Of a stretch of 64,000 bases of DNA, positions 1 to 64,000 are shown piece after piece. Source of the stretch: Candidatus Liptonbacteria bacterium. GTDB taxonomy: Bacteria > Patescibacteriota > Minisyncoccia > UBA6257 > 2-01-FULL-56-20. The stretch is from NCBI GenBank assembly GCA_023244935.1, contig JAHFLJ010000001.1, positions 13,327 to 77,326 of the forward strand. Reading direction: 5' to 3'. The position numbers and the translations under genes are program-made. Numbering within the stretch: position 1 is the first letter of the stretch; the number at the start of each line of letters is the position of its first letter. The notes under the pieces are model-generated. The model was not told where the DNA came from. It worked only from the letters and a program-made list of their open reading frames with translations, and made no database searches.

Positions 1-796
1 CGACAACTCTTTCCGAAGCCGAAAATCCCGGCGAGTCGGAGTTGGTGCTATCGATAAAAATGCTATGAATTTTTTCTTCGGCCAGTCGATAAAAAATATC
101 CAAATTAGTCGGCTTTCCATTGGCATCGATATCCAATCGAAAATCCCCAAAATTAACCATCTTCCCTGCCGGAGTATTTAAAATAAAACCCAGAGCCTCG
201 GGGATGGTGTGTCCCACCGAAAAGAAATCGGCGGTCAAATGTTCCGATATCGGAATCTTGCTACCGTTTTTAACGGTAATGAAATTTAATTTTGGAGCAT
301 TCGGAAATTCCTCGTGTCTCTTCTCCACAATCGCTTTCGTAAACGGAGAAGTCAAAATCGGCGGGTTACCCAACTTCTCGATTAGATAATGAATCGCGGC
401 GATGTGATCGAAGTGGCCGTGAGTCAAAATAATTGCGCGAATATCCTTTTTACGATTTTCGAGAGATGAAACGTTGGGAATAATAAAATCTACTCCGGGG
501 GTTGCCTCTTCCGGAAACTGAATACCGACGTCGACTATTACAATCTCGTTCCCATATTCAAAATAAGAACAGTTTCTTCCGATTTCTTCCAATCCTCCCA
601 GCGGGATAAATTTAAGCTGAACTCCTTCGGAAGGAAGGAATCGCTCGTTATGTTTAGACGTTTGTTTTGTCGGTGCGCGTCTTACCGCACCGTGATGCGC
701 CGATCTTTCTTTTTTTACAAAGCCGGCGGTTCCCGACGCCCTCGAAGTCCTTTGTTGAGGACCGGAAGCGCGAGATCGTGATACATTCTGAATCAT
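1..796 (-). CDS. rnj: ribonuclease J (MBL/beta-CASP), N-terminal ~265 aa; gene runs off the window start
   Basis: Minus-strand ORF from ATG at 794-796. Translation ...LKFIPLGGLEEIGRNCSYFEYGNEIVIVDVG...ILTHGHFDHIAAIHYL matches the RNase J N-terminus and the MBL HxHxDH motif. An unusual ~58-aa basic N-terminal extension precedes it. Confidence 0.75.
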   Translation of the reverse strand, partial: MIQNVSRSRASGPQQRTSRASGTAGFVKKERSAHHGAVRRAPTKQTSKHNERFLPSEGVQLKFIPLGGLEEIGRNCSYFEYGNEIVIVDVGIQFPEEATPGVDFIIPNVSSLENRKKDIRAIILTHGHFDHIAAIHYLIEKLGNPPILTSPFTKAIVEKRHEEFPNAPKLNFITVKNGSKIPISEHLTADFFSVGHTIPEALGFILNTPAGKMVNFGDFRLDIDANGKPTNLDIFYRLAEEKIHSIFIDSTNSDSPGFSASERVV

Positions 797-945
797 TTTT
801 TTATTTGCTTTGGAGTAAAATTGATTAATATTGAGTTTTGACTAAAACAAAATCCAAAGCTATTTATAGAATTTTCGACAAATTCCATTTAGCTGGCGGT
901 GTTTATTCGATTAAATTATTTTAGGAATAAACTATTAACACCATC

Positions 946-1126
946 TGTGGACGAATAAGGAATTGAACCTTTAGACTGCCCTCACGCCAATGCCGTCTTT
1001 GTGCCGCGGGAGAGATTTGAACTCTCATGGTCTTGCGACCGCTGACACCTGAAGCCAGTGCGTCTGCCAGTTTCGCCACCGCGGCATTGGTATAAGGGAT
1101 GAAGCAACCAGCTTCACTACTCGTCC
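946..1126 (-). other. tRNA-like scaffold (acceptor, D-arm, T-arm) enclosing the tRNA-Leu; possible composite or permuted structured RNA
   Basis: Minus strand: 5' GGACGAG-TA-G-TGAA-GCTGGTTGC-TTCA...CCCTT // ...GAGGG-CAGTCT-AAAGG-TTCAATT-CCTTA-TTCGTCC-A-CA 3'. The acceptor (7 bp, one G-U), D-arm, T-loop TTCAATT and a 17-bp helix (983-999 vs 1082-1098) bracket the tRNA-Leu. See findings. Confidence 0.35.
1002..1085 (-). tRNA. tRNA-Leu (anticodon CAG), class II with long variable arm; CCA not encoded
   Basis: Reverse complement reads GCCGCGG-TG-GCG-AAACTGGCAGA-CGC-A-CTGGC-TTCAGGT-GTCAG-CGGTCGCAAGACCATG-GAGAG-TTCAAAT-CTCTC-CCGCGGC-A. It has a perfect 7-bp acceptor, D, anticodon, variable and T arms, and anticodon CAG. 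Confidence 0.85.
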
Positions 1127-1264
1127 GTTTAAATTTACAAATTGTTTCAAGTTATTTCGCCGGCCGATTTCAACCTGCGCGAGACCTACCCTGAATACAC
1201 ACAAAATGGAGAGTTAAACGTTAATCAGATTATACCTGAATCCCCAAAAAACACAACTCCCATA

Positions 1265-1352
1265 TAGAACCTAGAACGTAGAAAGTAGAATTTAGAATGG
1301 AATCAATGCATTATTCTATTTTCTAAATTCTATGTTCTACTTTCTAATTTTT
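1265..1352. repeat. TAGAA-rich palindromic repeat (inverted pair), family also at 9709-9750, 42746-42781 and 62394-62478
   Basis: tagaacgtagaaagtagaatttagaa ... ttctaaattctatgttctactttctaa form an imperfect inverted repeat. The consensus ATTCTAAATTCTATTTTCTAGGTTCTA recurs at 4 intergenic loci. Confidence 0.6.
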
Positions 1353-2990
1353 CTACTTGAACGTCCTCGCCACCTTCACATACCAATTCTTTAACTCTTT
1401 TGCCCTGTCCGAAAAATCTTCCAGATGCACCTCGTTAATCCCCTGAATATCTTTGCTGGTCAAGAATAAATACGGCTGACTATATAAAAATATTGCCGGC
1501 ACGTCCGCGCCAATCAGCCTCAGCAATTCGTTTTGGGCATTGTTCTTATTTTCAAAAGTTAAACTTCCACGAACATCTTCAATCAGTTTATCCACGGTTT
1601 TATTATTATAAATCGAAAGATTTAATCCCGGATAAAACCTTTCCGAAGAATGCCAGAAAGAGAATAAGTCTCCGGATGAATTTACCAAATTTCCAAAAAG
1701 AAGGGCTTGATAATTTCTATTTTTAATCGGCTCCGCCAAAATCTCTTCGGCGGTCGGGGTGGAAAGCCTCACCTCAACTCCAATACTCTTCCAGTCCTCG
1801 GCGATAAGTTCGGCTGTCTTTTTCAAAAAATCTTTTTGCGGAGAAAGGAGCTCAATCTGAAGTTTGACAATTTCTTTTTTATAAGTCTTTTGGCGAATTC
1901 CATCCTCGCCAATCTTCCATCCGGAGTTATCCAAAATCTCCTCGGCTTGGCCTTTGTCATATTTCTGTGAATCCGAGGACTCTCCCGACTCCGGCAGTGG
2001 CCCGGCCTGCTTCTTGCCGTATCCCAAAAGTGCGTCATTTATTATGCGATCTCGATTAACCGCCAAAGAAAGAGCTTCCCTGACCGCCTTATCTTCCAGT
2101 AATTCATTCTGACTTTGATTTAAAAATACTGCGTAATAGTTTGAAAGAGGGAAAGCATGCAAATCATATGTTCTTTTTATTTTGGAAATATCTTCCGGAG
2201 TTACCTGCGGAAGTCCGTCCGATAAACCGGAATTAAAACTATCAATCGCATCTTCTTGTTTTGTAAAAAAGTTCAACGTAACCCTCCCGATAAAAGCCGC
2301 CTTTCCGGAATAGAACTTATTGGGACGAAGTGAATAGCTGGAAATAAAACCATCGTCTCGCTTCTCCATCTCTTCAAAAACATAAGCCCCGGAACCGACC
2401 GGCTTCAGGTTATAATTTGCCAAGCGCCAGTTAGATGCCGGAGTATCCGCAAAAATGTATTTCGGAACCGGATACAAATTGGAAAGATTATCTTCAAAAA
2501 AACCGTATGGCGAAGAAAGATTAAACTGAACTTCCAATTCGCTCACTCGGCTTATCACCACCCCCTGCCAACTGCTAAAAAATGGGGATGAAGTTTGCGG
2601 ATCTTGAATTTTCTGCAATGTAAAAATGATATCGTCGCTAGTCAATTTTTCTCCACTAGACCAAAGCAAACCCTCTTTCAATCTGACCTTCCAAACCTTT
2701 CCGGTTTTATCGCTTTCAATTTTTTCCGCCAAATCGGAAACGGAAGCAAAAGTTAGCCTCGCGATAGTCTTATCCGTAAAGGTGTCCGCAAATAACGGAT
2801 TTATAAATGATGGCTGTCCGACTATTGCCTCCGAATATTCTCCTCCGCTTGCCGGAGCCGGACGAGTATTCTCTCTTACAAATATACCCAAAAGTAACAG
2901 GCCACTGACGGTTAGTGTTCCTAACGTAAGAATGAACGCCAATTTCTCCTTGGAAGAAAAGGCGGAAAATATTTTTTTAAGCCAACTCAT
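1353..2990 (-). CDS. ABC transporter substrate-binding protein, family 5 (Opp/Dpp-like), N-terminal membrane anchor
   Basis: 545-aa ORF with an N-terminal hydrophobic segment. Its overall pattern resembles solute-binding protein family 5 (peptide/nickel). Confidence 0.65.
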   Translation of the reverse strand: MSWLKKIFSAFSSKEKLAFILTLGTLTVSGLLLLGIFVRENTRPAPASGGEYSEAIVGQPSFINPLFADTFTDKTIARLTFASVSDLAEKIESDKTGKVWKVRLKEGLLWSSGEKLTSDDIIFTLQKIQDPQTSSPFFSSWQGVVISRVSELEVQFNLSSPYGFFEDNLSNLYPVPKYIFADTPASNWRLANYNLKPVGSGAYVFEEMEKRDDGFISSYSLRPNKFYSGKAAFIGRVTLNFFTKQEDAIDSFNSGLSDGLPQVTPEDISKIKRTYDLHAFPLSNYYAVFLNQSQNELLEDKAVREALSLAVNRDRIINDALLGYGKKQAGPLPESGESSDSQKYDKGQAEEILDNSGWKIGEDGIRQKTYKKEIVKLQIELLSPQKDFLKKTAELIAEDWKSIGVEVRLSTPTAEEILAEPIKNRNYQALLFGNLVNSSGDLFSFWHSSERFYPGLNLSIYNNKTVDKLIEDVRGSLTFENKNNAQNELLRLIGADVPAIFLYSQPYLFLTSKDIQGINEVHLEDFSDRAKELKNWYVKVARTFK

Positions 2991-3004
2991 TAATTGCTAA
3001 TTTT

Positions 3005-3220
3005 TTAATTCAAAAAAAGCTTATAGACCGATAGACCGATAAATACCACCGACAAGACGATTGTGGATACAAAAAAGAATTTATCCATTCCTCGCCTGGC
3101 CTGATAAAATCCACCGGCTTCTCCGCCTCCAAAAAGGCCGGACATTCCGACATTCCTCTGCTGAAGCAATACCAGCGTTATTAGTAAAACTGAAACTATT
3201 ATTAATGCTATTTCAATCAT
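3005..3220 (-). CDS. secG: preprotein translocase subunit SecG
   Basis: 71 aa with two TM segments flanking a Gly-rich loop (LLQQRNVGMSGLFGGGEAGGFYQARRG), typical of SecG. Confidence 0.75.
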   Translation of the reverse strand: MIEIALIIVSVLLITLVLLQQRNVGMSGLFGGGEAGGFYQARRGMDKFFFVSTIVLSVVFIGLSVYKLFLN

Positions 3221-3572
3221 TTTTTTCTGATATGTGTAATAAGAAGTTCAAGACGCTAATTGCCAGCGTGGCGATAATCAACGGCTCAACTCCACCAATT
3301 GTAAGCGCCGGGGACAAAAAGTCAACCAAAATCAGCATTAAGGCATTTACCACCAACAACCCCAATCCTAAGGTAAGAACGATTAGCGGTCCCAAAAAAA
3401 GCTTAACAATCGGACGTAAAATGAAATATAAAACCGTAAAAATTGCCGACAAAAGTAAAAGGTCTTTAATATCCGTCGCGACATAAAACCCTGTTACATA
3501 AGAACCCAAAGCAAAAAATGCCAAGGCATTCACGACTATTGATACCACTCCCCGAACTGCGTTCTTAATCAT
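3213..3572 (-). CDS. phage-holin-4_2-like small membrane protein (YvlD/DUF360-like)
   Basis: A ~119-aa protein with 3-4 TM helices starting MIKNAVRGVVSIVVNALAFFALG. The ATG at 3572 is preferred over 3599. An extended -10 (TGGTATAAT on the minus strand) lies at 3584-3595. Confidence 0.45.
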   Translation of the reverse strand: MIKNAVRGVVSIVVNALAFFALGSYVTGFYVATDIKDLLLLSAIFTVLYFILRPIVKLFLGPLIVLTLGLGLLVVNALMLILVDFLSPALTIGGVEPLIIATLAISVLNFLLHISEKND

Positions 3573-3603
3573 TTTTTTAATTATACCACAAGGAAGCACG
3601 CAA

Positions 3604-5139
3604 CTAAACCAAGTCTCTCAACAAATTTTTCCCGCTCATATCCTCCGGCTGTTTCAATCCCATAATATTCAAAATGGTCGGCGCCACATCCGAGATTATT
3701 CCGATTGGTTCATTCGCAACCGATTGCCAATTAATAAATTTTCTGCCCTTGAACTCTCTGGACATCAAGTAAAAAGGCACCGGCGAAGGGTCGTGCTGAG
3801 TTTCTACCCTGCCGGTCGCGGGATTAATAAGCTCTTCCATATTCCCGTGATCGGAAGTAATAATCACTATGGCATCGGTGTTTAACGCAACCTGGACCAC
3901 TCTCCCTATTTCGGCATCAATTGTTTTAACCGCTTCGAGCGATGCATGATAATTTCCGGAGTGAGCGATAGTATCTCCGTTAGCATAATTAACTAAAATA
4001 AAATCGAATGCCCTATTTTCCATTGCCTGAACAAGTCGGTCGGTAATAGCGGATGCCATCATTTGCGGATGTTCATCCGGATGAGGAATTGGCTCCGAAG
4101 GAACCAGGACCCTGTATTCTCCGGTGTATGGCGTTTCTACATAACTGTTAAAAAAATACGTTACGTGAGCATATTTATAGCTTTCGGCAAGTCTAAGCTG
4201 GGTCAATCCGGCATCGGAAATAACCTTCCCGAGTGGGCTTGTAATTACCTCCGGCGGATACGCCACCGGCACTTGAAATTTATCCATATAATGAGACATC
4301 GTCGCCACATGTAAATTCGGCATCTCTTTCCGTGGGAAGTTATCAAATTCTTTATCGATAAACGCCATAGCAATCTGTCGGATGCTGTCTTCTCTATAAT
4401 TAAAGAAGAAAAGAGCATCCCCATCTTTTATCCCGCAATCGGCCTGGACCTTAAGCGGAACCAAAAACTCCTCGTTTAATCCTTTGGCATAATTATTTTT
4501 TATCAATTCATCCAAATTCCCTCGCACCAGAGTTCCCCCGGATCCGGTCATGCAATCGTATGCCTCTTTAGTCAGTCGCCAGTTCCCCTCGCGGTCCATC
4601 GCGTAATATCTGCCGATAACCGTGGCGATTTTATCCATCGGCAATTCTTTAATTAATCCTTCCAAAGTTTTTGGCGACATATCCTTGCCATCTGCAAAAA
4701 GATGGAGCTTAACCTTGGTTATTCCTTGTTGCTCCGCAAATTTCAATAATGCCTTAACGTGTTCGATTGAGGCATGAACGTTCCCCTTGGAAAGAAGCCC
4801 TGCAAAATTTAGAGTGGAATCGTTTTTCTTGACGTGCTCGACACAGCCCAGAAGCGCCGGATTTTCAAAAAAAGTTCCATCCTGAATCGACATGGTAATC
4901 CTCGGATAATACTGATAGATAACCCGTCCCGACCCCAAAGTTAAGTGACCAACTTCACTATTCCCAACCTCTCCCCACGGAAGCCCGACAGAAATACCCG
5001 AAGCCTGCAGGCTGGTTATAGGATAATTTTCTTCTAAAAATTTAAAAGTTTTTGGCTGAACAACATGAATAGGATTGGATTCATCTTCCTTCCCAATCCC
5101 CCATCCGTCCAAAATTATTAATACAACAGTTCGCCGCAT
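3604..5139 (-). CDS. gpmI: 2,3-bisphosphoglycerate-independent phosphoglycerate mutase
   Basis: MRRTVVLIILDGWGIG... with iPGM metal-binding motifs (SDHGN, AHSGN). The start at ATG 5139 has TATAAT 7 nt upstream, so the mRNA is leaderless or has a short leader. The longer ORF to 5265 covers an intergenic repeat and is rejected. Confidence 0.85.
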   Translation of the reverse strand: MRRTVVLIILDGWGIGKEDESNPIHVVQPKTFKFLEENYPITSLQASGISVGLPWGEVGNSEVGHLTLGSGRVIYQYYPRITMSIQDGTFFENPALLGCVEHVKKNDSTLNFAGLLSKGNVHASIEHVKALLKFAEQQGITKVKLHLFADGKDMSPKTLEGLIKELPMDKIATVIGRYYAMDREGNWRLTKEAYDCMTGSGGTLVRGNLDELIKNNYAKGLNEEFLVPLKVQADCGIKDGDALFFFNYREDSIRQIAMAFIDKEFDNFPRKEMPNLHVATMSHYMDKFQVPVAYPPEVITSPLGKVISDAGLTQLRLAESYKYAHVTYFFNSYVETPYTGEYRVLVPSEPIPHPDEHPQMMASAITDRLVQAMENRAFDFILVNYANGDTIAHSGNYHASLEAVKTIDAEIGRVVQVALNTDAIVIITSDHGNMEELINPATGRVETQHDPSPVPFYLMSREFKGRKFINWQSVANEPIGIISDVAPTILNIMGLKQPEDMSGKNLLRDLV

Positions 5140-5150
5140 ATCGTAGATTA

Positions 5151-5245
5151 TAACGTGTAACGCGTAACTTGTAACGCGTAGCACAAAGACGTGTAGCGTA
5201 TAGCATGTAACTTGTAGCGTGGAATACAAGTTGTATTTGTCATCC
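5151..5245. repeat. two ~33-bp direct repeat units upstream of gpmI
   Basis: acgtgtaacgcgtaacttgtaacgcgtagcac and acgtgtagcgtatagcatgtaacttgtagcgtgg occur in tandem. Confidence 0.4.
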
Positions 5246-5268
5246 CGGGCCTGCTTGCCCGCCAAAGC

Positions 5269-5288
5269 CCTGCCTGCCGGCAGGCAGG
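5269..5288. repeat. perfect 20-bp palindrome CCTGCCTGCCGGCAGGCAGG (also 9664-9683; 16-bp core at 9491-9506; variant at 50974-50989)
   Basis: An exact self-complementary 20-mer found at three loci, each adjacent to an ATTCGTA-rich sequence. Confidence 0.7.
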
Positions 5289-5399
5289 AATATACTAATG
5301 TCTGCGAATTATACGAATAATACTAATAATAAGATTTAGCGAGATAGACACCAAAAAGAGATAAATCAACGAAAAGCATCCAATCACGCGGAGAATAGT

Positions 5400-5530
5400 T
5401 CTTCTTGGCCGGGCTACGAAGTTTGCCGAGCATGGTCTCCGCCTGTCGGCGGAGTCGGCAAGCTGAGTGCCAGTTCAAAACCCGCTGGGGTTTTGAATGT
5501 AGGCCAAAAAGGACTATTCGGAGCGCCCTG
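5400..5530. repeat. GC-rich structured element (hairpin ttcaaaaccc-gctg-gggttttgaa); related motif at 15295-15340
   Basis: A local GC spike in an AT-rich intergenic region. It shares ccgccNgtcggcgg...ggag(a)agtcgg with the element downstream of the 14811 gene. Confidence 0.35.
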
Positions 5531-5643
5531 GACGAGTATGCCAATACTCTGTATACTATCAAAGTCCATTCAAAAGTCTTAACACTTCAGTAGGAGCCCC
5601 CCGAAAGGGATTTTAATGAAGATTTTAATCACAAAAAAATACA

Positions 5644-7164
5644 ATGTATACATATTTAGCAGCCATCGTGGCGCTGGTTTTAGGTTTAGGAATCGGATAC
5701 ATAGTCCGAAAAAAAATAGTAGCTAAACAGCTCGGAAGTCTGGACCAACAACTACAACAAAGAACGTCTGAAGCTGAAAACAAAGCCAAAGAGATTCTTT
5801 TTACCGCCAAAGAAAAAGCCTCGGAGATACTCGAAGAAACCCAGAAAGAAGAAAAAGAAAGAAAACGTGAAATTCTGGCGCTGGAAACAAAGATACACGA
5901 ACGCGAAGAAGCCATCGACAAAAAACTAAATACCCTCGAATACGAATCAAATTCCTTACGAAAAGAACGGGAGGTTATTGAAGGTAAAGTTAAAGAACTC
6001 GAAGAAGTAAAAGAAAAAACAAAAAAGGAACTGGAAAGGATTGGTGGCTTGAGCCGAGACGAAGCCCGCGAAGCATTGTTCACGGAAATAAAAGAAAAAA
6101 GCCGTGACGACCTTGCTCGGACCTCGCAAAAACTGGAAAAAGATCTTCGGGATGAAATCGAGAAAAAAGCTAAGGAAGTTATCACCATAGCCCTTCAACG
6201 CTATGCCCGTTCCCACGTTTCCGAATTAACCACCAGTGTGTTTCACCTCCAAGATGAAGAAATCAAAGGAAAAATTATCGGTCGCGAAGGTAGAAATATT
6301 CGCGCCCTGGAAAGAGCCACCGGTGTAGAATTTATTATGGACGAAACTCCGGACACGATTGTCATTTCTTCATTCGATCCATTCCGACGTGAAGTCGCCA
6401 GTCTCGCCTTAGAAAAACTTATTAAAGACGGCCGAATTCAGCCAGCCAAAGTTGAAGAAAAAGTAGAAGAGGCTAAAGAAGAACTAACCAAAAGAATGTC
6501 GGAAATCGGCGAAGCCGCCGCGATGGAAGTTGGAGTTTATGATTTACCGAAAGAAATCCTCCAACTGCTCGGCCGACTTCACTTCCGAACCAGTTTTGGC
6601 CAGAATGTTTTAACTCACTCGATTGAAATGACTTACCTGGCCGGAATGATTGCCGGAGAACTTGGACTCAATGTTGCCCTTGCGAAGAAAGGCGCGCTGG
6701 TCCACGATATCGGAAAAGCAATTGACCACGAAGTTGAAGGGACCCACGTGGAGCTTGGTATTAAAATCTTGCGCAAATATGGAGTTGGCGAAGACGTTAT
6801 CAACGCCATGCGCTCTCACCACGAAGACTATCCTTATGCATCCCCGGAATCTTTTGTGGTTACCGCCGTTGATGTCCTCTCTGCCGCCAGACCCGGAGCC
6901 AGACGTGGAACAATGGAAAATTATATTAAACGTCTCGGTGACTTGGAAAAAATTGCCGGCGAATTTCCGGGAGTTAAACAAGCCTATGCAATTTCTGCCG
7001 GACGCGAACTCCGAGTATTCGTTACTCCGGAAAAGATTGATGACTTTGGCGCTTTGGAAATGGCTCGCTCAATCGCCAACCGAATTCAATCCGAACTTAA
7101 GTTCCCAGGAGAAATTAAAGTTAATGTCATCCGCGAGACCAGAGCAGTGGAATACGCAAGATAG
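5644..7164 (+). CDS. rny: ribonuclease Y
   Basis: An N-terminal TM helix, a long coiled coil, a KH domain (IGREGRNIRALE) and an HD domain (HDIGKAIDHE) give the classic RNase Y architecture. Confidence 0.9.
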   Translation: MYTYLAAIVALVLGLGIGYIVRKKIVAKQLGSLDQQLQQRTSEAENKAKEILFTAKEKASEILEETQKEEKERKREILALETKIHEREEAIDKKLNTLEYESNSLRKEREVIEGKVKELEEVKEKTKKELERIGGLSRDEAREALFTEIKEKSRDDLARTSQKLEKDLRDEIEKKAKEVITIALQRYARSHVSELTTSVFHLQDEEIKGKIIGREGRNIRALERATGVEFIMDETPDTIVISSFDPFRREVASLALEKLIKDGRIQPAKVEEKVEEAKEELTKRMSEIGEAAAMEVGVYDLPKEILQLLGRLHFRTSFGQNVLTHSIEMTYLAGMIAGELGLNVALAKKGALVHDIGKAIDHEVEGTHVELGIKILRKYGVGEDVINAMRSHHEDYPYASPESFVVTAVDVLSAARPGARRGTMENYIKRLGDLEKIAGEFPGVKQAYAISAGRELRVFVTPEKIDDFGALEMARSIANRIQSELKFPGEIKVNVIRETRAVEYAR

Positions 7165-7200
7165 ACTAATAACTTATCACTAATAACTGATAACTAAAAG

Positions 7201-7231
7201 ATCCCTGAGAATTCAGGGATTTTTATTTTTC
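7201..7231 (+). terminator. intrinsic terminator after rny
   Basis: atccctgagaattcagggat hairpin followed by ttttattttt. Confidence 0.7.
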
Positions 7232-7289
7232 ACTTTGCCTATACCGTTTTAATTATTAATTGTTGGTAATAATTTATTTATTGAACCAC

Positions 7290-7559
7290 TTAGTCCAAAG
7301 ATTGATAAATATCCTTTCTCTGCCCGATTGCGAACAGAATAATGTCCTGACTATTCAACCGAAAAATTCCACGATAAACACGAGTAACCCTGAAAGAAAA
7401 GACTCTATCACTACCGAATCCTTTCAGTTTTTTAGTATGAAGTTTCGAATTAAACATATTTTTGCTCAATAAGACTTCTTGTTTCAACAAAAATTTCCTT
7501 TCTTTATCAGAAAGCAAGGCTGTCTCCTTGACATAATTCCTGCTTTTTAAAAGAATCAT
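7290..7559 (-). CDS. type II toxin, RelE/ParE family
   Basis: 89 aa with C-terminal FRVTRVYRGIFRLNSQDIILFAIGQRKDIYQ, typical of RelE/ParE. It overlaps the upstream antitoxin gene by 4 nt. Confidence 0.6.
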   Translation of the reverse strand: MILLKSRNYVKETALLSDKERKFLLKQEVLLSKNMFNSKLHTKKLKGFGSDRVFSFRVTRVYRGIFRLNSQDIILFAIGQRKDIYQSLD

Positions 7560-7789
7560 CTTTGAAATTCTTTTAACGAATCCTTGTAAGAGGAGATTAT
7601 ATCTTTTTTATTGACATAAAGGCTCAACTCTTCAGTAGGCATCTTAGAAATCACGATGCCTTGATTTACGATAAACTGTCTGAGTGAGGCGTTAATAATA
7701 TCCGTCAAAGAAAACCCAAGCTCCCTGGCCAAATCTTGCGCCTGCACCTTCAATTCCTTTTTAGTTTTTATTAAAATAGTTGTGTCCAT
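7556..7789 (-). CDS. type II antitoxin, RelB/DinJ ribbon-helix-helix family
   Basis: MDTTILIKTKKELKVQAQDLARELGFSLTDIINASLRQFI is an RHH fold. The ATG at 7789 is preferred because the 7831 ATG lies within a TTGACA -35-like element. Confidence 0.55.
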   Translation of the reverse strand: MDTTILIKTKKELKVQAQDLARELGFSLTDIINASLRQFIVNQGIVISKMPTEELSLYVNKKDIISSYKDSLKEFQR

Positions 7790-7992
7790 ATCCGAAAGTA
7801 TATATAAACGGATAATATTGTCAAATGCCAAACTTCCGCCTCAACCCCCAGGAATCCGCGAGTTTTACGTACCCAAGCCAGGATTTTTCGGAAATTTATT
7901 TACAACCGGATACAACCAAAGCAAAAAATCGTAAGTCTTTTGATAAATTATTAGATCCTGAAGCATTTTGAAAATTAAATTCTATATTTTAT

Positions 7993-8035
7993 TTTCTCCT
8001 GTTCTTTCCGCTTAATCGGAAAGAACAGGAGAAAA
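7993..8035. terminator. bidirectional hairpin terminator downstream of the prepilin-FGE gene
   Basis: ttttctcctgttctttccg-cttaat-cggaaagaacaggagaaaa is a perfect 19-bp stem with A/T tracts on both sides. Confidence 0.6.
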
Positions 8036-8081
8036 TACAAAACCAATACTAGATTACAGATTTCAGATTACTAAACAACAA

Positions 8082-9653
8082 CTACCGAGCACAGCGGAAC
8101 CCGATGCTGCCGCCCGTATCCGTCGGACCAGTGCTCAAGATCAACGTCTCTACCCCAGCGTACGTGTCATAATACCAATCCCCACCGCGAACGAAGGCGT
8201 AAGGAGTTGACCCTCCGGCGGAGTATGAGGAATTTATCCTGCCAATTCCCTGAGTTGCGGTCCAGGCTGAATTTGAAGGTCCAGCGAGAGTTGGAGATAA
8301 GGTTCCCCAATTTGTTATGTTCGGAAACTCTCGCCATCCTGTCGGCTGTGGTTGATTTCCGTTGGTGATTGTGTCGTTAGTCCATTCCCAAACGTTCCCT
8401 GCCAAGTCCCAAATAATTTGACCATTCGAAAGAGTGTGGGCACGTCGGTGAGTGAAGTCGGCTGTGACAAGGTAGGTTGAATTGGTGTCGTCTGCAGATG
8501 CAATTTGCGCCGCAGAACCATTTGAATTTCCTCTGCCCAAGTATCCACTTCCGACTGAACTTCCGCTCCAATTACTTGATACACTCTGTGCATTCCAAGC
8601 AATTGTTTGCCATTCGTTGTTGGTGATGAGATGTGCTCCGATAGATTGGCAGTAAGAATGTGAAGTTGTTTGATCGATATTTGCGATTGGGTATCCGGCA
8701 GGAGTGGAAGTTAAATACCTTCCGGATGTATTACAAGGATATCCAGAATTATTATACGTTTGATATCCGGTATCGTAAGGTGCCGATCCAAGCGGACCCG
8801 TAGTATCCGCGCACTTGGCTTCGTATTTCATCACCCAAAAATCAGATGTTCCGAAGGTGGAGTTGCCAGGGACTCTAATCCAACCATTTGGAAAGATTCC
8901 TGCTCCAAGATTCATATTATTTCCCATTTCAAAAGAAGCGGGCGCTGTGCCTCCGTCGGTATTTCCTTGCACAATGTATTTTTGGGATTCCAGGGATACG
9001 GCGGTTAGCTTCCAGCTTCCTCCAGACATATAGGTGTAATAATTCAGACTTGTAGTGGTATTGATTGGATCGATGGGAAGTTGTGAAATTGGAGAATTGG
9101 ATGATATCTTTTGGAAGTTAACCGGAATCCAGCCGGTGCCGTCGGTTTTACGGAGATTGGCAGTGGTGACACAATTGTATTGCCAGCCGGTTGGGAGAGT
9201 TGGCAGACCTAAGTTGGCGCACGTTGAAGATATGTCCGGAATGGATACATAAACCACCGTGGGTGTTCCCATAGATCCTGTGGAGACATCTGCAGAAAAC
9301 AGATTAAGCGCGGTGTTGATTGTCGAGAGATCCGAGAATCGATTGGAATCTCTGGCTTGTTTGAGTAATTCCCCTGGGTTAAGAGCCATAATAACAACCA
9401 CACTTAAAATCGCGACTAGGGCGAGGACTACCAGGAGTTCGATAAGGGTAAAGCTTCCCCGTTTGTTTACCCTGAGAGTAGTCGAAGCCTTGCCTGCCGG
9501 CAGGCAGGGGTCAGTCTGAGCCTGCGAAGAATCTAAATTAGATCCTTCCCTGCGTTCAGGATGACAGAAAAGAGAATTCAAAAACCTGGATTGTCCAAGC
9601 AAGTTGGACAATGACAGAATAGAAAAGAAACTTCCTTTGTTTTTATTCTTCAT
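8082..9653 (-). CDS. prepilin-type N-terminal domain protein fused to a C-terminal FGE-sulfatase (SUMF1/C-type-lectin-fold) domain; start uncertain
   Basis: NKRGSFTLIELLVVLALVAIL is a class III signal. The C-terminus carries HLITNNEWQ, WDLAGNVWEWT, RGGDW and GFRCAR motifs of the FGE-sulfatase family. The gene is GC-richer than its neighbours. The ORF's first ~60 codons lie in a dispersed repeat, and no ATG/GTG/TTG lies between the repeat and the KRG site. Confidence 0.6.
   Translation of the reverse strand: MKNKNKGSFFSILSLSNLLGQSRFLNSLFCHPERREGSNLDSSQAQTDPCLPAGKASTTLRVNKRGSFTLIELLVVLALVAILSVVVIMALNPGELLKQARDSNRFSDLSTINTALNLFSADVSTGSMGTPTVVYVSIPDISSTCANLGLPTLPTGWQYNCVTTANLRKTDGTGWIPVNFQKISSNSPISQLPIDPINTTTSLNYYTYMSGGSWKLTAVSLESQKYIVQGNTDGGTAPASFEMGNNMNLGAGIFPNGWIRVPGNSTFGTSDFWVMKYEAKCADTTGPLGSAPYDTGYQTYNNSGYPCNTSGRYLTSTPAGYPIANIDQTTSHSYCQSIGAHLITNNEWQTIAWNAQSVSSNWSGSSVGSGYLGRGNSNGSAAQIASADDTNSTYLVTADFTHRRAHTLSNGQIIWDLAGNVWEWTNDTITNGNQPQPTGWREFPNITNWGTLSPTLAGPSNSAWTATQGIGRINSSYSAGGSTPYAFVRGGDWYYDTYAGVETLILSTGPTDTGGSIGFRCAR
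9510..9616. repeat. 107-bp dispersed repeat unit, copy A (copy B at 50990-51096, ~95% identical)
   Basis: gtcagtctgagcctgcgaagaatctaaattagatccttccctgcgttcaggatgac... plus the ttgtccaagcaagttggacaa hairpin. It is internally palindromic and flanked by CCTGCC...GGCAGG palindromes. Confidence 0.7.
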
Positions 9654-9881
9654 TCGTATAATTCCTGCCTGCCGGCAGGCAGGCGTATTGATTCGTAATT
9701 TCGTAATTATTCTAAATTCTATTTTCTGAGTTCTATATTCTATGTTCTAACTATACCACATTTTGCCTCTGGGGGGGGCAACAACAGCTGGGGATAGTTA
9801 AAGGACTCATAGCTTATCAACTTATAACAAATAACTAAAAAGAATTTGAGGCCGGAATTATTAGTGATTGGCGATAAGTCA

Positions 9882-11615
9882 TTAGCCATTCTTCAGCATC
9901 CCCAACATCCCTTCGACGTCTCTAGTATTTATTATATCACTTTTTTTCGCCCAACCGCGACGCGCCTGCGTAATCCCAAATTTCAAAAAATCAAAATGTT
10001 CCGAGGAATGCGCGTCGGAATCAATCGAAAGTTTCACGCCGGAATTTACGCATCTGCGAATATAATCGTCCTTCAAATCCAGCCTATCCGGGTATGCATC
10101 AATTTCTAATATCGTTCCGGTCTCTTTAGCTTTGCGGATAAGCGCCTCGGCGTCTACGGCATATGCCTCTCGCCTTTTAATAACTCTACCGGTTGGATGG
10201 AAAATTATATCTACGTTCTTATTCTCCATCGCTCTACAAATCCTTGCAGTCTGCTCTTTGCCGGATAAATTGAAATTTGAATGTACCGCTCCCCCCACCA
10301 CCTCCAACCTGGAAAGTGTTTTATCCGACAAATCCATGCTTCCGTCTTTTAAAATATCGCACTCACTTCCCTTCAAAATTCTTATCTTGCCGGCGAACTT
10401 TTTATTTAATTTATCAATCTCTGCCATCTGTTTTAAAATTTTTTTATCGTCTAAACCTCCGGTCATCGCCAATCGTTTTGTGTGATCGGTAATCGCGATA
10501 TATTTTAGTCCGCGAGAGATAGCCACCTTCGCCATCTGTTCTATGGAGTGCGCGCCGTCAGTCCAATCGGTTTGCACCTGCAAATCGCCCTGTAAATCCT
10601 TGTAGCCGATAAGTTTCGGCAATTTACCGATCATCGCCGACTCAATTTCACCGGTATTTTCTCTAATCTCCGGCTCGACATACTGAAGTCCAAGCGCGGA
10701 ATAAATCTCCTCCTCAGTTTTTCCGGCAATCTGCTTAAGTCCTCGATAAAGCCCATATTCATTAAGTTTATAGCCTTTTTTTATCGCAAGTTTTCTTAAG
10801 CCGATATTGTGCATCTTAGAGCCGGTAAAATAATTCAATGCCGACCCATAAGAATTTCTTGGCACCACGCGCAAATCAACATCCAATCCGTTTTTCAATT
10901 TTATTGATGACTTAGTTTCTCCATTGGCAACAACCTTGGCAACCGCCTGCATAGAAACAAACTCTTTCATAATTTTTTTGGAATCCTTCACGATTGCCAA
11001 AATATCCAGGTCTCCCACAGTTTCTTTTCCTCTGCGCGTTGACCCGGCAATAACAACGGTTTCAACTCCGGCAACCTCCAGAAGTTTTTCCTTAATTTTT
11101 TCGGCAAATGGCAACGCCTCACCCAAGGTAAATCGCCCACCGGATTTCTTAAGGAACTCGATGCTTTTCAAAATATTTTGTTCTGCCTTCGTTCCGAATC
11201 CTTCAAGCTTAGAAACTTTATGAGCGTTCACTGCTTTCTCGAGAGTAGCCAAGTCTTTTATTTTTAAAGCAAGATATAATTTTTTTATAGACTTAGGTCC
11301 GAGCCCTTCGATGGCGCTAAGCTCTTTTAAATTAACCGGCACGGCTTTTTGAAGCTCCGCGTAATGCGAAGACTTCCCCGTCAGAAGAAATTCTTCGATA
11401 GTTTGCGCAATTGATTTTCCAACCCCGGGAATATTCTCAATTCCTTTAATTCCGTTAGCTTTATAGATACTCACAACCGAATCGGAAAGCTCGGAAACCG
11501 AATCCCCCGCTTTTTCGTATGCTCTCGGCTTAAAAGGTTCTTCTTGCATCGCCAAAAATTCTCCTATTTCGTAAAGTAGTTCCGATACTTCTTCGTTTGT
11601 TTTCTCTTTAATCAC
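9882..11615 (-). CDS. polX: DNA polymerase X family protein with C-terminal PHP domain
   Basis: 577 aa with helix-hairpin-helix motifs (GIENIPGVGKSIA), a Pol-beta-like nucleotidyltransferase (GSTRRGKETVGDLDIL) and a PHP domain (H-rich C-terminal half). Confidence 0.85.
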   Translation of the reverse strand: MIKEKTNEEVSELLYEIGEFLAMQEEPFKPRAYEKAGDSVSELSDSVVSIYKANGIKGIENIPGVGKSIAQTIEEFLLTGKSSHYAELQKAVPVNLKELSAIEGLGPKSIKKLYLALKIKDLATLEKAVNAHKVSKLEGFGTKAEQNILKSIEFLKKSGGRFTLGEALPFAEKIKEKLLEVAGVETVVIAGSTRRGKETVGDLDILAIVKDSKKIMKEFVSMQAVAKVVANGETKSSIKLKNGLDVDLRVVPRNSYGSALNYFTGSKMHNIGLRKLAIKKGYKLNEYGLYRGLKQIAGKTEEEIYSALGLQYVEPEIRENTGEIESAMIGKLPKLIGYKDLQGDLQVQTDWTDGAHSIEQMAKVAISRGLKYIAITDHTKRLAMTGGLDDKKILKQMAEIDKLNKKFAGKIRILKGSECDILKDGSMDLSDKTLSRLEVVGGAVHSNFNLSGKEQTARICRAMENKNVDIIFHPTGRVIKRREAYAVDAEALIRKAKETGTILEIDAYPDRLDLKDDYIRRCVNSGVKLSIDSDAHSSEHFDFLKFGITQARRGWAKKSDIINTRDVEGMLGMLKNG

Positions 11616-14109
11616 CGCTTTTAAAAACTATTTTTTCGGATTCAATAACCACTCGGACATTACTGCCCTGATATATCTCTTTTCGCAAAATTTTCTGAGC
11701 CAGCTCGGCTCTAAATTTCTCTTCAATTGTCCTTCGGATTGGTCTCGCCCCAAAAGCTCGGTCATATCCGGCTTTAACAATATAAAGAGCCACTGAATCA
11801 TCAAACGATAATTCAATTCCCTGCTCCCCCAATGTCTCTGCCAGCTCGGCAAGTTGTAATTTTGCCACCACCGCCAACTCTTCAATTGAAAGCTCACGAA
11901 AAACCACAACCTTCGAAAAACGATTTATCAATTCCGGCTTAAAAACATCCGTAAGTTTTTTCTTCAAGTATTCGGAAATCTCGGTCATCGACTGTCCTGA
12001 ACCAAGTGCCGTATTAATTATGTCCGAATGAGCATTGGAAGTGGCGATAATAATCGTATTTTGAAAATCAACAACCCTACCCATTCCATCCGTTAGTCTC
12101 CCATCATCCATAACCTGCAAAAACAAATTCAAAATATCCGGATAAGCCTTCTCGAACTCATCCAGCAAAACCAAGCTATAAGGCTTTTCCAAAATCGCAT
12201 CCGTAAGCGCTCCGCGCACTCCTCCGTCAGCTGACCCGATAAATCTCTGGAAACTTTGCTTGTCCTGATATTCGGTCATATCAAATCTAACCATCATATC
12301 TTTGGATCCAAACTGCATTTTAGTAACAATTTTAGCCAGCTCGGTTTTTCCCACGCCGGTCGGCCCAACGAACAAAAAACTTGCGATAGGACCTCCCTTC
12401 CTTGCCAATCCGCTACGATATGCCCGCAACGAATCTCCCACCGCTTTGACGGCTTCTTCCTGATTTATAAATTTCTCATGAACTATTTTTTCAAAATTTA
12501 AAAGTTTTCCGGTTTCATCTTCGTCCGCTTCCTTAACCGGGATGTTAATTCTGGATTCCACCACATCCATAATTTCTTCCGCGGTTAATCTTTTTTTACC
12601 GCCGTCTTTCGCTCTGCCCGCCGCAAGTTTTAAAAGCTCATCCGCACTTGTCGGCAAAAACTTCCCTTTGCTAAAATATTTTTTAGCCAACTTTACGGCA
12701 GTTTTTATTGCGCCAAAACTAACCTCTATTTTCATCTGCTTCTCCAGTAGAATACTTGAAAGAGTCAATACTCGTTCAGCCTCTTCCACGCTGATTTCCT
12801 CAACATTAATACTCTCGAACAACCCGGCAAAGTCACTGTGCGCTTCAATGTCACGCTTCATCTCCCGCGGGTAAGTTGAGCCGATAACCGGAAATCTCCC
12901 GCTCTGAATAATCGGCAGCAACGCGTCCGCAGCCGACATATATGCCGATCCGGAAGTCTTAAGTAAATTGTGAATATCCGGTAAATAAAGAATTATATTT
13001 TCGGCGGAATATATTTCCTCAACAATTTTCTGAATGCGAGACTGAACTTCTTGCGGTTCCGCTCCGGCGATAAGCCTGGACAAATCCACGCCAACCAACC
13101 GCTTGTCAAAAAGTGCCGCCGGAACCTTATCTTTTATGATAGAAAAGGCGATGTGCTTTACTACCGACTCCTTCCCCACGCCGGACTCCCCAATTAAAAG
13201 GGCGTTCGGGCTAACTGATTTTGAAATGGCGTCTATTGTTCTCGCATACTCCTTTTCATGTCCAATTAACAATCCTATCGCTCCTTCTCTCGCCAAATCG
13301 GTATAGTCAATCCCAAAACTATCCAAAAGCGGTGTAGGCCTCGCTGTCCAGGCGCGATTCATAACCCGATGGCGAATTCGTTTATGACCTTCAGGAATCA
13401 TCCCGGACAAAGATAAGGCTCGCGCCCTACGCGACGCCTGAGAAAAAACCATCGCTTGCTCCAAATCTTGTGCAGTGAGTGAAAAAGTTCTAAAAAGTCT
13501 TCCCAACTCCGCATCCGGCGTGAGCGCCAAAGATGAAAAAATGTCGCAAACCAAAATTGATTTATGACCGGAAGAAAAAGCGGTTCTCAAAGCATCGGAT
13601 AACAAAGTCTCCAGCATTCTATATTTTTCTTCCCTGGTTGCCGGAATACTTGATTCCTTCAGCAGAGAAGATAATTTTTGAGAAAATTCATCCGGATCCA
13701 CATCTAGCCTGCGGAGCCCTTCTTCAACCATCTCCGCCTCAAATAAAGATTCTGCCAACTCCAGGTGCAAAGATGTCTGTTTAATAATGCTCCTTTCAAA
13801 AGCCTTCTCGATTAATCGAAAATTTTTCCCGGTTAAATAATCCGCGGAATTGATTTCCTCTTTTTTAGAGGCGTCCATCAGATGCTCGTTCCCCTCTTCT
13901 TTATTTATTAAACGATCAATAATCCCCAAAAATAACAAAACTCCCAAATATCTCAAATTGGAATCTTCGGAAATAACCAGCGCGATGGAAGCAAAAACAA
14001 AAACGATATCCCCAACTATAGCGAACAATCGTACCAAAAATCTTCCCCCATAAGTCATTCTAAGTCTCGGCTCATCCAAATATATTTTAATTGCTTGTCG
14101 TTCTTCCAT
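11608..14109 (-). CDS. Clp/Hsp100 AAA+ unfoldase (ClpC/ClpB-like, two ATPase domains) with predicted N-terminal transmembrane anchor
   Basis: Walker A GESGVGKES (D1) and GPTGVGKT (D2), with sensor motifs. Residues ~20-65 form two hydrophobic helices (FLVRLFAIVGDIVFVFASIALVI...YLGVLLFLGII), unusual for Clp ATPases. Confidence 0.8.
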   Translation of the reverse strand: MEERQAIKIYLDEPRLRMTYGGRFLVRLFAIVGDIVFVFASIALVISEDSNLRYLGVLLFLGIIDRLINKEEGNEHLMDASKKEEINSADYLTGKNFRLIEKAFERSIIKQTSLHLELAESLFEAEMVEEGLRRLDVDPDEFSQKLSSLLKESSIPATREEKYRMLETLLSDALRTAFSSGHKSILVCDIFSSLALTPDAELGRLFRTFSLTAQDLEQAMVFSQASRRARALSLSGMIPEGHKRIRHRVMNRAWTARPTPLLDSFGIDYTDLAREGAIGLLIGHEKEYARTIDAISKSVSPNALLIGESGVGKESVVKHIAFSIIKDKVPAALFDKRLVGVDLSRLIAGAEPQEVQSRIQKIVEEIYSAENIILYLPDIHNLLKTSGSAYMSAADALLPIIQSGRFPVIGSTYPREMKRDIEAHSDFAGLFESINVEEISVEEAERVLTLSSILLEKQMKIEVSFGAIKTAVKLAKKYFSKGKFLPTSADELLKLAAGRAKDGGKKRLTAEEIMDVVESRINIPVKEADEDETGKLLNFEKIVHEKFINQEEAVKAVGDSLRAYRSGLARKGGPIASFLFVGPTGVGKTELAKIVTKMQFGSKDMMVRFDMTEYQDKQSFQRFIGSADGGVRGALTDAILEKPYSLVLLDEFEKAYPDILNLFLQVMDDGRLTDGMGRVVDFQNTIIIATSNAHSDIINTALGSGQSMTEISEYLKKKLTDVFKPELINRFSKVVVFRELSIEELAVVAKLQLAELAETLGEQGIELSFDDSVALYIVKAGYDRAFGARPIRRTIEEKFRAELAQKILRKEIYQGSNVRVVIESEKIVFKSGD

Positions 14110-14111
14110 TT

Positions 14112-14471
14112 TTATTTAAGATTTTTACTTCCTCCAAAAGAAAAAGTTATTAAAATAATCGGCAAAAGTAGCCATGCCAAAACGATTAGCATAAAAATAG
14201 ATCCTAAAAATAGATAAATAACTCCTCCGATCAACAATCTAACTGACCTGAAAATTACACCCAGAACCCGCCCGACGATAGAATAATCCCGATACAAGGG
14301 AACGAAAAAATTTCTAAAAGTTATACCGAATGCGATCGACCTATCGGCCACTTCCATAAAATTAATAAACTTATAAAAAAGAAAGCGTGTCCCGTCTATA
14401 TAATAGTGGTGCAAAAATTTGCTTATCCTGAAAAGTCCTCGTTTTAATATGTATGCCGGCGCAAAATCCAT
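14112..14471 (-). CDS. small membrane protein, hypothetical; first gene of the clp operon
   Basis: 119 aa with a C-terminal TM segment. An extended -10 (TGGTAATAT on the minus strand) lies at ~14495-14507. It ends 2 nt before the clpC-like start. Confidence 0.4.
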   Translation of the reverse strand: MDFAPAYILKRGLFRISKFLHHYYIDGTRFLFYKFINFMEVADRSIAFGITFRNFFVPLYRDYSIVGRVLGVIFRSVRLLIGGVIYLFLGSIFMLIVLAWLLLPIILITFSFGGSKNLK

Positions 14472-14615
14472 TTTTATTTATATATTGATCTCGATATATA
14501 AATATTACCACAAAGATGAGCGTTAGTAATCAGCACTAGCCGATAGCCCCACCACCGAGCGAATTAATTTATTATGGTATTGAAGTCTCCTCGCCCCCCC
14601 CCAAATCCTTTAATT

Positions 14616-14740
14616 TTGAGGGATTTCGCGCAGGCTATTTTAGCTTGGTTTTCCGTCGAAGGCGAAAATAAAATAGCCGAGGGACAGTTATAAATTTCCG
14701 CGGAAGAAATTCAACAACAACCCCTCAAAATTACAAAAGA
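14616..14740. mobile_element. MITE-like element with TTTTGAGGG / CCCTCAAAA inverted termini and internal hairpin (family also at 27484-27664 and 55053-55280)
   Basis: cctttaattttgaggg ... cccctcaaaattacaaaag inverted repeats enclose gctattttagcttggttttccg...cgaaaataaaatagc. Confidence 0.45.
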
Positions 14741-14749
14741 TGAGCCAAA

Positions 14750-14777
14750 TTGACACCGAGTAATAAATTCGTATAGC
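14750..14777 (+). promoter_or_regulatory. sigma70-like promoter for the 14811 gene
   Basis: TTGACA(14750-14755)-16 nt-TATAGC. SD AGGAGGG lies 7 nt before the ATG. Confidence 0.5.
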
Positions 14778-14810
14778 ATTTGCTTAGCAATCAAAAAAAG
14801 GAGGGCCACA

Positions 14811-15185
14811 ATGGTCCGCTCAGTGATAACCGAACGATTCTACTGCGATACCTGTAATTGCGAATACGAGAACGAAGAAGAAGCCACTGCTTGTGAGGCT
14901 ATGAGCCTTGAATTCCGCCCGCCCTATGCGGAAGTCGGTCAAGAAATCGTAAGTGATTTTTTCTGTGGATACTGCCGAATCGGCTACACCGTCGGCGTGA
15001 TTACAGAAATAGAAGGGCCGGTTCCGGCTGACGAAGATATTGAACATCGCCTTATTCAAATCCAGGGAAGAGTCGGGGTTCTCCATGTTTATTATCTCCA
15101 CGTCAAAGCTCCTTGCCCTCTTTGTAAAAGAGAGCTTCCCTGGATTAAAGCCATCCCCCAAATCAGACCAAACAAAAGATTCTAA
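14811..15185 (+). CDS. cysteine-rich (4x CxxC, zinc-ribbon-like) hypothetical protein; compositionally GC-rich
   Basis: 124 aa containing CDTCNC...CEAM, FCGYC and CPLC. It has a strong SD and its own promoter and terminator. GC is clearly above its neighbours. Confidence 0.5.
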   Translation: MVRSVITERFYCDTCNCEYENEEEATACEAMSLEFRPPYAEVGQEIVSDFFCGYCRIGYTVGVITEIEGPVPADEDIEHRLIQIQGRVGVLHVYYLHVKAPCPLCKRELPWIKAIPQIRPNKRF

Positions 15186-15187
15186 TC

Positions 15188-15214
15188 GAGCACATGCCAT
15201 GTGCTCTTTTTTTT
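15188..15214 (+). terminator. intrinsic terminator
   Basis: gagcacatg-c-catgtgctc followed by nine T. Confidence 0.75.
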
Positions 15215-15441
15215 ATCAAGCACATGATATGTGTTCGGCAACCCTGCGCTACGCCCTGCGAAACTTTAGTGAAGCAGGGTAGCCACGCGCCATGTCCTGC
15301 AAATCCGCCAGTCGGCGGCTGGCGGAGAAGTCGGATAACCCCGCCTTGTCATCCCGGGCCACGACCCGGGATCCAGTATTCGTTTTCCGTAATTCCACAT
15401 TCGGCATCCTGCCTTCCACGCTATGCGCTACATATTACAAG

Positions 15442-16026
15442 CTACAGGTTTTTCATTTTCTCCACCTTCTTAATTATTGCCGGAATCCGTTTAAAACTCT
15501 TCTTTAAAGCACTGCCCATTCTTTCCGGAGATCGAAGAGCTGCCGCCGGATGAAATAGCGGATAGATATATCTGCCATCAATACAAAAAAGTTTCCCGTG
15601 ATCTCTACTAATTTTCGCCTCCGGTAAAAAATAATTTAGAGAGAATCTTCCCAAAGTAACGATAAGTTTTGGATCTATAATTTCAATTTGTTTTGATAGG
15701 TATGATTTATAAGCGGATATTTCTCGCAAAGATGGATCTCTATTCTCCGGAGGCCGCCGTTTCACAATGTTGGTTATATAAACATCTCCTCTCTCCCATC
15801 CCAAGCTCGCAAACAATTTATCCAATAGCTTTCCGGATCTACCTACAAATGGCCTAATTAATCTATCTTCTTCTCGCCCCGGAGCTTCCCCGATAAATAA
15901 AACTTTCGCGCCCACATTCCCCTCCCCAAAAACTAAATTAGACTTAAACGGCAACTTCGCATCCGCCATCATCTCTTCTTTAAGTTTTTCCAATTCTCTT
16001 TCTTTATTCATTACCTTATTTTTCAA
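15442..16026 (-). CDS. udg: uracil-DNA glycosylase, family 4
   Basis: GEAPGREEDRLIRPFVGRSGKLL and the HPAAALR motif are typical of family-4 UDG. Confidence 0.8.
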   Translation of the reverse strand: MKNKVMNKERELEKLKEEMMADAKLPFKSNLVFGEGNVGAKVLFIGEAPGREEDRLIRPFVGRSGKLLDKLFASLGWERGDVYITNIVKRRPPENRDPSLREISAYKSYLSKQIEIIDPKLIVTLGRFSLNYFLPEAKISRDHGKLFCIDGRYIYPLFHPAAALRSPERMGSALKKSFKRIPAIIKKVEKMKNL

Positions 16027-16138
16027 TCATTTTTCTCATATCATGTATGATATGAGAAAAATATTAGTTACAAATCTCTATATTTATTTTTTAAAAGTTA
16101 TTGGTTATAAGTCACAAGTCATAAGTCGCGCTCCGCGC

Positions 16139-17089
16139 TCACGGTTCTAAAATTCCCTCAGTCTTTCCCTCCACTGAAATTTTTACGCTCTTTACGGCCG
16201 GAAACTGCAAAAGAGTTTTTTCGATTTGAGTTCTAATTGCTAAAACGTTGCAAGATCCGGCGGTAGCCGAAAGTTCCTTGGAAAAATCAGCGGAAGCAAC
16301 CCCGTCTTCAATTTTCAAACTATTCAGCCATACCCCGCGAGGGATAGAAGACATGTAATCGGCATCCAACTCTTCTCCTCTCGGCCCCTCGAGCAAAAGA
16401 CGCAAGCTGGCCTCTCCTAAATTCTTAGTATCAAAAACCATTCTCTCGACCGGCACCACTTCCGCGCAGTCGCCATTCTTTTTAATCGAATCGTTCAAAA
16501 AATATACCTTGAAAGTTATTCCTGTAGGCATAACCGATGTTTTCTCGCCGGTAGTCAAAACAAACGACTCCAATAATCCCAACAACTCCCTACTAAAATT
16601 TTTTGACTCGGCATATACAAACCCGATTTCTGTTTTAAAAATCGCCACTTTATCTCCGGCTGACCCTTCGTAAGCTCCATCCGGAAATCTTCCGAACATT
16701 TTTACGCTCAAATTAACAACGTCATACATATCCGACCCCGATTCCCCCAGCGAAACATTCTCAAAAAATTCCTCGGCTCCCGAAAATCCCGCCGCGCCAT
16801 TATAAAAAATGCCTACTTTAGAAATATCTCCGCTTCGTAAATCTTTTATTTTAATTTCTGACTTACTCGGCAGATTTGCCACTCTAAAAACGGACGAGTC
16901 ATATGCAAATGAATAATTAAGAGATGTGAAATCTCCCTCATATCCTACGACATAAGAATCGGTAAATTCTATATTTTTGCCGGAAATTTCCCGCGCGCCG
17001 TTCGAAGCTATAAACGAAAGACCAAAAACAACCAATAGTGCCGCCACGGCAACAACCACTAATATTTGTGACCGCTTTTTTTCTTCCAT
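16139..17089 (-). CDS. GerMN-domain membrane-anchored protein
   Basis: An N-terminal TM is followed by a C-terminal GerMN-like segment (GSCNVLAIRTQIEKTLLQFPAVKSVKISVEG). Confidence 0.5.
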   Translation of the reverse strand: MEEKKRSQILVVVAVAALLVVFGLSFIASNGAREISGKNIEFTDSYVVGYEGDFTSLNYSFAYDSSVFRVANLPSKSEIKIKDLRSGDISKVGIFYNGAAGFSGAEEFFENVSLGESGSDMYDVVNLSVKMFGRFPDGAYEGSAGDKVAIFKTEIGFVYAESKNFSRELLGLLESFVLTTGEKTSVMPTGITFKVYFLNDSIKKNGDCAEVVPVERMVFDTKNLGEASLRLLLEGPRGEELDADYMSSIPRGVWLNSLKIEDGVASADFSKELSATAGSCNVLAIRTQIEKTLLQFPAVKSVKISVEGKTEGILEP

Positions 17090-17202
17090 AGATAAATTCT
17101 ATTCTACTCTACAAAATATCACAAAATAATGTATGTTCTCCACGCTTCGCGATTATATTTTTACTACTTGTATGACTATTATCTATTAGCTGACTGCTAC
17201 CT

Positions 17203-18312
17203 CTACCTAATCAAAAAATACACAATTTCGTAGATCGCCCCTAAAATAAACACAAGCCCGCAAATTCCGGCCAATACGGATTTCCACCCCTGAAGATTTA
17301 ACGCTTTTTCGCTGGCAAAGACCACTAAAACGTATTGAATAGCCAAAAACACGCCACCGACCAACGAAATAATCAACAAAAAATTATTCAAACCGGCCCA
17401 GAATAGCAATATCGGCAGAAAAATCGGCACGGCAAAACTTGCCGTCTCACTGAACTTTAAATCTCGGTGGATTGCTTTTTTTATTTCCAGAACTATCGGC
17501 AAATATGATGTCCAAATTGCCATAAGCCCCAAAAAAACGATTAACCCAAGCCCAAATCCGGATATCAAATCAATTCCGGCCAAAGAGTCTCCGGAAACAA
17601 AAGTTGATGACCCGAAAATTGCCATGGAAAAAATCAGATAAACGAACGCCACAATTAATGTTCCGTAACTTAAAATTTTAATCGGATGCTTTTGGATTCT
17701 ACCCCTGCCGGCTTCCCGAAGTAGCGGCTCGATCGCAGTCCACCCGGCAAGCGCGAAAAGAAACGGTCCGAATGGAAATAATATTTCTTTTAGATTAATT
17801 AATGGAGCAGAAAAAAAATTCCCGACTTCCGGAGCCACTAAAAATAAATATATAATCGAAATAACCATAGCCACGGCCCCGGCAACCTCCAAAAAAACAA
17901 AACGAGAAAAATTAAAAAGTATGGGAAGAGAACACAATATCCAAAAAAATAATACGGCGAGATATGACGGTATCGGCAAAATCTTTTGTAAAAAATTCCC
18001 GCCCAGAACAATATACGCGGATAGCGTAAGTAATAAACCTAAGATTATAGAGACAAAGCCTATCTTCTTCGCCCAACCGCCCAGCTCGGAGTCCACCAGC
18101 CCCAATAAGCTTGGCATCCCCTTCTTCTCAAGAGCCAGCCAATATATATAGTGCACATAAATTAAAACTCCCGAAAAACCCAGGAGGTAAATAATCCCCG
18201 GAAGCCAACCTCCGGTCTCAAAAGTTTTCGGCAAAGCAAAAATACCCGCGCCGATTGTCGAGGCAACCAAAATACCGACCGAACTAAAATATTTGCGAAT
18301 AGCCTTAAGCAC
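17203..18312 (-). CDS. APC-superfamily amino-acid-permease-like membrane protein
   Basis: ~11 TM helices. The N-terminal VASTIGAGIFALP motif resembles amino acid permeases. Confidence 0.5.
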   Translation of the reverse strand: MLKAIRKYFSSVGILVASTIGAGIFALPKTFETGGWLPGIIYLLGFSGVLIYVHYIYWLALEKKGMPSLLGLVDSELGGWAKKIGFVSIILGLLLTLSAYIVLGGNFLQKILPIPSYLAVLFFWILCSLPILFNFSRFVFLEVAGAVAMVISIIYLFLVAPEVGNFFSAPLINLKEILFPFGPFLFALAGWTAIEPLLREAGRGRIQKHPIKILSYGTLIVAFVYLIFSMAIFGSSTFVSGDSLAGIDLISGFGLGLIVFLGLMAIWTSYLPIVLEIKKAIHRDLKFSETASFAVPIFLPILLFWAGLNNFLLIISLVGGVFLAIQYVLVVFASEKALNLQGWKSVLAGICGLVFILGAIYEIVYFLIR

Positions 18313-18725
18313 TATTTTTCAATAAAAATCTCGTCCCCCTCTCTGACCCGCTTAGCAACCTTAAGTCCCAGAGATTGACCCTTCTTGGAAACCTTAACTT
18401 GCTCGTGCTCATATTGTAAAGATAAAATAACTTGAGAAAAATTTGTGGTAGCCCCTTTGAATAAAACTTTTGTTCCGACTTTGACCGGCTCTTTAAATTT
18501 AACTACGGCAACTTTTATTTTGTTGTAATAGTGAGTAATTACTCCAACGGGCTTCTCAACTTTAGCTTTTACGGCTTTGCTTTTTTTAGGAATAATCTCC
18601 TGCTTCTTTGTCGCAACTTTTTTCTTAACGGCGACTTTTTTCTTTTTTATGATAACCTTTGCCTTTTTAGCAATCTTTTTTGGCCTGGAAACTTTTTTAA
18701 CCTGCTTTTTAATTTTTTTCTTCAT
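18312..18725 (-). CDS. Lys-rich (histone-H1-like tail) protein with small C-terminal beta-barrel-like domain, hypothetical
   Basis: The first ~60 aa are >50% Lys. A C-terminal ~75-aa domain (VGVITHYYNKIKVAVVKF...GDEIFIEK) follows. Confidence 0.4.
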   Translation of the reverse strand: MKKKIKKQVKKVSRPKKIAKKAKVIIKKKKVAVKKKVATKKQEIIPKKSKAVKAKVEKPVGVITHYYNKIKVAVVKFKEPVKVGTKVLFKGATTNFSQVILSLQYEHEQVKVSKKGQSLGLKVAKRVREGDEIFIEK

Positions 18726-19335
18726 CTTTTTTTATTTGTTTATTGTCCTCTTCAATTAAGGCGATGACCTTTTCCAGCAATGCCTCCGGATCGCTGTCAA
18801 AAACAACCTTACCCGGCCCTCGGTGCGCCTTACTAATAATATCTTGTAACATGTCCGCCATCCCGCCACTTCCAAGCAAAACTCCTTGAGGCTTATTATC
18901 TTCAAACGCAATCGTAAATTCATTTAATGTTCCCATTCTTCCGCACACGGTTATAACCGCATCCGAGGATCTGGTTAAAAGCAAATTTCTGCCGGAATAA
19001 TCAAACCCGGTGTAGATAATTAAATCGTGATATTCTATCGGAAGCTTATAAAATTCCACGTGATGTTGTTGGGTTGTCGCCGGAGAAAGACCAACTACAA
19101 AACCTCCCGCCTTCTTGGCGCCTTTGGCGGCCCAGAAAGGAGCGCCGGTCGTTGCCCCGGTAACCAGAACTAAATTATGTTGCGCGATTAATTCTCCAAG
19201 CTTCTCGGAATTCTGCAAAGCAGTTTCGGAGCAATGTCCGGTCTCTGCTGCACCGGAAATACAAATTTTGTATTTCAAGTGATACACTCCACTGCCATGA
19301 CTATGTCCGTTTGTTTTTTTATCTTCTTTTTCCAT
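18709..19335 (-). CDS. TIGR00725/SLOG-family Rossmann-fold protein (LOG-like)
   Basis: LVLVTGATTGAPFWAAKGAKKAGGFVVGLSP...AVITVCGRMGTLNEF. The ATG at 19335 is preferred because the longer ORF overlaps the upstream gene. Confidence 0.55.
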   Translation of the reverse strand: MEKEDKKTNGHSHGSGVYHLKYKICISGAAETGHCSETALQNSEKLGELIAQHNLVLVTGATTGAPFWAAKGAKKAGGFVVGLSPATTQQHHVEFYKLPIEYHDLIIYTGFDYSGRNLLLTRSSDAVITVCGRMGTLNEFTIAFEDNKPQGVLLGSGGMADMLQDIISKAHRGPGKVVFDSDPEALLEKVIALIEEDNKQIKKDEEKN

Positions 19336-19342
19336 TTTTAAA

Positions 19343-20689
19343 TTATAACACAACCTCCTCGTGACCTTTTGGAACATAAGCGTCCACCGCAAACTCGTCC
19401 CGGAGCTTCTGCGCCAACACTTCGCTCGCGCCTTCTTCACCCTGAATAACAAAAACCTTCTTAAGCGTAGACTTCCTTGGCTCGACCCACTTCAAAAGCT
19501 TCGGCTGATCGGCATGCGCGGAATACGCGCTAATACTTCGAATTTTGCAATTAACCTGGATCGGCTCTCCGAAAATTTTAACCGTCTTTTCGCCGTCGAA
19601 AATTCTTCTGCCCAAAGTTCCTTTGGCCTGATAACCCACAAAAAGAATTGTACTCTTTGGATCGGATAAATATCTCTTCTCGTGGTGAAGAATTCTGCCA
19701 CCGTTCGACATACCGGATCCGGCAATAATTATTTTAGGCGCGGGAACATCATTAATTTCCTTGGATTGTTCTGTTGTTAAAGTTAATCGCAGTCCCGGGA
19801 AATTCAAAATATCTTCTCCGGACTTAACCAGTTTATATGTCTCGGCGTTAAAATATTTCTCATATTTTTTATAGACTGCGGTAATTTTTATCGCTAACGG
19901 GCTATCAATAAATACCGGCACTTTTGGAACACGTCCATGAGTGAATAAATCGTCCATGTGATACAAGAGCTCTTGAGTACGCTCCATTGCAAATGTTGGA
20001 ATCATCAAAACTCCACCATCCTTAACCGCGTCTTCAATTGCATCTTCCAAATCAGCCTCCCGGTTTTCTTCTCTCTCGTGGAATCTGTCGCCGTAAGTTG
20101 ATTCTATCAATAGATAATTCACATCTGGAAGATTTTCGGTGTTGTGGATTATTGGCGCCGGATAATTTCCTAAATCTCCGGAGAATGCCACTGACTTTCC
20201 CTCGGCTTCAACTTTAATAATTGCGGAACCTAAAATATGTCCGGCGTCATAAAGAGTCACTTTAAACGGACCGACTTCAACAGTTTCATGATACGGAACT
20301 CCCTGCCACCTAATCATTACTCTTTCGATATCTTCCACTTCGTAAAGCGGAGGTAGCCCGGCCTTGTCACTTTCCCCTTTTAATACGTGCTGAGAATCAA
20401 TCAACAGTAATTCCGCAAAATCTTTGGTCGGCGGAGTTGAATAGATTGTGCCGACAAAACCGTCATTGACTAATTTCGGCAATCGCCCCACGTGATCAAT
20501 GTGCGCGTGAGTAATAAACACCGCCTGCACCTCGCTCGGATTATATTGAAAATCCTCAAAATTACTTTTTTCCACAAAACTCCCTCCCTGCTCCAATCCG
20601 CAATCAATTAAAATTTTAGAATCACCGGACTCCAAAAGATAATTAGCCCCAGTTACGCTCCCTGCTCCTCCGTGAAAAGTTAGTTTCAT
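19343..20689 (-). CDS. MBL-fold metallo-hydrolase, beta-CASP RNA-metabolising nuclease
   Basis: HAHIDHVGRLP (HxHxDH), ~450 aa, with beta-CASP motifs. An extended -10 (TGGTATAAT on the minus strand) lies at 20712-20722. Confidence 0.75.
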   Translation of the reverse strand: MKLTFHGGAGSVTGANYLLESGDSKILIDCGLEQGGSFVEKSNFEDFQYNPSEVQAVFITHAHIDHVGRLPKLVNDGFVGTIYSTPPTKDFAELLLIDSQHVLKGESDKAGLPPLYEVEDIERVMIRWQGVPYHETVEVGPFKVTLYDAGHILGSAIIKVEAEGKSVAFSGDLGNYPAPIIHNTENLPDVNYLLIESTYGDRFHEREENREADLEDAIEDAVKDGGVLMIPTFAMERTQELLYHMDDLFTHGRVPKVPVFIDSPLAIKITAVYKKYEKYFNAETYKLVKSGEDILNFPGLRLTLTTEQSKEINDVPAPKIIIAGSGMSNGGRILHHEKRYLSDPKSTILFVGYQAKGTLGRRIFDGEKTVKIFGEPIQVNCKIRSISAYSAHADQPKLLKWVEPRKSTLKKVFVIQGEEGASEVLAQKLRDEFAVDAYVPKGHEEVVL

Positions 20690-20744
20690 AAATTTATTTT
20701 TTTGTCTTTAAATTATACCACGCATAATATATTTTTCATTCCAC

Positions 20745-20772
20745 TTTACATATTAAAGTTTTGTGATATAAT
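20745..20772 (+). promoter_or_regulatory. sigma70-like promoter with extended -10 for the 20809 gene
   Basis: TTTACA-16 nt-(TGa)TATAAT (20767-20772). Confidence 0.5.
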
Positions 20773-20808
20773 ACAGCGGCACATTTAATAGAAAGGGAGG
20801 AAGTCGTT

Positions 20809-21171
20809 TTGAAGAAAAAGGGTGCAATCGCAAAGGCGAAAACCAAATACCACATCTGGGGGAACATCGCCAACTCTAACATCACCTTCAATGAGTTCAC
20901 CTGCGCCTATTCCGAGGCACAGGCCAAGCTCGTCCTTCACCGCCGCCTGCAGGCTCGGTATCCGAGGATGGTAATTTTCCTCGACTACCGTGGCTGTAAG
21001 GCTACGGCAGTCCGCCCGAAGCTTTCGGGGATGATTCCCGAGAACGACTCGTCCTACCCCTGTACCGAGGGATGCGGCGGAGAGCCGGAGTTCGTCCCGC
21101 GGACCGAAAAAAAGCAGAAGACCAAAATCTTCCGCAGGACCGTTCGGTCGGCAAACCTCTCGCTCTTCTAG
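20809..21171 (+). CDS. small basic hypothetical protein, GC-rich, TTG start
   Basis: The 120-codon ORF starts with TTG 8 nt after SD AAGGGAGG. A terminator overlaps its stop codon. GC is ~55% versus a ~40% background. Confidence 0.45.
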   Translation: MKKKGAIAKAKTKYHIWGNIANSNITFNEFTCAYSEAQAKLVLHRRLQARYPRMVIFLDYRGCKATAVRPKLSGMIPENDSSYPCTEGCGGEPEFVPRTEKKQKTKIFRRTVRSANLSLF

Positions 21172-21194
21172 CCCCACGATGTGGGGCTTTTTTA
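21171..21194 (+). terminator. intrinsic terminator
   Basis: gccccacgatgtggggc followed by tttttt. Confidence 0.7.
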
Positions 21195-21256
21195 CACTTT
21201 GCAACTTATTTTGCGAAGGCTTCTGTCTTGCCGAGGCAAAACAAGTCGCAAAGTGG

Positions 21257-22501
21257 TTATAAATTAACCTTTTCCAATTCTTCTTCAAAAACCTTCCTTT
21301 CGTCCCAGGCAATTTTTTCGTCTTTTGACTGATGAATCCAAGACTCGCTTCCTTTTCCGGTTGACACAACCACATCTCCGGGATGAGCGGATCGAACCGC
21401 CAAAGCAATAGCCTCTCTTCTGTCTAAAATCTTAAAAACATTTCCCATGTCGTATCCGGCTTCGCGTATTCCGTTTTCAATTTCTTCCAATATTCTTTCC
21501 GGTTTTTCTTCGTATGGATCTTCATCGGTTAAAATTATCAAATCACAATATTTTGCCGCCACTCTTCCCATCATTGGCCTCTTCCACTTATCTCTTCCCC
21601 CACCAGCCGATCCTAAAACACAAATCAACCTGCCGTCCGGAATTCCCATTTTTAACGTCTTATAAATTGCCTCCAAGGAATCCGGCGTATGAGCGTAATC
21701 CACTACTACCGCAAATGGTTCTCTCTGAACGTATTCAACTCTTCCCGGAACCCCTTTAAAATTTTCTATTCCTTCAATAATTTTTTCTTCGGGAATACCC
21801 AACTTTCTGCATATCGAAATTGCCAATGCGATATTTTCCCGACTGAACTTCCCCGGCAAAATTTTATAAACCTCCTGCGTAAACTCCGGCAATTCTTCTG
21901 CATTGTAAACAACCACCTCGTTTTCTTTCAACTCCTTTTCAAAGAATCCGGCGCTAGGGTCATCGCCATTCACAAACACCGGAGCTCCCTGCATGCCGGC
22001 GTAATTCAAAAAAGAAAGCTTCGCTTCGCGGTATTTTTCAAACGACCCATGAGACTCGATGTGCTCCGGGTGCAAATTTGTAATTCCAACCATCGCCCAG
22101 TTAATGAACATATGTCTATATAAAACCGTGCCCTGAGACGTTGATTCAATTAAAGCATACTCGCAATCTGCGCTCACCGCTCGACGCAAAAATCGTTGAA
22201 TGAACATTCTTCCGGGCATCGTATTGCCGGTCATATTCTTTTTTGATTTTTCTCCAATTTTCACTCTAACCGAAGTCAAAAGCGCAGTCTTTTTACCGGC
22301 AGATTCCAAAATCGAATTGATTATTTCCAAAACCGTGCTCTTGCCTTTGGTTCCGGTAACCCCGATTACTTTTATCTTCCTGCTTGGAAATCTATAAATT
22401 AAAGCGCCCGAAACAGCAAAAAATATGTGGTATAGCCGAAGGAATATTGGCAGTCTGTATACCCAAGAAATAATCGGCAGTCTTTTGAGTTTTTCCAACA
22501 T
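21257..22501 (-). CDS. Mur ligase family protein (N-terminal TM anchor)
   Basis: GVTGTKGKST is the P-loop of Mur ligases. Central and C-terminal Mur ligase domains are present. Specificity is not assignable. Confidence 0.7.
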   Translation of the reverse strand: MLEKLKRLPIISWVYRLPIFLRLYHIFFAVSGALIYRFPSRKIKVIGVTGTKGKSTVLEIINSILESAGKKTALLTSVRVKIGEKSKKNMTGNTMPGRMFIQRFLRRAVSADCEYALIESTSQGTVLYRHMFINWAMVGITNLHPEHIESHGSFEKYREAKLSFLNYAGMQGAPVFVNGDDPSAGFFEKELKENEVVVYNAEELPEFTQEVYKILPGKFSRENIALAISICRKLGIPEEKIIEGIENFKGVPGRVEYVQREPFAVVVDYAHTPDSLEAIYKTLKMGIPDGRLICVLGSAGGGRDKWKRPMMGRVAAKYCDLIILTDEDPYEEKPERILEEIENGIREAGYDMGNVFKILDRREAIALAVRSAHPGDVVVSTGKGSESWIHQSKDEKIAWDERKVFEEELEKVNL

Positions 22502-22516
22502 ATTTTTATAAAATAA

Positions 22517-23098
22517 TTATTTATTTTTTCCGCTTAATATTTTCAAAGCCTCTTTTAATCTATTCTCGAGACCGATTGTATCCGCAGAGATTTTAGCCAG
22601 CGCCACTCGCGCGGTTTCTTTCCTGTAGCCCAAAGATGCCAAAGTCTCAACCAAATCTCCGTCTGACTCCATCGATTTTACAATTTCTTCCGACTGCAAA
22701 GTTGCCACCTTGCCCCTAAGTTCAATAATCACTTTTTCGGCGGTCTTTCTGCCGATACCCGAAGCTTGAGTTAAAAGATCCGGACGGTTTTCAATAATCG
22801 CCGCGGAAAGTTTTCCTATCTCGGCCACGTCCAAAATTGAAAGGGCTGATCTTGGACCTACTCCGGAAACCGAGATTAACAATTCAAAAAATGACAACTC
22901 GGACGGAGATAAAAATCCGTATAAATCCAATGCATCCTCTTTCACGTGTAAATGAGTAAAAATATTCAGCTCTTTTTCTTCCGAAAGATTTCCGAGATCC
23001 TTTTCGGACATGGCAATTTTAAACCCAACGCCGTTCACGTCAAGAACCGTGAATGTATTAAAAACTTTTTTTACCCTCCCATTTAAGCTATATATCAC
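22517..23098 (-). CDS. ruvA: Holliday junction branch migration protein RuvA
   Basis: 193 aa. The N-terminal OB domain and HhH motifs (GIGRKTAEKVIIELRGK) match RuvA. Confidence 0.85.
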   Translation of the reverse strand: MIYSLNGRVKKVFNTFTVLDVNGVGFKIAMSEKDLGNLSEEKELNIFTHLHVKEDALDLYGFLSPSELSFFELLISVSGVGPRSALSILDVAEIGKLSAAIIENRPDLLTQASGIGRKTAEKVIIELRGKVATLQSEEIVKSMESDGDLVETLASLGYRKETARVALAKISADTIGLENRLKEALKILSGKNK

Positions 23099-23183
23099 CC
23101 AATCATTATAGCAGAAATCCGCTGATTTAAAATTAATGTGGTTTCTGCTTATTATTCCCTAAAAACTATTGGCCAGTGGCTAA

Positions 23184-23864
23184 TTACTGCTCTTCCGTGC
23201 TGGTCGCACTCGTAGAAGTCGCGCGCTCGTCCGGTAGTTTTTCGTAAATAATTTCCCTCACCGCTTTTGTCTCGCCTCCTAAAAATTTCTTAGCAATAAC
23301 CTCTACCACATTCATTCCGGGGAACAAAGCCACATCCTTTTGCCACAATCCGTCTTTAATCTCGGCTCTTTCTCCATTTATATATATTTCATCGGCATTA
23401 ACCACCGTTCCGCTAATTAAAATCTTTTCTTCGCCATACATAATCCTCTGCTCGCGCGGATTCCCGATCGCAATTTCCGGTAATCCGGAAAGGCGTGGTA
23501 TTTGTAAAATTAAATATATAAGTATTAAAACTCCAAAAAGCCCTAACCAAAAATACTTGGCAATTGGCTTTCTGGAAAAACGATTGTGTGGCAATTTATC
23601 CAATGGCCCCGAACTCTTCATTTCCTCCTGCGCCTCGCCTTTCCATTTTTTAAATGCCTCCTCGCCGTCAAAGTCCAATATCTCTCCAAGTTTAATAAAA
23701 TATCCGTGTAGATACGGAGCTGCCGGCAAACTTTTATAATCCCCTTTCAGAATACTTTCCAAATTTCGCGCCGAGATACCGGAAATCTCCGCCAATTTTT
23801 CCAAGGTGAAATTTTTGTCTCGCAACTTCTCGGCAAAAAAAACACTAAATCCGTCTTTTTCCAT
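23184..23864 (-). CDS. RodZ-like HTH membrane protein
   Basis: An N-terminal XRE-type HTH (LEKLAEISGISARNLESILKG) is followed by a single TM and a C-terminal beta domain. Confidence 0.5.
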   Translation of the reverse strand: MEKDGFSVFFAEKLRDKNFTLEKLAEISGISARNLESILKGDYKSLPAAPYLHGYFIKLGEILDFDGEEAFKKWKGEAQEEMKSSGPLDKLPHNRFSRKPIAKYFWLGLFGVLILIYLILQIPRLSGLPEIAIGNPREQRIMYGEEKILISGTVVNADEIYINGERAEIKDGLWQKDVALFPGMNVVEVIAKKFLGGETKAVREIIYEKLPDERATSTSATSTEEQ

Positions 23865-23968
23865 CTTTATATTTTTTATTATGTATTCTCCGCGTTACTC
23901 GCCTCGCCCGCCTAGACTCGGCGAGGCTGGCTGACACTTGTCGAAGCGGGTAAGTTATGAGTCATACG

Positions 23969-26101
23969 TTACTCCGCCGGCTTTTCGAGATAAACTTCCC
24001 GTGGCTTCGCGCCGTTTCCCGGACCAATTACGCCCTTCTCTTCCATAAGATCCAGGAGCCGCGCGGCCCTTGAGTATCCGACCTGAAGTCGTCTTTGTAA
24101 AAGCGAAGCGGATGCTTTTTGAGCCGAAGTGACCACCGCTACGGCCTCATCATATAACTCATCCGAGTCGTCTTCAAGATACTCCGAAAAAATGTCTTTT
24201 TGAGGAATTGCCGTGGAGACCTGCTCAATTTGATCCGCGACCTGTGAAGCTTCCTGCCCCGGAACCTCGACGAACATTTTATTATGCTCTCGAATGAAAT
24301 CAGCGACTCTGTTTATCTCCCCTTCGGTAATATATGCTCCTTGAATTCTGCGTGGCTTAGAAAGTTCTGCGCTCATAAATAATAAATCTCCTCCGCCCAA
24401 AAGTTTTTCGGCTCCGGCTGTATCCAATATTGTTCTGGAGTCAATTTGACTCGCTACCTGCAAAGCAATACGACTTGGAATGTTCGCCTTAATTAGTCCC
24501 GTAATAACCTCAACCGACGGTCGTTGAGTAGAAAGAACCAGATGAATTCCCGTAGCTCGAGCCATTTGTGCCAATCTCACGATAGAACCTTCCACTTCTC
24601 TGCCGTAAGTGCTCATTAAATCCGCCATTTCATCGATGACTATCACCACGCTCGGCAAAGCTTCTTCTTTATGCCCGGCGTTATAACTTTTAATGTCTCG
24701 ATTTCCGGCTTTCTGTAAAAGCTCATAACGCCTGTCCATTTCTTGTAACGCCCACCTAAACACGCCCATCGCTTTTTTGTTTTCGGTAATTACCGGACTA
24801 ATTAAATGTGGTAATCCGGCATACGCCGAAAGTTCTACGCGCTTCGGATCTATTAAAATCATTCGAAGGGTTGAAGGACCATTCTTGTAGATTAAAGAAG
24901 TAATTATAGAGTGAATCATCACCGACTTTCCGCTACCGGTCGATCCGGCGACCAACAAATGCGGCATTTTTTGAATATCTCCGAATATCGGCTCACCGGT
25001 TACATCTCTTCCAATGACAAAACTAAGCGGTGGGCCATTTTGGAAATCATCATAGTTCATCAAGCTCCCCAAGCGAACCAACGCCGCAGTTTTGTTTGGA
25101 ACCTCGATCCCAACCAAAGATTTTCCCGGAATCGGGGCCTCGATACGAATCGGGTGCGCGGCAAGAGCCAAAGCCATGTCCTGCCCAAGCGCGGTTATTT
25201 TTGAGAGCTTTACGCCTTCGGCCGGCTTCAAAGTATAACGAGTAACTTTCGGTCCGATATTTATTTCTCCCATCTCTACCGGAATACCGAAACTCTCCAG
25301 AGTTCTTTTGATGATATTCGCATTCGCTCTCAAGTCCCCGGTTGTCGGCTTCTCGGTTGCCGAATCCAAAAGTGAAAGCGGAGGAGGAGTGTAATCTTTA
25401 AGTTGCATCTGTTGCTGCGTTTTATTTTTCTTTGGCGAGAAAAGCGCAAACTTTGGCTGCTCGGCAACATTTGGCTCAATCTCCGCTTCCTCCTCGCTTG
25501 TATCCTTATTCTTCTTTAATATTTGCTCCGCAACCTCGTCTTCTTCTTCCGCCTCCGAATCAATCTCCGGAATTTCAATCTCTATCTCTTTCGGCTTTTT
25601 ACTAAATTTCAATGGAACATTAAAAACAATTAAAATTGAAGCACACAAAACAATGAAGTTTATTATCGCCGAAGCAACATTCCCGAATGGATATTTTAAT
25701 GATCCGAGCGCCAATCCGATAAATCCTCCGCGCGCCGGAGAAAAAATATCAATAAGTCCTAATATGGCAAAAACGGCAAGTCCCGCCCCCATAGACGTTA
25801 CTCCTACGAAACGTCGTTTCCTTGAAGTCAAAAATACCCCGGCCAGTATAAATAATATTAGTGGACCCAAAAAATAACCCACTCCCAACAGCTTGGTCAA
25901 AACATTTTTTAAGAAATCGCCAACCGGCCCGGCAGAGTTAAAACCGGAAAGAGTCAAAACAACGGCTATCCCGACATAAATCAGCCCCCAAATGCTCTCC
26001 AGAGTATGAGGATGTAATTTACCGTCCGGTTCTACTTCATGGTTTGACTGCGCCTTCAAAATAGCCTGCTGTTCTTTTAACTTCTTTTTCTTTTTGGACA
26101 T
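23969..26101 (-). CDS. ftsK: DNA translocase FtsK/SpoIIIE
   Basis: N-terminal TM helices, a Walker A GSTGSGKS, and a C-terminal gamma winged-helix domain. The start at ATG 26101 (MSKKKKK...) is preferred over 26242. Confidence 0.9.
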   Translation of the reverse strand: MSKKKKKLKEQQAILKAQSNHEVEPDGKLHPHTLESIWGLIYVGIAVVLTLSGFNSAGPVGDFLKNVLTKLLGVGYFLGPLILFILAGVFLTSRKRRFVGVTSMGAGLAVFAILGLIDIFSPARGGFIGLALGSLKYPFGNVASAIINFIVLCASILIVFNVPLKFSKKPKEIEIEIPEIDSEAEEEDEVAEQILKKNKDTSEEEAEIEPNVAEQPKFALFSPKKNKTQQQMQLKDYTPPPLSLLDSATEKPTTGDLRANANIIKRTLESFGIPVEMGEINIGPKVTRYTLKPAEGVKLSKITALGQDMALALAAHPIRIEAPIPGKSLVGIEVPNKTAALVRLGSLMNYDDFQNGPPLSFVIGRDVTGEPIFGDIQKMPHLLVAGSTGSGKSVMIHSIITSLIYKNGPSTLRMILIDPKRVELSAYAGLPHLISPVITENKKAMGVFRWALQEMDRRYELLQKAGNRDIKSYNAGHKEEALPSVVIVIDEMADLMSTYGREVEGSIVRLAQMARATGIHLVLSTQRPSVEVITGLIKANIPSRIALQVASQIDSRTILDTAGAEKLLGGGDLLFMSAELSKPRRIQGAYITEGEINRVADFIREHNKMFVEVPGQEASQVADQIEQVSTAIPQKDIFSEYLEDDSDELYDEAVAVVTSAQKASASLLQRRLQVGYSRAARLLDLMEEKGVIGPGNGAKPREVYLEKPAE

Positions 26102-26322
26102 CTTGTTAAATTGTAATCCAATTTTACCGCGTTTTCCACCAGGTAGTAGAATTTCGCTCGCGCTTTTTAATTTTATCAACCATTCAAAATAAACACTTTT
26201 CGACAAGATCACTATTGCCCGGCACAGAATGCCGACTGGCACGACAGAAAATTAGCGAAATTTCACTACCGGGTCCACCCTACCTATTGGCTAATGGCTG
26301 TTTACTGGTTACTATTTAATAA

Positions 26323-26712
26323 ATGAAGGCTCATCCGCAAAAAGGAATTTGCTATTTACTGGAAAAAGAATTTGCCAAACCTCTGGCCGAAAGAATTTTT
26401 GATTCCCTTGGCAGGCATTTTGGCGCCGGAGAAATTATCCTGGGTTATTCCGATTCCTCCTCCCGATCTCACTACCAAACCGCGATTGAATCCCTGCTTG
26501 CTTCCAACGAGAAAATCTCTCTGGTTAAGTCCGGGATAATCAGCGAAAAACTTTTTGCCTTTCTTCTGGAAAGAACCGGAGCAACCGGTGGAGTATATTT
26601 TACCGGCGCGGATAAAAAAAATGTCTGCATTAAATTCTTCGGCAAAAATGCCAGGCCTCTAAATCAATCCGAACTGGCCAAAATCGGCAAAGTTATTAAA
26701 AAAAATGCTTAA
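26323..26712 (+). CDS. hypothetical protein (129 aa)
   Basis: The ORF precedes and overlaps the HAD phosphatase gene by 8 nt. I recognise no domain. Confidence 0.35.
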   Translation: MKAHPQKGICYLLEKEFAKPLAERIFDSLGRHFGAGEIILGYSDSSSRSHYQTAIESLLASNEKISLVKSGIISEKLFAFLLERTGATGGVYFTGADKKNVCIKFFGKNARPLNQSELAKIGKVIKKNA

Positions 26713-27466
26713 AAATATTTCCACAAAAAAACTATTTATTTTTGACCTCGATGGAACGCTAACCGAAAGCAAATCTCCGATTACTACAAAAATGGCGAAC
26801 CTTCTTTCGGCTCTCCTAACCGAAAAAAAAGTTGCGGTAATCTCCGGCGGTAAATTTGCCCAATTTAAAAAACAGTTTATTTCCAAACTAAAAACCGACG
26901 GCTCCGTCTTAAAAAATTTAACTCTATTCCCGACAAACTCCACGGCTTTCTACTCACCAGTTGGCTCGTCATGGAAAAAAATTTACGAAGAGACGCTCTC
27001 CCCGACCGAAAAAACAACGATATTATCTGCTCTAAAAAAACTTCAAAGTTCTCCCTTATACCGGAAACCAAAAAAAGTTTATGGAAAAATAATTGAAGAC
27101 AGAGCAACTCAAATAACTATTTCGGCGCTTGGTCAACTTGCGCCCGTAAGCGCGAAAAAAAAATGGAATAAAATTAGCGACCTCCGCACTATATATATCT
27201 CTGCCTTAAAAAAGGATCTTGGAAAATTTGAAATTAAAAAAGGAGGACTAACCTCGATTGACATAACCCGTGAAGGAATCGATAAAGCTCATGGTATTAA
27301 AAAAATACTCAAAGAATTAAACATTCCCAAAACAGATGCTGTTTTCATAGGAGATGCCTTCTACCCCGGAGGCAACGACGCTCCGGCCAGGAAGGCAGGA
27401 ATTGACTGCATCCCCGTCTCCGGCCCGAAAGAAACCGAAAAAATAATCAAGACGGCTCTCAAGTAG
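26705..27466 (+). CDS. HAD-IIB family hydrolase (phosphomannomutase-like sugar phosphatase)
   Basis: FIFDLDGTLT is HAD motif I. A cap-domain architecture is present, with a C-terminal GDAFYPGGND. Confidence 0.6.
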   Translation: MLKNISTKKLFIFDLDGTLTESKSPITTKMANLLSALLTEKKVAVISGGKFAQFKKQFISKLKTDGSVLKNLTLFPTNSTAFYSPVGSSWKKIYEETLSPTEKTTILSALKKLQSSPLYRKPKKVYGKIIEDRATQITISALGQLAPVSAKKKWNKISDLRTIYISALKKDLGKFEIKKGGLTSIDITREGIDKAHGIKKILKELNIPKTDAVFIGDAFYPGGNDAPARKAGIDCIPVSGPKETEKIIKTALK

Positions 27467-27483
27467 TTTTATCTGGCACTAGT

Positions 27484-27664
27484 GAGATTATTAGTTTTTG
27501 AGAGGTGTCTGAAAAACCTTTTAGCTCGATCCCGCCAAGGGCGGGTAAAAGGTTTTGAAGACAGTTAGATTTTTGCTGTGACTGAGCAAGAGCGAAGAAA
27601 TACCTAAGGCCAGCAGGCCGAGGCAGAAAAAAATCGACACGACCCCTCAAAACTAATAATTGAG
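27484..27664. mobile_element. MITE-like element with ~20-bp inverted termini and internal hairpin
   Basis: Left gagattattagtttttgagagg and right cccctcaaaactaataattgag are inverted repeats. The internal hairpin gtctgaaaaacctttt agctcgatcccgcc aaggg cgggtaaaaggttttgaagac is homologous to 55131-55165. Confidence 0.5.
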
Positions 27665-27705
27665 CGGGTTTGACTTGAATCAAACTTCTATATACCATAC
27701 GCCGC

Positions 27706-28308
27706 ATGGATACTCTAGTTTTCGACATCGAAACTTCCAACTTTTTTACCGACCCTGAAGTTGGTCGCGACAATTATGAGGCTTTAAAAATCTCCGTTGT
27801 TGGAGTGTATTCCTATAATCAAGATAAATACTTTTGCTACGAAGAATCCGAGATGGAAAAACTAGCCGAACTCTTTAAAGGGGACGTTAGAATCGTTGGC
27901 TTCTCCAGTAATCGCTACGACATTCCGGTACTAAACCTGTATTTCAAAAAGCTAAAAGACAGAGACCAATTAAATCTCTGGGAGAAAGATCGCGTAGACT
28001 TACTTCAAGAAGTAGAACTCGCGACCGGCGGACGCGTGAGTCTTAGCCGTCTAGCCGAAGCAAACCTCGGAGAAAAAAAGACCGGACATGGTTCCGAAGC
28101 AATTGGCTTATTTAAAGAAGGAAGAATTGAAGAGTTAAAAACCTACTGTCTTAAAGATGTAGAGCTGACTAAAAGACTTTATGACCTGTATATAAACAAC
28201 AAAGAATTATTGATCCCCAATAAAACAACCGGAGGAATAGATAAAATTTCCTTTGGTTTCGGCAACCCGGCTACTCCTGCCGATGGAGGAACCGCCACTC
28301 TTTTCTGA
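27706..28308 (+). CDS. DEDD-family 3'-5' exonuclease (standalone)
   Basis: The FDIET motif, NRYDIPVL and a YxxxD (YCLKD) C-terminal motif indicate a DEDDy exonuclease fold. Confidence 0.55.
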   Translation: MDTLVFDIETSNFFTDPEVGRDNYEALKISVVGVYSYNQDKYFCYEESEMEKLAELFKGDVRIVGFSSNRYDIPVLNLYFKKLKDRDQLNLWEKDRVDLLQEVELATGGRVSLSRLAEANLGEKKTGHGSEAIGLFKEGRIEELKTYCLKDVELTKRLYDLYINNKELLIPNKTTGGIDKISFGFGNPATPADGGTATLF

Positions 28309-28423
28309 ACCCCGCAGTGAATCGGGCGCCATCTTTACATTTATCCCGCCTTAGCGGGATTGTGCCCAATCTACTACAGGGATAAAGTTGGCATCTGCTT
28401 CCGCAAAATGCTAAAATCTAGCT

Positions 28424-29407
28424 ATGCAAAAGCCAATTTTAGTGTCAGGAATTCAACCAACCGGGAGGCTTCATTTAGGAAATTATTTGGGCGCTTTAAA
28501 AAACTTCGTCTCCCTCCAAAACACCAATAAATACGAGTGTTTTTTCTTTATTGCCGATCTTCATTCAATGACCGAAGAATTCACTCCGAAAGAAAAGGCT
28601 AAACAAATCATTGAACTCGCCGCCGATTTCCTTGCCGTGGGACTAAACCCAAAAAAGGCAACCTTATTCGCGCAGTCTGCAATCCCCGCTCACAATGAAC
28701 TTGCTTGGATTTTAAATACCATGACTCCGATGGGCGAACTTCGCCGAATGACTCAATTCAAAGATAAAGGAGGCGATCAAGAAACCGCCAATGTCGGTCT
28801 TTTCACTTACCCGGTGCTAATGGCGGCGGACATAATTCTTTACGATGCAAAATTTGTTCCGGTGGGAGACGATCAACTTCAACACCTTGAACTCGCGCGA
28901 ACCCTGGCGCGAAAGTTCAATTCCAAATTCGGAAAAACATTTACCGAACCACAACCACTCCTAACCCAGACCCCAAGAGTAATGAGCCTAGATGAACCGT
29001 CTAAAAAAATGAGCAAATCTCGACCACCCGGATGCATCTTTATGGACGACTCTCCGGAAGAAATTCACAAAAAAGTTATGCGTGCCACCACTGACTCCGA
29101 ATCTGTAATCCGCTACGATATTCAAACAAAGCCGGGCATCAGCAACCTTCTCCGCATTTATTCCTCGCTGAGCGGAGAGTTGATCCCTGATCTCGAAAAG
29201 AAATTTGCCGGAATGAATTATTCCGAACTAAAAATTGGACTGTCCAATTTAATCTCGAATTATTTTGCAGAATTCCGAAAAAATAAAAAGGAGATTTTAA
29301 AAAATAAAAAAGGAATAATCTCCGCGCTCTCGGCCGGAAATAAAAAGGCTTCTAAGATATCCGCAGAAAAAATAAAAAAGGTTAAAACCAAAATCGGCTT
29401 AATATAA
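28424..29407 (+). CDS. trpS: tryptophan--tRNA ligase
   Basis: HLGNYLGAL (HIGH region) and the KMSKS motif are present. 327 aa. Confidence 0.9.
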   Translation: MQKPILVSGIQPTGRLHLGNYLGALKNFVSLQNTNKYECFFFIADLHSMTEEFTPKEKAKQIIELAADFLAVGLNPKKATLFAQSAIPAHNELAWILNTMTPMGELRRMTQFKDKGGDQETANVGLFTYPVLMAADIILYDAKFVPVGDDQLQHLELARTLARKFNSKFGKTFTEPQPLLTQTPRVMSLDEPSKKMSKSRPPGCIFMDDSPEEIHKKVMRATTDSESVIRYDIQTKPGISNLLRIYSSLSGELIPDLEKKFAGMNYSELKIGLSNLISNYFAEFRKNKKEILKNKKGIISALSAGNKKASKISAEKIKKVKTKIGLI

Positions 29408-29409
29408 AA

Positions 29410-32400
29410 ATGCCAACAGAAAGAAAAATTGTCGGACAGGACGGACTATCGGAAGGCGAAAAAAAGGAACAAGAACGACAAATTCGCAAAATCAAGCAAG
29501 CTAGAAACTTCGACGAGCTTGCTGATGCCATGTCGGGAACAAAATTTGAAGACAGCATCAAAAATATTAAATTCGCGGGCAAAAGTGTCCGCGCCTTTAT
29601 CGATACGGATGGCCTGCGAAGAGATTATCTCGACCATGCAAACATCCTTCTGACGGAAAATACTGCCTTCCAAATACATATTAAAATGGGAGACCCAGTT
29701 GCTCTTGCAATTCTAAACCAAGGCAGAGAAATTCTTGAAAATGCCAAAAACACCGAAAAGGAGTCTCTCGATCTTCCGGATCCGACCGAAGAACCGGAAT
29801 CGCCCGAAACCTCTCCTATAGACGAAGAAACGGCGCCGGTGCAAGAGCCAATCCCCAATACTAGCGCCCCGGAACCAATAATTTCGGAAGTGGTTGGAGC
29901 CAACCCTCCGTCATCTCGAAGCGCCGAAAAAAGTGACCTGCCAAAAACCCTCGAAGACTACATACGCTTTACCGATAATCTGAGCGGACTCAGCGAGATC
30001 CTATCTGCTTACGGGGAAAAAGAAAACCGAGAAAAAATAACAAACATACTCACTAAGCTAATTTCAGCCGAATCCAAAGCAGAAGAAAGAAAAAATATAG
30101 CCGAAAATATCCAGGAGATTAGAAATCTTTTGTCGGATCTCGATAGCCCGCTGAAAGAAAAAGCTACCGAACTCGTAAAAAACGACCTGGCAAGAATTAT
30201 TGGGATTGATTTAGATGCTCCAGAAACATCCTCCTCTTCTGGAAACAACACAAATGAGAACACCCCTTCCCTGCCGGAAAAAATGAATGAAGATCCGCGT
30301 TTTTTAAGATTAGTGAATGACTTCAGCAAAAAATATTTTTTAGTAGATAACCCTAACTTTTCCAAAGAATTCTCCGGGGCTGTCTCCGTAAATGGACATA
30401 TGATGAGTGCGGACGGAAAAGAAACAAATTTTTTACCGAGTCAGATTATTGGAGTGGAAAGCTATCATACGGCACTCAAGGAAGCAGCAAAAAGATTTAA
30501 AGAATTATACCCGGAAGACTCTCAAGAATATGAAAAACGAAAAGAACCGGAGCTCATAATCTCGGGCATAGCCGGTGCAGCAGCTGAAAACATCTCTGCT
30601 CCTGAAAAGAAAATAACCGCCGAGGAGTTGAAAGAGAAAATAGTAGGGGCAAAATCTCTTGCCGAGCTCGCGGACACGCTAGAAAAACTAGAAGAAATCC
30701 CTACATCCTCCGGAGACTACACAAAAACCATGCCACTTGCCGTTTTATTGCGGGATACTAAAAATTTTGCATACATTGCCCCCGAAGCGATTAAAAGCAA
30801 GGTTGATAATTTTTGGAATCTATATCAAGACCGATTCACAAGGCAGGGAGGACTAAGAGAGAAAGTTTACTCCTTATTATCAGCCATCCTCGAAAACCCA
30901 GAGGCTCACGAAGAATCAAATGGTGCAGAAACTAACGAAATGTCAAAACCCGAGATGCGGTTTACGGGGATAGAAGATTTAAACATCGAAGCGAAAAATA
31001 AACCTATCCGGCCATTTCCGGATGCAGAACAGGCCCCTCCAAGGTTTACAGATATAGAAGAAAGCCCGCTAGATCGCGAAGCGGTTGAGGGCGAAATTGA
31101 ATCAACCATTGAAGAGGTTCTATCCGAACCGGCGACCCTAGAAGCTGCGACCGAAGCAATGTCTCCAGAATCAACTTCCGAAGAAAAACAAAAAATAAAA
31201 GAGGTGTTGAGCTCTCCTGATGCGAAAGAATCACTTATGAAACGGATTAAAAAACAAATGCGCGACCCGGCTTTTTGGCGCGACCTGGCAATCGGAACCG
31301 CGGCAGGAGGCACAACCAGAATGGTGGTCAGAAACTCAATTCGCTTTGCTCTTGGTCCGAACATCTTAGTTGGAATTGCAGCCGGAGGAATAGCCGGAGG
31401 TCTTGGAGCGGGAGTGGTTGAATTAATAAAAGAAAAAAGAATGATGCTCGGAACCGGCGCCTTGGAAAAACTTAAAAACGCTACCGACAACCTCGAAAGG
31501 GCAAAAATCTACGGCGAACTGAAGCGAATCTACGGCGAGAAAAAGATCTCAGGAACCGCGGAAGAAATCGAAGCGATAAACCAGGAGCTAATCCAAACCG
31601 AAACGATTCTAAAAACTGCACTGGAAACAAAGGACTTAGAAGGAAAAGATAAAATTTCGGCAATTCTTAAGATATCGGATGATTCCCGCGAAAGTCTTTC
31701 GAAAGAAGAACGGAAAGAAGTCAAAAAACTACTAAAAGAAATTAAATTTGAACGCGGGCCGGCAGATTGGAAAAAAATCAGCAAGTGCGCAACGAAAGGC
31801 GCCATAATGGGATCCATTGGTGGCGCGCTTGGAGGAGCCTTATCTTCGTGGCTATCCGGCAACTTAAATGGCGGAAACGCAACTGAGAAAGCCCTCGAGA
31901 AGGCTTCAGCGGCAAAAAAGGCAGCTGGGGAACTCTGGAATGAAAGATATGAAGCATGGAAATCAATGAAAGAACCGATATCTCGGGCTCAGGAAGTAGT
32001 ACGCGAGACAACGACATCAACGAGAGACAGTCTTTCCTCGAAATTCTTTGCAGTCACCACCGAGAAAGGTGAAGGCGTAACCCACTTGGCCAGAAAAGCG
32101 ATACATGAATATCTAGCAAATGACACCAAGCTAAATGGGACTCTAGGCAATACAATGAACACCGAAAAACTAGTTTATGCCGAAGACTACCTGCAAAAAC
32201 AACTCACCCCGCTGAATGCGCCGACCCTCCATCCCGGAGATTCATTCCAGATTGAAGGAAATAAAATAGCCGAGGCTCTCGAAAAAGCAGGTGTCTTAAA
32301 CGAAGAGCAAATAAGTTCGGTTGCCAAGGTAATTGAAAGTAATGGGGGCCTATCCGAAGAATCAAAAATGTTTATCTCTAACCCGGGGTTTGGCGTTCTC

Positions 32401-33285
32401 GACCCACAGAATGACTTTGTTGAAGCAATAAGCAAAAATACACCGGTAATATCCGAAGAAATTAACACTAGGATAGCTGAAGGTAGTGCAAAACAAGTAG
32501 CAGAAAATGCAGTTTCTGATATAAAAGAAGATTATGAGTATTTGTCCAAGGTAGAGAAGGGATGGTCTAATAAGCTCGGAAGTAGATTGTTCGAAGCGCA
32601 ACTCATAGATGGCGTTGTATCCTCGGGAATTGCACTGCCCGCAAGCGCGATAGCATTGTTTAGTAACCCGATAGACGAATATGATAGTTATGAAAAACAA
32701 GATCCTCTCGAAAAAGCTAAGGGGCTCGAAGATAAGTATGGTGTGACCCTGGAACATGGCGATGACCAGGAACTCACGAGTGAATCCGTCACAAAACTTG
32801 AGGGAATATTAGAAGAATTATCCGCTCAGTCCGATATTACCGGCCTGACGTTTATACATGCGAGCAATATTGATAGCGGTCTAATAGTAGATGATTATGG
32901 TCAAATTTTGGTTGACGTCGAAAATTATAATGAAGTCAAACCCGGCGCAATCCAAGAAGCGAAAGATAAAACAGCGAAAATGAAAGAACTGGATATTTTT
33001 ATAAGGAGTAAGAAGGCTGAAATTATAAAAATGGCCGGTAAATCTCCGATGTTCGAATTAATAGCGGATGAAAAATTAACAATAGATGAAACAAAAAAAC
33101 AGGCAGAGGCGGTGTTTTCGGCAGTACAAGAAGCTCTGGCTCAAGGAATTAAATTAAAAACAAAAAATATTATTATTTCTGATTACTATGACACAGCTAA
33201 AGGAGGAGCTAAGTTCGGTGTATGGATAAATCAAAACAGCAAAAAAGAAGAAATTGTCGAATTTCTTAAAAAAACATTCGCTTAA
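29410..33285 (+). CDS. giant hypothetical protein (1291 aa), acidic with coiled coils and two glycine-zipper hydrophobic segments
   Basis: The ORF starts 3 nt after the trpS stop. I recognise no catalytic motif. GxxxG zippers (LVGIAAGGIAGGLGAGVV; GAIMGSIGGALGGALSSWL) lie mid-protein, alongside Glu/Lys-rich low-complexity segments. Confidence 0.5.
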   Translation: MPTERKIVGQDGLSEGEKKEQERQIRKIKQARNFDELADAMSGTKFEDSIKNIKFAGKSVRAFIDTDGLRRDYLDHANILLTENTAFQIHIKMGDPVALAILNQGREILENAKNTEKESLDLPDPTEEPESPETSPIDEETAPVQEPIPNTSAPEPIISEVVGANPPSSRSAEKSDLPKTLEDYIRFTDNLSGLSEILSAYGEKENREKITNILTKLISAESKAEERKNIAENIQEIRNLLSDLDSPLKEKATELVKNDLARIIGIDLDAPETSSSSGNNTNENTPSLPEKMNEDPRFLRLVNDFSKKYFLVDNPNFSKEFSGAVSVNGHMMSADGKETNFLPSQIIGVESYHTALKEAAKRFKELYPEDSQEYEKRKEPELIISGIAGAAAENISAPEKKITAEELKEKIVGAKSLAELADTLEKLEEIPTSSGDYTKTMPLAVLLRDTKNFAYIAPEAIKSKVDNFWNLYQDRFTRQGGLREKVYSLLSAILENPEAHEESNGAETNEMSKPEMRFTGIEDLNIEAKNKPIRPFPDAEQAPPRFTDIEESPLDREAVEGEIESTIEEVLSEPATLEAATEAMSPESTSEEKQKIKEVLSSPDAKESLMKRIKKQMRDPAFWRDLAIGTAAGGTTRMVVRNSIRFALGPNILVGIAAGGIAGGLGAGVVELIKEKRMMLGTGALEKLKNATDNLERAKIYGELKRIYGEKKISGTAEEIEAINQELIQTETILKTALETKDLEGKDKISAILKISDDSRESLSKEERKEVKKLLKEIKFERGPADWKKISKCATKGAIMGSIGGALGGALSSWLSGNLNGGNATEKALEKASAAKKAAGELWNERYEAWKSMKEPISRAQEVVRETTTSTRDSLSSKFFAVTTEKGEGVTHLARKAIHEYLANDTKLNGTLGNTMNTEKLVYAEDYLQKQLTPLNAPTLHPGDSFQIEGNKIAEALEKAGVLNEEQISSVAKVIESNGGLSEESKMFISNPGFGVLDPQNDFVEAISKNTPVISEEINTRIAEGSAKQVAENAVSDIKEDYEYLSKVEKGWSNKLGSRLFEAQLIDGVVSSGIALPASAIALFSNPIDEYDSYEKQDPLEKAKGLEDKYGVTLEHGDDQELTSESVTKLEGILEELSAQSDITGLTFIHASNIDSGLIVDDYGQILVDVENYNEVKPGAIQEAKDKTAKMKELDIFIRSKKAEIIKMAGKSPMFELIADEKLTIDETKKQAEAVFSAVQEALAQGIKLKTKNIIISDYYDTAKGGAKFGVWINQNSKKEEIVEFLKKTFA

Positions 33286-33288
33286 CAA

Positions 33289-33606
33289 ATGAACGAAATA
33301 GAAACAATAATCAAAAAAAATCGAGAAGGGCTCCTGTCTCTCTTGGGGATTGAGAACCTAAAAGAAGAAGAAAAAGAAGCTACGGCCAATCAACTCTTCG
33401 AACACTTTAATAAAATAATTATTGAAACCTCGATATCCGCACTAAACGACGTGCAGGTGAAAGAATTCACTCGGTTAATGACTGCCGGACTACCCGAAGA
33501 AGGGATGGAAAAAATATTTGCCGAAACTCCGGGGCTTAAAGAAAAAATTCAAAACGCGTTAAGCCGAGAAGCAGAAACAATAAAGATTGCCTATAACAGT
33601 AAATAA
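33289..33606 (+). CDS. hypothetical protein (105 aa), translationally coupled partner of the giant protein
   Basis: It starts 4 nt after the giant ORF's stop and shares its terminator. Confidence 0.4.
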   Translation: MNEIETIIKKNREGLLSLLGIENLKEEEKEATANQLFEHFNKIIIETSISALNDVQVKEFTRLMTAGLPEEGMEKIFAETPGLKEKIQNALSREAETIKIAYNSK

Positions 33607-33615
33607 AGATTAATC

Positions 33616-33645
33616 AAAAACCCCGCTACTTGCGGGGTTTTTGAT
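33616..33645. terminator. bidirectional intrinsic terminator between the 33289 gene and ileS
   Basis: aaaaaccccgc-tact-tgcggggttttt is a perfect palindrome with flanking A and T runs. Confidence 0.8.
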
Positions 33646-33681
33646 TAATCCTATCCCCAAATAATTCGAGAACACTCTTCT

Positions 33682-36600
33682 CTAGCTTTTTCGTATTGCC
33701 AGCCAAATCACGCCATCATCAACTTTGATCTCGGTTTCAGTTAAGAATTTAGGCTCTTTTTTGAATATTATTTTTGTCGCCCCGGTCTCCTTCAATATGA
33801 ACTTCTGCCACCTCTCTAGAATTCCGGATGTCATCGGTGTCGAGGCAATCATAAGCAAAACCTTGTTCGAAGGCTTCAGCTCGGCTTTTTGTCTTAACTC
33901 CGAGACTCCCCGAATTAGTTCGCGAACCAAGCCTTCTTCTCGAAGCTCATCGGATATCTCTTTATTCAATTCAACTTTTTCACCTATCTCCTTTTTCAAG
34001 GAAATAGCTTTTACATTAACTTCATCCATAATAATCGACATCAGCTCTTCATATTTGGAAAGTAATTTATATGCGTTCTCTCCCAAATATAAATCTGCTA
34101 AAGGCTGCCTGACTTTCAAGGCGGAGCTAGCTCTTTCGGCAAGCGCCAAACTGGAAACATTCCTCGCCTGTTCCATGGCCGAAACAAATTCCAATTCTTT
34201 AGAAGTTATAGGTTTAAATTTATCCCAATCCGCCAAGTGAACCGAGGATTCCAATTTTATTCCTGAATATTTTTTAACGGCTCCAAATATTGCTTCGGAA
34301 AAGAACGGGATAAACGGCGCGGATAATTTTGTAAGTGAAATCAAAACTTTTTCCAATGTTGCCGACGCCTCCAAATATTCTTGCTTAGTTTCCGGCTTCT
34401 GCAGTCTTCTTCGAGATCTGCGAATATACCATCTGGAAAGGTCATCAACAAATGCTTCGAGCGCCAAAGCGGCTTCACGCACATCATACTTCTCCATATT
34501 TTCACTAACCGAATTCCCGGTCTGAGACAACCGCATCAAAATCCACTTATCCAAAACATTCTTGGATTGTTTTACCGATCGCGAGGCCCCGCCTTTTGCA
34601 TAGGTGCGATAGAAAACAAAGGAATTGTAATACAATAAGTGAAATTTCCTGTATACCTTAAGCAATTCCGCCTCGTCAAAATTTTTTGACTCCCCCGGCG
34701 GATTAACCACGTAAAAATACCATCTAATTGCATCCATCCCATACTTGTCCGCCAGCGCCCAAGGATCAACGATATTCCCTTTGGATTTACTCATCTTTAC
34801 TCCGTTCTTGTCGTTAATTAATCCCAAACAGATTACGTTTCGATATGGCGCCTCGTGCCCAAGCAGAGTTGAAGTTGCCAACATGGTATAGAACCATCCC
34901 CTGGTCTGATCCATTGCCTCGGAAATATAATCCGCCGGAAACTCCAATTTTTTCATCAGTTTGTTCGCGTCGGTGAGTGAAACGTTTTTACCGCCGGAAT
35001 ACTTAAACGGAAAATGATTTTGCGCATACGGCATGGCCCCCGAGTCAAACCAAACATCTGCCACCTCTTTCACTCGATTCGCTCGCCCTCCGCACTTATC
35101 GCACTTTAGAATAATTTCGTCGACGTAAGGTTTGTGCAAGTCCAACTCGCCTGAACGATTTATCGGCAATGAATAAAACTTTTCTTTCCTGATTTCTCCA
35201 AATCCATATTCTTTCGCGGTTACAAATTGTTTTATCGGCAAACCGTTCATCCCCAGGCTCAAAGTTAAAAGCGGGTCTCCGTGACTAACAATAACAATTT
35301 TTTGGTCCTTGTGCCGTGAATTTATTTCTTTAATAAATTCCATCATTCGTCGCGAAACATCAAAGACGCTTTCTCCTCCGGGAGGAGTTTTCGTAAGCCT
35401 CTCCTCTCCTTGTCCATGAAATTCCCGATACTCTTTTATCGGACGCCAGTTAAACACGCCGGTGTTTATTTCAGTCAACCGATTATCAAAGATTATTTCT
35501 GCGCCGGTTGCCGAACTTATTTCTCGAGCCAACTGCGAAGTCCTGGTCATCGGCGATGCGTAAATTACATCTATTTTCTCTTTATTCAATTTGCCTGCGG
35601 TTTTTTTAGCTTGTAACTCTCCTCTCTTGGTTAGAGGCGCGATATTCTTGCCGACCTCTATCCCGCTAGCAACAAATCCACCGACATTACTTTCCGCTTC
35701 GGTGTGACGCACCAAATAAAACGAATTCTTATAATAATCATTTTCTTTTATCTCGCTAACCGCTCCAATAACTTTTATCGCCGAGCAATCACCGCACCGC
35801 CAAATCGGGAGCGGAGTTCCCCAATATCGCTCACGAGAAATATTCCAATCTTTTGCCTCTTTCAGCCACTCGCCAAACCGCCCTTCTTTAATATGCTCCG
35901 GCACCCAAGCTATTTTTTCATTCTCCGCGGAAAGCTTACTTCGCAAACGACTAACCTCCAAAAACCAAGAACGGCGCGCGAAATATATTAGAGGAGAACC
36001 ACACCTCCAACAAAATGGATATTCGTGCTCGATTTTTCCGGAAGAGAACATCAACCCACGATTAACTAAATCCGCAGAGATATCCGCATCAGCTTCCTTA
36101 ATAAACTTTCCCTCCCCGGGAAGTCCGGCAATCACTTTTCCCTCATCGTTGATTGTTGTGAGTAATTCAATATCCGGATAATGCTCAGCAACCAACTGGA
36201 AATCCTCTTCTCCAAACGCCGGCGCAATATGAACAAACCCGGTTCCGTCTTCAGTGGAAATAAACCCTGCCGGCAAAACTTTAAACATTTTTTGGACATC
36301 TTGTCCGGCGACTTCAAATAGGGGCTTATATGAAAGACCTACCAATTTACTTCCGGAAATTTTTTCCACCGCCTCGGCAAAAATTTCTTTTCCGTTTTTA
36401 TCTTGAGTTGTCGGCGGAACACTATATGACCAAATATAGTCTCCTCCTACTTTATATTTTGTGTAAGTCAAATCCGCGCCAACCGCCACGAACATATTCG
36501 AAGGCAACGTCCACGGAGTTGTCGTCCAAATTAAAATGTATTCATTCTTATGCCCGGCATCCAAAACCTTCAACTTCACATAAACCGAAGGATCCGGAAC

Positions 36601-37203
36601 TTTTTTATAAACTCCCGGCTGAGCAATCTCGTGACTTGCCAGAGCCGTCTGACAACGAGAGCAATATGGAATAACCTTTCGCTTCTCTTTCAAAAATCCC
36701 CTATCGGCAATTGCCTTAAAAACCCACCACAAACTTTCGATGTAACTATTTTCATAGGTTACATACGGGTTCTTCATATCTAGCCAATATCCCATTCTTT
36801 CGGTTAATCTCTCCCACTCATCTTTGTATTTCCAGACAGACTCTTTTGCTTTTTCGTTAAACAAATTAATCCCGAACTTTTCCAAATCCCGCTTATTTTT
36901 TATTCCCAATTCTTTCTCTATTCCTACTTCAACTGGGAGGCCATGAGTATCCCAACCGGCGCGTCGCGGGACATAAAACCCGCGCATAGTTTTGTAGCGC
37001 AGAATTATGTCCTTAAAAGACCTAGCTAAAACGTGGTGAATTCCCGGTTGCCCGTTGGCTGTCGGCGGACCTTCATAAAAAACAAATTCTTTTTTGCCCT
37101 TTCGCTTCGATAAACTTTTCTCGAAAATTTTGTCTCGTTTCCAGAATTCTAAAACCTTTTTTTCAACTTCGGGTAGGCTAAATTCGGTGTTTTCGTTAAG
37201 CAT
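33682..37203 (-). CDS. ileS: isoleucine--tRNA ligase with an internal histidine-phosphatase (PGM-family) domain insertion
   Basis: HIGH (PPTANGQPGIHH), KMSKS, zinc knuckles CxxC (CSRCQ, WRCGDC, CDKCGG) and the anticodon-binding region are present. 1173 aa. Residues ~490-685 (LVRHTEAESN...PPGGES...VIVSHGD) form a histidine phosphatase fold between the two Zn knuckles. Confidence 0.9.
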   Translation of the reverse strand: MLNENTEFSLPEVEKKVLEFWKRDKIFEKSLSKRKGKKEFVFYEGPPTANGQPGIHHVLARSFKDIILRYKTMRGFYVPRRAGWDTHGLPVEVGIEKELGIKNKRDLEKFGINLFNEKAKESVWKYKDEWERLTERMGYWLDMKNPYVTYENSYIESLWWVFKAIADRGFLKEKRKVIPYCSRCQTALASHEIAQPGVYKKVPDPSVYVKLKVLDAGHKNEYILIWTTTPWTLPSNMFVAVGADLTYTKYKVGGDYIWSYSVPPTTQDKNGKEIFAEAVEKISGSKLVGLSYKPLFEVAGQDVQKMFKVLPAGFISTEDGTGFVHIAPAFGEEDFQLVAEHYPDIELLTTINDEGKVIAGLPGEGKFIKEADADISADLVNRGLMFSSGKIEHEYPFCWRCGSPLIYFARRSWFLEVSRLRSKLSAENEKIAWVPEHIKEGRFGEWLKEAKDWNISRERYWGTPLPIWRCGDCSAIKVIGAVSEIKENDYYKNSFYLVRHTEAESNVGGFVASGIEVGKNIAPLTKRGELQAKKTAGKLNKEKIDVIYASPMTRTSQLAREISSATGAEIIFDNRLTEINTGVFNWRPIKEYREFHGQGEERLTKTPPGGESVFDVSRRMMEFIKEINSRHKDQKIVIVSHGDPLLTLSLGMNGLPIKQFVTAKEYGFGEIRKEKFYSLPINRSGELDLHKPYVDEIILKCDKCGGRANRVKEVADVWFDSGAMPYAQNHFPFKYSGGKNVSLTDANKLMKKLEFPADYISEAMDQTRGWFYTMLATSTLLGHEAPYRNVICLGLINDKNGVKMSKSKGNIVDPWALADKYGMDAIRWYFYVVNPPGESKNFDEAELLKVYRKFHLLYYNSFVFYRTYAKGGASRSVKQSKNVLDKWILMRLSQTGNSVSENMEKYDVREAALALEAFVDDLSRWYIRRSRRRLQKPETKQEYLEASATLEKVLISLTKLSAPFIPFFSEAIFGAVKKYSGIKLESSVHLADWDKFKPITSKELEFVSAMEQARNVSSLALAERASSALKVRQPLADLYLGENAYKLLSKYEELMSIIMDEVNVKAISLKKEIGEKVELNKEISDELREEGLVRELIRGVSELRQKAELKPSNKVLLMIASTPMTSGILERWQKFILKETGATKIIFKKEPKFLTETEIKVDDGVIWLAIRKS

Positions 37204-37366
37204 ATTTTTGTAGTTAAATGATATCTAAAACCCCACCGCTCTGCAACGTGGTCGCGGGAACTCGCCAACTATCGCTTATAACTAATGGCTAGTAACTAAT
37301 ATTACAAAATTCCCGCCTTTGGTTATCGGTGATAAGTTATTAGTGGTATTCCATGCACTCCGCGTC

Positions 37367-39067
37367 CTATATTTCCTCCGGCGATTCAATTCCCAAAAGC
37401 CCGAGCCCTTTTTTAATTACCGATGAAATTGAAGTAATAAGTGCCAGATATGCCTGCTTTTTCTTTTTATTCTCCTCTTTCAGAATATGAGTAGTTTCGT
37501 AAAATTTATTCGCCAAAACTGCCAATGAGAATAAATAACCGGCTAAATTATTTGTATATAACGTTTCAGCGCTCTTTTTTATTTCCTCAGGAAAATCCAA
37601 AAGTTTTTTAATCAAATTCAACTCGAGGTCTTTGTCCAGCATCGTAAAATCTACATTCGAAATTTTTCCCCCTTTCTTTATTATCCTGCTAAGTCTTGCC
37701 CTGGTGTATTGCAAATACGGAGCGCTGTTGCCGGAGAAATCCAGCATCCGATTCCAATCGAAAACAATATCGGAGTTTCTGTTCTCTTTAAGATCATTAT
37801 ATTTAAGCGCGCCGATTCCGATTGCCTTGGCTATCTTTTTCCTCTTCACGGCGGATAAATTCATATTCTTTTTAGTAATTGCGTCTTCCGCTAAAACCAA
37901 AATTTTAGCGATTAATTCCGAAAGTTGTATGGCGCGTCCCTCTCGAGTAGAAAGTTTTTTACGATCCTCGCCTAACACTAAACCAAACTTGGCATGCCGC
38001 AATTCTGCGCCGTCGATACCCATTTTTTTAGCGACCGCGAACATCTGCTCAAAATGCAAAGTCTGCTCATTCGCCACCACGTAAATAATCTGCTCCGGCT
38101 TATATTTTTTGTTCCTATCTCGAACACTCGCTAAATCCCTTGTTAAATAAAGGCTCGCACCGTCTGACTTCGCAACCAACGCCACCGGCAAGCCTTGCTC
38201 AGCCAAATCAACAACCAAAGCGCCTTCGCTCAAAGTGGCGATGCCTTTCTTTTTCATCTCAGAGATTATCGGCGCCATCTGTTGCTCGTAGGCGCTCTCC
38301 CCAACCCAAACGTCAAAGTCTATCCCAAGCAATTTGTACACTTTTTTGAATTCTTTAAGAGACTCCTCTCTAAACCATTTCCAAAGAGCCCGGTTTTCTT
38401 TGTCGCCTCTCTCCAATTTATTAAACTCTTCTCTGCCTTTATCGTCCAGCAACGCATCCGTTTTTACCCGATCGTGAAAGTAAACGTATAATCTCAATAA
38501 TTCTTCAATTGGATTCTTCTTTACTGCCGACTTATTTCCCCAAGTCTTATACGCATAAATTAGTTTTCCGAATTGAGTTCCCCAATCTCCTAAATAATTC
38601 CAGCGGATTACTTTATATCCGCACTCCTCCAGTATGTTCGCCAAGGCATCGCCGATAATCGTCGAGCGCAAATGTCCGACATGCATTTTCTTGGCAATGT
38701 TCGGCTGAGAATATTCCACAATAACCTTCTTGCCTTTCCCGGAGCTCAACTTACCGTATTTATTTTTTTCTTTATATATATTTTTAAGCTCCGCCTGTAA
38801 TGTTTTCGGAGAAAGATAGAAATTAACAAATCCCGGACCGGCAACTTCTATCTTAGAAAAAAACCCTTTCGGCGCGGCTATCTCTAGGCTTGCTACTAAT
38901 TCCCTCCCAACCTCCTGTGGATTTTTACCCTGTTCTTTTGCCAACCTCATAGCCACATTCGTAGAATAATGTCCAAGTGTTGGATTCTCGGTACTCGAAA
39001 TCTCCGCTCCTGAAATTTCCGGAAGTTGCGACTCAACCAATTTTTTTATTTTTTCCTTTATTCTCAT
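37367..39067 (-). CDS. argS: arginine--tRNA ligase
   Basis: HVGHLRSTIIGD (HIGH) and a DALR anticodon-binding C-terminus are present. 566 aa. Confidence 0.9.
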   Translation of the reverse strand: MRIKEKIKKLVESQLPEISGAEISSTENPTLGHYSTNVAMRLAKEQGKNPQEVGRELVASLEIAAPKGFFSKIEVAGPGFVNFYLSPKTLQAELKNIYKEKNKYGKLSSGKGKKVIVEYSQPNIAKKMHVGHLRSTIIGDALANILEECGYKVIRWNYLGDWGTQFGKLIYAYKTWGNKSAVKKNPIEELLRLYVYFHDRVKTDALLDDKGREEFNKLERGDKENRALWKWFREESLKEFKKVYKLLGIDFDVWVGESAYEQQMAPIISEMKKKGIATLSEGALVVDLAEQGLPVALVAKSDGASLYLTRDLASVRDRNKKYKPEQIIYVVANEQTLHFEQMFAVAKKMGIDGAELRHAKFGLVLGEDRKKLSTREGRAIQLSELIAKILVLAEDAITKKNMNLSAVKRKKIAKAIGIGALKYNDLKENRNSDIVFDWNRMLDFSGNSAPYLQYTRARLSRIIKKGGKISNVDFTMLDKDLELNLIKKLLDFPEEIKKSAETLYTNNLAGYLFSLAVLANKFYETTHILKEENKKKKQAYLALITSISSVIKKGLGLLGIESPEEI

Positions 39068-39099
39068 TTGACAATAATTACAAAGTATTTATTATATAA

Positions 39100-39258
39100 A
39101 TTACCTCGGCTGATGCCACGGCCGAAAATCGGGTCCCGCCAAGAGAATTCTGCCGAAACACCGCTCGAACCCTCTTATTCTCACCGGCAATCCCACCTCT
39201 TACGCCCGATCCCCATTGGCAACCCCCGCGGCGAGGACACCCTCGCCGCCTTTTCTTT
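39100..39258 (+). ncRNA. GC-rich long-hairpin element ending in an intrinsic terminator (candidate sRNA)
   Basis: The 5' half (atcgggtcccgccaagagaattctgccg) is imperfectly complementary to the 3' half (cggcaatcccacctcttacgcccgat). It ends with gcggcgagg-acac-cctcgccgc + cttttcttt (39228-39258). TTGACA lies at 39068-39073 but the -10 is weak. Confidence 0.3.
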
Positions 39259-39380
39259 AGAATATCACCTCTTCGTGGTCACAACAAATTTGCCTTCTTG
39301 GCGGAACGGTATTAATTATCAGCAATAAGTCATTGGTCATTGGTTATCGGTGACCAGTTGTTTTATGTTATTCTAAATAC

Positions 39381-39818
39381 ATGTCCATTATCGCCGAAAA
39401 TCGCAAAGCCCACTTCGACTATATTATAGAAGAAACCATAGAAGCAGGCATCAAACTGCTTGGTTTTGAAGTTAAAAGCGCCAAACACGGTAAACTCGAG
39501 CTCGCCGGAAGCTACGTGATTATTCGTGGCGGAGAGGCCTGGCTGATAAATTCAAAAATTGCCCCGGAACAACCCAAAAATGCCCCTGCAGATTATGAAC
39601 CATCCCATATCCGCAAACTACTTTTAAATAAAAAGGAGATCTCTCGGCTCGCCGGCGTATTAGATCAAAAAACATATTCTGCAGTAGGCCTCTCGGCAAA
39701 AGTAAAAAAGAATTTAATTAAAATCGAAATCGGAGTTGGGCGCTCGAAGAAAAAATCCGACAAACGTGAAACTATTAAAAAACGAGAGACTTTAAGAGAA
39801 ATTCGAAGAGAGGTTTAG
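39381..39818 (+). CDS. smpB: SsrA-binding protein SmpB
   Basis: 145 aa. KAHFDYIIEETIEAGIKLLGFEVKS...KLLLNKKE matches SmpB. Confidence 0.9.
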   Translation: MSIIAENRKAHFDYIIEETIEAGIKLLGFEVKSAKHGKLELAGSYVIIRGGEAWLINSKIAPEQPKNAPADYEPSHIRKLLLNKKEISRLAGVLDQKTYSAVGLSAKVKKNLIKIEIGVGRSKKKSDKRETIKKRETLREIRREV

Positions 39819-39895
39819 TCCTTTATTTTTTGAACTTCGAAACTCACCTTCGCTGGATTTGTCAATAACACACTTTTGTGTTATTATTCAAACAC

Positions 39896-40263
39896 GGGGA
39901 TGATGGGCTTCGCCGAGAGACGGAGAGCTTCCCTGCGAGCCGAGCGCAATCTCGCAAATCTTGCACAAACTACTAACTGCCAACTTTAAAGTTGCAGCTC
40001 CTGCCTACGCCTACGCGTAACGCACGGGGATCTCCTGCCTGATTTATCACGCAAGAGGATCGGCTAGCCTTTGCCCTTTGGGTTAATACCGGTCTTATAT
40101 AAAAGGACTACTTCGCGAAGAGGCGACACGACTCTCGCGGATAAAAAATCGTGTCGTCCTGATCAAAAATCAGAACCGTTTCAAATTTATTTTTGAAACT
40201 ACGCTCGTAGACGGGCTGTCTTTGCCCCTTTCGCACGAGGGTTCAACTCCCTCCATCTCCACA
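39896..40263 (+). ncRNA. ssrA: tmRNA (SsrA)
   Basis: 5' GGGGATGATGGGCTTCGCC...GCGAGCCGAG... and 3' GGACGAGGGTTCAACTCCCTCCATCTCC-ACA are clearly alignable to Bacillus-type tmRNA. The tag ORF GCC AAC TTT AAA GTT GCA GCT CCT GCC TAC GCC TAC GCG TAA (39979-40020) gives ANFKVAAPAYAYA. The promoter TTGTCA-17-TATTAT ends 8 nt before the 5' G. Confidence 0.85.
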
Positions 40264-40266
40264 AAC

Positions 40267-40301
40267 AAAAACACCGACCATGAAGGTTGGTGTTTTTGTT
40301 T
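40267..40301 (+). terminator. intrinsic terminator after ssrA
   Basis: aaaaacaccgacc-atgaa-ggttggtgttttt followed by gtttg. Confidence 0.7.
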
Positions 40302-40376
40302 GCGAAATTAGGGGAGGGATTTAAACGGAAAGGCATCTTGCGCTAAAAAGTCCCGCGAGACGTTATTCTCCCCACC

Positions 40377-41999
40377 CTACGATACAATTGAAACCAATAG
40401 CGCGCTCAAAACAAGAAACACAAAAAAGAGAAGGAATATATAATTCTCTTGGTATGGTCTCCTGGTTGCAAACCTATACGCCAAAAAACCTGAAGGTAAT
40501 CCCAAAAAATATAAATAATAGTTAGAAAAGAAAATTGGCACCAGCAAAAAACTTAACCCCAATAGAGCTCCGGTTATTTCTACTCCGCGCGCGCCAAGAA
40601 TAACGGGAAGCGTCATTATGCCCCCGGCCCGATCTCCATCCACGTCTTTAATATCTCGCATATTTGACGCCAACGTCATCATGACAATCACCCCATAAAT
40701 TAAAATCGCCGGAAACGCGCTGAATTTTTTGTCGCCGGAAATCCAAAAGAATCCGGACAAAATTGTTGAAAGGCATGCGATAGATATGAGGAAAGAAGAC
40801 AAAATAGGAATCCTTTTAAGCCTATATGGATTCGCGGAATATACATAATAAGCAGAGGTAAAAACCAAAATCATAAAGAATGGATAGTATCCGACGGAAT
40901 AAGCTCCCAAAAGAGACGCCACGAACCAGATGTAACCAAGTTCCTTCATCTCCTCTTTACTCATTTCTCCGCTAATCAAAGGCCGAGATGGATTCGATAT
41001 CGCGTCGATTGAGATATCCTCTTTATCATTCACATGTATCGCAAAAAAACATGCCAAAATCCAAGAAGTCACAAGACACAAAACGCCTAAAACATCTACC
41101 CAGCTAAAATTTTTAATTGTTGCTTGAGCGCCGGCAACCAAAACTCCGACCCCAAGAAGACTGATATAAAAAGCTAAGCGTTCCGGCCTGGAATTTTTAA
41201 AAACCGCTAAAAATTTACTTTTTTGCTCCTTCCAAAAAATAATTAAGAAAAAAATCAGGGATATTAAAAACAGAATCTGAGAAGAAAATTTATTGAACCC
41301 AAGTTCATAAGCTCCGGTATATGTTTTTGTAGACAATGAACCGCCCAAAGCGTTTTCCGGAATTAAAGACGCATCTATTATTTTTTCGATGTACACGCTT
41401 ACTCCTGACCCTCCCGCCTCAACGTAGCCGGCCGGACTTGCCACCAGATAAACGATACTTGGAAAAGATCCGAGAATAAAAATCAGTATATAAGAGAAAA
41501 GCACGGAACCAATCGTTGCGGAAATTTTCTTTCGCTTAGTCCAAACGTAATAGCCTATAAACACTAAAATTAAAAATATCTCCACCTTCATCCCGAGGGT
41601 CACTCCTTTCGCAAAACCGAAAAACGACAAAAAACTATAAAGCAACTCTTTCGGAACCTTGAAAATATACATCATTCTTGCTCCGGCCGCCCCGCTAGTT
41701 AAAAGATCTACAAGCGGCGGTAGCCAAATAATCGGTAATCCGAAAAATAAAATATTCATCACCGAACCGCTACCTCCGGCGAAAAATTTAACCACCAAGA
41801 AAAGCCCGAGAGCGGCTGCAAGATAAAATAATCCGTAATGAACCAGCGTTCCCCCGTCCACCGTCATATATCCGGAATTTGAAGGGCTAGACATAAACTC
41901 CAAAAAAAACCTTATAAAAACCACGCCGGTAAACCCGGCCATCCACCCCAGAACAGAAGTGTGAGCTTTTTCAATGGTAGAAATAATTTTATTCAACAT
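40377..41999 (-). CDS. UbiA-family prenyltransferase domain (C-terminal half) fused to an N-terminal ~280-aa polytopic membrane domain
   Basis: HVNDKEDISIDAISNPSRPLISG (NDxxDxxxD) and DIKDVDGDRAGGIMTLPV (DxxGD second motif) are present. 540 aa and ~16 predicted TM helices. Confidence 0.6.
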   Translation of the reverse strand: MLNKIISTIEKAHTSVLGWMAGFTGVVFIRFFLEFMSSPSNSGYMTVDGGTLVHYGLFYLAAALGLFLVVKFFAGGSGSVMNILFFGLPIIWLPPLVDLLTSGAAGARMMYIFKVPKELLYSFLSFFGFAKGVTLGMKVEIFLILVFIGYYVWTKRKKISATIGSVLFSYILIFILGSFPSIVYLVASPAGYVEAGGSGVSVYIEKIIDASLIPENALGGSLSTKTYTGAYELGFNKFSSQILFLISLIFFLIIFWKEQKSKFLAVFKNSRPERLAFYISLLGVGVLVAGAQATIKNFSWVDVLGVLCLVTSWILACFFAIHVNDKEDISIDAISNPSRPLISGEMSKEEMKELGYIWFVASLLGAYSVGYYPFFMILVFTSAYYVYSANPYRLKRIPILSSFLISIACLSTILSGFFWISGDKKFSAFPAILIYGVIVMMTLASNMRDIKDVDGDRAGGIMTLPVILGARGVEITGALLGLSFLLVPIFFSNYYLYFLGLPSGFLAYRFATRRPYQENYIFLLFFVFLVLSALLVSIVS

Positions 42000-42097
42000 C
42001 TATCTTATTATAGTATTATTTGCGAAAATATAAACATTATAACCCAACTAAAAAATCGCCCCTCACAGGCGATTTTTTAGTTTGCATTTATCGAAGT

Positions 42098-42631
42098 TTA
42101 TGTAGTTAATTGTTTTTCTTTCCGCGAGCCGAAAACTGCAAGCGCGACCGCGGCGAGCAATAAAACGATTCCTATCAACTTTCTTGGCCAGACTGTCGCC
42201 CAAAGAGAAGCCAGCGCGCCTTTCTTAGCTTGGTTGTCACTCTCAGTTTGATTGCCGGAGCCTAAAGCCTCTTCGGAAACAGAAATATTATTCGCTTCCT
42301 GTGAATATAAACTCCCGGTGCCGGGATAATTCCCTGCCGAGCCATTACCGCCCGCCATATAGAGGTTCACGGCCGAAAGGCTTGATCCCAAAGAAGATAA
42401 CGCTTTAGATATCACTATTTTCTTCTCGCCGGAAAGTTCGTTTCTGGCAATCTTCGCTTCTATGTCTTTTAAAACCAAACCGATAACATCCAAAGTTTGT
42501 TTTAAAATCTTAGCCTCGGCCGGAGAAATCTCCGAACCGGAACCGACTACCTCGGCTTTCGCCTGCGGAACAAAAACAACTCCTCCTATAAAAACTAGAC
42601 CGATAAATGCAAATATAGTTATTTTTTTCAT
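42098..42631 (-). CDS. secreted/surface hypothetical protein (signal peptide, C-terminal TM anchor)
   Basis: MKKITIFAFIGLVFIGGVVFVPQAKA is a signal peptide. The body is Gly/Ser-rich. A C-terminal hydrophobic helix is followed by a basic tail. Confidence 0.4.
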   Translation of the reverse strand: MKKITIFAFIGLVFIGGVVFVPQAKAEVVGSGSEISPAEAKILKQTLDVIGLVLKDIEAKIARNELSGEKKIVISKALSSLGSSLSAVNLYMAGGNGSAGNYPGTGSLYSQEANNISVSEEALGSGNQTESDNQAKKGALASLWATVWPRKLIGIVLLLAAVALAVFGSRKEKQLTT

Positions 42632-42800
42632 GTATATTTGTTTTTTTCGGTCGACGTTTATGCAAATCAAAGAGCTAATACTGATTAAAATAATGCATCC
42701 CCGAAGAAGTTCTTGCAAGCCCCGCGACTGCTTTCTCTTACCTTGTATTCTAAATTCTATTTTCTAGGTTCTATTTTCTATCCACGTTATAATTCCTCCT

Positions 42801-43346
42801 ATGAGTGTTTTTTATACCGGAAAAGGAGATGGCGGGGAAAGCCTTCTTTGGGACAATAAAAAAATAGATAAGTCCTCAAAGGAGGTTGAATTATTGGGCA
42901 ACTTAGACGAACTAAATAGCACCTTAGGGATAATTAGAAGTATGGCAAATAAAAATTTAGCGAAGCGACTACTGGAAATCCAGCAGAATATATTTTCAAT
43001 CCAGGCGAATATTTTTTATATAATCATTAATAGAAAAAAAGAGGCACCAAAATTCGAATCCGAAAAAACAACCAATCTCGAAAAAGAAATTGCGGAAATC
43101 GAAAAATTATTCCCGCCACAAAAGAAATTTATCATTCCCGGAGAATCCCCTCTTCCCGCCTGGCTGGATTTAGCAAGAACCACCACGAGAAAAGTAGAAC
43201 GGTCCGCTTTCGTTTTCAATAAAACAAAAAAAATCCCCAAGGAAATTCTTTCATATTTGAATCGCCTCTCCAGCCTCTTTTTCGCAATGGCGCGACAAGA
43301 AGCGAGAGTTGAGGGGGTGAGAGAAAACAATCCTCAGTATAAATAA
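42801..43346 (+). CDS. PduO-type ATP:cob(I)alamin adenosyltransferase
   Basis: YTGKGDGGESLL, LLGNLDELNS and the IPGES...LDLARTTTRKVER motifs match the PduO/MMAB family. Confidence 0.75.
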   Translation: MSVFYTGKGDGGESLLWDNKKIDKSSKEVELLGNLDELNSTLGIIRSMANKNLAKRLLEIQQNIFSIQANIFYIIINRKKEAPKFESEKTTNLEKEIAEIEKLFPPQKKFIIPGESPLPAWLDLARTTTRKVERSAFVFNKTKKIPKEILSYLNRLSSLFFAMARQEARVEGVRENNPQYK

Positions 43347-43364
43347 AATGCCCCATAATTGGGG

Positions 43365-43775
43365 CTAAAGCAAAGAGCTAATAGGCAGAGGATCCTCGGA
43401 AGCATCCATCAGATTTACTCTTCGGACAAACTCCTCAAAATTGACCGGAGCTCCAAGTCTCCATCTGAGACTGAGCGTCCTAAGAAGAAAGTTTCTCTCG
43501 TCCGGCGGAAAAGCCACCGGAGATTCGTCATAGTAGGTTTTCATATATCTGAATATCCCAAGAAAATACTCCTCCTCTTCCCTGGAAAGAATCTGAACGC
43601 CGAGCCGTTCTGCAAGAAAAGATTTACTGATGACAAGTCTGTCGTTTCCTTTCTCGCCGAACATCAATGAAAAAAACAAATTCATTTTCTGTTGATAGAC
43701 TTCTATCTCCGTATCCGTTATTACCTTCACGGCTGCGGCTTTCTGAATGTCGGGATCGTCTCGAATTTCCTGCAC
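43365..43775 (-). CDS. hypothetical protein (136 aa)
   Basis: ORF only. I recognise no motif. Confidence 0.3.
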   Translation of the reverse strand: MQEIRDDPDIQKAAAVKVITDTEIEVYQQKMNLFFSLMFGEKGNDRLVISKSFLAERLGVQILSREEEEYFLGIFRYMKTYYDESPVAFPPDERNFLLRTLSLRWRLGAPVNFEEFVRRVNLMDASEDPLPISSLL

Positions 43776-43850
43776 TTCTCTCTCCTTATTTTTTTGCGAA
43801 GAACTGAGGTAGATTCTATACCATTTACAAGAATATTCAATACTCCCGAG

Positions 43851-44153
43851 TTAAGATTTTGTAATTTTTTTAATAACAGCGTCTACAAATAAACGGAAGG
43901 CTGGCCGTTTTTCTTTTTTGTAGATTATTTTCGCTCCTAACAGATGCTCTTTTTTACAGCTCAACATCTTATTATTAATAGGAACATCGGGCTTGGTTAT
44001 GCGATCAAGATACATCCTTCTTAAATTCCCCGGTCCATCCTTTTGATAAAAACAAATAAAACCTCTGCATTTTTCGCAAGAAATCTCCAATAAACGAGAG
44101 TATCCTCCTCTTTTGTTTCTATATTTATCGTTTTTTAAAACAGACTTCCTCAT
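43851..44153 (-). CDS. hypothetical zinc-ribbon-like protein (100 aa)
   Basis: CEKC...C...C spacing with a basic tail. No family assignment. Confidence 0.3.
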   Translation of the reverse strand: MRKSVLKNDKYRNKRGGYSRLLEISCEKCRGFICFYQKDGPGNLRRMYLDRITKPDVPINNKMLSCKKEHLLGAKIIYKKEKRPAFRLFVDAVIKKITKS

Positions 44154-44493
44154 AAATTTAGTATAATCACAACCTCAGAATTAACAAATTGAGTCCCTTG
44201 GGCGAGGACTCCGACCCCAACTCCTCCCACCTGTCGAGCAAATTAATTTCTGAGATTCTAGGAATTTTTCCTACCACCAGCGAGCCCCTCCAATTTTAAA
44301 GGGGTATAGCGGAATTATTTTCAGCTTGTTCTCCCGCTTTAGCGGGAGTGAAAATAATGAGCTATAGGTGCCTCTCCTGCTAGAAGGAGAGGACTCCGAC
44401 CCCTTAAAATTCGGAGGGCGAGCCGCTTTGACAGGAACCCCCAAAAATCTTATGATTAGCCAATAAAAGCCTGCGCGAAAGCGCCCAATTCCC

Positions 44494-45003
44494 ATAAAGA
44501 ACGTAAGAATAAACAATCAAATAATCGCACCGGAGGTCAGAGTTATTGATGCTGAAGGAAAGAATCTCGGCGTTTTACCAACAAGCGAAGCCCTTAAACT
44601 TGCCCCGCACGGATCCGGACTCGATTTAATTGAAATCTCTCCAACCGCCAAACCTCCGGTCGCCAGAATAATGAGCTTCGACAAATATCGCTATGAGCAG
44701 GAGAAAGTTGAGAAAAAGCAAAGGCAAGCCAATAAAAACACCGGAATTAAACACGTTCAGATTAGTGCCAGGTCCGCCCAAAATGACTTGCAGGTTAAAC
44801 TCGCCCGCTTGGAAGAGTTTATGAGCGAAGGCCATCCGATTGAGATAGTTATGCGTCTCAAGGGACGCGAAAAAGCCAACAAAGAATTTGCCGGCAAAAA
44901 ACTCACGGAATTTATGGGTATGATTAAAACCGAATACAAAATCATCTCCCCTCCAAAATATGCCGGCAACGGTTTTTCCGCCCAAATTACCAAAAAGGAA
45001 TAG
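44494..45003 (+). CDS. infC: translation initiation factor IF-3 (non-AUG start, ATA/ATT)
   Basis: The reading frame is open from 44467. IKNVRINNQIIAPEVRVIDAEGKNLGVL... aligns to the IF-3 N-terminus. The first ATG (44671) would truncate the N-domain. The ATA at 44494 or ATT at 44488 is a candidate start, as in other bacteria. Confidence 0.8.
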   Translation: MKNVRINNQIIAPEVRVIDAEGKNLGVLPTSEALKLAPHGSGLDLIEISPTAKPPVARIMSFDKYRYEQEKVEKKQRQANKNTGIKHVQISARSAQNDLQVKLARLEEFMSEGHPIEIVMRLKGREKANKEFAGKKLTEFMGMIKTEYKIISPPKYAGNGFSAQITKKE

Positions 45004-45053
45004 GTCCTTGCTTTTTCGGCAGATTTAAGTAGAATATAAAGCACTTCATAGAT

Positions 45054-45227
45054 ATGAAAAAAAGCGTAAGTAAAAGAATCAAAGTTACCAAAAACGGAAA
45101 GATTTTAAGGCGAGCTATGCGCATTAATCATTTTCGCACTCGAAAAACTACCAAGAACATAAAATCTAAAACTAAGATGTTCGGGTTAGACCATCCAACC
45201 AAAAAAATCTTAGCTACCGCTAAATAA
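45054..45227 (+). CDS. rpmI: 50S ribosomal protein L35
   Basis: A 57-aa ORF, MKKSVSKRIKVTKNGKILRRAMRINHF..., absent from the ORF track because it is under 60 aa. It sits between infC and rplT. Confidence 0.85.
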   Translation: MKKSVSKRIKVTKNGKILRRAMRINHFRTRKTTKNIKSKTKMFGLDHPTKKILATAK

Positions 45228-45231
45228 AAAC

Positions 45232-45579
45232 ATGCCAAGAGTAAAAAGAGGAACAACCGCCAACCGAAAAAGAGCTAAGGTTTTAAAACAAACCAAAGGT
45301 TTTCGTTGGAGCAGAAAATCTAAAGAAAGAGCGGCCAAAGAAGCCCTTCTTCACGCTCAAAGCCGAATGTTCAGGGGCCGGAAAGAGAAAAAACGAACCG
45401 CCAGAAACACTTGGAGCGTTAAGATTGGAGCTGCCTGCAAAGCCGAAGGAACATCTTATAGTAAATTAATCGGCGCTCTTAAAAAAGCGGAGATTAAATT
45501 GGACAGAAAAATACTCGCCGACCTTGCCCAAAACAATCCGGAAACATTCAAAGAAATCATCAAAAAAGCCACTTCCTAG
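45232..45579 (+). CDS. rplT: 50S ribosomal protein L20
   Basis: MPRVKRGTTANRKRAKVLKQTKGFRWSRK is a conserved L20 N-terminus. Confidence 0.9.
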   Translation: MPRVKRGTTANRKRAKVLKQTKGFRWSRKSKERAAKEALLHAQSRMFRGRKEKKRTARNTWSVKIGAACKAEGTSYSKLIGALKKAEIKLDRKILADLAQNNPETFKEIIKKATS

Positions 45580-45594
45580 GAAGTGGCTTTTTCT
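45564..45594 (+). terminator. intrinsic terminator after rplT (overlaps its stop codon)
   Basis: aaaagccacttcc-tagg-aagtggcttttt. Confidence 0.7.
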
Positions 45595-46211
45595 TCGGAC
45601 TTATGTATTGCCGGTGGATGCTCGTGAGATATCGGCTTTCTTAAAACAGGATGTCGATTCTGCGCTACCGAACGAACAACTCCCGAATGTGGATGACCTC
45701 CGGGTTGAGCTCTTCTTTTCTGCGCATTTTTAATAAAATCATTTGCCAACTTTAAAACTCTTTTTGTTCCGGCATATTGCTTCCCTACTGTTTTTAGCGC
45801 GTCATGATATAAAAACCAGGCAAACCCACTATGCTCCCGAGGAGAGATAGAGACATTCGCGCTCCTAGTTTCCGCTAAATACAGAATAACCGTATCGTGT
45901 ATTCTCTCCTTACCTCGGTCAAAATAAAATTTTTCGTATGCGCGAAATCCTGGGATTATTCTTAAATCCTCTTTTCCGATTCCTGTTTCTTCTTGCGTTT
46001 CCCTAAGTGCAGTGTCCAAGCTAGTCTCCCCAAGTTCAAAATGTCCTTTTGGAAAGTTCCAATATTGTCCCCTTCTGTAAAGAAGCAAATACTTTGGCCC
46101 ATCTTCGGTTCGTCTGAAAATAACAAACCCCGCCACTATCTGCTTCTTAATAGACATCTCGCGACGCTTAGCCGGTCCCTGATTTAAGGAAAATTCTTCT
46201 TTCCCTTGCAT
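45576..46211 (-). CDS. NUDIX hydrolase
   Basis: GHFELGETSLDTALRETQEETGI is the Nudix box. An alternative start lies at ATG 46157. Confidence 0.7.
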   Translation of the reverse strand: MQGKEEFSLNQGPAKRREMSIKKQIVAGFVIFRRTEDGPKYLLLYRRGQYWNFPKGHFELGETSLDTALRETQEETGIGKEDLRIIPGFRAYEKFYFDRGKERIHDTVILYLAETRSANVSISPREHSGFAWFLYHDALKTVGKQYAGTKRVLKLANDFIKNAQKRRAQPGGHPHSGVVRSVAQNRHPVLRKPISHEHPPAIHKSEEKATS

Positions 46212-46389
46212 AGCTTAAGACTAGCAGATTGGAGGACTAAATCAAAATCACTAACGCGGGAAGCGTTAGTGCCGAGTACATTCCTTGTGCTCGGCTTATA
46301 TTAACCGCGAAAGCCAATAGCGACTAGCCACTAGAAATTAGTCGTTAATTTTATTTGTATAATTCGTAGAGATTCGTAATTTCATAACA

Positions 46390-47727
46390 CTAATATTCCA
46401 ACGGCACCTCTTTCGGCGGAATTAACGACGTGTCCACCGGCAAAGTAAAGGAGAATATGCTCCCCCTGCCAAGTTCGGATTCAACCCGCATACTCCCGCC
46501 GTGCGCTCGCACAATATTTTGCGCGATATACAACCCTAAACCGGAACCTTCGGTCGCAAATTTCAAAGCATTTGAGGCGCGAAAAAATTTAACAAACAGT
46601 TTTTGAACTTCTTCCGGCGGGATTCCAATTCCGGTGTCTCTGACTGAAATTTCCACGTATGGCGCATCCGAAAGTTTTTTCGCGGAGACGATGACCTCTC
46701 CGTTTTTGACGTTGTATCTAATCGCATTATCAATCAAATTAGAAAGAACCATGGAAAGCTTTTGCGGGTCAATAGTCACCTCCGGCAGTTGTTCGGCCGG
46801 CCTGTCAAAAAGTATTTTAATTCCCAACTGACGAGCGGTCTCGCTGGCCGGCTTCAAAATTTCCTCAATGAAACCGAATAGATTCATTTTTTGGAATTGA
46901 TATCCAAATCGCCCCTCTTCGATTCGTGAAATATTTAACAAGTCCTCAACTATTTCTCGAAGTTGAATCGCTGACGCATACGCATTTTGGGCGAGAGCGC
47001 TCATTTCCGGCGAAAGTGTCGGCTCTTTGGTTATCGCTTCCAACCCCCAAACTACATGCGTAAGCGGAGTTCGAAGCTGATGCGAAGTAACCGTCACGAA
47101 TTCGGTTTTTTCTTTGGAAAGAGAAACTTCACGCGTTCTATCCCTAATTATTTTCATAAACCCGACTAAATTCCCGCTTTCGTCGGTTATCGGCGAAGTA
47201 AAAGTTCGAAGCTCCAGATAAGGGTCGTCGAAAGACAAATCGACAACCTGCGGATATTTACCGGAAGGAGACCGAGAAATCATCGATGGAGCAAGCGATG
47301 GAAAAACAACCTGAACCAATCTTCTTAAAACCGAATTTTCGGCGAGCTTCGGATCAATCTGCTTTCCAACAAAATCCGCACTCTTAAGTCCGAACAATCT
47401 TTCGGATGATCCGTTCAAAAATAACACTTTGAAATTTTGATCATATACCAAAAGCGCGTCATCCATTGTGCTAATAATGCTTTTAAGTTGATTCCGCTCA
47501 AGGCTAACTCCGGAAGTTGTCGCCCCGGCTTTAAGAATTAAATCGTAAACCAAAAAAATTGCGCCTACCGAAAAAATTGCGCCGGCTAAAGGAAAAATCC
47601 AGTTTGAAAAAACTACCCCGAGAAATCCTAAAATAATTGCCCCTACCAAAAGACCAATTGCAAAATAAAGACTTTGTTTGTTTTGTGTGGCACCATTGGC
47701 CTTGTTTTCGGGAGAAGATCCGCTCAT
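46390..47727 (-). CDS. sensor histidine kinase (TM, PAS, HisKA, HATPase_c); no cognate response regulator in the window
   Basis: TSHQLRTPLT is the H-box, followed by N, G1 and G2 boxes (DTGIGIP, GSGLGL). Confidence 0.8.
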   Translation of the reverse strand: MSGSSPENKANGATQNKQSLYFAIGLLVGAIILGFLGVVFSNWIFPLAGAIFSVGAIFLVYDLILKAGATTSGVSLERNQLKSIISTMDDALLVYDQNFKVLFLNGSSERLFGLKSADFVGKQIDPKLAENSVLRRLVQVVFPSLAPSMISRSPSGKYPQVVDLSFDDPYLELRTFTSPITDESGNLVGFMKIIRDRTREVSLSKEKTEFVTVTSHQLRTPLTHVVWGLEAITKEPTLSPEMSALAQNAYASAIQLREIVEDLLNISRIEEGRFGYQFQKMNLFGFIEEILKPASETARQLGIKILFDRPAEQLPEVTIDPQKLSMVLSNLIDNAIRYNVKNGEVIVSAKKLSDAPYVEISVRDTGIGIPPEEVQKLFVKFFRASNALKFATEGSGLGLYIAQNIVRAHGGSMRVESELGRGSIFSFTLPVDTSLIPPKEVPLEY

Positions 47728-47756
47728 ATCTTTAACTATAACATTTTTAACGGATT

Positions 47757-48647
47757 TTAAAACAAAGATTTCTGAGGATCTATAACTTCTTCTTTTTTTG
47801 CTTTTTCTTTCTGAGACAAAGAACTAAATCCCATCTTCTCGAAATATCCGGCTAAGTCCGACCCCCCTCCCAGTTTTAACTCTTCAATTTTAACATCTAT
47901 CGGAGCATCCTTTCTTAATTTTACCAACCCTCGAGAAAATTCCGCTTCCTTCCTGTTGTTTTTAACCTTCAAAACCGCCGGCCCCTCGTCTTTAGTTGTA
48001 AATATAGTGTCCAGATTTCCATATTTATTCAAAAGCGTCATTGCGGTTTTTGGGCCGACCCCGGCGACCCCTTTAATATTATCGGAAGAATCTCCAACCA
48101 ACGACTTATAGTCGGTCATCTGTTTTGGCAATATCCCAAACTTCTCTACCGTAGACTTTTCATCATATACAAAAATCTCGCTTATCCCTTTAACCGGAGT
48201 CCATAAAACAATTTTTTCCTTGTCCACCAACTGAATCCCATCTCGGTCACCGGACAGGATAACAATTTGTAAATCTTTTTCTTTTTTGAACTTCTCCACA
48301 AACGTCGCGATAAGATCATCCGCCTCGAAGCCGGCCAGCTCAAAAGTCTTTATTCCAAAAGCTTTGAATAAATTATGAGCCTCGATTAACTGAGAGATTA
48401 ATTCATTCGGAGTTTCCGGCCTCCCGGCTTTGTATTCCGCATACATCTCATCGCGATGAGTCGGCTCCGGTCGGTCAAAAAGAGCCGCGACATATTCCGG
48501 ATTTTCTTCTTTTATTAATCTTGAAAGCATCCGCGACAATCCATAGATCGCCTGACTTGGTAATCCGGAAGGAGTTGTTAGTGGTGGTAATGCGTGGAAG
48601 GCTCGATGGATTAAAGAATTCGCGTCTATTAAAAACAATCTTTTCAT
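47757..48647 (-). CDS. 5'-3' exonuclease (FEN/Pol I N-terminal-domain-like, standalone)
   Basis: LFLIDANSLIHRAFHAL, the SGDRDGIQL carboxylate cluster and H3TH (VGDSSDNIKGVAGVGPKTA) are present. Confidence 0.8.
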   Translation of the reverse strand: MKRLFLIDANSLIHRAFHALPPLTTPSGLPSQAIYGLSRMLSRLIKEENPEYVAALFDRPEPTHRDEMYAEYKAGRPETPNELISQLIEAHNLFKAFGIKTFELAGFEADDLIATFVEKFKKEKDLQIVILSGDRDGIQLVDKEKIVLWTPVKGISEIFVYDEKSTVEKFGILPKQMTDYKSLVGDSSDNIKGVAGVGPKTAMTLLNKYGNLDTIFTTKDEGPAVLKVKNNRKEAEFSRGLVKLRKDAPIDVKIEELKLGGGSDLAGYFEKMGFSSLSQKEKAKKEEVIDPQKSLF

Positions 48648-49090
48648 TTTTTAATTTCTATAATCCTCTCGTTCTCTTTTTTTCCGTGAGAAAATTTTAT
48701 CCAAATAGCATCTTTCGGAATCGCCTTTTTTATATTCCCGGCCCACTCCACGATTGTCAGCGACGCGGGAGTCTTTAACATTTCGAAAAAACCTATACCG
48801 AATAATTCCTCTTCCTTCTTTAGTCTGTAAGCATCCATATGAAAAACGTTTTTTATTACTTTATTAGCCGTTTTCTTTTTCCTAACAATAATAAAGGTTG
48901 GACTAAGCGCGGATCCTTTGATTTTAAGCGCCGAGAATATTCCCTTCACAAAAGTTGTTTTCCCGGCGCCGAGGTCGCCCTCCAACGCCAAAACCACCGA
49001 TTCTTTATTCTTCAAAAATGAAATCAGGCCGGAAATAAATTTTTTGGCGACCAACTCCGTGTCTTTACTTGAACCGGTTTTTATTTTCAC
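48644..49090 (-). CDS. tsaE: tRNA threonylcarbamoyladenosine biosynthesis ATPase TsaE
   Basis: The LEGDLGAGKTTFVKG P-loop in a ~150-aa protein. It overlaps the upstream gene by 4 nt. Confidence 0.8.
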   Translation of the reverse strand: MKIKTGSSKDTELVAKKFISGLISFLKNKESVVLALEGDLGAGKTTFVKGIFSALKIKGSALSPTFIIVRKKKTANKVIKNVFHMDAYRLKKEEELFGIGFFEMLKTPASLTIVEWAGNIKKAIPKDAIWIKFSHGKKENERIIEIKK

Positions 49091-49095
49091 AAAAG

Positions 49096-49614
49096 TTAAG
49101 GAAGTTTATAATCTATTGATTCAAATTGCCAAACCGGAGACCCTTCGTATCCGGGGACTTTTCTAAACTCCATATCAATAGGGTTGGAAATCTTGAAACT
49201 GTCACCCTCCGGACGGATTCCTTTATATTCTTTTTCCGACACTCTCAAAACTTCTACAAATTTCCGCATATTTGGCTCGGAAATATCTTTAAGTTTTTCA
49301 AGGTGAGCCATTCGAGTTTCCCGAGTAAAAAATGTGCTGGCGAGCGGATACTGTTGAGACTCTAAAAATTCATAATACATATAAATTGTCCCCGCCGGAG
49401 TGTCTGCTCCGTAATTCGCTTTTGTGTTACGAATGTAGGCCATGTCCTCTACGACTTTGAGTTTCGCCAGTAGTTCTTCTTGATACGCCGTTTTTTTGGC
49501 TTCCGAATAAGAGAAATAAACAAATATCGAACCTAAAATAACCAGATACGCGCAAACCGTCCAAAAAAACGCCTCCAAAACCCACTGCAAATTAATTTTT
49601 TTAATGTTTTTCAT
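49096..49614 (-). CDS. hypothetical membrane-anchored protein (172 aa)
   Basis: A single N-terminal TM. An extended -10 (TGGTAATAT on the minus strand) lies ~15 nt upstream of the start. Confidence 0.35.
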   Translation of the reverse strand: MKNIKKINLQWVLEAFFWTVCAYLVILGSIFVYFSYSEAKKTAYQEELLAKLKVVEDMAYIRNTKANYGADTPAGTIYMYYEFLESQQYPLASTFFTRETRMAHLEKLKDISEPNMRKFVEVLRVSEKEYKGIRPEGDSFKISNPIDMEFRKVPGYEGSPVWQFESIDYKLP

Positions 49615-49638
49615 TCTTTCTGTATATTACCACAAAAA

Positions 49639-50643
49639 TTAAAGCAATTCCCCCGGACGACGTTTTTTAAGGTGGTCGTAGGCCGGAGCCAACACTACCC
49701 TGCCTCCGGGAGTTCGTTGTAAAAATCCCAAACTCATTAAATATGGCTCATAAATATCCTCAATAACTCCACGCTCCTCGCTAAGCGCCGCCGCCAACGT
49801 GTTCACGCCAACCGGCCCGCCGTTAAATTTCTCGATCATCATCAGCAATAATTTTCGGTCATTTGGTTCCAGCCCCAGCTCATCAATTTCCAAAAGTTCC
49901 AACGCGTGCATCGCAATTTCTTCATCAATTTTACCGACCGCATTGATCTGCGCAAAATCTCTGGCTCGCTTCAACAGTCTATTTGCGATACGCGGAGTCG
50001 CGCGCGAAGCTCTGGCCAAAACCGAAAGAGAATCCTCGGTTGCGGTTACCCCTAAAATTTTAGCGGAACGCTCCAATATTTTTTTAATATCTTCCACGGA
50101 ATAATAATCTAATCTTAAAATTGCCCCGAACCTGGAACGGAGCGGATGGGATAATAAATTTTCTCGAGTTGTCGCCGCGATCAAAGTAAACGGCGGAAGA
50201 TCCAAGCTTAAAGTCCTGGCGCTCGGCCCCTTTCCGATTACCAAATGAAGCTTGCGCGACTCCATTGCCGGATAAAGAACCTCTTCAATCATCCGATTAA
50301 TTCGATGGGCCTCATCTATAAAAAGAACCTCGCCCGGCTCCAGGTTAGTTAGAATTGCCGCCATATCCCCCATTTTCTCCAAAGCTGGTCCGGAAGTTGT
50401 CCTAACGGGCACTTCCATTTCCCGAGCCACTAAATAAGCCAGGGTGGTCTTGCCAAGTCCGGCCGGTCCCGAAAAAAGAAGATGGTCCATTGATTCTCCT
50501 CGTTTTTTAGCGGCCTCGATAATAACCTTCAGATTCCTTTTAATCTTGTCCTGCCCTACATATTCATCCCAAACCGCCGGACGTAAAGCCTGATCTATTC
50601 CTAAATCGTCTGGGGAAAAACTGTTGATATTTTTAGCGTCCAT
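49639..50643 (-). CDS. ruvB: Holliday junction DNA helicase RuvB
   Basis: Walker A GPAGLGKTTLA, sensor motifs, and a C-terminal winged helix. 334 aa. Confidence 0.9.
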   Translation of the reverse strand: MDAKNINSFSPDDLGIDQALRPAVWDEYVGQDKIKRNLKVIIEAAKKRGESMDHLLFSGPAGLGKTTLAYLVAREMEVPVRTTSGPALEKMGDMAAILTNLEPGEVLFIDEAHRINRMIEEVLYPAMESRKLHLVIGKGPSARTLSLDLPPFTLIAATTRENLLSHPLRSRFGAILRLDYYSVEDIKKILERSAKILGVTATEDSLSVLARASRATPRIANRLLKRARDFAQINAVGKIDEEIAMHALELLEIDELGLEPNDRKLLLMMIEKFNGGPVGVNTLAAALSEERGVIEDIYEPYLMSLGFLQRTPGGRVVLAPAYDHLKKRRPGELL

Positions 50644-50713
50644 TTGACTTGTATTTTATATTTCTATGTTATAATGTGAACTCCCGCCAAGCAATTGTGT
50701 CGCGCGGTAAGAC

Positions 50714-50742
50714 TTGACAAATTTATCTAGGAGTGCTATCAT
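50714..50742 (+). promoter_or_regulatory. sigma70-like promoter TTGACA-17-TATCAT driving a non-coding unit
   Basis: The -35 is at 50714-50719 and the -10 at 50737-50742. Confidence 0.55.
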
Positions 50743-50748
50743 ATACCC

Positions 50749-50953
50749 AATCTCGAAGTGTTCATTTCAAATCTGGGGGCAGGAATTTTTCTCAGTTTTA
50801 GGATGGTTTGGCTTCGGCGAAACCTCTCCTCGGTTTAATTCTATCCTCTTTCCGTTTTACGCGAAAGAGAACCAAATCCATTTATGGACGTCCCCAGGTT
50901 TGAGTTGATCACTTCTCATCCGGACACTGCATGCAGTGTCCGGGTTTTGTTTT
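50749..50953 (+). ncRNA. candidate ~200-nt structured sRNA (6S-like closing helix) with its own promoter and terminator
   Basis: No credible ORF. The 5' cgaagtg...ttcaaatctgggg pairs with the 3' ccccaggtttga...cacttct (6 + 12 bp). The terminator is ccggacactgca-tgcagtgtccgg + gttttgtttt (50920-50953). Confidence 0.4.
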
Positions 50954-50989
50954 ACATATTCATTCGTAAAATTCCTGCCGATAGGCAGG

Positions 50990-51096
50990 GTCATTCTGAG
51001 CCCGCGAAGAATCTAAATTAGATCCTTCCCTGCGTTCAGGATGACAGAAAAAAGAATTCAAAAAACTGGATTGTCCAAGCAAGTTGGACAATGACA
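50990..51096. repeat. 107-bp dispersed repeat unit, copy B
   Basis: ~95% identical to 9510-9616, preceded by the cctgccgataggcagg palindrome and followed by an ATTCGTA-rich sequence. It generates the spurious ORF 50960-51175. Confidence 0.7.
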
Positions 51097-51202
51097 AACC
51101 GAAAAGCTTCTTTCTCTTGTTCGTATTATTTTTATTATTCGTAGACATTCGTATATTAATATTGTTATGAGTCACAAGTTATAAGTTATTAGTCATAAGT
51201 TC

Positions 51203-52879
51203 CTAAATCCACGGAATCGGCCCGGTCGTCCCCTCAACTTCGTCAAAAGTAGTCATCCCGGACAAAACTTTCAAAACTCCGTCTTGTTGCATGGTCACCA
51301 TCATCTGCTTCTCCGCCAGCTTTCGGAGAGAGCGCTCGGAAACTTCGGTTAAAATAACTTCTTCCAACTCCGGCCCACCTTTGAAAAACTCGAAAATTCC
51401 TCGTCTTCCTTTATAGCCAAAACCATTACAAGTCTCACAGCCAACCGGCGCGAAAACCGTTATTTTTTCATATGGTTTTTTATCTACTCTTGCCGGAACC
51501 TTTTCCAAATATTTTTTTATCTGCTCGATTTTTTTTGCGTCCAAATCAACCGGTTTTTTACAATTGTCGCAAAGCTTCCTAACTAAGCGTTGAGCAATGA
51601 TTAAAGTAACCGCCGGACCGATGCTTGCCGGCTTTACGCCAACGTCAACAAGACGCGGGATTGCGCCGACCGCGCTATTGGTATGAAGCGTAGACAAAAC
51701 CAAATGCCCGGTTAACGCTGCTTGAATCGCAATTTCCGCAGTCTCTTGATCGCGGATTTCACCGACGAGAAGCACATCCGGGTCTTGACGCACGATTGCT
51801 CTTAATCCTCCGGCGAAAGTATACCCGGCGTCCGGATCAACTTGTGTTTGCTCAATTCCTAAAATTCTATATTCAATCGGATCTTCAACGGTAATAATTT
51901 TTGTTTCCGGGTCAACCAACTTTCGGAGGAACGCGTAAAGAGTCGTGGTTTTTCCGGAGCCGGTCGGTCCTGTATTCAAAATCAGTCCATTTGGCCTTTT
52001 TAGCTCCGCTTCCACCAGAGCCAGGTCGTCCTCTCGCAGACCGAGCTGTGGCAAGGTCACATTAATTCCCGCCGGATCCAAAATACGCATAACAATTGTT
52101 TCTCCGAATTCCGAAGGGATAAGCGAAACGCGCATTTCGATTTCTTTTTCCGGCAACCCTATTGTAAATCTTCCGTCTTGTGGCTCGGAATGAACATTTA
52201 ATTTTAATTCGCAAAGTAATTTTATTCTGGTAACCAAGCTGACATAGTTTTTTATCGGCAAATTTGCGATGTCGTGAAGTAGTCCATCCACGCGATACCT
52301 AACCCGCGCATCTTTTTCTTGAGCTTCAAAATGAACGTCAGAGGCTCTGGTGGTTAACGCTCCGGCTAAAAGTGTTTCCAAAAGACTCGACACGCTTGCG
52401 GATTTATAATCAAAGGTTGCCAGGGTCTGTTGAACCATCTGAAAAGTCTTAAACTTTTGCATATCCTCAGCGAATCTCACCGCGTCGATATTTATTCCGC
52501 CGGTAATTGACTCTTTCCCTTTAGAAACAAATTTATAAAATTCCAGGGCTTGTTTAACCGCCGACAAAGAGACTACGAACGGCTTAATTTTATATCCCTT
52601 TTCTTCCAAATAGGTAATCGCTTTTTGCGCCTCTTCGGTTGTTGGGTCATAAAAAATTACCGCTAAGTCTTTATTATTTAATTGTATGCCAACTCCCAAA
52701 GCCTTCCTTGCTTCCTCTTCCGGAAGCAAAGCAACCGCCTCAATCGAAATCGGAGTTTTCCCTAGGTCAGCGTAAGTCAACTTAAGTCTCTCGGCGCGAC
52801 GCTTCGCTTCCCGCTCCTCTCCGGCGCGCCTAATTGCTTCTAATTTATTCGTTAACTCACCTTGGGGTGTAAGGTTCAT
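51203..52879 (-). CDS. pilB: type II/IV secretion system ATPase (PilB/GspE family)
   Basis: Walker A GPTGSGKTTT, Asp box, Walker B and His box, a tetracysteine motif CDNC...CETC, and an N-terminal GSPII-like domain. Confidence 0.85.
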   Translation of the reverse strand: MNLTPQGELTNKLEAIRRAGEEREAKRRAERLKLTYADLGKTPISIEAVALLPEEEARKALGVGIQLNNKDLAVIFYDPTTEEAQKAITYLEEKGYKIKPFVVSLSAVKQALEFYKFVSKGKESITGGINIDAVRFAEDMQKFKTFQMVQQTLATFDYKSASVSSLLETLLAGALTTRASDVHFEAQEKDARVRYRVDGLLHDIANLPIKNYVSLVTRIKLLCELKLNVHSEPQDGRFTIGLPEKEIEMRVSLIPSEFGETIVMRILDPAGINVTLPQLGLREDDLALVEAELKRPNGLILNTGPTGSGKTTTLYAFLRKLVDPETKIITVEDPIEYRILGIEQTQVDPDAGYTFAGGLRAIVRQDPDVLLVGEIRDQETAEIAIQAALTGHLVLSTLHTNSAVGAIPRLVDVGVKPASIGPAVTLIIAQRLVRKLCDNCKKPVDLDAKKIEQIKKYLEKVPARVDKKPYEKITVFAPVGCETCNGFGYKGRRGIFEFFKGGPELEEVILTEVSERSLRKLAEKQMMVTMQQDGVLKVLSGMTTFDEVEGTTGPIPWI

Positions 52880-52943
52880 ATTTACTAAGTTTATATTTAA
52901 ATACTCTTCCCCGCAAAGAAGAATTTGTGTAAAGATGCTCTCT

Positions 52944-52972
52944 TTGACTTTTTTGCTATTTTATAGTATAAT
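52944..52972 (+). promoter_or_regulatory. consensus sigma70 promoter TTGACT-17-TATAAT for the 53018 gene
   Basis: TTGACT at 52944-52949 and TATAAT at 52967-52972. Confidence 0.6.
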
Positions 52973-53017
52973 ATACTCAGATATTTGAATAAAAACTGAA
53001 AGGAAAAAGGAGTCGTT

Positions 53018-53803
53018 GTGAAGCTTTTCGTTGCTCTACTTGTCGCGGTTCTCTCATTTCTCGCGACCGGATGCGGGGTGGTCATCGAGGCGACAAAGTC
53101 GTCGCTCTCGGGAATAAAAATTTCGTCCCCGGTCGTCGACCAGCTCGGCTTCCGAGCCGAATCTCACAAGCTCATCATCAAAAACCGCTCGTCTCTTACG
53201 GCGGGAATCATTATCAACGGGTACAACTCCAAATTGGAGTTGTACCCCAACGAGGACTTGGTCTTTACCAGCTCGTGGGAGCCGTTCGTCAATGCCGAAA
53301 TGACCATCGTCCTCGTTTTTCGCGAAACCGACGGTTCATACGGCGGCTACGCGGAGAAGACTTTCAATTCGGGCAGCTTTGCCCAGTCGGAAGCGTGGAC
53401 ACTCTTCGCCTCCGACATCACCTGCTATGGTCAACGACTCGCGGAGTCGGACGATGCCCCCGAATTCGAACCGAGAGTTAGGCAGTTTCGCCTTCCTCGC
53501 GAGTGGTTCAATGGGACAAGCTTCTTCGGGATGATTAATGACACGCAAGGAGAGTTGCGCGTCACCACCAACGGATCCGTCCGCACCGAAACCCTCGCAC
53601 CCGGCGAAGTCTACACGGTTCGGACAAGAGACTGGTCATCGTCTTCTCGTTGGGGAAACCGCCAACCTGTGATCATCCAGCTCGAAGGCTGGGATGATGA
53701 TGGTCGATACATCGGAATTTGTGAACGACATTTCTATCCGACCTCGGACGGCGTCCGTTCACAGTTCGAGGCCGTGGCTCCCTCCTCCCTTTATCGTCGC
53801 TAG
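53018..53803 (+). CDS. hypothetical lipoprotein (GTG start), strongly GC-rich relative to the window
   Basis: The lipobox LATGC follows the signal peptide MKLFVALLVAVLSFLATGC. SD AAAGGAG lies 5-6 nt upstream. A terminator follows. GC is ~55%. Confidence 0.5.
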   Translation: MKLFVALLVAVLSFLATGCGVVIEATKSSLSGIKISSPVVDQLGFRAESHKLIIKNRSSLTAGIIINGYNSKLELYPNEDLVFTSSWEPFVNAEMTIVLVFRETDGSYGGYAEKTFNSGSFAQSEAWTLFASDITCYGQRLAESDDAPEFEPRVRQFRLPREWFNGTSFFGMINDTQGELRVTTNGSVRTETLAPGEVYTVRTRDWSSSSRWGNRQPVIIQLEGWDDDGRYIGICERHFYPTSDGVRSQFEAVAPSSLYRR

Positions 53804-53824
53804 CCTTTGTCTCCATTAATCACC

Positions 53825-53853
53825 GCCGCCCGAAAGGGCGGCTTTTCACTTTT
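53825..53853 (+). terminator. intrinsic terminator
   Basis: gccgccc-gaaa-gggcggc followed by ttttcactttt. Confidence 0.7.
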
Positions 53854-53972
53854 ACGGATAAATTCCTTAAAAATGACCCTTCGTAGCCACGCGCTACGGG
53901 GCGAAGTAGAGTTCCGCGAAGTCGCGGCTAGTTATTAGTGATAAGTAATTAGTTATAAGTTATTATTAACCC

Positions 53973-54509
53973 ATGTCAGGACACTCTCATTGGTCAGGAA
54001 TAAAACATCAAAAAGAAATTACCGACAAAAAACGAGGCGTGGTTTTCTCTAAACTTTTAATGGCAATTTCCGCCTCCGCGAAATCTGACCCGGATCCAAA
54101 CTTTAACCCCCGTCTCCGAAGCGCAATCGAAAAAGCGGAAGAAAACAATGTTCCCGCCGAAAATATTGCCCGAGCCATAAAACGCGCCAAAGAAAGCGCC
54201 GAAGGAGTTGAAGAACTTATTTTTGAAGGATATGGACCGGCTGGTGTCGGAATTATAATTTCGGTCATCACCTCCAACAGTAATCGCGCCATTTCTGAAA
54301 TTAAAAGTATTCTAATCAAGGCCGGAGCCCGCTGGGCAGATCCCGGAAGTGTTAAATGGGCATTTGAAACTCCTAAGTCTTTTGGCGGAGACTGGATTCC
54401 AAAGCATTTAATTCCCATTGAAGAAGAGGACGCGAAAAAATTAAGTTCTATTATTGACTCCTTAGAATCTCACGATGACGTCCAAAAAATTTTTACGAAT
54501 GCCGAATAA
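53973..54509 (+). CDS. YebC/PmpR-family DNA-binding regulator (short, 178 aa)
   Basis: MSGHSHWSGIKHQKEITDKKRGVVFSKL is a conserved YebC N-terminus. It is shorter than the usual ~240 aa. Confidence 0.75.
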   Translation: MSGHSHWSGIKHQKEITDKKRGVVFSKLLMAISASAKSDPDPNFNPRLRSAIEKAEENNVPAENIARAIKRAKESAEGVEELIFEGYGPAGVGIIISVITSNSNRAISEIKSILIKAGARWADPGSVKWAFETPKSFGGDWIPKHLIPIEEEDAKKLSSIIDSLESHDDVQKIFTNAE

Positions 54510-55011
54510 TTTTGAAAAAATAAATATTCTCGGAATCGACCCTGGCACAAAACGCGCCGGTTTCGGAGTTATATCCAAAGAAGGAAACATTTTGCGGCTC
54601 CTTGACGCGGGAATTTTTGCCGTCGGAAAATCCACTACAAATGAATCTCTCTTAATTATAAAAAATCAAATAGACCTTTTGATAAAAAAATATAACCCTT
54701 CTGTATTCGCGATAGAAAAACTTTTTTTCTCCACCAATCAAAAAACCGCGATGAGCGTCGCGGAGTCTCGCGGAGTTTGTATCCTCTCTGCTTTAGAAAA
54801 AAATATTCCTATTTTGGAGTTTTCCCCTAACGAAATCAAAAGCTCAATAGCCGGATTCGGAATGGCCGACAAAAAAGCTATTTTGAAAATGGTGCGACTG
54901 ATTCTAAAAGAACCAAATTTAAAAGTCATAGATGACGCCAGCGATGCACTTGCCATTGCAATCGTGGGAGCCCAAAACCTTAGACTTATAAAAACAGAGG
55001 GTGGCCACTAG
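54499..55011 (+). CDS. ruvC: crossover junction endodeoxyribonuclease RuvC
   Basis: ILGIDPGTKRAGFGVI and the catalytic Asp/Glu pattern are present. The start MPNNFEK at 54499 overlaps the yebC-like end. Confidence 0.85.
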   Translation: MPNNFEKINILGIDPGTKRAGFGVISKEGNILRLLDAGIFAVGKSTTNESLLIIKNQIDLLIKKYNPSVFAIEKLFFSTNQKTAMSVAESRGVCILSALEKNIPILEFSPNEIKSSIAGFGMADKKAILKMVRLILKEPNLKVIDDASDALAIAIVGAQNLRLIKTEGGH

Positions 55012-55052
55012 CCAATAGGCGACACCAAAGACTATTAGATTTGTATTTTCTC

Positions 55053-55280
55053 CCCAGCGAATCCTTTAATTTTGAGGGGTACCTCGTGGATTTCTTCTCT
55101 TTACCCCAAACGAGATTGTTGGTTTTGCGGGGTGTCTGAGAAACCTTTTAGCTTGGTCCCGCCTCTTTCCTCCCATCGACGAGCAAACTAATTTTCGGAG
55201 GTGTCGCGCAGTTCATTCCGGCTTGGTCCCCGCCGATTAGGCGGGGCGGAATGAACGAGCGGCAGCGCTAATTTCCGCAG
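55053..55280. repeat. composite hairpin-repeat region (TTTTGAGGG-type terminus plus two AGCTTGGTCCC(C)GCC hairpin modules)
   Basis: ccccagcgaatcctttaattttgagggg. The sequence ggtgtctgagaaaccttttagcttggtcccgcc is homologous to 27495-27528. A second module is ttcattccg gcttggtccccgcc gattag gcggggc ggaatgaa. Confidence 0.4.
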
Positions 55281-55377
55281 GAGAAATTAGACAGCGACCT
55301 CCGGAAATTACGTTTGTGAGCGGCATTGACAAGTTTCTTTAACTTTTTATACTGTATTCCATAAAAAAGATATAAAT

Positions 55378-55626
55378 ATGAAAGCAAAAAAAAATTATTC
55401 TTTCTCGGGAAACAGAGACGAGGACGCTATTCCCGAAGAGGAGCTTAAAGGAGACCCGTTTCTCTCGATGTCTCCCGCGTCTGAAGTCGACGAAGAAAAC
55501 GTTGATGACGATGACGGAATAACCGACGGACTACTCACCGAAGATGCCGAAGATGAAGAAAGCGAAGAATCTCTGGGGGCTAATGGTTTTACAATTGTAA
55601 CCGGAGAAAAAGACGACGAAATGTAA
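55378..55626 (+). CDS. small highly acidic hypothetical protein (82 aa)
   Basis: Asp/Glu-rich (VDEENVDDDDGITDGLLTEDAEDEESEE). It has its own strong terminator. Confidence 0.4.
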   Translation: MKAKKNYSFSGNRDEDAIPEEELKGDPFLSMSPASEVDEENVDDDDGITDGLLTEDAEDEESEESLGANGFTIVTGEKDDEM

Positions 55627-55630
55627 AATT

Positions 55631-55668
55631 AAAACCCGGACAGTCCATGGACTGTCCGGGTTTTTTTT
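55631..55668 (+). terminator. intrinsic terminator
   Basis: cccggacagtccatggactgtccggg is a perfect 26-bp palindrome followed by tttttttt. Confidence 0.8.
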
Positions 55669-55686
55669 GGTAAAATCAAGACCTAA

Positions 55687-58122
55687 ATGATTAAAGTTTT
55701 AAGTAAAATGAGCAGGTTCTTAAAGCGCAAAAGTAAAAAAGAACTATTTTTATATTTGCTCGGGATTATTGGAATTATAATTTTAGCCGGAGGCCTTTTT
55801 GTTCTTTATTTAATCAAAACCCTTCCCTCTGTAGAACAAATTAAAACCAGAGAAATGTCCCAGTCTACCAAAATTTTTGACCGAAGCGGAACGGTTCTTT
55901 TATATGAAATTAGCGCCGGAGAAAAGCGCACGGTTATTCCGGAAGATAAGATTCCCCAATCTCTAAAAGACGCGATACTTTCGATTGAAGATGAAAAATT
56001 TTATGAAGAACCGGCTTTTGACTGGAGATCGATGATCCGCGCGCTTCTCGCCAATCTAAAAAGTGGAGAAGTGGTGCAAGGAGGATCAACCATAACTCAG
56101 CAGTTGGCAAAAAACGCGTTCCTTTCGGCTGAACAAACTATTCTACGCAAAGTTAAAGAGTTGATTCTGGCGGTAAGAATTAATCAATATTATTCGAAAG
56201 ACAAAATCCTTTGGCTTTATATAAACGAAGTTCCTTTCGGACCTACTGTTTATGGGGCGGAGTCCGCGAGTTTTTTATATTTCGGGAAATCCGCAACTGA
56301 CCTTTCTGTTCCCGAAAGCGCGGTTCTCGCCGCCATACTCAAAGCGCCAAGCTACTATTATCCGGGAGGAAATCACGTGCCCGAACTTTTAAAACGAAAA
56401 GATTTGGTCTTAAAAAAGATGAAAGATCTCGGAAAAATATCCGAAAAAGAATTTTCCTCCGCGATTAAAGAAAAAATTAAATTTATTCCGATTATCTCCG
56501 GCATAAAAGCCCCTCATTTTGTTATGACGGTACAAGATTATTTAATAAATAAATATGGAGAAGAATTGGTAAGAAAGGGTGGTCTTCAGATTACAACTAC
56601 TCTCGATTGGTCTTTGCAACAAGCCGCGGAAAAGGCAGTTAAAGATGGTGCTTTAAACAACGAAAAACTTTACAAGGGAAAGAATGCCGCGCTGGTAGCT
56701 GAAAACGCAACCTCGGGTCAAATTTTGGCGCTGGTTGGCTCTCGGGACTACTTCGAGACTGAAAATGATGGAAATTTTAATGTCGCCACTCAAGGACTTC
56801 GCCAGCCGGGATCTTCTCTTAAGCCTTTCGTATATCTAGCGGCTTTTGAAAAAGGATTGACTCCCGACACGATTCTTTTTGATGTCCCCACGGAGTTTTC
56901 CGCAAACAACGCTGTCTGTCCGCCGGTTCCTAATTATAAAAGCGAAAACACAAAATGTTTTCATCCGGAAAATTTTGACCATATTTTTGTCGGCCCGGTT
57001 AGCATGAGAGATGCGCTGGCTCAATCAATCAATATTCCTGCGGTAAAAACCCTTTATATTGCCGGTCTCAATAATGTTATCAAAAAAGCTAATCTATTCG
57101 GACTTCAAACTCTTAACGACCCCTCTATATACGGACTCTCTTTGGTTTTAGGTGGAGGAGCGGTTCACTTAATCGACTCGGTTGAAGCTTATTCAACTCT
57201 CGCAAACGATGGAGAAAGAGCGGAACAATCCTATATCCTCGAAATTAAAGATGCCAAAGGAAATATTTTAGAAAAATATTCTCCTAAAATCTCCAGAGCT
57301 ACCGAACCTCAATATGCCCGAGAAATAAATAATATTCTTTCTGATGCAACTGCTCGCGGGCCTCTTTTCCAGAATAGTCTTGATTTAACCGTTTTCCCGG
57401 GAAAAGACGTAGCTATGAAGACCGGTACCAGCAATGATTATCGAGATGCGTGGACTCTTGGTTATACTCCTGAATTAGTTGTAGGTGTTTGGGCTGGAAA
57501 CAACGATAACTCCCCGATGCAAAGAAGTGGCTCAAGCCTCTTGGCGGCTGTTCCGATTTGGAATGCTTTTATGAAAGAAGCTTTGAAAATAATTCCAACC
57601 GGAGCATTTATAAAACCTGATATCAGAATTCCGGAAAAACCTATTTTACGTGGAGAATATGTAGTTAATGGTCAAATTCATAATATTCTTTATTATATCG
57701 ACAAAAATAATCCAACCGGACCGGTTCCGGAGAACCCTCAAGAAGATTCTCAATTTATTAATTGGGAAACCGGAGTTCTTTCTTGGGTTTCTCGACACGC
57801 AACTGAACTCCAAACGAGGTTTTCCTCCTCCGGGTTTGGACAAATAGACGTCAAAATAAATAATCCACAAAATAATTCTTTTTCTTCCGGAGAAATATTT
57901 CTTAATACTTCAATCTCCTCACTCAATAATTTATCGGAAGTAAGAGTTTATTTTAATGATACTTTAATTTACAATGCCGGACTTCCTAAAGAAAAAACTT
58001 ATAATTTTGTTTGGTCTTTTACTCCTGTTCAAATAAATCAACAAAATACCTTATCGGTTGAGGTCTTTGATGAGACCGGGAAAAGTAGCAAATCTTCGGT
58101 TATAATTTATAAACAAAATTAA
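55687..58122 (+). CDS. penicillin-binding protein 1A (bifunctional glycosyltransferase/transpeptidase)
   Basis: An N-terminal TM is followed by GT51 motifs (EDEKFYEEP, GGSTITQQLAKN) and transpeptidase SxxK (SSLKP), SxN and KTG(T) motifs. Confidence 0.85.
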   Translation: MIKVLSKMSRFLKRKSKKELFLYLLGIIGIIILAGGLFVLYLIKTLPSVEQIKTREMSQSTKIFDRSGTVLLYEISAGEKRTVIPEDKIPQSLKDAILSIEDEKFYEEPAFDWRSMIRALLANLKSGEVVQGGSTITQQLAKNAFLSAEQTILRKVKELILAVRINQYYSKDKILWLYINEVPFGPTVYGAESASFLYFGKSATDLSVPESAVLAAILKAPSYYYPGGNHVPELLKRKDLVLKKMKDLGKISEKEFSSAIKEKIKFIPIISGIKAPHFVMTVQDYLINKYGEELVRKGGLQITTTLDWSLQQAAEKAVKDGALNNEKLYKGKNAALVAENATSGQILALVGSRDYFETENDGNFNVATQGLRQPGSSLKPFVYLAAFEKGLTPDTILFDVPTEFSANNAVCPPVPNYKSENTKCFHPENFDHIFVGPVSMRDALAQSINIPAVKTLYIAGLNNVIKKANLFGLQTLNDPSIYGLSLVLGGGAVHLIDSVEAYSTLANDGERAEQSYILEIKDAKGNILEKYSPKISRATEPQYAREINNILSDATARGPLFQNSLDLTVFPGKDVAMKTGTSNDYRDAWTLGYTPELVVGVWAGNNDNSPMQRSGSSLLAAVPIWNAFMKEALKIIPTGAFIKPDIRIPEKPILRGEYVVNGQIHNILYYIDKNNPTGPVPENPQEDSQFINWETGVLSWVSRHATELQTRFSSSGFGQIDVKINNPQNNSFSSGEIFLNTSISSLNNLSEVRVYFNDTLIYNAGLPKEKTYNFVWSFTPVQINQQNTLSVEVFDETGKSSKSSVIIYKQN

Positions 58123-59225
58123 GACTTAAGTATCGGCATTAATATATACACAAACGATCCTTCATTCGGCTCTCGAATTGTCGCCGGTTTACTTTCGTCG
58201 TTTATTCCGATAAAAACTTCTTCGGTTTTTACGGCTCTTACTCCGTCACTTAAATATTTCCAATTAAAGCTTATTTTTTCGAATGAGCCTTTTATTTTTG
58301 AAGAAAGAGTATAAACATTTTCTCCGACAGATTCTTCGTTAGAAAATATTTTAATTGCTCGGTCTCCTTCTTTTTCAATATTTATCTCGTTAGTTCTTGA
58401 ACTTAAAATCGAGGATAATTTTAAGGCATTTAATAAATCATTTTTATTTATGACTACTTCGGCATCTACCTTTTTAGGTATCAGCTGTTTATAATCCGGA
58501 AATTTATTATCCAGTAAACGAGAAATTATCTCTACTTTTTCGTTTTCCAATAAAATTTGGCTTTCTTCGATATATATATTCACTTCGCCTTCTTTAAAAA
58601 TTTTTGAAGCTTCCACCGCGGTTTTCAAAGGGATCAAACAAGTAATATTTTCCATTCCTTCTTGTTTAAAATCTCCCTCTTTTATTTTTTTCTCGGCAAG
58701 CCGGAAGCTATCCGTGGAAGTTAAAACTAAAAACTCGTTCTCCAGCGTGAATAAAACTGAATTTAGATCCGGTCGGTTTTCTAATACCTGCGCCGCGGAG
58801 AGAACTTGTTCAAGTGAGCTTTTAAAATTGTCGGCACTCATCGAAATAAAATTCTTTTTACTTTTTATTTTAGGAATTAGAGGATATTCATCCGAAGAAA
58901 TACACTGAAGCTTGGCATTATAGTTATCCGTCTTAATATCTAAAACTCCGTTTTTAACTTCCAAATTTATTCTTTCGGTTTGGATTCCATTTACTATTCC
59001 TGAAAATAAAGCCAACGGTATTGTCGTCACTCCTTCTTCAATTACCTTCCCGGCTATGTAAGCGGTTATCGCAATTTCGAGGTTGGTCGAAACTAATTTA
59101 ATCTTATTATTTTTCGCCTCAAATAATATATTTTTTAATATCGGCAATTCTTTATTCTCTCCTCCTGATCTGGAAACAGAGTCTAATCCTTCTTTTAATT
59201 TTTCTTTAATTACTACTACATTCAT
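58119..59225 (-). CDS. dnaN: DNA polymerase III subunit beta (sliding clamp)
   Basis: 368 aa with three-domain clamp architecture, immediately downstream of dnaA. Confidence 0.85.
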   Translation of the reverse strand: MNVVVIKEKLKEGLDSVSRSGGENKELPILKNILFEAKNNKIKLVSTNLEIAITAYIAGKVIEEGVTTIPLALFSGIVNGIQTERINLEVKNGVLDIKTDNYNAKLQCISSDEYPLIPKIKSKKNFISMSADNFKSSLEQVLSAAQVLENRPDLNSVLFTLENEFLVLTSTDSFRLAEKKIKEGDFKQEGMENITCLIPLKTAVEASKIFKEGEVNIYIEESQILLENEKVEIISRLLDNKFPDYKQLIPKKVDAEVVINKNDLLNALKLSSILSSRTNEINIEKEGDRAIKIFSNEESVGENVYTLSSKIKGSFEKISFNWKYLSDGVRAVKTEEVFIGINDESKPATIREPNEGSFVYILMPILKS

Positions 59226-59345
59226 GTATTAATAAGATAGTTGTTGTTGTAGAGACGACTAATTCTGTGGATAAATCGGTTTGTTCTAGGTTTTAATTGA
59301 ATCGGTGTTGTGGATAAAAACGCTTTTGCCCGGGGATTAAGGGGA
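59226..59345. promoter_or_regulatory. candidate oriC segment with two perfect DnaA boxes
   Basis: tgtggataa (reverse complement TTATCCACA) at 59266-59274 and 59309-59317, in the dnaA-dnaN gap. A third near-consensus box (tgttgataa) lies at 60773-60781 upstream of dnaA, together with AT-rich tracts. Confidence 0.55.
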
Positions 59346-60704
59346 TTATTCCTTGAAAACAAGTTCTTTAATTAAATTCATTTTTTGGCTCAAGGAAGAA
59401 TTTTGGTTGATTTCCCTGGAGATTTTCTCAACCGCGTGAATTGCAGTGGTATGATCCCTACCCATCTTTTCCCCAATGTGTGGGTAAGACATCTCCAGGA
59501 TTTCCCTAATTAAGAACATCGCTACTTGGCGAGGCTCAACAATCTCCTTTTTTCGCACTCTCCCGGTCATTTCTTCCACGGAGATATTGTAAAAATCGGA
59601 AACAGCTTTAATAATTTGATCTTCGGAAACTCGATGAGAAAAATCTTTAACCGTTTTTCGAATAATCTCTTCAACCTCTTTTGGATTAAGGTCAATTCTT
59701 TTGGCTTCTCGATAAAAAAGTATTTTATTTAAAACTCCTTCGATTTCTCGGACGTTCTTTTTTACTTTTCTTGCTATTAGATCAATAACCTCTTCACTTA
59801 GATTCCTATCTTGTTCTAATAATTTACTCTTAATAATCGCCACCCGCATCTCGTATTCCGGAAACCCGATGTCTGCGGTCAGTCCTGCCTCAAAACGCGA
59901 CCTGAGGCGTTCCTCAAGGGTTGGTAGGGATTGTGGAGGACGGTCGGAAGAAATTATTATTTGTTTGTTTAGTTCATGCAGAGCGTTAAAAGTATAGAAA
60001 AATTCTTCTTCGGTTGCTCTTTTACCGCCCACAAACTGAATATCATCGATAATTAAAAGATCGCAGTCTCGATATCTCCTTTTAACGTCTTCCATTCTTT
60101 TATTTTTTATTCCCCAAATCACATCGCTGGTAAATTTTTCGGAGGTCACATATCGCGGCCGTAATTTTCCTCCGTATCGCGCCTTAACTTCATTTCCAAT
60201 GCCTTGTATTAAATGAGTTTTTCCTAAACCAACCCCTCCATAAACAAAGAAAGGATTATATTTGGTTCCAATCTCGTCGATAATCGCGTTTGCGGCCGCG
60301 AAGGCCAATTCGTTTGAAGAACCAACCACAAAAGATTTTAAAGTGTAGCGGGAATTTAAATTTGTCTCCGGATCTATCTTAAAATCCAAATTTATTTTAT
60401 TTTCGAATCGTTGAAAATCCCCCGTGGTAATTTTTTGAGTTTTCGGCTCAAGCACGGCAGTGCTATGAACTACAAACTCCAAGTTTTTTGTAGAAGGGTC
60501 AAAATTTCTAACCGCTCCGAGAATATTTTTATTATATTTATTTTCAACCCACTCCTTCGCGAAATTATTCGGCAAAGAGATAATCAAAGTTCCATCTCGC
60601 TTATCGACAATCCTGCTATTTTTAAGCCAGGTTGCAAAATTAGCCCTAGAAAGCTGAACCTCCATCTCACCTAAAGCAGACTGCCAAAGTTTTTCCAAAT
60701 CCAT
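59346..60704 (-). CDS. dnaA: chromosomal replication initiator DnaA
   Basis: AAA+ Walker A GGVGLGKTHL, sensor motifs, and a C-terminal DNA-binding signature (HTTAIHAVEKI). 452 aa. Confidence 0.9.
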   Translation of the reverse strand: MDLEKLWQSALGEMEVQLSRANFATWLKNSRIVDKRDGTLIISLPNNFAKEWVENKYNKNILGAVRNFDPSTKNLEFVVHSTAVLEPKTQKITTGDFQRFENKINLDFKIDPETNLNSRYTLKSFVVGSSNELAFAAANAIIDEIGTKYNPFFVYGGVGLGKTHLIQGIGNEVKARYGGKLRPRYVTSEKFTSDVIWGIKNKRMEDVKRRYRDCDLLIIDDIQFVGGKRATEEEFFYTFNALHELNKQIIISSDRPPQSLPTLEERLRSRFEAGLTADIGFPEYEMRVAIIKSKLLEQDRNLSEEVIDLIARKVKKNVREIEGVLNKILFYREAKRIDLNPKEVEEIIRKTVKDFSHRVSEDQIIKAVSDFYNISVEEMTGRVRKKEIVEPRQVAMFLIREILEMSYPHIGEKMGRDHTTAIHAVEKISREINQNSSLSQKMNLIKELVFKE

Positions 60705-60808
60705 TGATAGTATTCTATGCGTAAAATCAGATTCGTCAAAGGACGCTGTTTTTAGGTAACTGCGGATATCCTGTTGATAACTTATTTTTTTTGTGATAAA
60801 ATAGAATC

Positions 60809-60943
60809 ATGTCCCAAACATACAACCCTAAAAAGAAAAAAAGAGTAAGAACTCATGGGTTTCTGACCAGAAACACAACAAAAGGAGGAAAAAAGGTATT
60901 AAAACGCAGAAGAGCCAAAGGAAGAAAGAAGCTTTCCGTTTAA
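60809..60943 (+). CDS. rpmH: 50S ribosomal protein L34
   Basis: A 44-aa [47 protein letters not shown], absent from the ORF track. It holds the canonical position upstream of rnpA. Confidence 0.85.
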
Positions 60944-60948
60944 AAACC

Positions 60949-61260
60949 ATGCTAAATAAAAAGAATAGGCTATCCCCTACGGAATTTAGGGGGCAAAAAG
61001 CCCATTCTTTTTTTATTTCAAAATTTAAAGTGTTATTTGTCAAAAAAAATGAAGGAGTTAATCGTTTTGCGGTTATTATTCCGGCTACAGTAGTAAAAAA
61101 AGCCGTCGATAGGCATTATTGGAGGCGGAGGATAGCTGAAACTGCCAGACTGTGGAAAAATAAAGGATTAGATGCTATTATCTTTGTTAAGAATGCCCCG
61201 CAGAAAAAGGAAAAAGATGAGTTGCTATCGGCTCTATCTAAAGAAATTAATAAAATATAA
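60949..61260 (+). CDS. rnpA: ribonuclease P protein component
   Basis: 103 aa, basic, with the RNR-like motif region (HYWRRRIAE). Flanked by rpmH and yidC. Confidence 0.8.
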   Translation: MLNKKNRLSPTEFRGQKAHSFFISKFKVLFVKKNEGVNRFAVIIPATVVKKAVDRHYWRRRIAETARLWKNKGLDAIIFVKNAPQKKEKDELLSALSKEINKI

Positions 61261-61968
61261 ATGATCGGCTCACTATTTAACACAATCCTCTACAAACCAC
61301 TCTTAAACCTTCTTATTCTGCTATATGAGCATGTAACCTTCGGAGATTTAGGGCTGGCCATTATATTAATAACCATTCTCGTTAGAATTGTTCTTTTACC
61401 GCTTTTTGAAAAACAAACCAGGTATCAGCTGGTGATGCAAAAAATTCAGCCTCAAATAAAAGAAGTGGAAAAAAAGCACAAAGGAGATAAAGCTAAACAA
61501 ACCGAGGCAATGATGGCGATTTATAAGGAACACAAAACAAATCCTTTTTCCGGCTTTTTAATCCTATTCATTCAAATTCCGATACTTATCGCGCTATATA
61601 AGATAATCTCGGCCGTGGTGGGCGCAGCTGGGTTTTCCGGTGACCTGTATTCTTTTGTCCCGGCCCCCGAAACAATCAATATTATGTTCTTGGGCTTGAT
61701 AAATTTAGGAAAAGCCAATATCCTAATCGTAGTTCTGGCGGCTCTAGCTCAGTTTTTCCAAGCTAAAACCACCATGTTCAAAAAGAAGCCCGGAGAGGAG
61801 GAGACTCCTCAGGAGAAAGCGGGAAGAACGATGGTCTATGTAACTCCCCTTCTAACCGTTTTTCTGTTTTATAACTTTCCGGCGGCCATCTCTCTCTATT
61901 GGCTCGTGGCTTCAGCGCTTTCCATTATCCAGCAGATAATAATTAAGAGAAAAATAGCAAATGATTAA
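61261..61968 (+). CDS. yidC: membrane protein insertase YidC (short Gram-positive-type)
   Basis: 235 aa with 5 TM helices and a conserved Arg in TM1 (ILVRIVLLPL). Confidence 0.85.
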   Translation: MIGSLFNTILYKPLLNLLILLYEHVTFGDLGLAIILITILVRIVLLPLFEKQTRYQLVMQKIQPQIKEVEKKHKGDKAKQTEAMMAIYKEHKTNPFSGFLILFIQIPILIALYKIISAVVGAAGFSGDLYSFVPAPETINIMFLGLINLGKANILIVVLAALAQFFQAKTTMFKKKPGEEETPQEKAGRTMVYVTPLLTVFLFYNFPAAISLYWLVASALSIIQQIIIKRKIAND

Positions 61969-62395
61969 TTGGGAAGAATATACAAAAGAATTATTCAACA
62001 AAATGGGGTTTGCGGACTTCAGTTTTGACTTTGACGCCGAACACCGGCACGGCGGAGTTTTTCTATATGAAAAAGATCTGATAATAAAGGACAACCTGGC
62101 TTTTTTTGTCGAGAATCTAAACCACGTTTTGCAGTTGGTTGCTCAAAAAAATGGCGAAGATAAAGTTTATATAGATATAAACAATTATAGGAAAGAAAGA
62201 GAAAAACTTCTTATAGAATTGGCCAAAGCCGCCGCTCGCAAAGCCGTCTCCACCAAGCAAGAGATTCCGTTACCGGCAATGAATTCTTATGAGAGAAGAA
62301 TTGTCCACGCGGAGTTGTCCGCCCGACCCGATGTAAAGACCGAAAGCCAAGGGATGGGAAGAGAAAGATTTATAACAATAAAACCGCTCGATTAG
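61961..62395 (+). CDS. jag: Jag/KhpB-like R3H-domain RNA-binding protein
   Basis: A C-terminal R3H region (YERRIVHAEL). Canonical position after yidC. Confidence 0.7.
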   Translation: MINWEEYTKELFNKMGFADFSFDFDAEHRHGGVFLYEKDLIIKDNLAFFVENLNHVLQLVAQKNGEDKVYIDINNYRKEREKLLIELAKAAARKAVSTKQEIPLPAMNSYERRIVHAELSARPDVKTESQGMGRERFITIKPLD

Positions 62396-62478
62396 AAAAT
62401 AGAACATGGAATTTAGAAAATAGAATAATACATCGATTTCATTCTAAATTCTATTTTCTACGTTCTAGGTTCTAACCG
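62394..62478. repeat. TAGAA-family palindromic repeat (inverted pair) between convergent genes
   Basis: tagaaaatagaacatggaatttagaaaatagaata ... cattctaaattctattttctacgttctaggttcta. It probably acts as a bidirectional terminator. Confidence 0.6.
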
Positions 62479-62551
62479 CCCACATTCTGTCATCCTGAAC
62501 AAAGGGAATGTTCTCTTCTTATTAATACACTAGATTTCCTGCCTAAAGTTA

Positions 62552-63835
62552 TTATCTATTTGGAACCGAGTAGAGGAAATTATTATTCCTATTTATAAAA
62601 TAAATTTCGTTTTCGCCGGAGAAAGGTTTGTATATATCCATCTGCGCTTCTGTCGGCGAGAATACATATCCCAATGAACCATCGTCCAGATTAATTTTAA
62701 CCAAGTCGTCGCTCATCACTAATGATCCACGATAATATTCATCCGGCAAAATAGCTGACTCAAAAGCCTTGGTGTCTCTGGGAAACGCGCAGTAGAGCTC
62801 ATTTTGTGAATGCGTAGGAGTTGTGCTGGCAGAAGTCGAAGTGGCGACCTTAGTTTTAACAACCGAGGTCGTGGCCATCTCAAAATATGAACGAGGGTGA
62901 AAAAAAGAACATTTTTCGGCAAGAGTTGTGACCGTAAGTTTGCTGGACTCTTCTCCTCCGGCTAGACGAATCCTAAGGTTTCCGCCTCGATAGGTTTCGT
63001 TCCCATAAAAAGCCAAACCCATAGATCCCAAATCGTTCCAAACTACGCTTAACGCATATTCGTCTTTTATGAGCGGAATGGCGGTTTTTTTGGAAAGGTT
63101 AAAAGCGATTATGGTATTTTTGATATATGCGGAAGGTCGGCTATTTATCAAAAGAGTATCCTTATCTCTCCACGATAAAATCGGATCTTCTATTTGCAGA
63201 GAGGAGATTTGTTGAGGGGTTGTTTTTGGTTTATCTAAATCCCAAATAAATAAGTTTTTTGTTCCCATTTTCTCATATAAATAAACAACTTCATGGGTTT
63301 TAGGGCGGATTGTCGCGGTAGTATTTGCTAAAATCGGTTGCCAAGTACTTGAGGCAACATCATAGACACTAAACTGTGGAGCGGTTATCTTTCCATAGGT
63401 TAAAAGAATTTTTTTACCATCATTTGAGAATACAACTTCGAGCGGATTCTCAATTTCGGAATTATTCAACTCTCTAGTCTCTCCGGTAGTGGAAACCGAA
63501 GCAACTACTCCCTTTTGGGTCACTAAAATAACTCCTCCGTCCGCAACAGGAGAGAACCCTAAAATTGGTTCTTTATATAAAATTTTCGAACCCAACACGG
63601 TTGTTACTACGTCTTCGCCGGCCAGATTTCCCCCGGTTGCTTCGCTACTACTCCCATTTTCCCCGATAGGTAGCTCAGAAGTTTCTCCCGTCTGTCCGGA
63701 GGGTAGAGTGGCTCCAGAGTCGGTGCCTGTTGGGACTCCGGCGACCTGGTCGGTTCTAGTCCCAAAATAAACACCGGCGCCAACAACTCCCGCAACTGCC
63801 AGAAATATCAATATTATTTTTATCGTTTTGGACAT
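62552..63835 (-). CDS. membrane-anchored beta-propeller (PD40/TolB-like) hypothetical protein
   Basis: The start MSKTIKIILIFLAVAG at 63835 is preferred. A Thr/Ser/Gly linker is followed by repeated hydrophobic-Asp/Gly patterns (SNDGKKILLTYG, WRDKDTLLINS). Confidence 0.45.
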   Translation of the reverse strand: MSKTIKIILIFLAVAGVVGAGVYFGTRTDQVAGVPTGTDSGATLPSGQTGETSELPIGENGSSSEATGGNLAGEDVVTTVLGSKILYKEPILGFSPVADGGVILVTQKGVVASVSTTGETRELNNSEIENPLEVVFSNDGKKILLTYGKITAPQFSVYDVASSTWQPILANTTATIRPKTHEVVYLYEKMGTKNLFIWDLDKPKTTPQQISSLQIEDPILSWRDKDTLLINSRPSAYIKNTIIAFNLSKKTAIPLIKDEYALSVVWNDLGSMGLAFYGNETYRGGNLRIRLAGGEESSKLTVTTLAEKCSFFHPRSYFEMATTSVVKTKVATSTSASTTPTHSQNELYCAFPRDTKAFESAILPDEYYRGSLVMSDDLVKINLDDGSLGYVFSPTEAQMDIYKPFSGENEIYFINRNNNFLYSVPNR

Positions 63836-64000
63836 TTTAGTTACTTGTTTTACACACATCTGAAGTTGTCTGCACGCAAAAATCTCCGATATTATCGGCT
63901 CCGTATTGCTTAAGTAAATTAACACAATTGGAGTCGCAATAAGATTTAGTCCTCGGTGTACCGTCGGGAGAAGTTCGGCTCACGCAAGAGAGCCATCTTT

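Follow-up and report, generated by a model that had tools for sequence, protein, structure and literature searches.

A tRNA-Leu(CAG) gene nested in a conserved, anticodon-less tRNA-like shell in a small clade of Patescibacteria

On the minus strand of the 64,000-nucleotide stretch of DNA analyzed here (the window), a functional-looking class II tRNA-Leu(CAG) is held by a helix of 8-13 bp, helix H, at the anticodon-arm position of a second, anticodon-less tRNA-like molecule, hereafter the shell (Table 1). The pairing between the flanks of the tRNA-Leu is genuine, chance being ruled out, and the composite RNA gene is real and under selection. Based on sequence comparison, we somewhat favor an explanation in which a single transcript would be matured at the ends of both the shell and the inner tRNA, the shell being derived from a tRNA-Leu and acting as a natural 'tRNA scaffold'.

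Table 1. Elements of the composite RNA gene and its surroundings in the window
Feature	Position	Strand	Remarks
Inner tRNA-Leu(CAG), class II	1002-1085	-	CCA not encoded; discriminator A at 1002
Shell acceptor stem, 5' strand, GGACGAG	1126-1120	-	Pairs 7/7 with 949-955
Shell linker TA	1119-1118	-	
Shell D-type hairpin GTGAAGC-TGGTT-GCTTCAT	1117-1099	-	Stem of 5-7 bp, conserved UGG loop
Helix H, 5' strand, CCCTTATACCAAT	1098-1086	-	Reaches position -1 of the inner tRNA; pairs with 979-991
Inner tRNA trailer CAAAGACGGC	1001-992	-	Unpaired; CGGC at 992-995 can alternatively pair with GCCG at 1082-1085
Helix H, 3' strand, ATTGGCGTGAGGG	991-979	-	Pairs with 1086-1098
Shell linker CAGTCT	978-973	-	Variable-region position
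Shell T arm AAAGG-TTCAATT-CCTTA	972-956	-	
Shell acceptor stem, 3' strand, TTCGTCC	955-949	-	
Shell discriminator A	948	-	Followed by CA at 947-946
AT-rich promoter-like motif TTGTAAATTTAAAC	1127-1140	-	Directly upstream of the shell 5' end in 7/7 nested variants
Hairpin directly 3' of the shell, upstream of the RNase J gene	891-945	-	Fold of 797-947 (minus strand), z = -3.17
SBP_bac_5 peptide-binding protein gene, upstream	1353-2990	-	Synteny anchor; from Pfam and homologs
RNase J gene, N-terminal part, downstream	1-796	-	Synteny anchor; runs off the window; from translation

The inner gene was recognized by ARAGORN, as a tRNA-Leu(CAG) at 1001-1085, and by Rfam RF00005 at 1002-1085, both on the minus strand, in agreement with the initial annotation; its score of 48.5 bits, for a gathering score of 29, is that of a canonical tRNA. 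The inner tRNAs of the relatives reach 48.5-49.8 bits and display almost no sequence variation. The shell likewise carries several canonical features, namely a 7-bp acceptor stem, a T loop fitting TTCRAnY and a GG in the D loop, and its acceptor stem is fully paired (7/7, one G-U), as had been reported. The D and T arms described in the initial annotation are upheld in part: the GG loop is present but is closed by a hairpin of 5-7 bp and not by a 4-bp D stem, and the T loop is canonical but the first T-stem pair is an A.A mismatch in the window, replaced by a proper pair in relatives. Helix H pairs 12 of its 13 positions (979-991 with 1086-1098), and when extended to 17 positions it comprises 16 pairs, two of them G-U, and one A.C mismatch, as expected from the 17-bp helix with one mismatch previously proposed to surround the tRNA-Leu. 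The last four of these pairs involve GCCG of the inner acceptor stem (1082-1085); the claimed overlap of the helix with the first four inner acceptor nucleotides accordingly exists in the window, but it occurs in one subclade only and is not conserved. The minimum-free-energy fold of the window sequence recovers the shell with a z of -5.15, and 0 of 200 shuffled sequences fold as well.

Seven distinct nested variants, the window and six relatives, were available from independent assemblies (NCBI, ENA, JGI and Logan), all from one narrow Patescibacteria clade and all with the same gene order, in which the composite RNA lies between a peptide-binding protein gene and an RNase J gene; the contigs of homologs P0005 and P0008 stop short of the tRNA region. 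In a manually registered stem alignment from which two bulges were taken out, each of the four shell helices remains paired across the variants, in 94.8% of 210 pair cells against 47-52% for slid partners, and 11 of the 30 pairs are changed on both sides (three in the acceptor stem, two in the D hairpin, four of the 13 in helix H and two in the T arm). The covariation score was reached by 0 of 500 shuffles. When given the MAFFT alignment without any editing, RNAalifold independently recovers the acceptor stem, D hairpin and T arm of the shell together with the inner cloverleaf, and each variant folded alone adopts the same architecture. Two-sided changes are found at pairs 3:70, 5:68 and 7:66 of the acceptor stem and at 49:65 and 51:63 of the T stem, while the D hairpin, paired in 100% of its cells, covaries at columns 18-30, 19-29 and 20-28 of the RNAalifold consensus. 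Helix H is paired in 90% of its cells and retains a core of 8-9 bp in every variant, and the T loop reads TTCRAWT in all of them. In contrast, the linker at the variable-region position (6-12 nt in relatives) and the inner trailer (10-16 nt) are not conserved, except for the CA that immediately follows the discriminator in the latter. The comparison of orthologous loci proposed in the initial annotation is therefore favorable to it, as the acceptor stem, D hairpin, T arm and helix of the outer molecule persist in six further variants with many compensatory substitutions, and its placement of the tRNA-Leu where the anticodon loop of the outer molecule would be is supported by the same pairings. 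A remnant of the att site of an integrative element was also considered and set aside in view of the compensatory pairs, which selection at the sequence level would not yield.

The shell is not a decoding tRNA, and it is probably not the substrate of one particular synthetase, because an anticodon loop is not conserved in it, three variants lack U8 (the nucleotide at position 8 being U, A or G), the discriminator varies (A in three variants, G in four), and pair 3:70 is A-U, A.C, G-C or G.U. The canonical tertiary features (U8, A14, a 4-bp D stem and a 2-nt 8-9 linker) are not those of the shell, in which the 8-9 linker has 1-2 nt and 14:21 is a covarying Watson-Crick pair. Where an anticodon stem-loop would show a 7-nt loop, U33, a purine at 37 and an anticodon, the region is a continuous covarying helix, and none of several registers tried for a hidden anticodon loop is conserved. 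An AlaRS or LeuRS identity of the shell was considered and set aside, since pair 3:70 and the discriminator both vary.

Interrupted tRNA genes are frequent in Patescibacteria and are missed by annotation tools (PMC13011429), and the shell might be imagined as a cryptic decoding tRNA with the tRNA-Leu as its 'intron', the anticodon loop being restored by excision and exon ligation. In fact, ARAGORN accepts artificially spliced constructs as tRNA: when the inner tRNA was cut out and the flanks joined in silico, 82 of 576 constructs were called, whereas none was called among the 576 built from each of three outgroup loci or in 40 shuffles of the window flanks, and a tRNA was called in 6 of the 7 variants. 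Nevertheless, we consider this explanation extremely improbable, because the place of the anticodon loop is taken by a covarying helix. Whichever splice register is chosen, a 7-nt loop with U33 and a purine at 37 is not conserved; the candidate loop positions differ (ATACC in some variants, ACACT or ACACC in others) and form a covarying helix with the facing strand; and the 10-16 nt that excision would leave as a loop show no conservation. Moreover, the insert of 107-112 nt, which consists of the tRNA and short flanks, matches neither a group I intron, for which more than 200 nt is usual, nor any other Rfam family at E <= 10, and a bulge-helix-bulge motif (3-nt bulge, 4-bp helix, 3-nt bulge) or split tRNA arrangement is absent, helix H being continuous to position -1 with no paired bulges. 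The shell is undetected by ARAGORN in intron and low-threshold modes, and Rfam returns nothing beyond the inner tRNA at E <= 10 in the window or E <= 1 in the relatives.

The ends of the shell resemble those of ordinary tRNA genes. The -10-like TAAATT of the AT-rich motif ends 5 nt before G1 of the shell, and a motif resembling it immediately precedes the plain tRNA-Leu in outgroup L016, with less clear counterparts in L014 and L015. A simple sigma-70 scan did not call the motif at 1127-1140; its position and recurrence are consistent with a putative promoter. At the other end, CA follows the discriminator in 7/7 shells, in all inner tRNAs, in three outgroup tRNA-Leu genes and in the tmRNA. 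The tmRNA gene (39896-40264) is canonical and terminates in ...CATCTCC-A-CA, confirming the earlier observation that it shares a TCC-A-CA end with the shell, and the proposal that the outer 3' end looks like that of a processed RNA gains support from the CA found after every discriminator examined. Both the promoter-like motif and the CA are placed at the shell ends as they are at ordinary tRNA ends. Further downstream, the orthologous genes encode Lactamase_B/RNase_J domains; the host is a bacterium with a tmRNA, RNase Y and RNase J. By eye, hairpin-capable sequences are also seen after the shell in the relatives.

Taken together with these ends, the shell architecture suggests the following course of events for the favored natural scaffold. 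Transcription would start at or beside G1 of the shell, driven by the conserved AT-rich motif, and the transcript would fold into the shell and the inner cloverleaf. Since the shell retains the acceptor/T minihelix and the D/T elbow read by end-processing enzymes, RNase Z and the CCA-adding enzyme, together with RNase P if a leader is present, would act on it and give the precursor tRNA-type ends, and the precursor would thereby gain a compact nuclease-resistant fold, the counterpart of the engineered 'tRNA scaffold'. RNase P, cutting at 1085/1086, and RNase Z, cutting after 1002, would then free the tRNA-Leu, and the remainder would be a two-piece tRNA-like RNA of about 41 nt and about 57 nt, the latter including CCA, joined by helix H and the acceptor stem. 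The constraints visible on the shell are of the processing type only: the discriminator may be A or G, pair 3:70 varies, U8 is dispensable and the linkers are variable. The benefit of such a scaffold is not evident, because outgroups keep the tRNA-Leu without a shell.

A different emphasis would place the function in what remains after cleavage. RNase P and RNase Z might serve as an excision system that yields a split, two-chain, CCA-tailed, anticodon-less tRNA-like RNA with a cellular role of its own, an outcome we regard as unlikely but which, if true, would introduce a class of bacterial 'disrupted tRNA' genes, and a CPR small RNA, that are both new. Similarly, the shell may be the functional product, acting outside decoding, with the inner tRNA-Leu merely co-expressed; this two-piece RNA could carry aminoacyl groups for a non-ribosomal transferase, or serve as a ligand or decoy for proteins or RNAs that recognize tRNA elbows. 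In accordance with this view, all the elements of tRNA shape are selected, including the GG loop and the T loop, which would be superfluous in a mere spacer; the two-piece remnant is predicted to be stable, cofolding at -31 to -44 kcal/mol; and the shell is retained in 7/7 lineages though a simple deletion would remove it. However, no synthetase identity set (A73 for Leu, G3:U70 for Ala) is conserved, the discriminator alternates between A and G among close relatives, and no partner gene is evident in the neighborhood, so that we find this second version rather improbable as well.

The relation between helix H and the inner tRNA raises another point. In most variants, pairing of the inner 5' leader extends to position -1 and, judging from the predicted folds, could hinder bacterial RNase P. 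In MALAT1/mascRNA, however, a leader-trailer pairing that extends the acceptor stem is compatible with cleavage by RNase P (PMC8457004). If hindrance does occur, we may hypothesize that helix H and the GCCG/CGGC pairing sequester the leader and acceptor and gate RNase P, keeping a stored or regulated precursor of tRNA-Leu(CAG). Besides the extent of helix H, this idea can draw on four variants, all of one subclade, in which the helix can invade the first four nucleotides of the inner acceptor stem and whose minimum-free-energy folds choose the 17-bp form. Yet the 4-bp invasion is missing in L006, L007 and L009, where helix H has 8-9 bp, positions -1 and -2 being unpaired in L009, and such a control would leave the conserved shell acceptor stem, D hairpin and T arm unexplained; we therefore hold it to be quite unlikely. 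A leader-trailer helix of the RNase III type was likewise set aside, the helix having only 8-9 bp in some variants.

Among known systems, the closest is the engineered 'tRNA scaffold' of Ponchon and Dardel for recombinant RNA expression, in which a passenger-bearing helix takes the place of the anticodon stem-loop while the acceptor, T and D arms are left intact, the chimera being recognized by cellular factors of E. coli and the inserted RNA protected (PMC3753655). The shell has this same architecture, but the nested locus is natural and conserved, has a D element drawn out into a longer hairpin and can do without U8; moreover, its passenger is itself a tRNA and consequently should be excised by the same enzymes. 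That the locus might stem from a synthetic scaffold construct was considered and rejected, as the inner acceptor stem accounts for both SacII sites (CCGCGG) and natural variation at the locus is seen from sample to sample. Disrupted tRNA genes offer a second comparison, with group I introns in tRNAs of cyanobacteria and of Patescibacteria (PMC13011429), the latter the same phylum as the nested locus, and with the bulge-helix-bulge introns and the split and permuted tRNAs of archaea (PMC4033280). They too carry foreign RNA at the anticodon-arm position, and standard tRNA finders miss the outer gene; in contrast, the nested locus has neither a ribozyme core nor a bulge-helix-bulge and its insert is a complete tRNA. 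As no anticodon is left in the shell, exon ligation is neither needed nor predicted. The tRNA-like domain of tmRNA combines an acceptor stem and T arm with a long helix that takes the place of the anticodon arm and encloses a functional module, and two-piece forms exist. The shell shares this plan, and a two-chain mature form is possible, but it lacks a conserved G3:U70, a tag reading frame and pseudoknots and has a true D hairpin, and no tmRNA match was found at the locus. The YrlA Y RNA and mascRNA/MALAT1 also place a tRNA-like fold on a helix of flanking sequence, and in mascRNA RNase P acts and the leader-trailer pairing lengthens the acceptor stem (PMC8457004). In YrlA and other bacterial Y RNAs, the two ends of the molecule form a stem that binds Ro (Rsr), the tRNA-like module is internal and an rsr gene is close by. 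The topology of the nested locus is the reverse, with a true tRNA inside and a mimic with free acceptor ends outside; Rfam gives no Y RNA match, and no TROVE/Rsr domain was found among the 25 ORFs scanned. No Rfam family, and no paper that we found, describes a tRNA nested in a tRNA-like shell.

With respect to distribution and origin, the sequences gathered place the shell in one small Patescibacteria/CPR clade, more distant relatives having a plain tRNA-Leu only. In outgroups L014-L017, whose SBP protein is about 52% identical, a tRNA-Leu(CAG) stands at the same site with no shell. The inner tRNA pattern had a sole match among genome contigs, CAZTBQ010000005.1 (L004), that is, one GTDB species representative, and none among viral contigs; an exact 20-mer of the shell D arm had no match in genome contigs, a 22-mer of the shell T arm and acceptor had none in viral contigs, and blastn matches to phages are confined to the inner tRNA-Leu part. 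With a degenerate pattern of the shell 3' part searched in metagenome contigs, ordinary tRNA-Leu genes account for 65 of the 103 tRNA matches among the matches listed, which also include tRNA 3'-end fragments and other tRNA-free matches and hold no further nested locus. The L019 shell matches the L014 tRNA-Leu exactly over its first 19 nt, and the remaining shells agree with it at 12-16 of 19. On these short similarities, we infer that the shell may be the remnant of an older tRNA-Leu gene at this locus, inside which a second tRNA-Leu(CAG) came to lie.

Such an origin invites the alternative that the flanks are a decaying pseudogene, left when one tRNA-Leu was inserted in another or partly duplicated around it, and possibly maintained in tRNA-like form through gene conversion by an intact paralog located elsewhere in the genome. 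The resemblance of the shell halves to a tRNA-Leu of the L014 type would fit, as would the partial tRNA-Leu duplications at this locus in outgroups L016 and L017. Nevertheless, eleven pairs show compensatory changes, in both subclades, whereas the surrounding intergenic DNA is unalignable between variants, and helix H covaries though it belongs to no tRNA. In addition, a functional donor tRNA would not supply a shell with no U8, a Watson-Crick pair at 14:21, a D hairpin of 7 bp and a linker of 1-2 nt. A mere relic is consequently very doubtful.

If expressed as predicted, the composite RNA would be the first example in nature of a tRNA housed within a tRNA-like scaffold, and it would add a bacterial case to the known architectures of disrupted tRNA genes, until now intron-containing, split and permuted; evolution would then have reached the design that RNA engineers use for stabilizing recombinant RNAs. 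Tools such as tRNA finders and Rfam overlook shells of this kind completely. The nested locus provides a defined substrate on which to study how RNase P and RNase Z select one or the other of the two nested tRNA shapes, what role an anticodon-less two-piece tRNA-like RNA may have, and how tRNA genes are replaced in the reduced genomes of Patescibacteria.

The composite RNA gene lies between the gene for the SBP_bac_5 peptide-binding protein (SBP) and that for RNase J, all three on the same strand; the window is chromosomal DNA of a Patescibacteria (CPR) bacterium. The SBP protein has its best named homologs in Parcubacteria, Liptonbacteria and Paceibacterota, and the genes nearby, SBP and RNase J included, have housekeeping roles (phosphoglycerate mutase, RNase Y, aminoacyl-tRNA synthetases, FtsK, RuvB, penicillin-binding protein and DnaN). 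Directly past the SBP stop codon, an AT-rich imperfect hairpin of about 93 nt (1262-1354, minus strand; fold z = -2.96), followed by GTTGTGTTTTTTGGGG, may terminate transcription of the SBP gene; this would be in line with a promoter belonging to the composite RNA itself. Besides the adjoining RNase J, a second beta-CASP/RMMBL metallo-beta-lactamase ribonuclease of 448 aa is encoded at 19343-20689 (minus strand) and might have a bearing on how the organism processes RNA 3' ends.

Components and neighbors of the composite locus, in window positions
Feature	Position	Strand	Basis
Shell acceptor 5' strand GGACGAG, then linker TA	from 1126	minus	sequence
Shell D hairpin GTGAAGC-TGGTT-GCTTCAT	after TA linker	minus	sequence
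Helix 5' strand CCCTTATACCAAT	between D hairpin and inner tRNA-Leu	minus	sequence
Inner tRNA-Leu(CAG), class II	1085-1002	minus	ARAGORN + Rfam, 48.5 bits
CAAAGACGGC then ATTGGCGTGAGGG	directly 3' of inner tRNA-Leu	minus	sequence
CAGTCT	between ATTGGCGTGAGGG and shell T arm	minus	sequence
Shell T arm AAAGG-TTCAATT-CCTTA	3' of CAGTCT	minus	sequence
Shell acceptor 3' strand TTCGTCC, then A, then CA	ends 946	minus	sequence
SBP_bac_5 gene	1353-2990	minus	flanks composite
RNase J gene	starts at 796	minus	flanks composite

At the composite, ARAGORN and Rfam call the inner tRNA-Leu only, leaving the surrounding tRNA-like shell uncalled. The initial annotation had proposed that the flanks pair into a tRNA-like body, and they do so: the acceptor stem has 7 bp with one G-U, a D-type hairpin with GG is present, and the bracketing helix comprises 13 bp outside the tRNA-Leu, with 4 bp more possible into the inner acceptor stem (17 positions in all, 16 of them paired and one an A.C mismatch). 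In the T arm the TTCAATT loop is canonical, and the first stem pair is an A.A mismatch in the window copy. The minimum-free-energy fold of 944-1126 (183 nt) recovers the shell with z = -5.15, and 0 of 200 shuffles fold as well. Upon deletion of the inner tRNA in silico, ARAGORN takes the joined flanks for a tRNA; run systematically, the test gave calls for 82 of the 576 splice constructs of the window, compared with none of 576 at each of three outgroup loci and none across all 40 shuffles of the window flanks. The extension of the helix involves a trailer CGG(C/T) capable of pairing with the first four inner acceptor nucleotides, GCCG (992-995 with 1082-1085 in the window), and is confined to the subclade of the window, L001, L003 and L019. 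In these four, the 17-bp helix and the tRNA-Leu acceptor stem are mutually exclusive folds, and the minimum-free-energy folds are of the 17-bp form.

Relatives were taken from fetched contigs encoding SBP homologs. All loci with an SBP of 76-90% identity that reach far enough carry both the tRNA-Leu(CAG) at the same place and the shell, in seven distinct versions (window, L001, L003/L004, L019/L020, L006, L007 and L009-L013) which form one clade and derive from assemblies independent of one another (NCBI, ENA, JGI and Logan). Their shells are highly divergent, yet paired throughout, as in the acceptor stems GGACGAG/TTCGTCC, GGGCAAA/TTTGCCC and GGGCAAG/CTTGTCC, the D stems GTGAA/TTCAT and GTGGG/CCTAC, and the T stems AAGGG/CCCTT and GAAGG/CCTTC; the DNA beyond the composite is unalignable, except for an AT-rich motif directly upstream. 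Stems were aligned in register by hand and checked against the real sequences, two single-nucleotide bulges being removed. In this hand alignment standard pairs fill 94.8% of the 210 shell pair cells, against 47-52% with partners slid, and both sides have changed in 11 of 30 pairs (acceptor 3, D 2, T 2 and bracketing helix 4, counts for this helix depending on the manual register). The covariation score was reached by none of 500 column shuffles, and in both subclades several pairs have undergone more than one change, 7:66 for instance being G.U, G-C or A-U. From an unedited MAFFT alignment, RNAalifold arrives independently at the acceptor stem, T arm and a 7-bp D hairpin of the shell, together with the inner cloverleaf, and single-variant folds give the same architecture in each. 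The structure of the shell is well supported. That it persists as a neutral relic is unlikely in view of the compensatory changes, which extend to the bracketing helix, a part of no tRNA.

A decoding tRNA was rejected, as the segment in the place of an anticodon loop, YTAYACYRAT, varies among variants and covaries with the opposite strand, and the loop remaining after tRNA removal is unconserved and 10-16 nt long. Likewise, ARAGORN and Rfam led us to reject a group I or bulge-helix-bulge intron, and a tmRNA or Y-RNA module as the identity of the shell. Three variants have A as discriminator and four have G, with switches between close relatives, and pair 3:70 is A-U, A.C, G-C or G.U; because of this variation the shell is unlikely to be a specific synthetase substrate. 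In contrast to true tRNAs, the core of the shell has U, A or G at position 8 and an 8-9 linker of 1-2 nt, and 14:21 and 15:20 are covarying Watson-Crick pairs, so that the D element becomes a hairpin of 5-7 bp with a UGGU(U) cap. We infer that these extra pairs stand in for two tertiary layers, U8-A14 and 15-48, with GG still positioned for T-loop docking.

Elsewhere in the window, the tmRNA gene (39896-40264, plus strand) has an unusual tag, ANFKVAAPAYAYA, a sigma-70-like TTGTCA-17-TATTAT 8 nt upstream, and the end CATCTCC-A-CAA, with CCA not encoded. An IleRS-like class I aminoacyl-tRNA synthetase of 1173 aa (33682-37203, minus strand) carries a His_Phos_1 histidine-phosphatase domain inserted in its catalytic domain, an architecture also recorded for orthologs at outgroup loci L014, L016 and L017. 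A 1291-aa ORF (29410-33285, plus strand), immediately downstream of the gene for a class I synthetase of Trp/Tyr type, has no Pfam match at E <= 1e-5.

The outgroups L014, L015 and L016/L017 (SBP about 52% identical) retain the gene order, with a tRNA-Leu(CAG) in the corresponding position, and its flanks lack both a T-loop motif and acceptor pairing and give ARAGORN nothing to assemble; therefore the shell is a derived feature of one small clade. Its distribution is narrow as seen so far, metagenomes being covered via the matches listed. Among GTDB species representatives, just one MAG carries the sequence of the inner tRNA (CAZTBQ010000005.1, labelled Candidatus Saccharibacteria). A degenerate pattern of the shell T arm, acceptor 3' strand and following CA gave, among the metagenome matches listed, 103 within called tRNAs, most of which (65) were ordinary tRNA-Leu genes. 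Both shell halves are closer to the L014-type tRNA-Leu(CAG), the occupant of this same locus in one outgroup, than to the inner tRNA: the shell 5' end of L019 matches it at 19 of 19 nt and the other shells at 12-16 of 19, and the 3' part at 17-18 of 25. Ahead of the shell, the nested clade has the AT-rich motif TTGTAAATTTAAAC, whose -10-like TAAATT lies five nt before the first paired G; a motif like it stands ahead of the plain tRNA-Leu of L016 and, in less clear form, of L014 and L015. In the simplest history suggested by these comparisons, a second tRNA-Leu(CAG), GCCGNGG in type and L015-like, would have come inside the resident tRNA-Leu gene, whose acceptor, D and T parts would then have been retained for a new purpose. 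Just upstream of their intact tRNA-Leu(CAG), by about 25-45 nt (around 5818-5840), L016 and L017 contain a partial tRNA-Leu D-arm copy (TTTGGCGGAAACTGGAAGACGCA), which shows the locus to be prone to such events. Separately, five high-G+C metagenome contigs (L035, L076, L107, L136 and L138) hold a 3'-terminal tRNA-Leu fragment, GGTTCAAATCCCTCCTCGCCCACA, at which no full tRNA is called, downstream of a promoter-like CTTGACG-17-TATGGT and a segment ATGAAATCCCCGAATCGGGGATTTC..., both of them conserved; it looks like an att-site remnant left by an integrated element, a small leaderless ORF running into it.

In full-text searches on nested, split or disrupted tRNA genes of Patescibacteria and on natural tRNA scaffolds we found three kinds of paper only and no such natural case, and no Rfam 15 family covers the shell. 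Group I introns within tRNA genes of this phylum have been studied (PMC13011429) and archaeal and eukaryotic disrupted tRNA genes reviewed (e.g. PMC4033280), and papers on the engineered tRNA scaffold make up the third kind; the composite falls within a field already known, that of disrupted tRNA genes and tRNA-like RNAs.

The variants conserve an acceptor/T minihelix, a D/T elbow and a purine discriminator followed by CA, with CCA not encoded. RNase P, RNase Z and the CCA-adding enzyme read such a set, and none is known to need an anticodon arm. CA follows the discriminator in the shell and likewise in the inner tRNA, the tmRNA and the tRNAs of the outgroups, which suggests that the shell 3' end is produced like that of a tRNA. 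Accordingly worded as a model, one transcript would start at or near 1126, its ends would be matured in the tRNA manner, and the compact shell would shield and present the inner precursor. The engineered tRNA scaffold, of the same architecture, is described as recognized by cellular factors of E. coli and as protecting the inserted RNA (PMC3753655). RNase P at 1085/1086 and RNase Z after 1002 would release the tRNA-Leu, leaving a two-piece shell predicted to remain associated (-31 to -44 kcal/mol). In the predicted folds, the unpaired trailer of 10-16 nt would fit RNase Z access, and RNase P may be slowed by a leader paired up to position -1, although in mascRNA an acceptor stem extended in this way is compatible with RNase P (PMC8457004). 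The model has its weak point in the outgroups, which manage without a shell, and hence a function of the shell's own, or a gating role of the bracketing helix, stay serious alternatives. A shell that serves as scaffold for processing of the tRNA-Leu it encloses is, overall, the most likely reading.

Follow-up and report, generated by a model that had tools for sequence, protein, structure and literature searches.

The open reading frame considered here lies in a window of 64 kb (by which we mean the whole stretch of DNA that was analysed). It joins an N-terminal prepilin signal to a C-terminal FGE-sulfatase match, and its first 67 codons traverse a 109-nt dispersed repeat and a 20-nt palindrome. 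What kind of protein does such a gene specify, and where does its translation begin? Our verdict is that it is a modular type IV pilin of an uncultured, ultra-small member of the CPR (Patescibacteria) and ordinary within its family, with a 5' end that is locally odd. The sole unusual feature of this pilin is that its start codon and its leader of 67 residues come from intergenic repeat elements. The features of the locus are collected in Table 1.

Table 1. Coordinates, strand and character of the features of the pilin locus and of related features elsewhere in the window
Feature	Position	Strand	Remarks
ORF, 523 aa	8082..9653	(-)	prepilin leader, type IV pilin module and FGE-sulfatase-type C-type-lectin module
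Putative leader, 67 codons (M1-S67)	9453..9653	(-)	ATG 9651-9653 to predicted cleavage before F68
Class III (prepilin) signal motif NKRGS/FTLIELLVV, Glu at +5	9393..9467	(-)	aa 63-87; N_methyl, TIGR02532
Long N-terminal alpha-helix of pilin module	9288..9446	(-)	aa 70-122; AF2 secondary structure
FGE-sulfatase-type C-type-lectin fold domain	8085..8906	(-)	aa 250-523; Pfam core aa 306-437
DGR-type variable region (FVRGGDWYYDTYAGVETLILSTGPTDTGGSIGFRCAR, then stop)	8083..8199	(-)	homologous to the variable regions of orthologues with a template repeat
Perfect hairpin, probable terminator	7987..8040	(-)	42 nt after stop codon
Downstream palindrome (CCTGCCTGCCGGCAGGCA)	9489..9510	(.)	within leader codons 49-55
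Dispersed repeat copy A, 109 nt	9508..9616	(-)	96% identical to 50988-51096; within leader codons 13-49
Element 2, imperfect hairpin GTCATCCTGAACGCAGGGAAGGATCT…AGATTCTTCGCAGGCTCAGACTGAC	9509..9565	(-)	
Element 1, hairpin ATTGTCCAA-cttgc-TTGGACAAT then CCAGGTTTTT	9580..9612	(-)	terminator-like
Upstream palindrome CCTGCCTGCCGGCAGGCAGG	9664..9683	(.)	10 nt before ATG 9653
7-nt-period tracts (TAGAAnn, then TACGAAn)	9686..9759	(-)	putative 5' UTR; homologous to L006 upstream region
Extended -10-like box TGTGGTATAGT	9750..9760	(-)	putative; conserved in L006
Repeat copy B with flanks	50960..51175	(-)	directly after PilB-like ATPase gene
PilB/GspE-type assembly ATPase	51203..52879	(-)	T2SSE 408.7 bits

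The prepilin-type (class III) signal recognized in an earlier, sequence-only reading of this DNA is well founded, since both Pfam N_methyl (25.2 bits against a cut-off of 21.2; aa 63-87) and TIGR02532 IV_pilin_GFxxxE (17.7 bits against 16.3) score above their curated thresholds. The residues around the predicted cleavage site are those of a type IV pilin, namely a small residue at -1, Phe or Met at +1 and Glu at +5. As in pilins, the helix begins with about 20 hydrophobic residues; it is modelled at pLDDT 76-83 over aa 70-90, and the N-terminus gives profile matches to solved pilins (Geopilin, PilA). The mature part of 456 codons is intact and keeps all of the family-invariant residues. The high G+C content ascribed to the gene relative to its neighbours proved to be a weak distinction, the value being 0.474, where 22 long ORFs average 0.422 (sd 0.029) and ruvB has 0.475. 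The PilB/GspE ATPase is the window's only further type IV filament gene; the scan of the window ORFs yielded neither a prepilin peptidase (Peptidase_A24) nor PilC.

The proposed FGE-sulfatase domain likewise scores past its curated Pfam threshold (47.3 bits against a cut-off of 23.3; aa 306-437), the match covering profile positions 74-201 of 255 only. The AlphaFold model of aa 250-523 is confident (pLDDT 80-93), and its best Foldseek matches are the DGR variable proteins TaqVP (5vf4), Mtd (1yu3) and TvpA (2y3c), together with FGE. The Pfam match and the fold are common to this protein and to FGE/SUMF1, EgtB and OvoA. FGE/SUMF1 carries two catalytic, Cu(I)-binding cysteines between a GGS/W motif and the GFRC motif. 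By comparison, inspection of the window protein from RGGDW to GFRC revealed no Cys in the segment DWYYDTYAGVETLILSTGPTDTGGSI, and the catalytic-cysteine segment of FGE corresponds here to the Cys-free variable region. Because the catalytic pair is absent from this stretch, we reject the reading as an FGE enzyme and regard the domain as a binding module; the protein is almost certainly not an enzyme. For that reason the automatic name "SUMF1/EgtB/PvdO family nonheme iron enzyme", which the homologues bear at NCBI, is misleading. The sequence-only reading had suggested a C-type-lectin-fold module for ligand binding, and the fold match of the model and the Cys-free stretch bear it out. This module would bind a ligand and would presumably be displayed on a pilus.

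More than 1,625 homologues share this architecture, the named ones deriving from Ca. Wolfebacteria and Paceibacterota. A profile search of genome contigs with the family alignment recovered mostly unrelated pilins through the generic FTLIELL pattern, and these were excluded from the statistics. Gene callers mis-start many members of the family, either over-extending them into repeats or starting them after the signal peptide. The architecture is common and is already catalogued among the modular pilins, the combination IPR012902-IPR005532 being represented by 8 proteins in Dataset S1 of Raynaud et al. 2021 (PMC8179133). In the modular pilins of Streptococcus sanguinis treated by the same authors, PilB has a vWA module and PilC a lectin module; these and the window protein all consist of a class III signal and a pilin module with a grafted ligand-binding module. 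In the window family the grafted module is instead an FGE-type C-type-lectin fold and is DGR-diversifiable; its -1 residue is mostly Ser, and the window leader has 67 residues against 7 in S. sanguinis PilB.

The sequence-only reading missed both a DGR-type variable region (VR) in the C-terminal ~39 residues and the DGR cassettes which stand beside many of the orthologues. The VR occupies the last ~117 nt of the gene and follows the pattern RGG.W…AGVE.L.L…GFRCAR, with hypervariable sites at fixed positions. Compared with the template repeat (TR) of the orthologous locus L005, it has mismatches at 48% of the TR adenines versus 12% of the other sites. As befits a DGR scaffold the lectin fold is C-terminal, the variable sites are AAY-templated, and the orthologues are demonstrable targets. 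Of the 19 orthologous loci in which the gene is full-length and followed by 1.2 kb or more of sequence, 11 contain an A-biased TR with mismatches at template adenines, and a bAvd-TR-RT cassette lies 3' of the gene in 11 of the 19. The VR/TR mismatches fall at TR adenines in 17 of 17 cases in L005 and in 11 of 14 in L006, the pair in each lying after the bAvd gene, and in L090 the gene order is target, bAvd, TR, RVT_1. Protein P0006 and its cluster mates P0121 and P0122 show no difference over 490 aa; the 11 positions at which they diverge all fall in the last 37 aa. In the L005 lineage, whose gene is being actively diversified, variation is confined to the C-terminal VR and the repeat-encoded leader is conserved.

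The window copy is less well provided for. A blastn search of the 64 kb (word size 7) for a possible TR found the last 619 nt of the gene nowhere else, and no scanned ORF contains an RVT_1 reverse transcriptase or bAvd; the cognate TR and the nearby RT and Avd of an active DGR target are thus absent from the window. A toxin-antitoxin-like pair is found where the orthologues have bAvd-TR-RT. With a DGR imprint and no cassette, the VR is frozen unless a DGR that lies beyond the window serves it, and its present-day diversification is unproven. Since the four nearest orthologous loci (L001, L004, L087, L089) have no TR and the VR of the nearest orthologue is identical across three assemblies, diversification may be extinct in the subclade to which the window gene belongs.

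Among the closest known systems are the DGR proteins TvpA (Treponema denticola) and TaqVP (Thermus aquaticus), which belong to the same fold class (compare the "CLec1 / category b" DGR targets of Wu et al. 2018, PMC5758913). As in proteins of that type, the VR of the window family forms the very C-terminus, ending in GFRC, the variable codons are AAY-derived, and orthologues possess target-bAvd-TR-RT cassettes with adenine-specific mismatches. The window protein differs from them in having a type IV prepilin signal instead of a lipoprotein signal or none, and in standing alone, the 64 kb containing neither TR nor RT nor Avd. The type V pili of Bacteroides (bioRxiv 10.1101/2024.11.15.621889) offer a parallel in concept, namely an adhesin that is carried on a pilus and hypermutated through a DGR; the window pilin belongs to a type IV pilus and to another phylum.

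We turn now to the start of translation. Upstream of Phe+1 the pilin frame runs for 98 codons without a stop, while the other two frames contain 7 and 6 stops over the same span, which puts the open frame beyond chance. Relative to Phe+1 the in-frame start candidates are an ATG at -67 and TTGs at -53, -50 and -43, the scan showing no ATG, GTG or TTG less than 43 codons from the cleavage site. The sequence-only reading was therefore right that no such codon lies between the palindrome and the cleavage motif, and right to call the true start ambiguous and to list these alternatives. It had put the leader from ATG 9653 at 63 aa; the length is actually 67, as the family is cleaved after S, G or A (56, 32 and 25 of 113, respectively) before FTLIE. 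In 35 family genes the leader measured from the nearest start has 2-37 residues (median 12), and that of the window exceeds every one of them. Prepilin leaders are short, hydrophilic, basic peptides, typically of 5-30 aa, and to our knowledge the longest characterised ones have about 30 aa, less than half of the 67 residues seen here. In composition the window leader is hydrophilic and basic (10 K/R, 4 D/E), and it is modelled as disordered (pLDDT ~35). Used alone as a query it retrieved no scoring relatives, a result that is uninformative on other leaders of the same type. None of the orthologues compared has a conserved leader extending upstream of the repeat.

A Shine-Dalgarno motif precedes 0 of 28 confident genes, and all 28 start at ATG in an A/T-rich context. 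The context of ATG 9653, which lies 10 nt after a 20-nt GC-rich palindrome, is of the same kind. In orthologue L004 the only possible start of the pilin is within the same TATACGAATG module as ATG 9653. As the genome makes no use of Shine-Dalgarno sequences and a related pilin starts in the same TATACGAATG context, translation from ATG 9653 is favoured.

The dispersed repeat at the 5' end, given earlier as 107 bp, is real, with two copies in the window. Its second copy had been dismissed as a junk ORF, and there is indeed no pilin attached to copy B, but its ORF shares the frame of the pilin leader and runs for 62 codons from ATG 51148, and the 5' part of this copy shows homology to the true start of the L004 pilin gene. 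Copies A and B have four differences, each of them nonsynonymous when read in the pilin frame, and no constraint is visible at the protein level. Element 1 recurs in copy B and upstream of the L006 orthologue, and element 2 in L005, where it abuts KRRS/FTLIE; L005 and L006 are likewise read in frame through hairpin repeats. In the independently assembled L006 the order upstream of the pilin is -10-like box, 7-nt tracts, ATGAAGAATAAA, element 1 and hairpin. A -10-like box of the same type occurs 6-10 nt before the ATG of several other window genes, and a consensus scan found no two-hexamer promoter. The palindrome CCTGCCTGCCGGCAGGCAGG has three copies in the window (5269, 9489 and 9664), two of which bracket the repeat and ATG 9653.

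When these elements were examined as a possible MITE, two 18-20-nt palindromes were seen to bracket a 155-nt segment; the 109-nt core has two window copies only, copy B has one palindrome, and the flanking NK(R)GSF-coding strings are similar, not identical. A target-site duplication (AACAAAGGAAGTTTC versus AACAAACGGGGAAGCTTT) was considered and could not be established, and neither a transposase nor such a duplication was demonstrable for the hairpin repeats. Rfam at gathering thresholds gave only tmRNA and one tRNA over the whole window. Like REP and MITE-like sequences the window repeats are short (50-110 nt), dispersed, imperfect hairpins, mostly intergenic and often at gene ends; they differ in lying inside an ORF and in providing the only route to a start codon, as also in two orthologues.

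The reading that we favour, at a probability of roughly 0.55, is a modular, lectin-headed pilin with a DGR-style VR and a 5' end of repeat patchwork, which is translated from ATG 9653 and from which the 67-residue leader is removed. Through its pilin module the protein would be built into a type IV filament or sit at the tip of one, with the FGE-sulfatase-type lectin domain as its ligand-binding head, and in many orthologues the adjacent bAvd-TR-RT cassette rewrites the last ~39 residues by adenine-specific mutagenic retrohoming. The patchwork is made up of intergenic modules (the 7-nt-period tract which supplies ATG 9653, the terminator-like hairpin, the second hairpin and the palindrome) sitting in frame inside the leader-coding segment. 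Initiation at this ATG would yield a hydrophilic, basic leader to be cut off by prepilin peptidase before Phe68, and because the leader is discarded, stop-free insertions in frame could be tolerated there. We infer both the use of ATG 9653 and the cleavage of so long a leader.

It is possible, if on the whole unlikely, that the gene is silent, an insertion or rearrangement of repeats having removed a short leader and its start to leave a young pseudogene or OFF variant of a formerly DGR-diversified pilin, with an upstream frame that is open fortuitously or recently. The lack of a canonical start within 43 codons of the cleavage site is an outlier beside the 2-37 residues of the relatives, and orthologues L003 and L099 also have no in-frame start. 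The missing DGR cassette, with a toxin-antitoxin-like pair at its position, points the same way, as do copy B with its similar ORF and no pilin, the element 1 hairpin, which resembles an intrinsic terminator yet lies within the reading frame, and the strong structure predicted for the leader RNA (z = -5.9), which might hinder initiation. Such a history sits poorly with a 456-codon mature part in which every family-invariant residue is kept, and with 67-98 stop-free codons, improbable by chance given the 6-7 stops in the other frames. Moreover, repeats stand in frame in the leaders of L005, whose lineage is under active diversification, and of L006, and the context of ATG 9653 is the genome's usual one. 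A start at one of the TTGs inside the repeat (9611, 9602 or 9581), with ATG 9653 in the 5' UTR, would shorten the leader to 43-53 residues, which is still abnormally long. These are the sole other canonical in-frame starts and the frame is open across them, yet they lie in the stem or tail of the element 1 hairpin, and in a genome where 28 of 28 confident genes start at A/T-rich ATGs there is no Shine-Dalgarno sequence to select a TTG; we consider this quite improbable.

Could the repeat modules be regulatory, instead of or besides coding, as a transcription attenuator or RNA switch in the leader region or as a site of recombination or phase variation between the palindromes, by which expression of the adhesin pilin would be gated? 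Element 1, which scores as terminator-like, is 96% conserved between its two window copies and L006 against ~84% for nearby coding DNA, and in the predicted RNA fold the upstream and downstream palindromes pair around the start codon. A C8 tract (9771-9778 in the window) adjoins the -10-like box here and in L006, and simple-sequence tracts put the ATG of relatives out of frame, namely (GA)~15 in the leader of L099 and, by 1, an A7 run in L003, where coverage is only 2.9x and the frameshift may be a sequencing error. We nevertheless judge a regulatory device improbable, for 9350-9900 matches no Rfam family at E<=1, and hairpins and palindromes of a similar kind are found at the ends of genes and in unrelated intergenic sites, both in the window and in other CPR loci, which is what one would expect if they were generic REP/MITE-like elements. 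Excision from one palindrome to the other was rejected, since it would leave a sequence that lacks an ATG and carries a TAG nine codons upstream; a precise deletion thus creates no start codon. Very improbable, finally, is an assembly artefact, in which a mis-join at the dispersed repeat or palindrome would conceal a real gene with a normal short leader. The contig is metagenome-assembled and its repeats are 96-100% identical at three or more window sites; the independent L006 assembly, however, has the same module order upstream of its orthologous pilin, and in L005, independently, element 2 directly adjoins the cleavage motif.

Life attached to other cells is the presumed habit of CPR bacteria, and their best-supported device of attachment is the type IV pilus. 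In the large family described here the lectin head of the pilin is DGR-diversifiable, which makes these pilins a concrete candidate for the recognition of changing partners. According to Roux et al. 2021 (PMC8144416), domains that can be recognised, of the membrane or other kinds, are usually lacking from the DGR targets of the CPR; the window pilin family is an exception to this description and contradicts the published impression that such targets lack recognisable anchoring domains. For annotation, the nonheme iron enzyme label is the wrong name for proteins of this family. The repeat-built leader is a curiosity, and would be important only if it is translated and cleaved, or regulatory. 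More speculatively, and we hold this doubtful, the discarded prepilin leader may in this CPR clade be a landing pad for intergenic hairpin and heptad modules, which would be translated in leaders of 32-67 aa and still processed, and which with the (GA)n, A7 and C8 tracts would form an on/off or attenuation layer over a DGR-diversified adhesin pilin. If this were true, one surface-recognition gene would combine switching of its expression at the 5' end with retroelement diversification at the 3' end.

Pfam searches of both halves of the window protein bore out the two domains that the sequence-only reading had recognised: N_methyl at aa 63-87 (25.2 bits; cut-off 21.2), accompanied by the NCBIfam model TIGR02532 (IV_pilin_GFxxxE; 17.7 bits, cut-off 16.3), which supports a class III prepilin signal, and FGE-sulfatase at aa 306-437 (47.3 bits; cut-off 23.3). 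The signal is NKRGS↓FTLIELLVV (arrow, cleavage site), with Glu at +5. Since the residue preceding Phe is S (56), G (32) or A (25) in 113 homologues, cleavage is predicted after Ser67, giving a leader of 67 residues from ATG 9653 and not the 63 first proposed. At E≤1e-5 the protein has more than 1,625 matches, almost all of which combine N_methyl with FGE-sulfatase in 440-500 aa. The supposed GC-richness of the gene is weak, its value (0.474, the same as ruvB) exceeding the average of the other long ORFs by only 1.8 sd.

In the AlphaFold model, aa 250-523 are predicted with confidence (pLDDT 80-93) and the N-terminal helix with moderate confidence; aa 1-67 score very low. A Foldseek search of the PDB places TaqVP (the variable protein of a diversity-generating retroelement, DGR), FGEs and Mtd high, and TvpA lower. 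The catalytic cysteines of FGEs lie in the segment aligned with DWYYDTYAGVETLILSTGPTDTGGSI; because this segment contains no Cys, the window protein is judged not to be an FGE.

The gene lies among housekeeping genes (RNase Y, PolX, ClpB-like, dnaA/dnaN, aminoacyl-tRNA synthetases, tmRNA) and its named homologues are from Ca. Wolfebacteria and Paceibacterota, from which we infer that the window is chromosomal DNA of a CPR/Patescibacteria organism. It holds a single pilin gene, and no prepilin peptidase was seen in it. One class I synthetase (tRNA-synt_1 + Anticodon_1) has His_Phos_1 inserted in its catalytic domain at aa 495-660, an unusual fusion. The iPGM gene is separated from that of RNase Y by a GC-rich, hairpin-rich stretch without an ORF call, which had no Rfam match at the gathering threshold and could be an unannotated small RNA.

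Features of the window, with the pilin 5' region in coding-strand order
Feature	Position	Strand	Remarks
Pilin-lectin ORF	8082-9653	-	523 aa
PilB/GspE ATPase	51203-52879		one copy in window
Class I aminoacyl-tRNA synthetase	33682-37203	-	
GC-rich hairpin stretch	5380-5520	+	
Putative toxin-antitoxin pair	7290-7831	-	antitoxin 7556-7831, partner 7290-7559
Repeat copy A	9508-9616		in pilin leader
Repeat copy B	50988-51096		50960-51175 with flanks
Perfect 20-nt palindrome CCTGCCTGCCGGCAGGCAGG	5269, 9489, 9664		
7-nt-period tracts	1264-1356, 5150-5215, 7164-7194, 9686-9759, 16104-16131, 42740-42783, 51120-51205, 53938-53965, 62391-62491		
5' region, 1st	9771-9778		C8 tract
2nd			TGTGGTATAGT box, extended -10-like
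3rd			7-nt-period tracts TAGAAnn, TACGAAn
4th	9664		palindrome 1
5th	9653		AATTATACGA-ATG
6th			element 1: hairpin ATTGTCCAA/TTGGACAAT, then CCAGGTTTTT
7th			element 2: hairpin GTCATCCTGAAC…CTCAGACTGAC
8th	9489		palindrome 2
9th			12 more codons, then NKRGS↓F

Relatives tie this family to DGRs. A second copy of the final ~117 nt of the gene, 85-88% identical, is found 0.5-0.9 kb downstream at the orthologous loci L005 and L006, beyond the gene for the accessory protein bAvd, and adenines of the downstream copy account for 17/17 and 11/14 mismatches, respectively. The order at L090 is target, bAvd, template repeat (TR), reverse transcriptase (RVT_1), and an A-biased TR is present in 11 of the 19 loci at which the pilin-lectin gene is complete and 1.2 kb or more of downstream sequence is available. 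Over 490 aa the homologue P0006 shows no difference from its cluster mates on other contigs, and the 11 differences all fall in the last 37 aa; the family C-terminus (RGG.W…AGVE.L.L…GFRCAR) has hypervariable sites at fixed places. By sequence comparison the variable region (VR) of the window gene fits this DGR-target pattern, mismatching the heterologous L005 TR at 48% of its adenines and 12% elsewhere. No TR occurs in the 64 kb window, nor RT or Avd among the window ORFs scanned; a TR is likewise absent at the nearest orthologous loci (L001, L004, L087, L089), and the nearest orthologue, VR included, is 100% identical across three assemblies.

The position of the orthologues' bAvd-TR-RT cassette is occupied in the window by the putative toxin-antitoxin pair, a RelB/DinJ-like antitoxin (TIGR02384 below threshold, 29.6 bits; cut-off 45.65) overlapping an 89-aa partner ORF by 4 nt. 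Both of two tandem pilin-lectin genes at L149:176-3152 (ends 1282, 2489) correspond to a single TR further downstream (3035-3152), their mismatches being A-biased: one DGR with two pilin targets. At L090:8403-10358 a large serine recombinase (Resolvase + Recombinase + HTH) directly follows the DGR RT adjoining the pilin target, which hints that this cassette may be mobile.

The repeat and palindrome noticed earlier at the 5' end are confirmed: copies A and B are 96% identical, and ATG 9653 and the repeat are bracketed by palindromes 1 and 2. The RNA fold of this region is far more stable than shuffled controls (z = -5.9), the two palindromes pairing; element 1 is terminator-like by score, and Rfam gave no match for the region. 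The C8 homopolymer lies 10 nt 5' of a conserved TGTGGTAnAnT box both here and at L006:67-74, and could be a length-variable promoter element. Most intergenic regions of the window contain tracts of strict 7-nt period (families TAGAAnn, TACGAAn, GTAACnn, AGTnAnA), some forming long inverted pairs across distant loci (1265-1348 with 62391-62474, 93% complementary).

No stop interrupts the pilin frame for 98 codons upstream of Phe68 (7 and 6 stops in the other frames). Its canonical in-frame starts there are ATG -67 and TTG -53, -50 and -43 only, so that the start is ambiguous, as had been noted. The 28 confident genes of the window start with ATG in A/T-rich context, none (0/28) with a Shine-Dalgarno-like motif and several just 6-10 nt 3' of a TGnTAnAnT box; this extended -10-like box precedes many window ATGs at that distance (e.g. 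41999, 47727, 49614, 29407 region). Leaderless or SD-independent translation is thus suggested to be widespread in the source genome.

Comparison with orthologues shows short leaders with a clear ATG in close relatives (L001, MVLFQNKARAS↓FTLIE; L004, MSTNYTNNTNKNRSS↓FTLIE; L089, MPPNRRSS↓F). For the 35 family genes whose upstream DNA is available, the leader from the nearest canonical start measures 2-37 residues (median 12), two genes having no such start; the window leader, at least 43 residues, is an outlier. In L005 (61% identical) element 2 directly adjoins KRRS↓FTLIE and starts occur only at -32 and -57. The upstream region of L006 (57% identical) is homologous (C8, TGTGGTAATAT box, heptads, ATGAAGAATAAA), followed by element 1 (46/48 nt identical) and a different hairpin, everything in frame. 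In L004 the start codon and leader lie inside the same TATACGAATG… heptad module that the window carries at copy B and at 5290-5340. Given these shared modules, the start and leader of the pilin in this clade appear to have been supplied repeatedly by repeat modules.

Copy B, right after the PilB-like ATPase gene, begins with a module homologous to the L004 pilin 5' end (MSTNNKNNTNK… versus the true start MSTNYTNNTNK…) and stays open for 62 codons in the pilin-leader frame with no pilin downstream; this could be a pilin 5' end left without its gene, or no more than the terminator region of pilB. L099:4690-4800 has a (GA)~15 tract between its sole upstream ATG (4697, out of frame) and the FTLIE codons (4791), and an A-biased TR at 6704-6817; the homologues P0037 and P0059 have in-frame 'RERERE' leaders. 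The tract has the appearance of a slipped-strand on/off switch within the leader of a pilin that a DGR diversifies. The closest orthologue (L003:60-120; 73% identical, coverage 2.9x) lacks an in-frame start upstream of FTLIE; its obvious ATG, on the far side of an A7 run, is out of frame by a single base, through either sequencing error or homopolymer phase variation.

We favour, at a probability of about 0.55, a pilus-borne DGR-type lectin adhesin: translation would begin at ATG 9653, which matches the start pattern of the genome (A/T-rich, without SD), and prepilin peptidase would then remove the 67-residue repeat-encoded leader, in-frame repeat insertions being tolerated because the leader is discarded. 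Initiation at an internal TTG is very unlikely, since these codons misfit the ATG pattern and are placed in the stem of element 1. Several points weigh against the favoured adhesin: the leader length is unprecedented among the loci examined, strong RNA structure and a GC-rich palindrome surround the start, a hairpin resembling a terminator lies within the reading frame, and copies A and B differ at four positions, every one of them nonsynonymous.

A silent gene with a disrupted 5' end is an unlikely alternative; in the L005 lineage the repeat-encoded leader is unchanged while the VR diversifies, so repeat leaders are compatible with a maintained gene. That the repeat modules form a regulatory attenuator or phase switch is decidedly doubtful, and would not exclude the adhesin. 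Misassembly of the 5' end, where L006 shows a homologous arrangement, is the most improbable.

The IPR012902-IPR005532 architecture is catalogued among 'modular pilins' (8 proteins; PMC8179133 Dataset S1) and no class of DGR targets is larger than that of the FGE-sulfatase C-type-lectin domains (PMC5758913), so the window protein belongs to an already known kind. According to Roux et al. (PMC8144416), most DGR targets of CPR bacteria have no anchoring domain that can be recognised, and a 2024 survey mentions a G-type pilin domain as one of those found in rare proteins with a VR (PMC11661182); within the literature collection searched we found no paper devoted to type IV pilins of CPR bacteria that are diversified by DGRs. 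We regard the leader built from repeats as a local curiosity, its function being uncertain; it is at the family level that the connection of DGRs with type IV pilins in CPR bacteria is worth reporting.

Follow-up and report, generated by a model that had tools for sequence, protein, structure and literature searches.

A mosaic of GTCAT hairpin repeats duplicated behind two pilin-type start regions of a CPR genome

The window, i.e. the whole 64-kb stretch of DNA analysed in this work, carries two copies of a noncoding intergenic mosaic composed of three GTCAT-[hairpin]-ATC units, named a, b and c, and an adjacent GC palindrome, named H1. We consider it somewhat probable (roughly 55%) that this module is a mosaic of GTCAT-[stem-loop-stem]-ATC hairpin repeats and H1 that belongs to the NTS/dRS3/SRM class, the single-stranded DNA targets of Ssn-type nucleases. 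The three-unit anatomy, the covariation of the stems from genome to genome, the near-identity of unit a across phyla and, in other genomes, its position flanking a GIY-YIG gene were observed directly, and the a-b-c block was duplicated as a single piece inside this lineage. Hairpin units of this kind also turn up at other sites of the window, as well as in related genomes and unrelated phyla.

The NTS/dRS3 and SRM (Ssn-related motif) repeats have been described as targets of SsnA (Chenal et al., Nat Commun 2025, PMC11893778). Ssn is a small single-domain GIY-YIG nuclease, which binds both kinds of repeats and cuts them only as single-stranded DNA; it binds the unit only in one orientation and cuts the strand just 5' of GTCAT (PMC11893778). 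These nucleases and their hairpin targets were described in 2025, mainly in Neisseria and other Gram-negative bacteria (PMC11893778), and the same repeat architecture is now found in a CPR (Paceibacteria-like) genome.

A first-pass annotation of this DNA had pointed to a 107-bp unit at 9510-9616 and 50990-51096 with approximately 95% identity. The alignment gave 103 matches out of 107, with mismatches at positions 9514, 9523, 9572 and 9585 of the first copy (copy A), and the repeat covers 109 nucleotides (9508-9616 versus 50988-51096, the latter being copy B) at 96% identity. Both copies contain the internal palindrome that had been described, whose inverted arms, gtca(g/t)tctgagcc(t/c)gcgaagaatc and gatccttccctgcgttcaggatgac, are imperfect, as well as the hairpin ttgtccaa-gcaag-ttggacaa, and the linkers between the units are conserved between them. 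The ATTCGTA-rich tracts noted behind each copy are also present, but the similarity reported for a further ~60 bp is marginal, with an alignment score of 27 against 11.7 +/- 4.8 for shuffled sequences, whose maximum was 31. Copy A lies between polX and a pilin gene, and copy B between pilB and ruvB.

In each copy units a and b are read on the minus strand and unit c on the plus strand, and all three open with GTCA(T/G) and close with ATC, with an inverted repeat in between. In copy A, unit c (GTCAGTCTGAGCCTGCGAAGAATC, 9510-9533, plus strand) has its GTCAT start mutated to GTCAG; its version with T is found identically in a related contig (L003). It is followed by unit b (GTCATCCTGAACGCAGGGAAGGATC, 9541-9565, minus strand) after a 7-nt spacer, so that the two, being an inverted pair, form a convergent doublet able to fold into a long, imperfect hairpin of 56 nt. 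Unit a (GTCATTGTCCAACTTGCTTGGACAATC followed by CAG, 9586-9615, minus strand) runs into a terminator-like GTTTTTG on the minus strand. Copy B has the same arrangement, with unit c (GTCATTCTGAGCCCGCGAAGAATC) at 50990-51013 on the plus strand, unit b (again GTCATCCTGAACGCAGGGAAGGATC) at 51021-51045 and unit a at 51066-51095 on the minus strand, the last followed by TTTTTTG on that strand.

The palindrome H1 corresponds to the 20-mer CCTGCCTGCCGGCAGGCAGG, for which no match was found in 100 shuffles. As had been annotated, it brackets copy A: a version with one mismatch (CTTGCCTGCCGGCAGGCAGG, 9489-9508) abuts unit c, and an exact one (9664-9683) lies 10 nt upstream, on the minus strand, of an ATG at 9653. 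The annotated variant in copy B (CCTGCCGATAGGCAGG, 50974-50989), followed on the minus strand by AATTTTACGAATGAAT, also abuts unit c, and H1 adjoins this unit in both copies. In addition, H1 stands by itself just upstream of start regions of the type AATT(A/T)TACGAATG (at 9664 and 50974) and occurs exactly at 5269-5288, as annotated.

Related GTCATCC(T/C)G motifs had been listed at 5241, 15349 and 62489, and all three were recovered, the second at 15348. The first belongs to a degenerate unit (GTCATCCCGGGCCTGCTTGCCCGCC), behind which the H1 20-mer stands in its exact form (5241-5288, plus strand). The second lies in a solo unit (TGTCATCCCGGGCCACGACCCGGGATCCAG, 15347-15376, plus strand) inside a GC-rich intergenic insert, and the third in a degenerate solo unit b (GTCATCCTGAACAAAGGGAATGTTC, 62489-62513, plus strand) with 87% identity to the module over 30 nt. 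Only nine units are visible in the 64-kb window; a genome-wide expansion is far from demonstrated, which counts against the Ssn-type reading. A loose scan of the 64 kb for GTCA-hairpin-C gave 20 matches for 18.5 +/- 5.3 expected, i.e. no enrichment, but the specific units occur far beyond chance.

We searched for the module and its units in other genomes. The composite pattern from the end of unit b to unit a gave no match in the GTDB species genomes or the JGI metagenomes, and across both collections the a-b-c composite was found only in the two window copies, so that it was copied as one block within this lineage. The first-pass annotation had held that its mobile-element reading would be contradicted if only two copies existed, or if related genomes carried the unit at the same positions. 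The outcome is mixed: only two composite copies were indeed found, and orthologous pilin loci have related units at the same position, but these differ in unit content, and other orthologues are empty, which indicates turnover at the site rather than a fixed ancestral sequence. A contig of the same species (L001) terminates in unit a of copy B (window position 51067), a breakpoint that is expected for a repeat.

Unlike the composite, unit a alone is widespread. With its loop CTTGA (CGCGA in one contig) and its ATCCAG end, it is present in 12 genome contigs, which belong to Smithella, other Deltaproteobacteria, Pseudobdellovibrionaceae and one related CPR metagenome-assembled genome, and an inverted NTS-type unit follows it at 6 of 15 loci. 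Between the constant GTCAT and ATCCAG the stems vary (TGTCCAA/TTGGACA, TGCCCGG/CCGGGCA, TACCCGG/CCGGGTA, TGTCCGG/CCGGACA, TCCCGC/GCGGGA and others), their two arms covarying across genomes. CPR bacteria and Deltaproteobacteria have the form GTCATTGTCCAA...TTGGACAATCCAG in common with almost every base identical, which implies either horizontal spread or a very tight constraint by a protein. Units b and c belong to a subclass of the form GTCATYCTGARC-N6-9-AAGRATC, present in at least 120 IMG/VR contigs, where convergent doublets of 63-176 nt are common. The stem pair covaries strictly: in 161 such units it was T-A in 79, C-G in 79, C-A in 2 and T-G in 1, and 89 of the 161 have the centre GCGNAGC. 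The centres of units b and c in the window, ACGCAGG and GCC(T/C)GC, deviate from it, and these units may be decayed. A literature search with the sequence strings returned unrelated primer matches only.

The genes next to unit a bear on the Ssn-type reading. In one Deltaproteobacteria/Smithella contig (L130), and by sequence similarity in two others (L126 and L134), a forward unit, a gene for a 100-aa GIY-YIG protein and an inverted unit a follow each other, which is the NTS-ssnA-NTS layout. Overall, a GIY-YIG gene is present within the 8-kb locus at 3 of the 15 unit a loci, twice within ~110 nt of the unit and once ~1.4 kb away, and two CPR relatives (L003 and L129) have small GIY-YIG genes near GTCAT-type units. 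Against this reading, no GIY-YIG homologue was found in the 64-kb window by tblastn. Among 80 metagenome loci with the 78-aa CPR-type GIY-YIG, GTCAT units were not clearly enriched near the gene (6 near versus 9 far). A small GIY-YIG profile detected no gene in 1.1 Mb of viral loci with b/c units, and the 100-aa protein gave only partial matches to viral contigs. The closest solved structures of the GIY-YIG proteins found here are UPF0213 proteins, and none of them could be assigned to the Ssn clade cd10448.

The units were also compared with the published motifs, i.e. the NTS, CGTCATTCCCGCGMAVGCGGGAATCYRG, and the SRM pattern, HGTCWYN(0-2)YYVSBRHN(0-5)WNVSBRGN(0-2)RNCYNB (PMC11893778). The only exact match to the SRM pattern in the window is the solo unit at 15347-15376 (one, for 0.2 expected). 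The full pattern fits none of the module units a, b and c; their stems are richer in AT, and b and c end with ATCTAA. Since this pattern was built by hand from 29 genomes of 4 phyla (PMC11893778), the failure weakens their case for membership without being decisive. The 5' flank HGTCWY is present as TGTCAT in unit a, unit b and the 15347 solo unit, whereas unit c has GGTCAT in copy B (G instead of H) and the mutated GGTCAG in copy A. TGTCAT and ATCCAG are common to unit a, the 15348 unit and the published NTS. A large subclass, GTCATYCTGAGCGNAGCGAAGRATC, lies outside the published pattern, and current motif counts are probably underestimates.

On both strands the module folds far better than shuffled sequences, as RNA (z -3.3 to -6.2) as well as DNA (z -3.8 and -4.5). 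Unit a as single-stranded DNA reaches -8.4 kcal/mol (z -4.9), and the 15348 unit as DNA -8.6 kcal/mol (z -3.1). Taken singly, units b and c gave no significant fold with the nearest-neighbour DNA model, and jointly they form the 56-nt hairpin. Unit a, the 15348 unit, and b and c together thus have the inverted repeat of 20-50 nt that lets single-stranded DNA fold into a hairpin.

The stable RNA folds would also fit a module that is primarily a cis-acting RNA element of pilus-gene transcripts, i.e. a terminator, an attenuator or an mRNA-stabilising hairpin cluster, transcribed on the minus strand at polX/pilin and pilB/ruvB. Both copies lie between minus-strand genes, at least one of which is a pilus gene, and hairpin units occupy the corresponding position at the orthologous pilin genes of L002 and L003. 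In both copies the minus strand has a U-run behind unit a (9 pairs, 3 of them G-C), at 9573-9585 in copy A (CCAGGTTTTT) and at 51053-51065 in copy B (CCAGTTTTTT). This is a terminator-type signal of weak consensus, which may stop transcripts that enter from polX in copy A or from pilB in copy B, or that start at a pilin-type promoter just upstream. However, a stem with only three G-C pairs makes a poor case for a terminator, the unit content varies among orthologues, others of which are empty, and unit a occurs in unrelated contexts of distant phyla. In the b/c class the G-T wobble is as rare as C-A (1 versus 2 of 161), which fits DNA pairing better. Rfam gave no match at the gathering threshold over the whole window, and only a chance-level ctRNA match (E 6.5) in 9400-9800 at E <= 10. 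Hammerhead and kink-turn readings of the CUGA...GAA core were rejected on inspection, as the core positions do not fit. Such a role would be a secondary use, as for REP elements, and would leave the origin of the repeat unexplained; we regard it as unlikely to be the primary one.

The surroundings of both copies suggest another explanation. Downstream of copy A lies a pilin-like gene (8082-9470, minus strand) with the N-terminal methylation motif SFTLIELLVV and a C-terminal FGE-sulfatase/C-type-lectin domain, homologues of which are targets of diversity-generating retroelements (DGRs). Pilin genes of this N_methyl and FGE-sulfatase type number more than 1,600 homologues. On the minus strand, the ATG at 9653 and a Lys/Asn-rich, pilin-leader-like stretch (MKNKNKGSFFSI, 9617-9653) stand just upstream of unit a. 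Copy B follows the remnant of a pilin gene start, atatacgaATG with MSTNNKNNTNKRKKLF (51097-51160, minus strand, ATG at 51148), which is 88% identical over 49 nt to the promoter, start and leader of a pilin gene in contig L004. Both copies are thus located just downstream of a pilin-type start region. The repeat could therefore be a by-product of duplication or recombination of pilin 5' regions and not itself mobile, each copy being a leftover start region with its downstream intergenic hairpins. This would be in line with the TATACGA-ATG and Lys/Asn-rich stretch preceding both copies, with the succession of H1 and AATT(A/T)TACGAATG that lies upstream of ATG 9653 and recurs downstream of copy B, and with the partial N-terminus duplications that are frequent in homologues (P0018, P0023, P0049 and P0053). 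However, the leader-like flanks have only 43 matches in 89 aligned columns, barely above shuffles, compared with 96% identity for the module. Being far more diverged than the module, they indicate that the start regions had grown apart in sequence before the block moved, or was converged, between them. Moreover, the units clearly belong to a cross-phylum repeat class, and we find the by-product explanation improbable.

Still less probable is a reading in which DGR-diversified pilin genes of CPR bacteria have, where the leader joins the mature part, a site to which blocks of GTCAT hairpins are directed specifically, or at which they are tolerated selectively, and where they stay in frame as a switch or a filter. 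As a switch, pilin expression would be gated by termination at unit a or by an abnormally long leader, reversibly through recombination between duplicated start regions. As a filter, the block would mark pilus-gene DNA for Ssn-type cleavage on single-stranded uptake and control the exchange of pilin alleles. This idea is kept in play by three orthologous pilin genes (in the window, L002 and L003), which have related but different sets of units at the same spot and no start codon downstream, and by copy B, which also lies behind a pilin start remnant and beside pilB.

No ATG, GTG or TTG is present between the module and SFTLIELLVV, and from ATG 9653 one reading frame runs without a stop across all units and on into the pilin gene. 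The copy A block would separate the only available ATG from the pilin body, resulting either in a 62-residue leader or in a silenced pilin. Units of this kind inflate ORF calls, such as the 523-aa pilin call here, and break assemblies. That the copy A module is actually translated within a 62-residue prepilin leader, later removed by the prepilin peptidase, is very unlikely, despite this open frame, an AGGA that precedes ATG 9653 by 9-10 nt and, in the orthologues P0006 (L003) and P0014 (L002), units that likewise abut the leader without an intervening start codon. These orthologues were noticed through their long called ORFs, which is a selection bias; forward-frame stops are rare in GC-rich units, and copy B has the same open frame with no pilin attached. 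Three of the four substitutions between the copies change an amino acid in this frame, and most homologues have leaders of 5-25 residues. A search of the module peptide against 5.8 billion proteins returned one candidate with shared words and none that scored, so that translated or called versions of the module are not common elsewhere.

The first-pass annotation had proposed that the element behaves like a MITE or a REP-type element, with the palindromes as insertion targets or termini. The REP-type part holds in spirit, as the module consists of short, oriented hairpin repeats with an inverted pair, but the MITE part found no support. Taken by themselves, the palindromes may or may not be termini or insertion targets. 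The two 96% identical copies at unrelated loci, the fitting size, the strong internal inverted repeats and the contig break inside the element would suit a cut-and-paste element of the non-autonomous type, ~110-130 bp long and ending in inverted repeats, which a transposase moves in trans and which uses the CCTGCC...GGCAGG palindromes as termini or targets, but this is highly improbable, given that the inverted repeat, formed by units b and c, lies inside the module, that the ends of the shared block (CCTGCC... on the left, ...GGACAATGACA on the right, i.e. ...ATGACA) are neither complementary nor inverted copies, that the units occur independently in other combinations in other genomes, that no further composite copies exist in two large collections, and that no target-site duplication was detectable at either copy, the H1-side flanks being unrelated and the direct repeat flanking copy A (H1 excluded) scoring 7 against 4.8 +/- 2.6 for shuffles. 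This candidate duplication at copy A, KNKGSF/NKRGSF, is suggestive as a peptide and not significant as DNA.

If the module is of the NTS/dRS3/SRM class, its units would fold in single-stranded DNA, and such repeats would accumulate between genes both singly and as convergent doublets. The CPR genome would have, or would once have had, a cognate Ssn-type nuclease, and the units would act at the level of single-stranded DNA, for example incoming or replicating DNA. The block may then have been copied between the two pilin-type 5' regions by recombination or by an unknown repeat-spreading process. The repeats lie at type IV pilus genes of a CPR genome. CPR bacteria rely on their pilus and competence machinery, and one effect of the Ssn system in Neisseria is to modulate transformation.

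Among known systems, MITEs such as the Correia elements resemble the module in that they are ~100-150 bp long, lie between genes in multiple copies, contain many inverted repeats and can influence the expression of neighbouring genes. The module differs by having neither terminal inverted repeats nor a target-site duplication, and by building blocks that reshuffle between genomes. The BIMEs or REPINs of E. coli are REP doublets mobilised by RAYT transposases, and NIMEs are the Neisseria intergenic mosaic elements. The module shares with these the short imperfect palindromes with a fixed 5' tag, the inverted pair (b and c) forming a long hairpin, the mixing with other short repeats in intergenic mosaics and possible secondary roles as terminator or mRNA stabiliser. 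However, the 5' tag is GTCAT instead of GTAG, the evidence here indicates a GIY-YIG protein class instead of a Y1 (RAYT) transposase, and REPs are species-specific while unit a is nearly identical across phyla. Our verdict is that the module is a REP/BIME-like repeat, another example of the known GTCAT-hairpin kind. The consensus centre of the b/c subclass is that of d(GCGNAGC), an extraordinarily stable DNA mini-hairpin (PMC13037366), and its closing pair covaries from G-C to A-T (ACGNAGT); with the deviating centres of units b and c in the window, the mini-hairpin is a property of the subclass and not one demonstrated for the window copies.

The comparison with the NTS and SRM repeats has two sides. 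The module differs from them in that units a, b and c fall outside the published pattern, which only the 15347 solo unit passes, in its AT-richer stems, in the purine-rich centre of b and c instead of a simple stem, and in its host, a CPR bacterium with no ssn gene in the window and from a group not mentioned in PMC11893778. It resembles them in its oriented unit with a non-palindromic 5' (T/C)GTCAT, a hairpin of 20-50 nt and a 3' ATC(YRG), in its intergenic location, in stems that covary between genomes, in its convergent pairs and, for unit a in other genomes (L130 and L126), in the inverted units on both sides of a small GIY-YIG gene. The clustering near surface and pilus genes, which is reported for the repeats of Neisseria, is seen here as well.

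The repeat search recovered the two-locus repeat as a pair of 109 nt (9508-9616 and 50988-51096, copies A and B) with 96% identity. Over the 107 nt delimited by the first-pass annotation, 103 positions match between the copies and the mismatches lie at 9514, 9523, 9572 and 9585. The 20-mer palindrome CCTGCCTGCCGGCAGGCAGG, designated H1, is present exactly at 5269 and 9664 and with one mismatch at 9489, with zero matches in shuffled sequences, and its variant in copy B is CCTGCCGATAGGCAGG, at 50974. The additional GTCATCC motifs at 5241, 15348 and 62489 were also confirmed. G+C content rises to 45-48% within the modules from 26-36% in their flanks, and module folding beats that of shuffled sequences by far on both strands, as RNA and as DNA.

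A scan for GTC followed by a stem starting with A and, after the second stem arm, by C resolved the module into three units that share the design GTCAT-[hairpin]-ATC. Unit a, GTCATTGTCCAACTTGCTTGGACAATC(CAG), lies on the minus strand (copy A, 9615 to 9589; copy B, 51095 to 51069), as does unit b, GTCATCCTGAACGCAGGGAAGGATC (9565 to 9541 and 51045 to 51021), and unit c, GTCA(G/T)TCTGAGCC(T/C)GCGAAGAATC, is on the plus strand (9510-9533 and 50990-51013). Units b and c converge with a gap of 7 nt and therefore appear as a single imperfect palindrome of 56 nt. Where the unit b stem has a C-G pair (ATCC...GGAT), that of unit c has T-A (ATTC...GAAT); each unit thus retains the pairing of its own stem, with the G-U wobbles of the long hairpin as a by-product. 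Outside the modules, a perfect solo unit occupies 15348-15373, the unit at 5241 is degenerate and followed by H1, and that at 62489 is a degenerate unit b. The homology-supported genes of the window contain no unit.

The perfect solo unit ends the series of hairpins in a GC-rich insert (15186-15441; 64% over 15230-15376) located in the convergent intergenic gap between a 124-aa ORF and a uracil-DNA glycosylase gene; one of these hairpins, CCGCCAGTCGGCGG, recurs as the inner stem of a repeat unit of L003, a related pilin locus. Ahead of a GTCAT unit, the window (5213-5240, before the 5241 unit) and a related CPR contig (L129, 2745-2771, before unit a) share the 21-nt sequence AACTTGTAGCGTGGAATACAA. 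Judging from these sequences, further conserved building blocks may be common to the mosaics.

The units share the design of the Neisseria NTS CGTCATTCCCGCGMAVGCGGGAATCYRG, an oriented, longer form of dRS3, and more generally that of the Ssn-related motifs (SRM) of Chenal et al. 2025 (PMC11893778). SsnA is a 94-aa single-domain GIY-YIG protein whose binding to the hairpin is restricted to single-stranded DNA and to one orientation, and which cuts just upstream of it; inverted motifs typically border the ssn gene, with up to hundreds of copies per genome (PMC11893778). The published degenerate SRM pattern matches the window at 15347-15376 (1 match, 0.2 expected) and matches none of units a, b and c. 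The GTCAT...ATCCAG hairpins from all fetched loci fall into one family whose flanks are constant and whose stems covary fully, including the Neisseria-type stem TCCCGC/GCGGGA and that of unit a. In a scan covering each GTDB species with one genome, unit a matched 15 contigs, 12 of which carry it with the ATCCAG end and the loop CTTGA (CGCGA in one); their hosts are Smithella, other Deltaproteobacteria, a Pseudobdellovibrionaceae MAG and a CPR MAG, the last of which also encodes a 68%-identical pilin orthologue (L004). An inverted NTS-type unit lies within 80 nt of unit a in 6 of the 15 loci. In one locus (L130) the ATG of a 100-aa GIY-YIG gene is preceded at 11 nt by GTCATTGCCCGGCTTGACCGGGCAATCCAG, and an inverted unit a comes just past the gene's stop; the same flanks recur in two others (L126 and L134), an arrangement that is the published NTS-ssnA-NTS layout. 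From architecture and association, unit a and the 15348 unit are probably members of the SRM/NTS class, a conclusion that we keep for unit a even though its stem, being richer in AT, is not covered by the hand-made published pattern.

As far as the sequences can tell, near-identity of units across phyla cannot be the result of vertical inheritance of intergenic DNA. The b-to-a combination gave zero matches in genome and metagenome collections, which, together with the conserved linkers, shows that the block was copied recently within the lineage. A same-species Logan contig (L001, 99.4% identical) stops exactly past unit a, as expected of a break at a repeat. We favour, with a probability of about 0.55, a REP-like mosaic built from Ssn-type single-stranded-DNA hairpins and copied as one block. 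Transcription termination by unit a with its U-run and altered pilin expression would be likely secondary effects.

Units of the b/c type form a widespread subclass, the pattern GTCATYCTGARC-N6-9-AAGRATC matching at least 120 IMG/VR contigs; the commonest forms among the matches listed are GTCATTCTGAGCGAAGCGAAGAATC and GTCATCCTGAGCGCAGCGAAGGATC, with convergent doublets (63-176 nt) a frequent arrangement. The centre is GCGNAGC in 89 of 161 units, with ACGNAGT as a covarying alternative; GCGNAGC is the sequence of d(GCGNAGC), a very stable DNA mini-hairpin (PMC13037366). The centres of units b and c in the window deviate from this consensus, and neither unit folds significantly by itself, but unit c is identical base for base in L003 and is thus a lineage variant rather than a product of random decay. 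No association of the subclass with GIY-YIG genes was found in the viral and metagenome loci examined, and its tentative placement in the Ssn system is by shared architecture only. A regulatory element acting primarily at the RNA level is an unlikely reading of the module: the variable stem pair of the 161 units is T-A in 79, C-G in 79, C-A in 2 and T-G in 1, a strict Watson-Crick covariation without tolerance of wobble that suits pairing in DNA better.

Judging by the names of homologues, the window comes from a CPR MAG that is Paceibacteria/Wolfebacteria-like. Copy A lies between polX (9882-11615, minus strand) and a pilin-like gene (8082-9470, minus strand) whose product combines an N-terminal methylation motif with an FGE-sulfatase domain. 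No ATG, GTG or TTG occurs from the module to the motif SFTLIELLVV; the frame from ATG 9653 is open across all three units, so that the gene is called at 523 aa. The ORF (8082-9653) is either translated from this ATG with a 62-residue leader through the units, or non-functional. The start-codon gap recurs in the orthologues P0014 (L002), with unit a and a long NTS-type unit, and P0006 (L003), with three b/c-type units. In L004, L223 and L225 the pilin leader is short and ordinary, and units are absent. The 5' end of this pilin family is a recurrent rearrangement site. Five homologues (P0018, P0023, P0033, P0049 and P0053) show partial tandem duplications of leader and FTLIELLVV upstream of the true N-terminus.

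Pilin homologues are targets of a diversity-generating retroelement (DGR): downstream of the gene, L003 (6637-7204), L002 (1997-2520) and L225 (4617-6857) carry bAvd, a template repeat or a reverse transcriptase. The order in relatives is pilin gene, bAvd, template repeat copying the pilin 3' end, reverse transcriptase; L003 has a 78-aa GIY-YIG gene directly after bAvd, an unusual neighbour in a DGR cassette. In the window, a 28-residue bAvd remnant (7883-7966, minus strand; 60-68% identical to bAvd of L002 and L003) lies downstream of the pilin gene, and no template repeat for the pilin 3' end (8082-8340) was found anywhere. The DGR diversifying orthologous pilins appears to have decayed here.

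Copy B lies between pilB (51203-52879, minus strand) and ruvB. Its minus-strand lead-in, atatacgaATG followed by MSTNNKNNTNKRKKLF, matches the start of the pilin gene in L004 at 88% identity over 49 nt. Each copy thus lies just downstream of a pilin-type start region. A near-consensus promoter (50714-50742, plus strand; TTGACA-17-TATCAT with TG, 11/12) and a strong terminator (50918-50945), whose hairpin resembles one at 55636-55668, would delimit a transcript of about 200 nt in the gap that separates ruvB from copy B (50714-50950, plus strand); it may contain a 64-aa ORF, for which Pfam gave no match. Over the whole window, Rfam at gathering threshold gave no matches besides a tmRNA gene (39896-40264, plus strand, 115 bits) and one tRNA gene (1002-1085, minus strand).

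H1 is separate from the units and adjoins unit c in both copies. A solo H1 lies 10 nt upstream of ATG 9653 on the minus strand and the copy B variant immediately precedes AATTTTACGAATG, so both adjoin a pilin-type start motif; in the homologue P0053 the copy B variant is translated, as MPIGRQ, just ahead of SFTLIELL. Similar palindromes, CCTGCCTGC(N1-2)GCAGGCAGG, were found in 4 of the 80 metagenome loci retrieved with a GIY-YIG alignment led by a CPR-type protein; 1.1 Mb of viral loci contained none. H1 may be an operator, an RNA hairpin near the start or a part of the repeat system.

AT-rich intergenic arrays with a 7-nt (or 14-nt) period (TTCTAnn, GTAACnc, ACTAATA, AAGTTAT, ACGAAT) occupy 1263-1356, 5151-5180, 7160-7197, 9700-9760, 42740-42783, 51164-51201, 53928-53967 and 62391-62491, and include an 84-nt inverted pair (1265-1348 and 62391-62474, 93% complementary). 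TAGAAnn and ACGAAnT arrays likewise lie upstream of the L002 pilin gene. The arrays resemble a promoter or spacer feature common to the lineage.

The location of both copies brings up a passive leftover of pilin 5' duplications, which we find doubtful, as the two start regions have diverged from each other far beyond the modules. That the module is a translated long leader, compatible with the other alternatives and with the frame open from ATG 9653, is quite improbable. The MITE proposed in the first-pass annotation has neither terminal inverted repeats nor a target duplication, leaving its mechanism unsupported and the proposal very hard to credit.

For the mosaic of Ssn-type hairpins, the dRS3, NTS and SRM repeats and BIME/NIME-like mosaics were known already. 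New are the host group, the identity of unit a across phyla, a widespread subclass beyond the published pattern and the location at pilin start regions.
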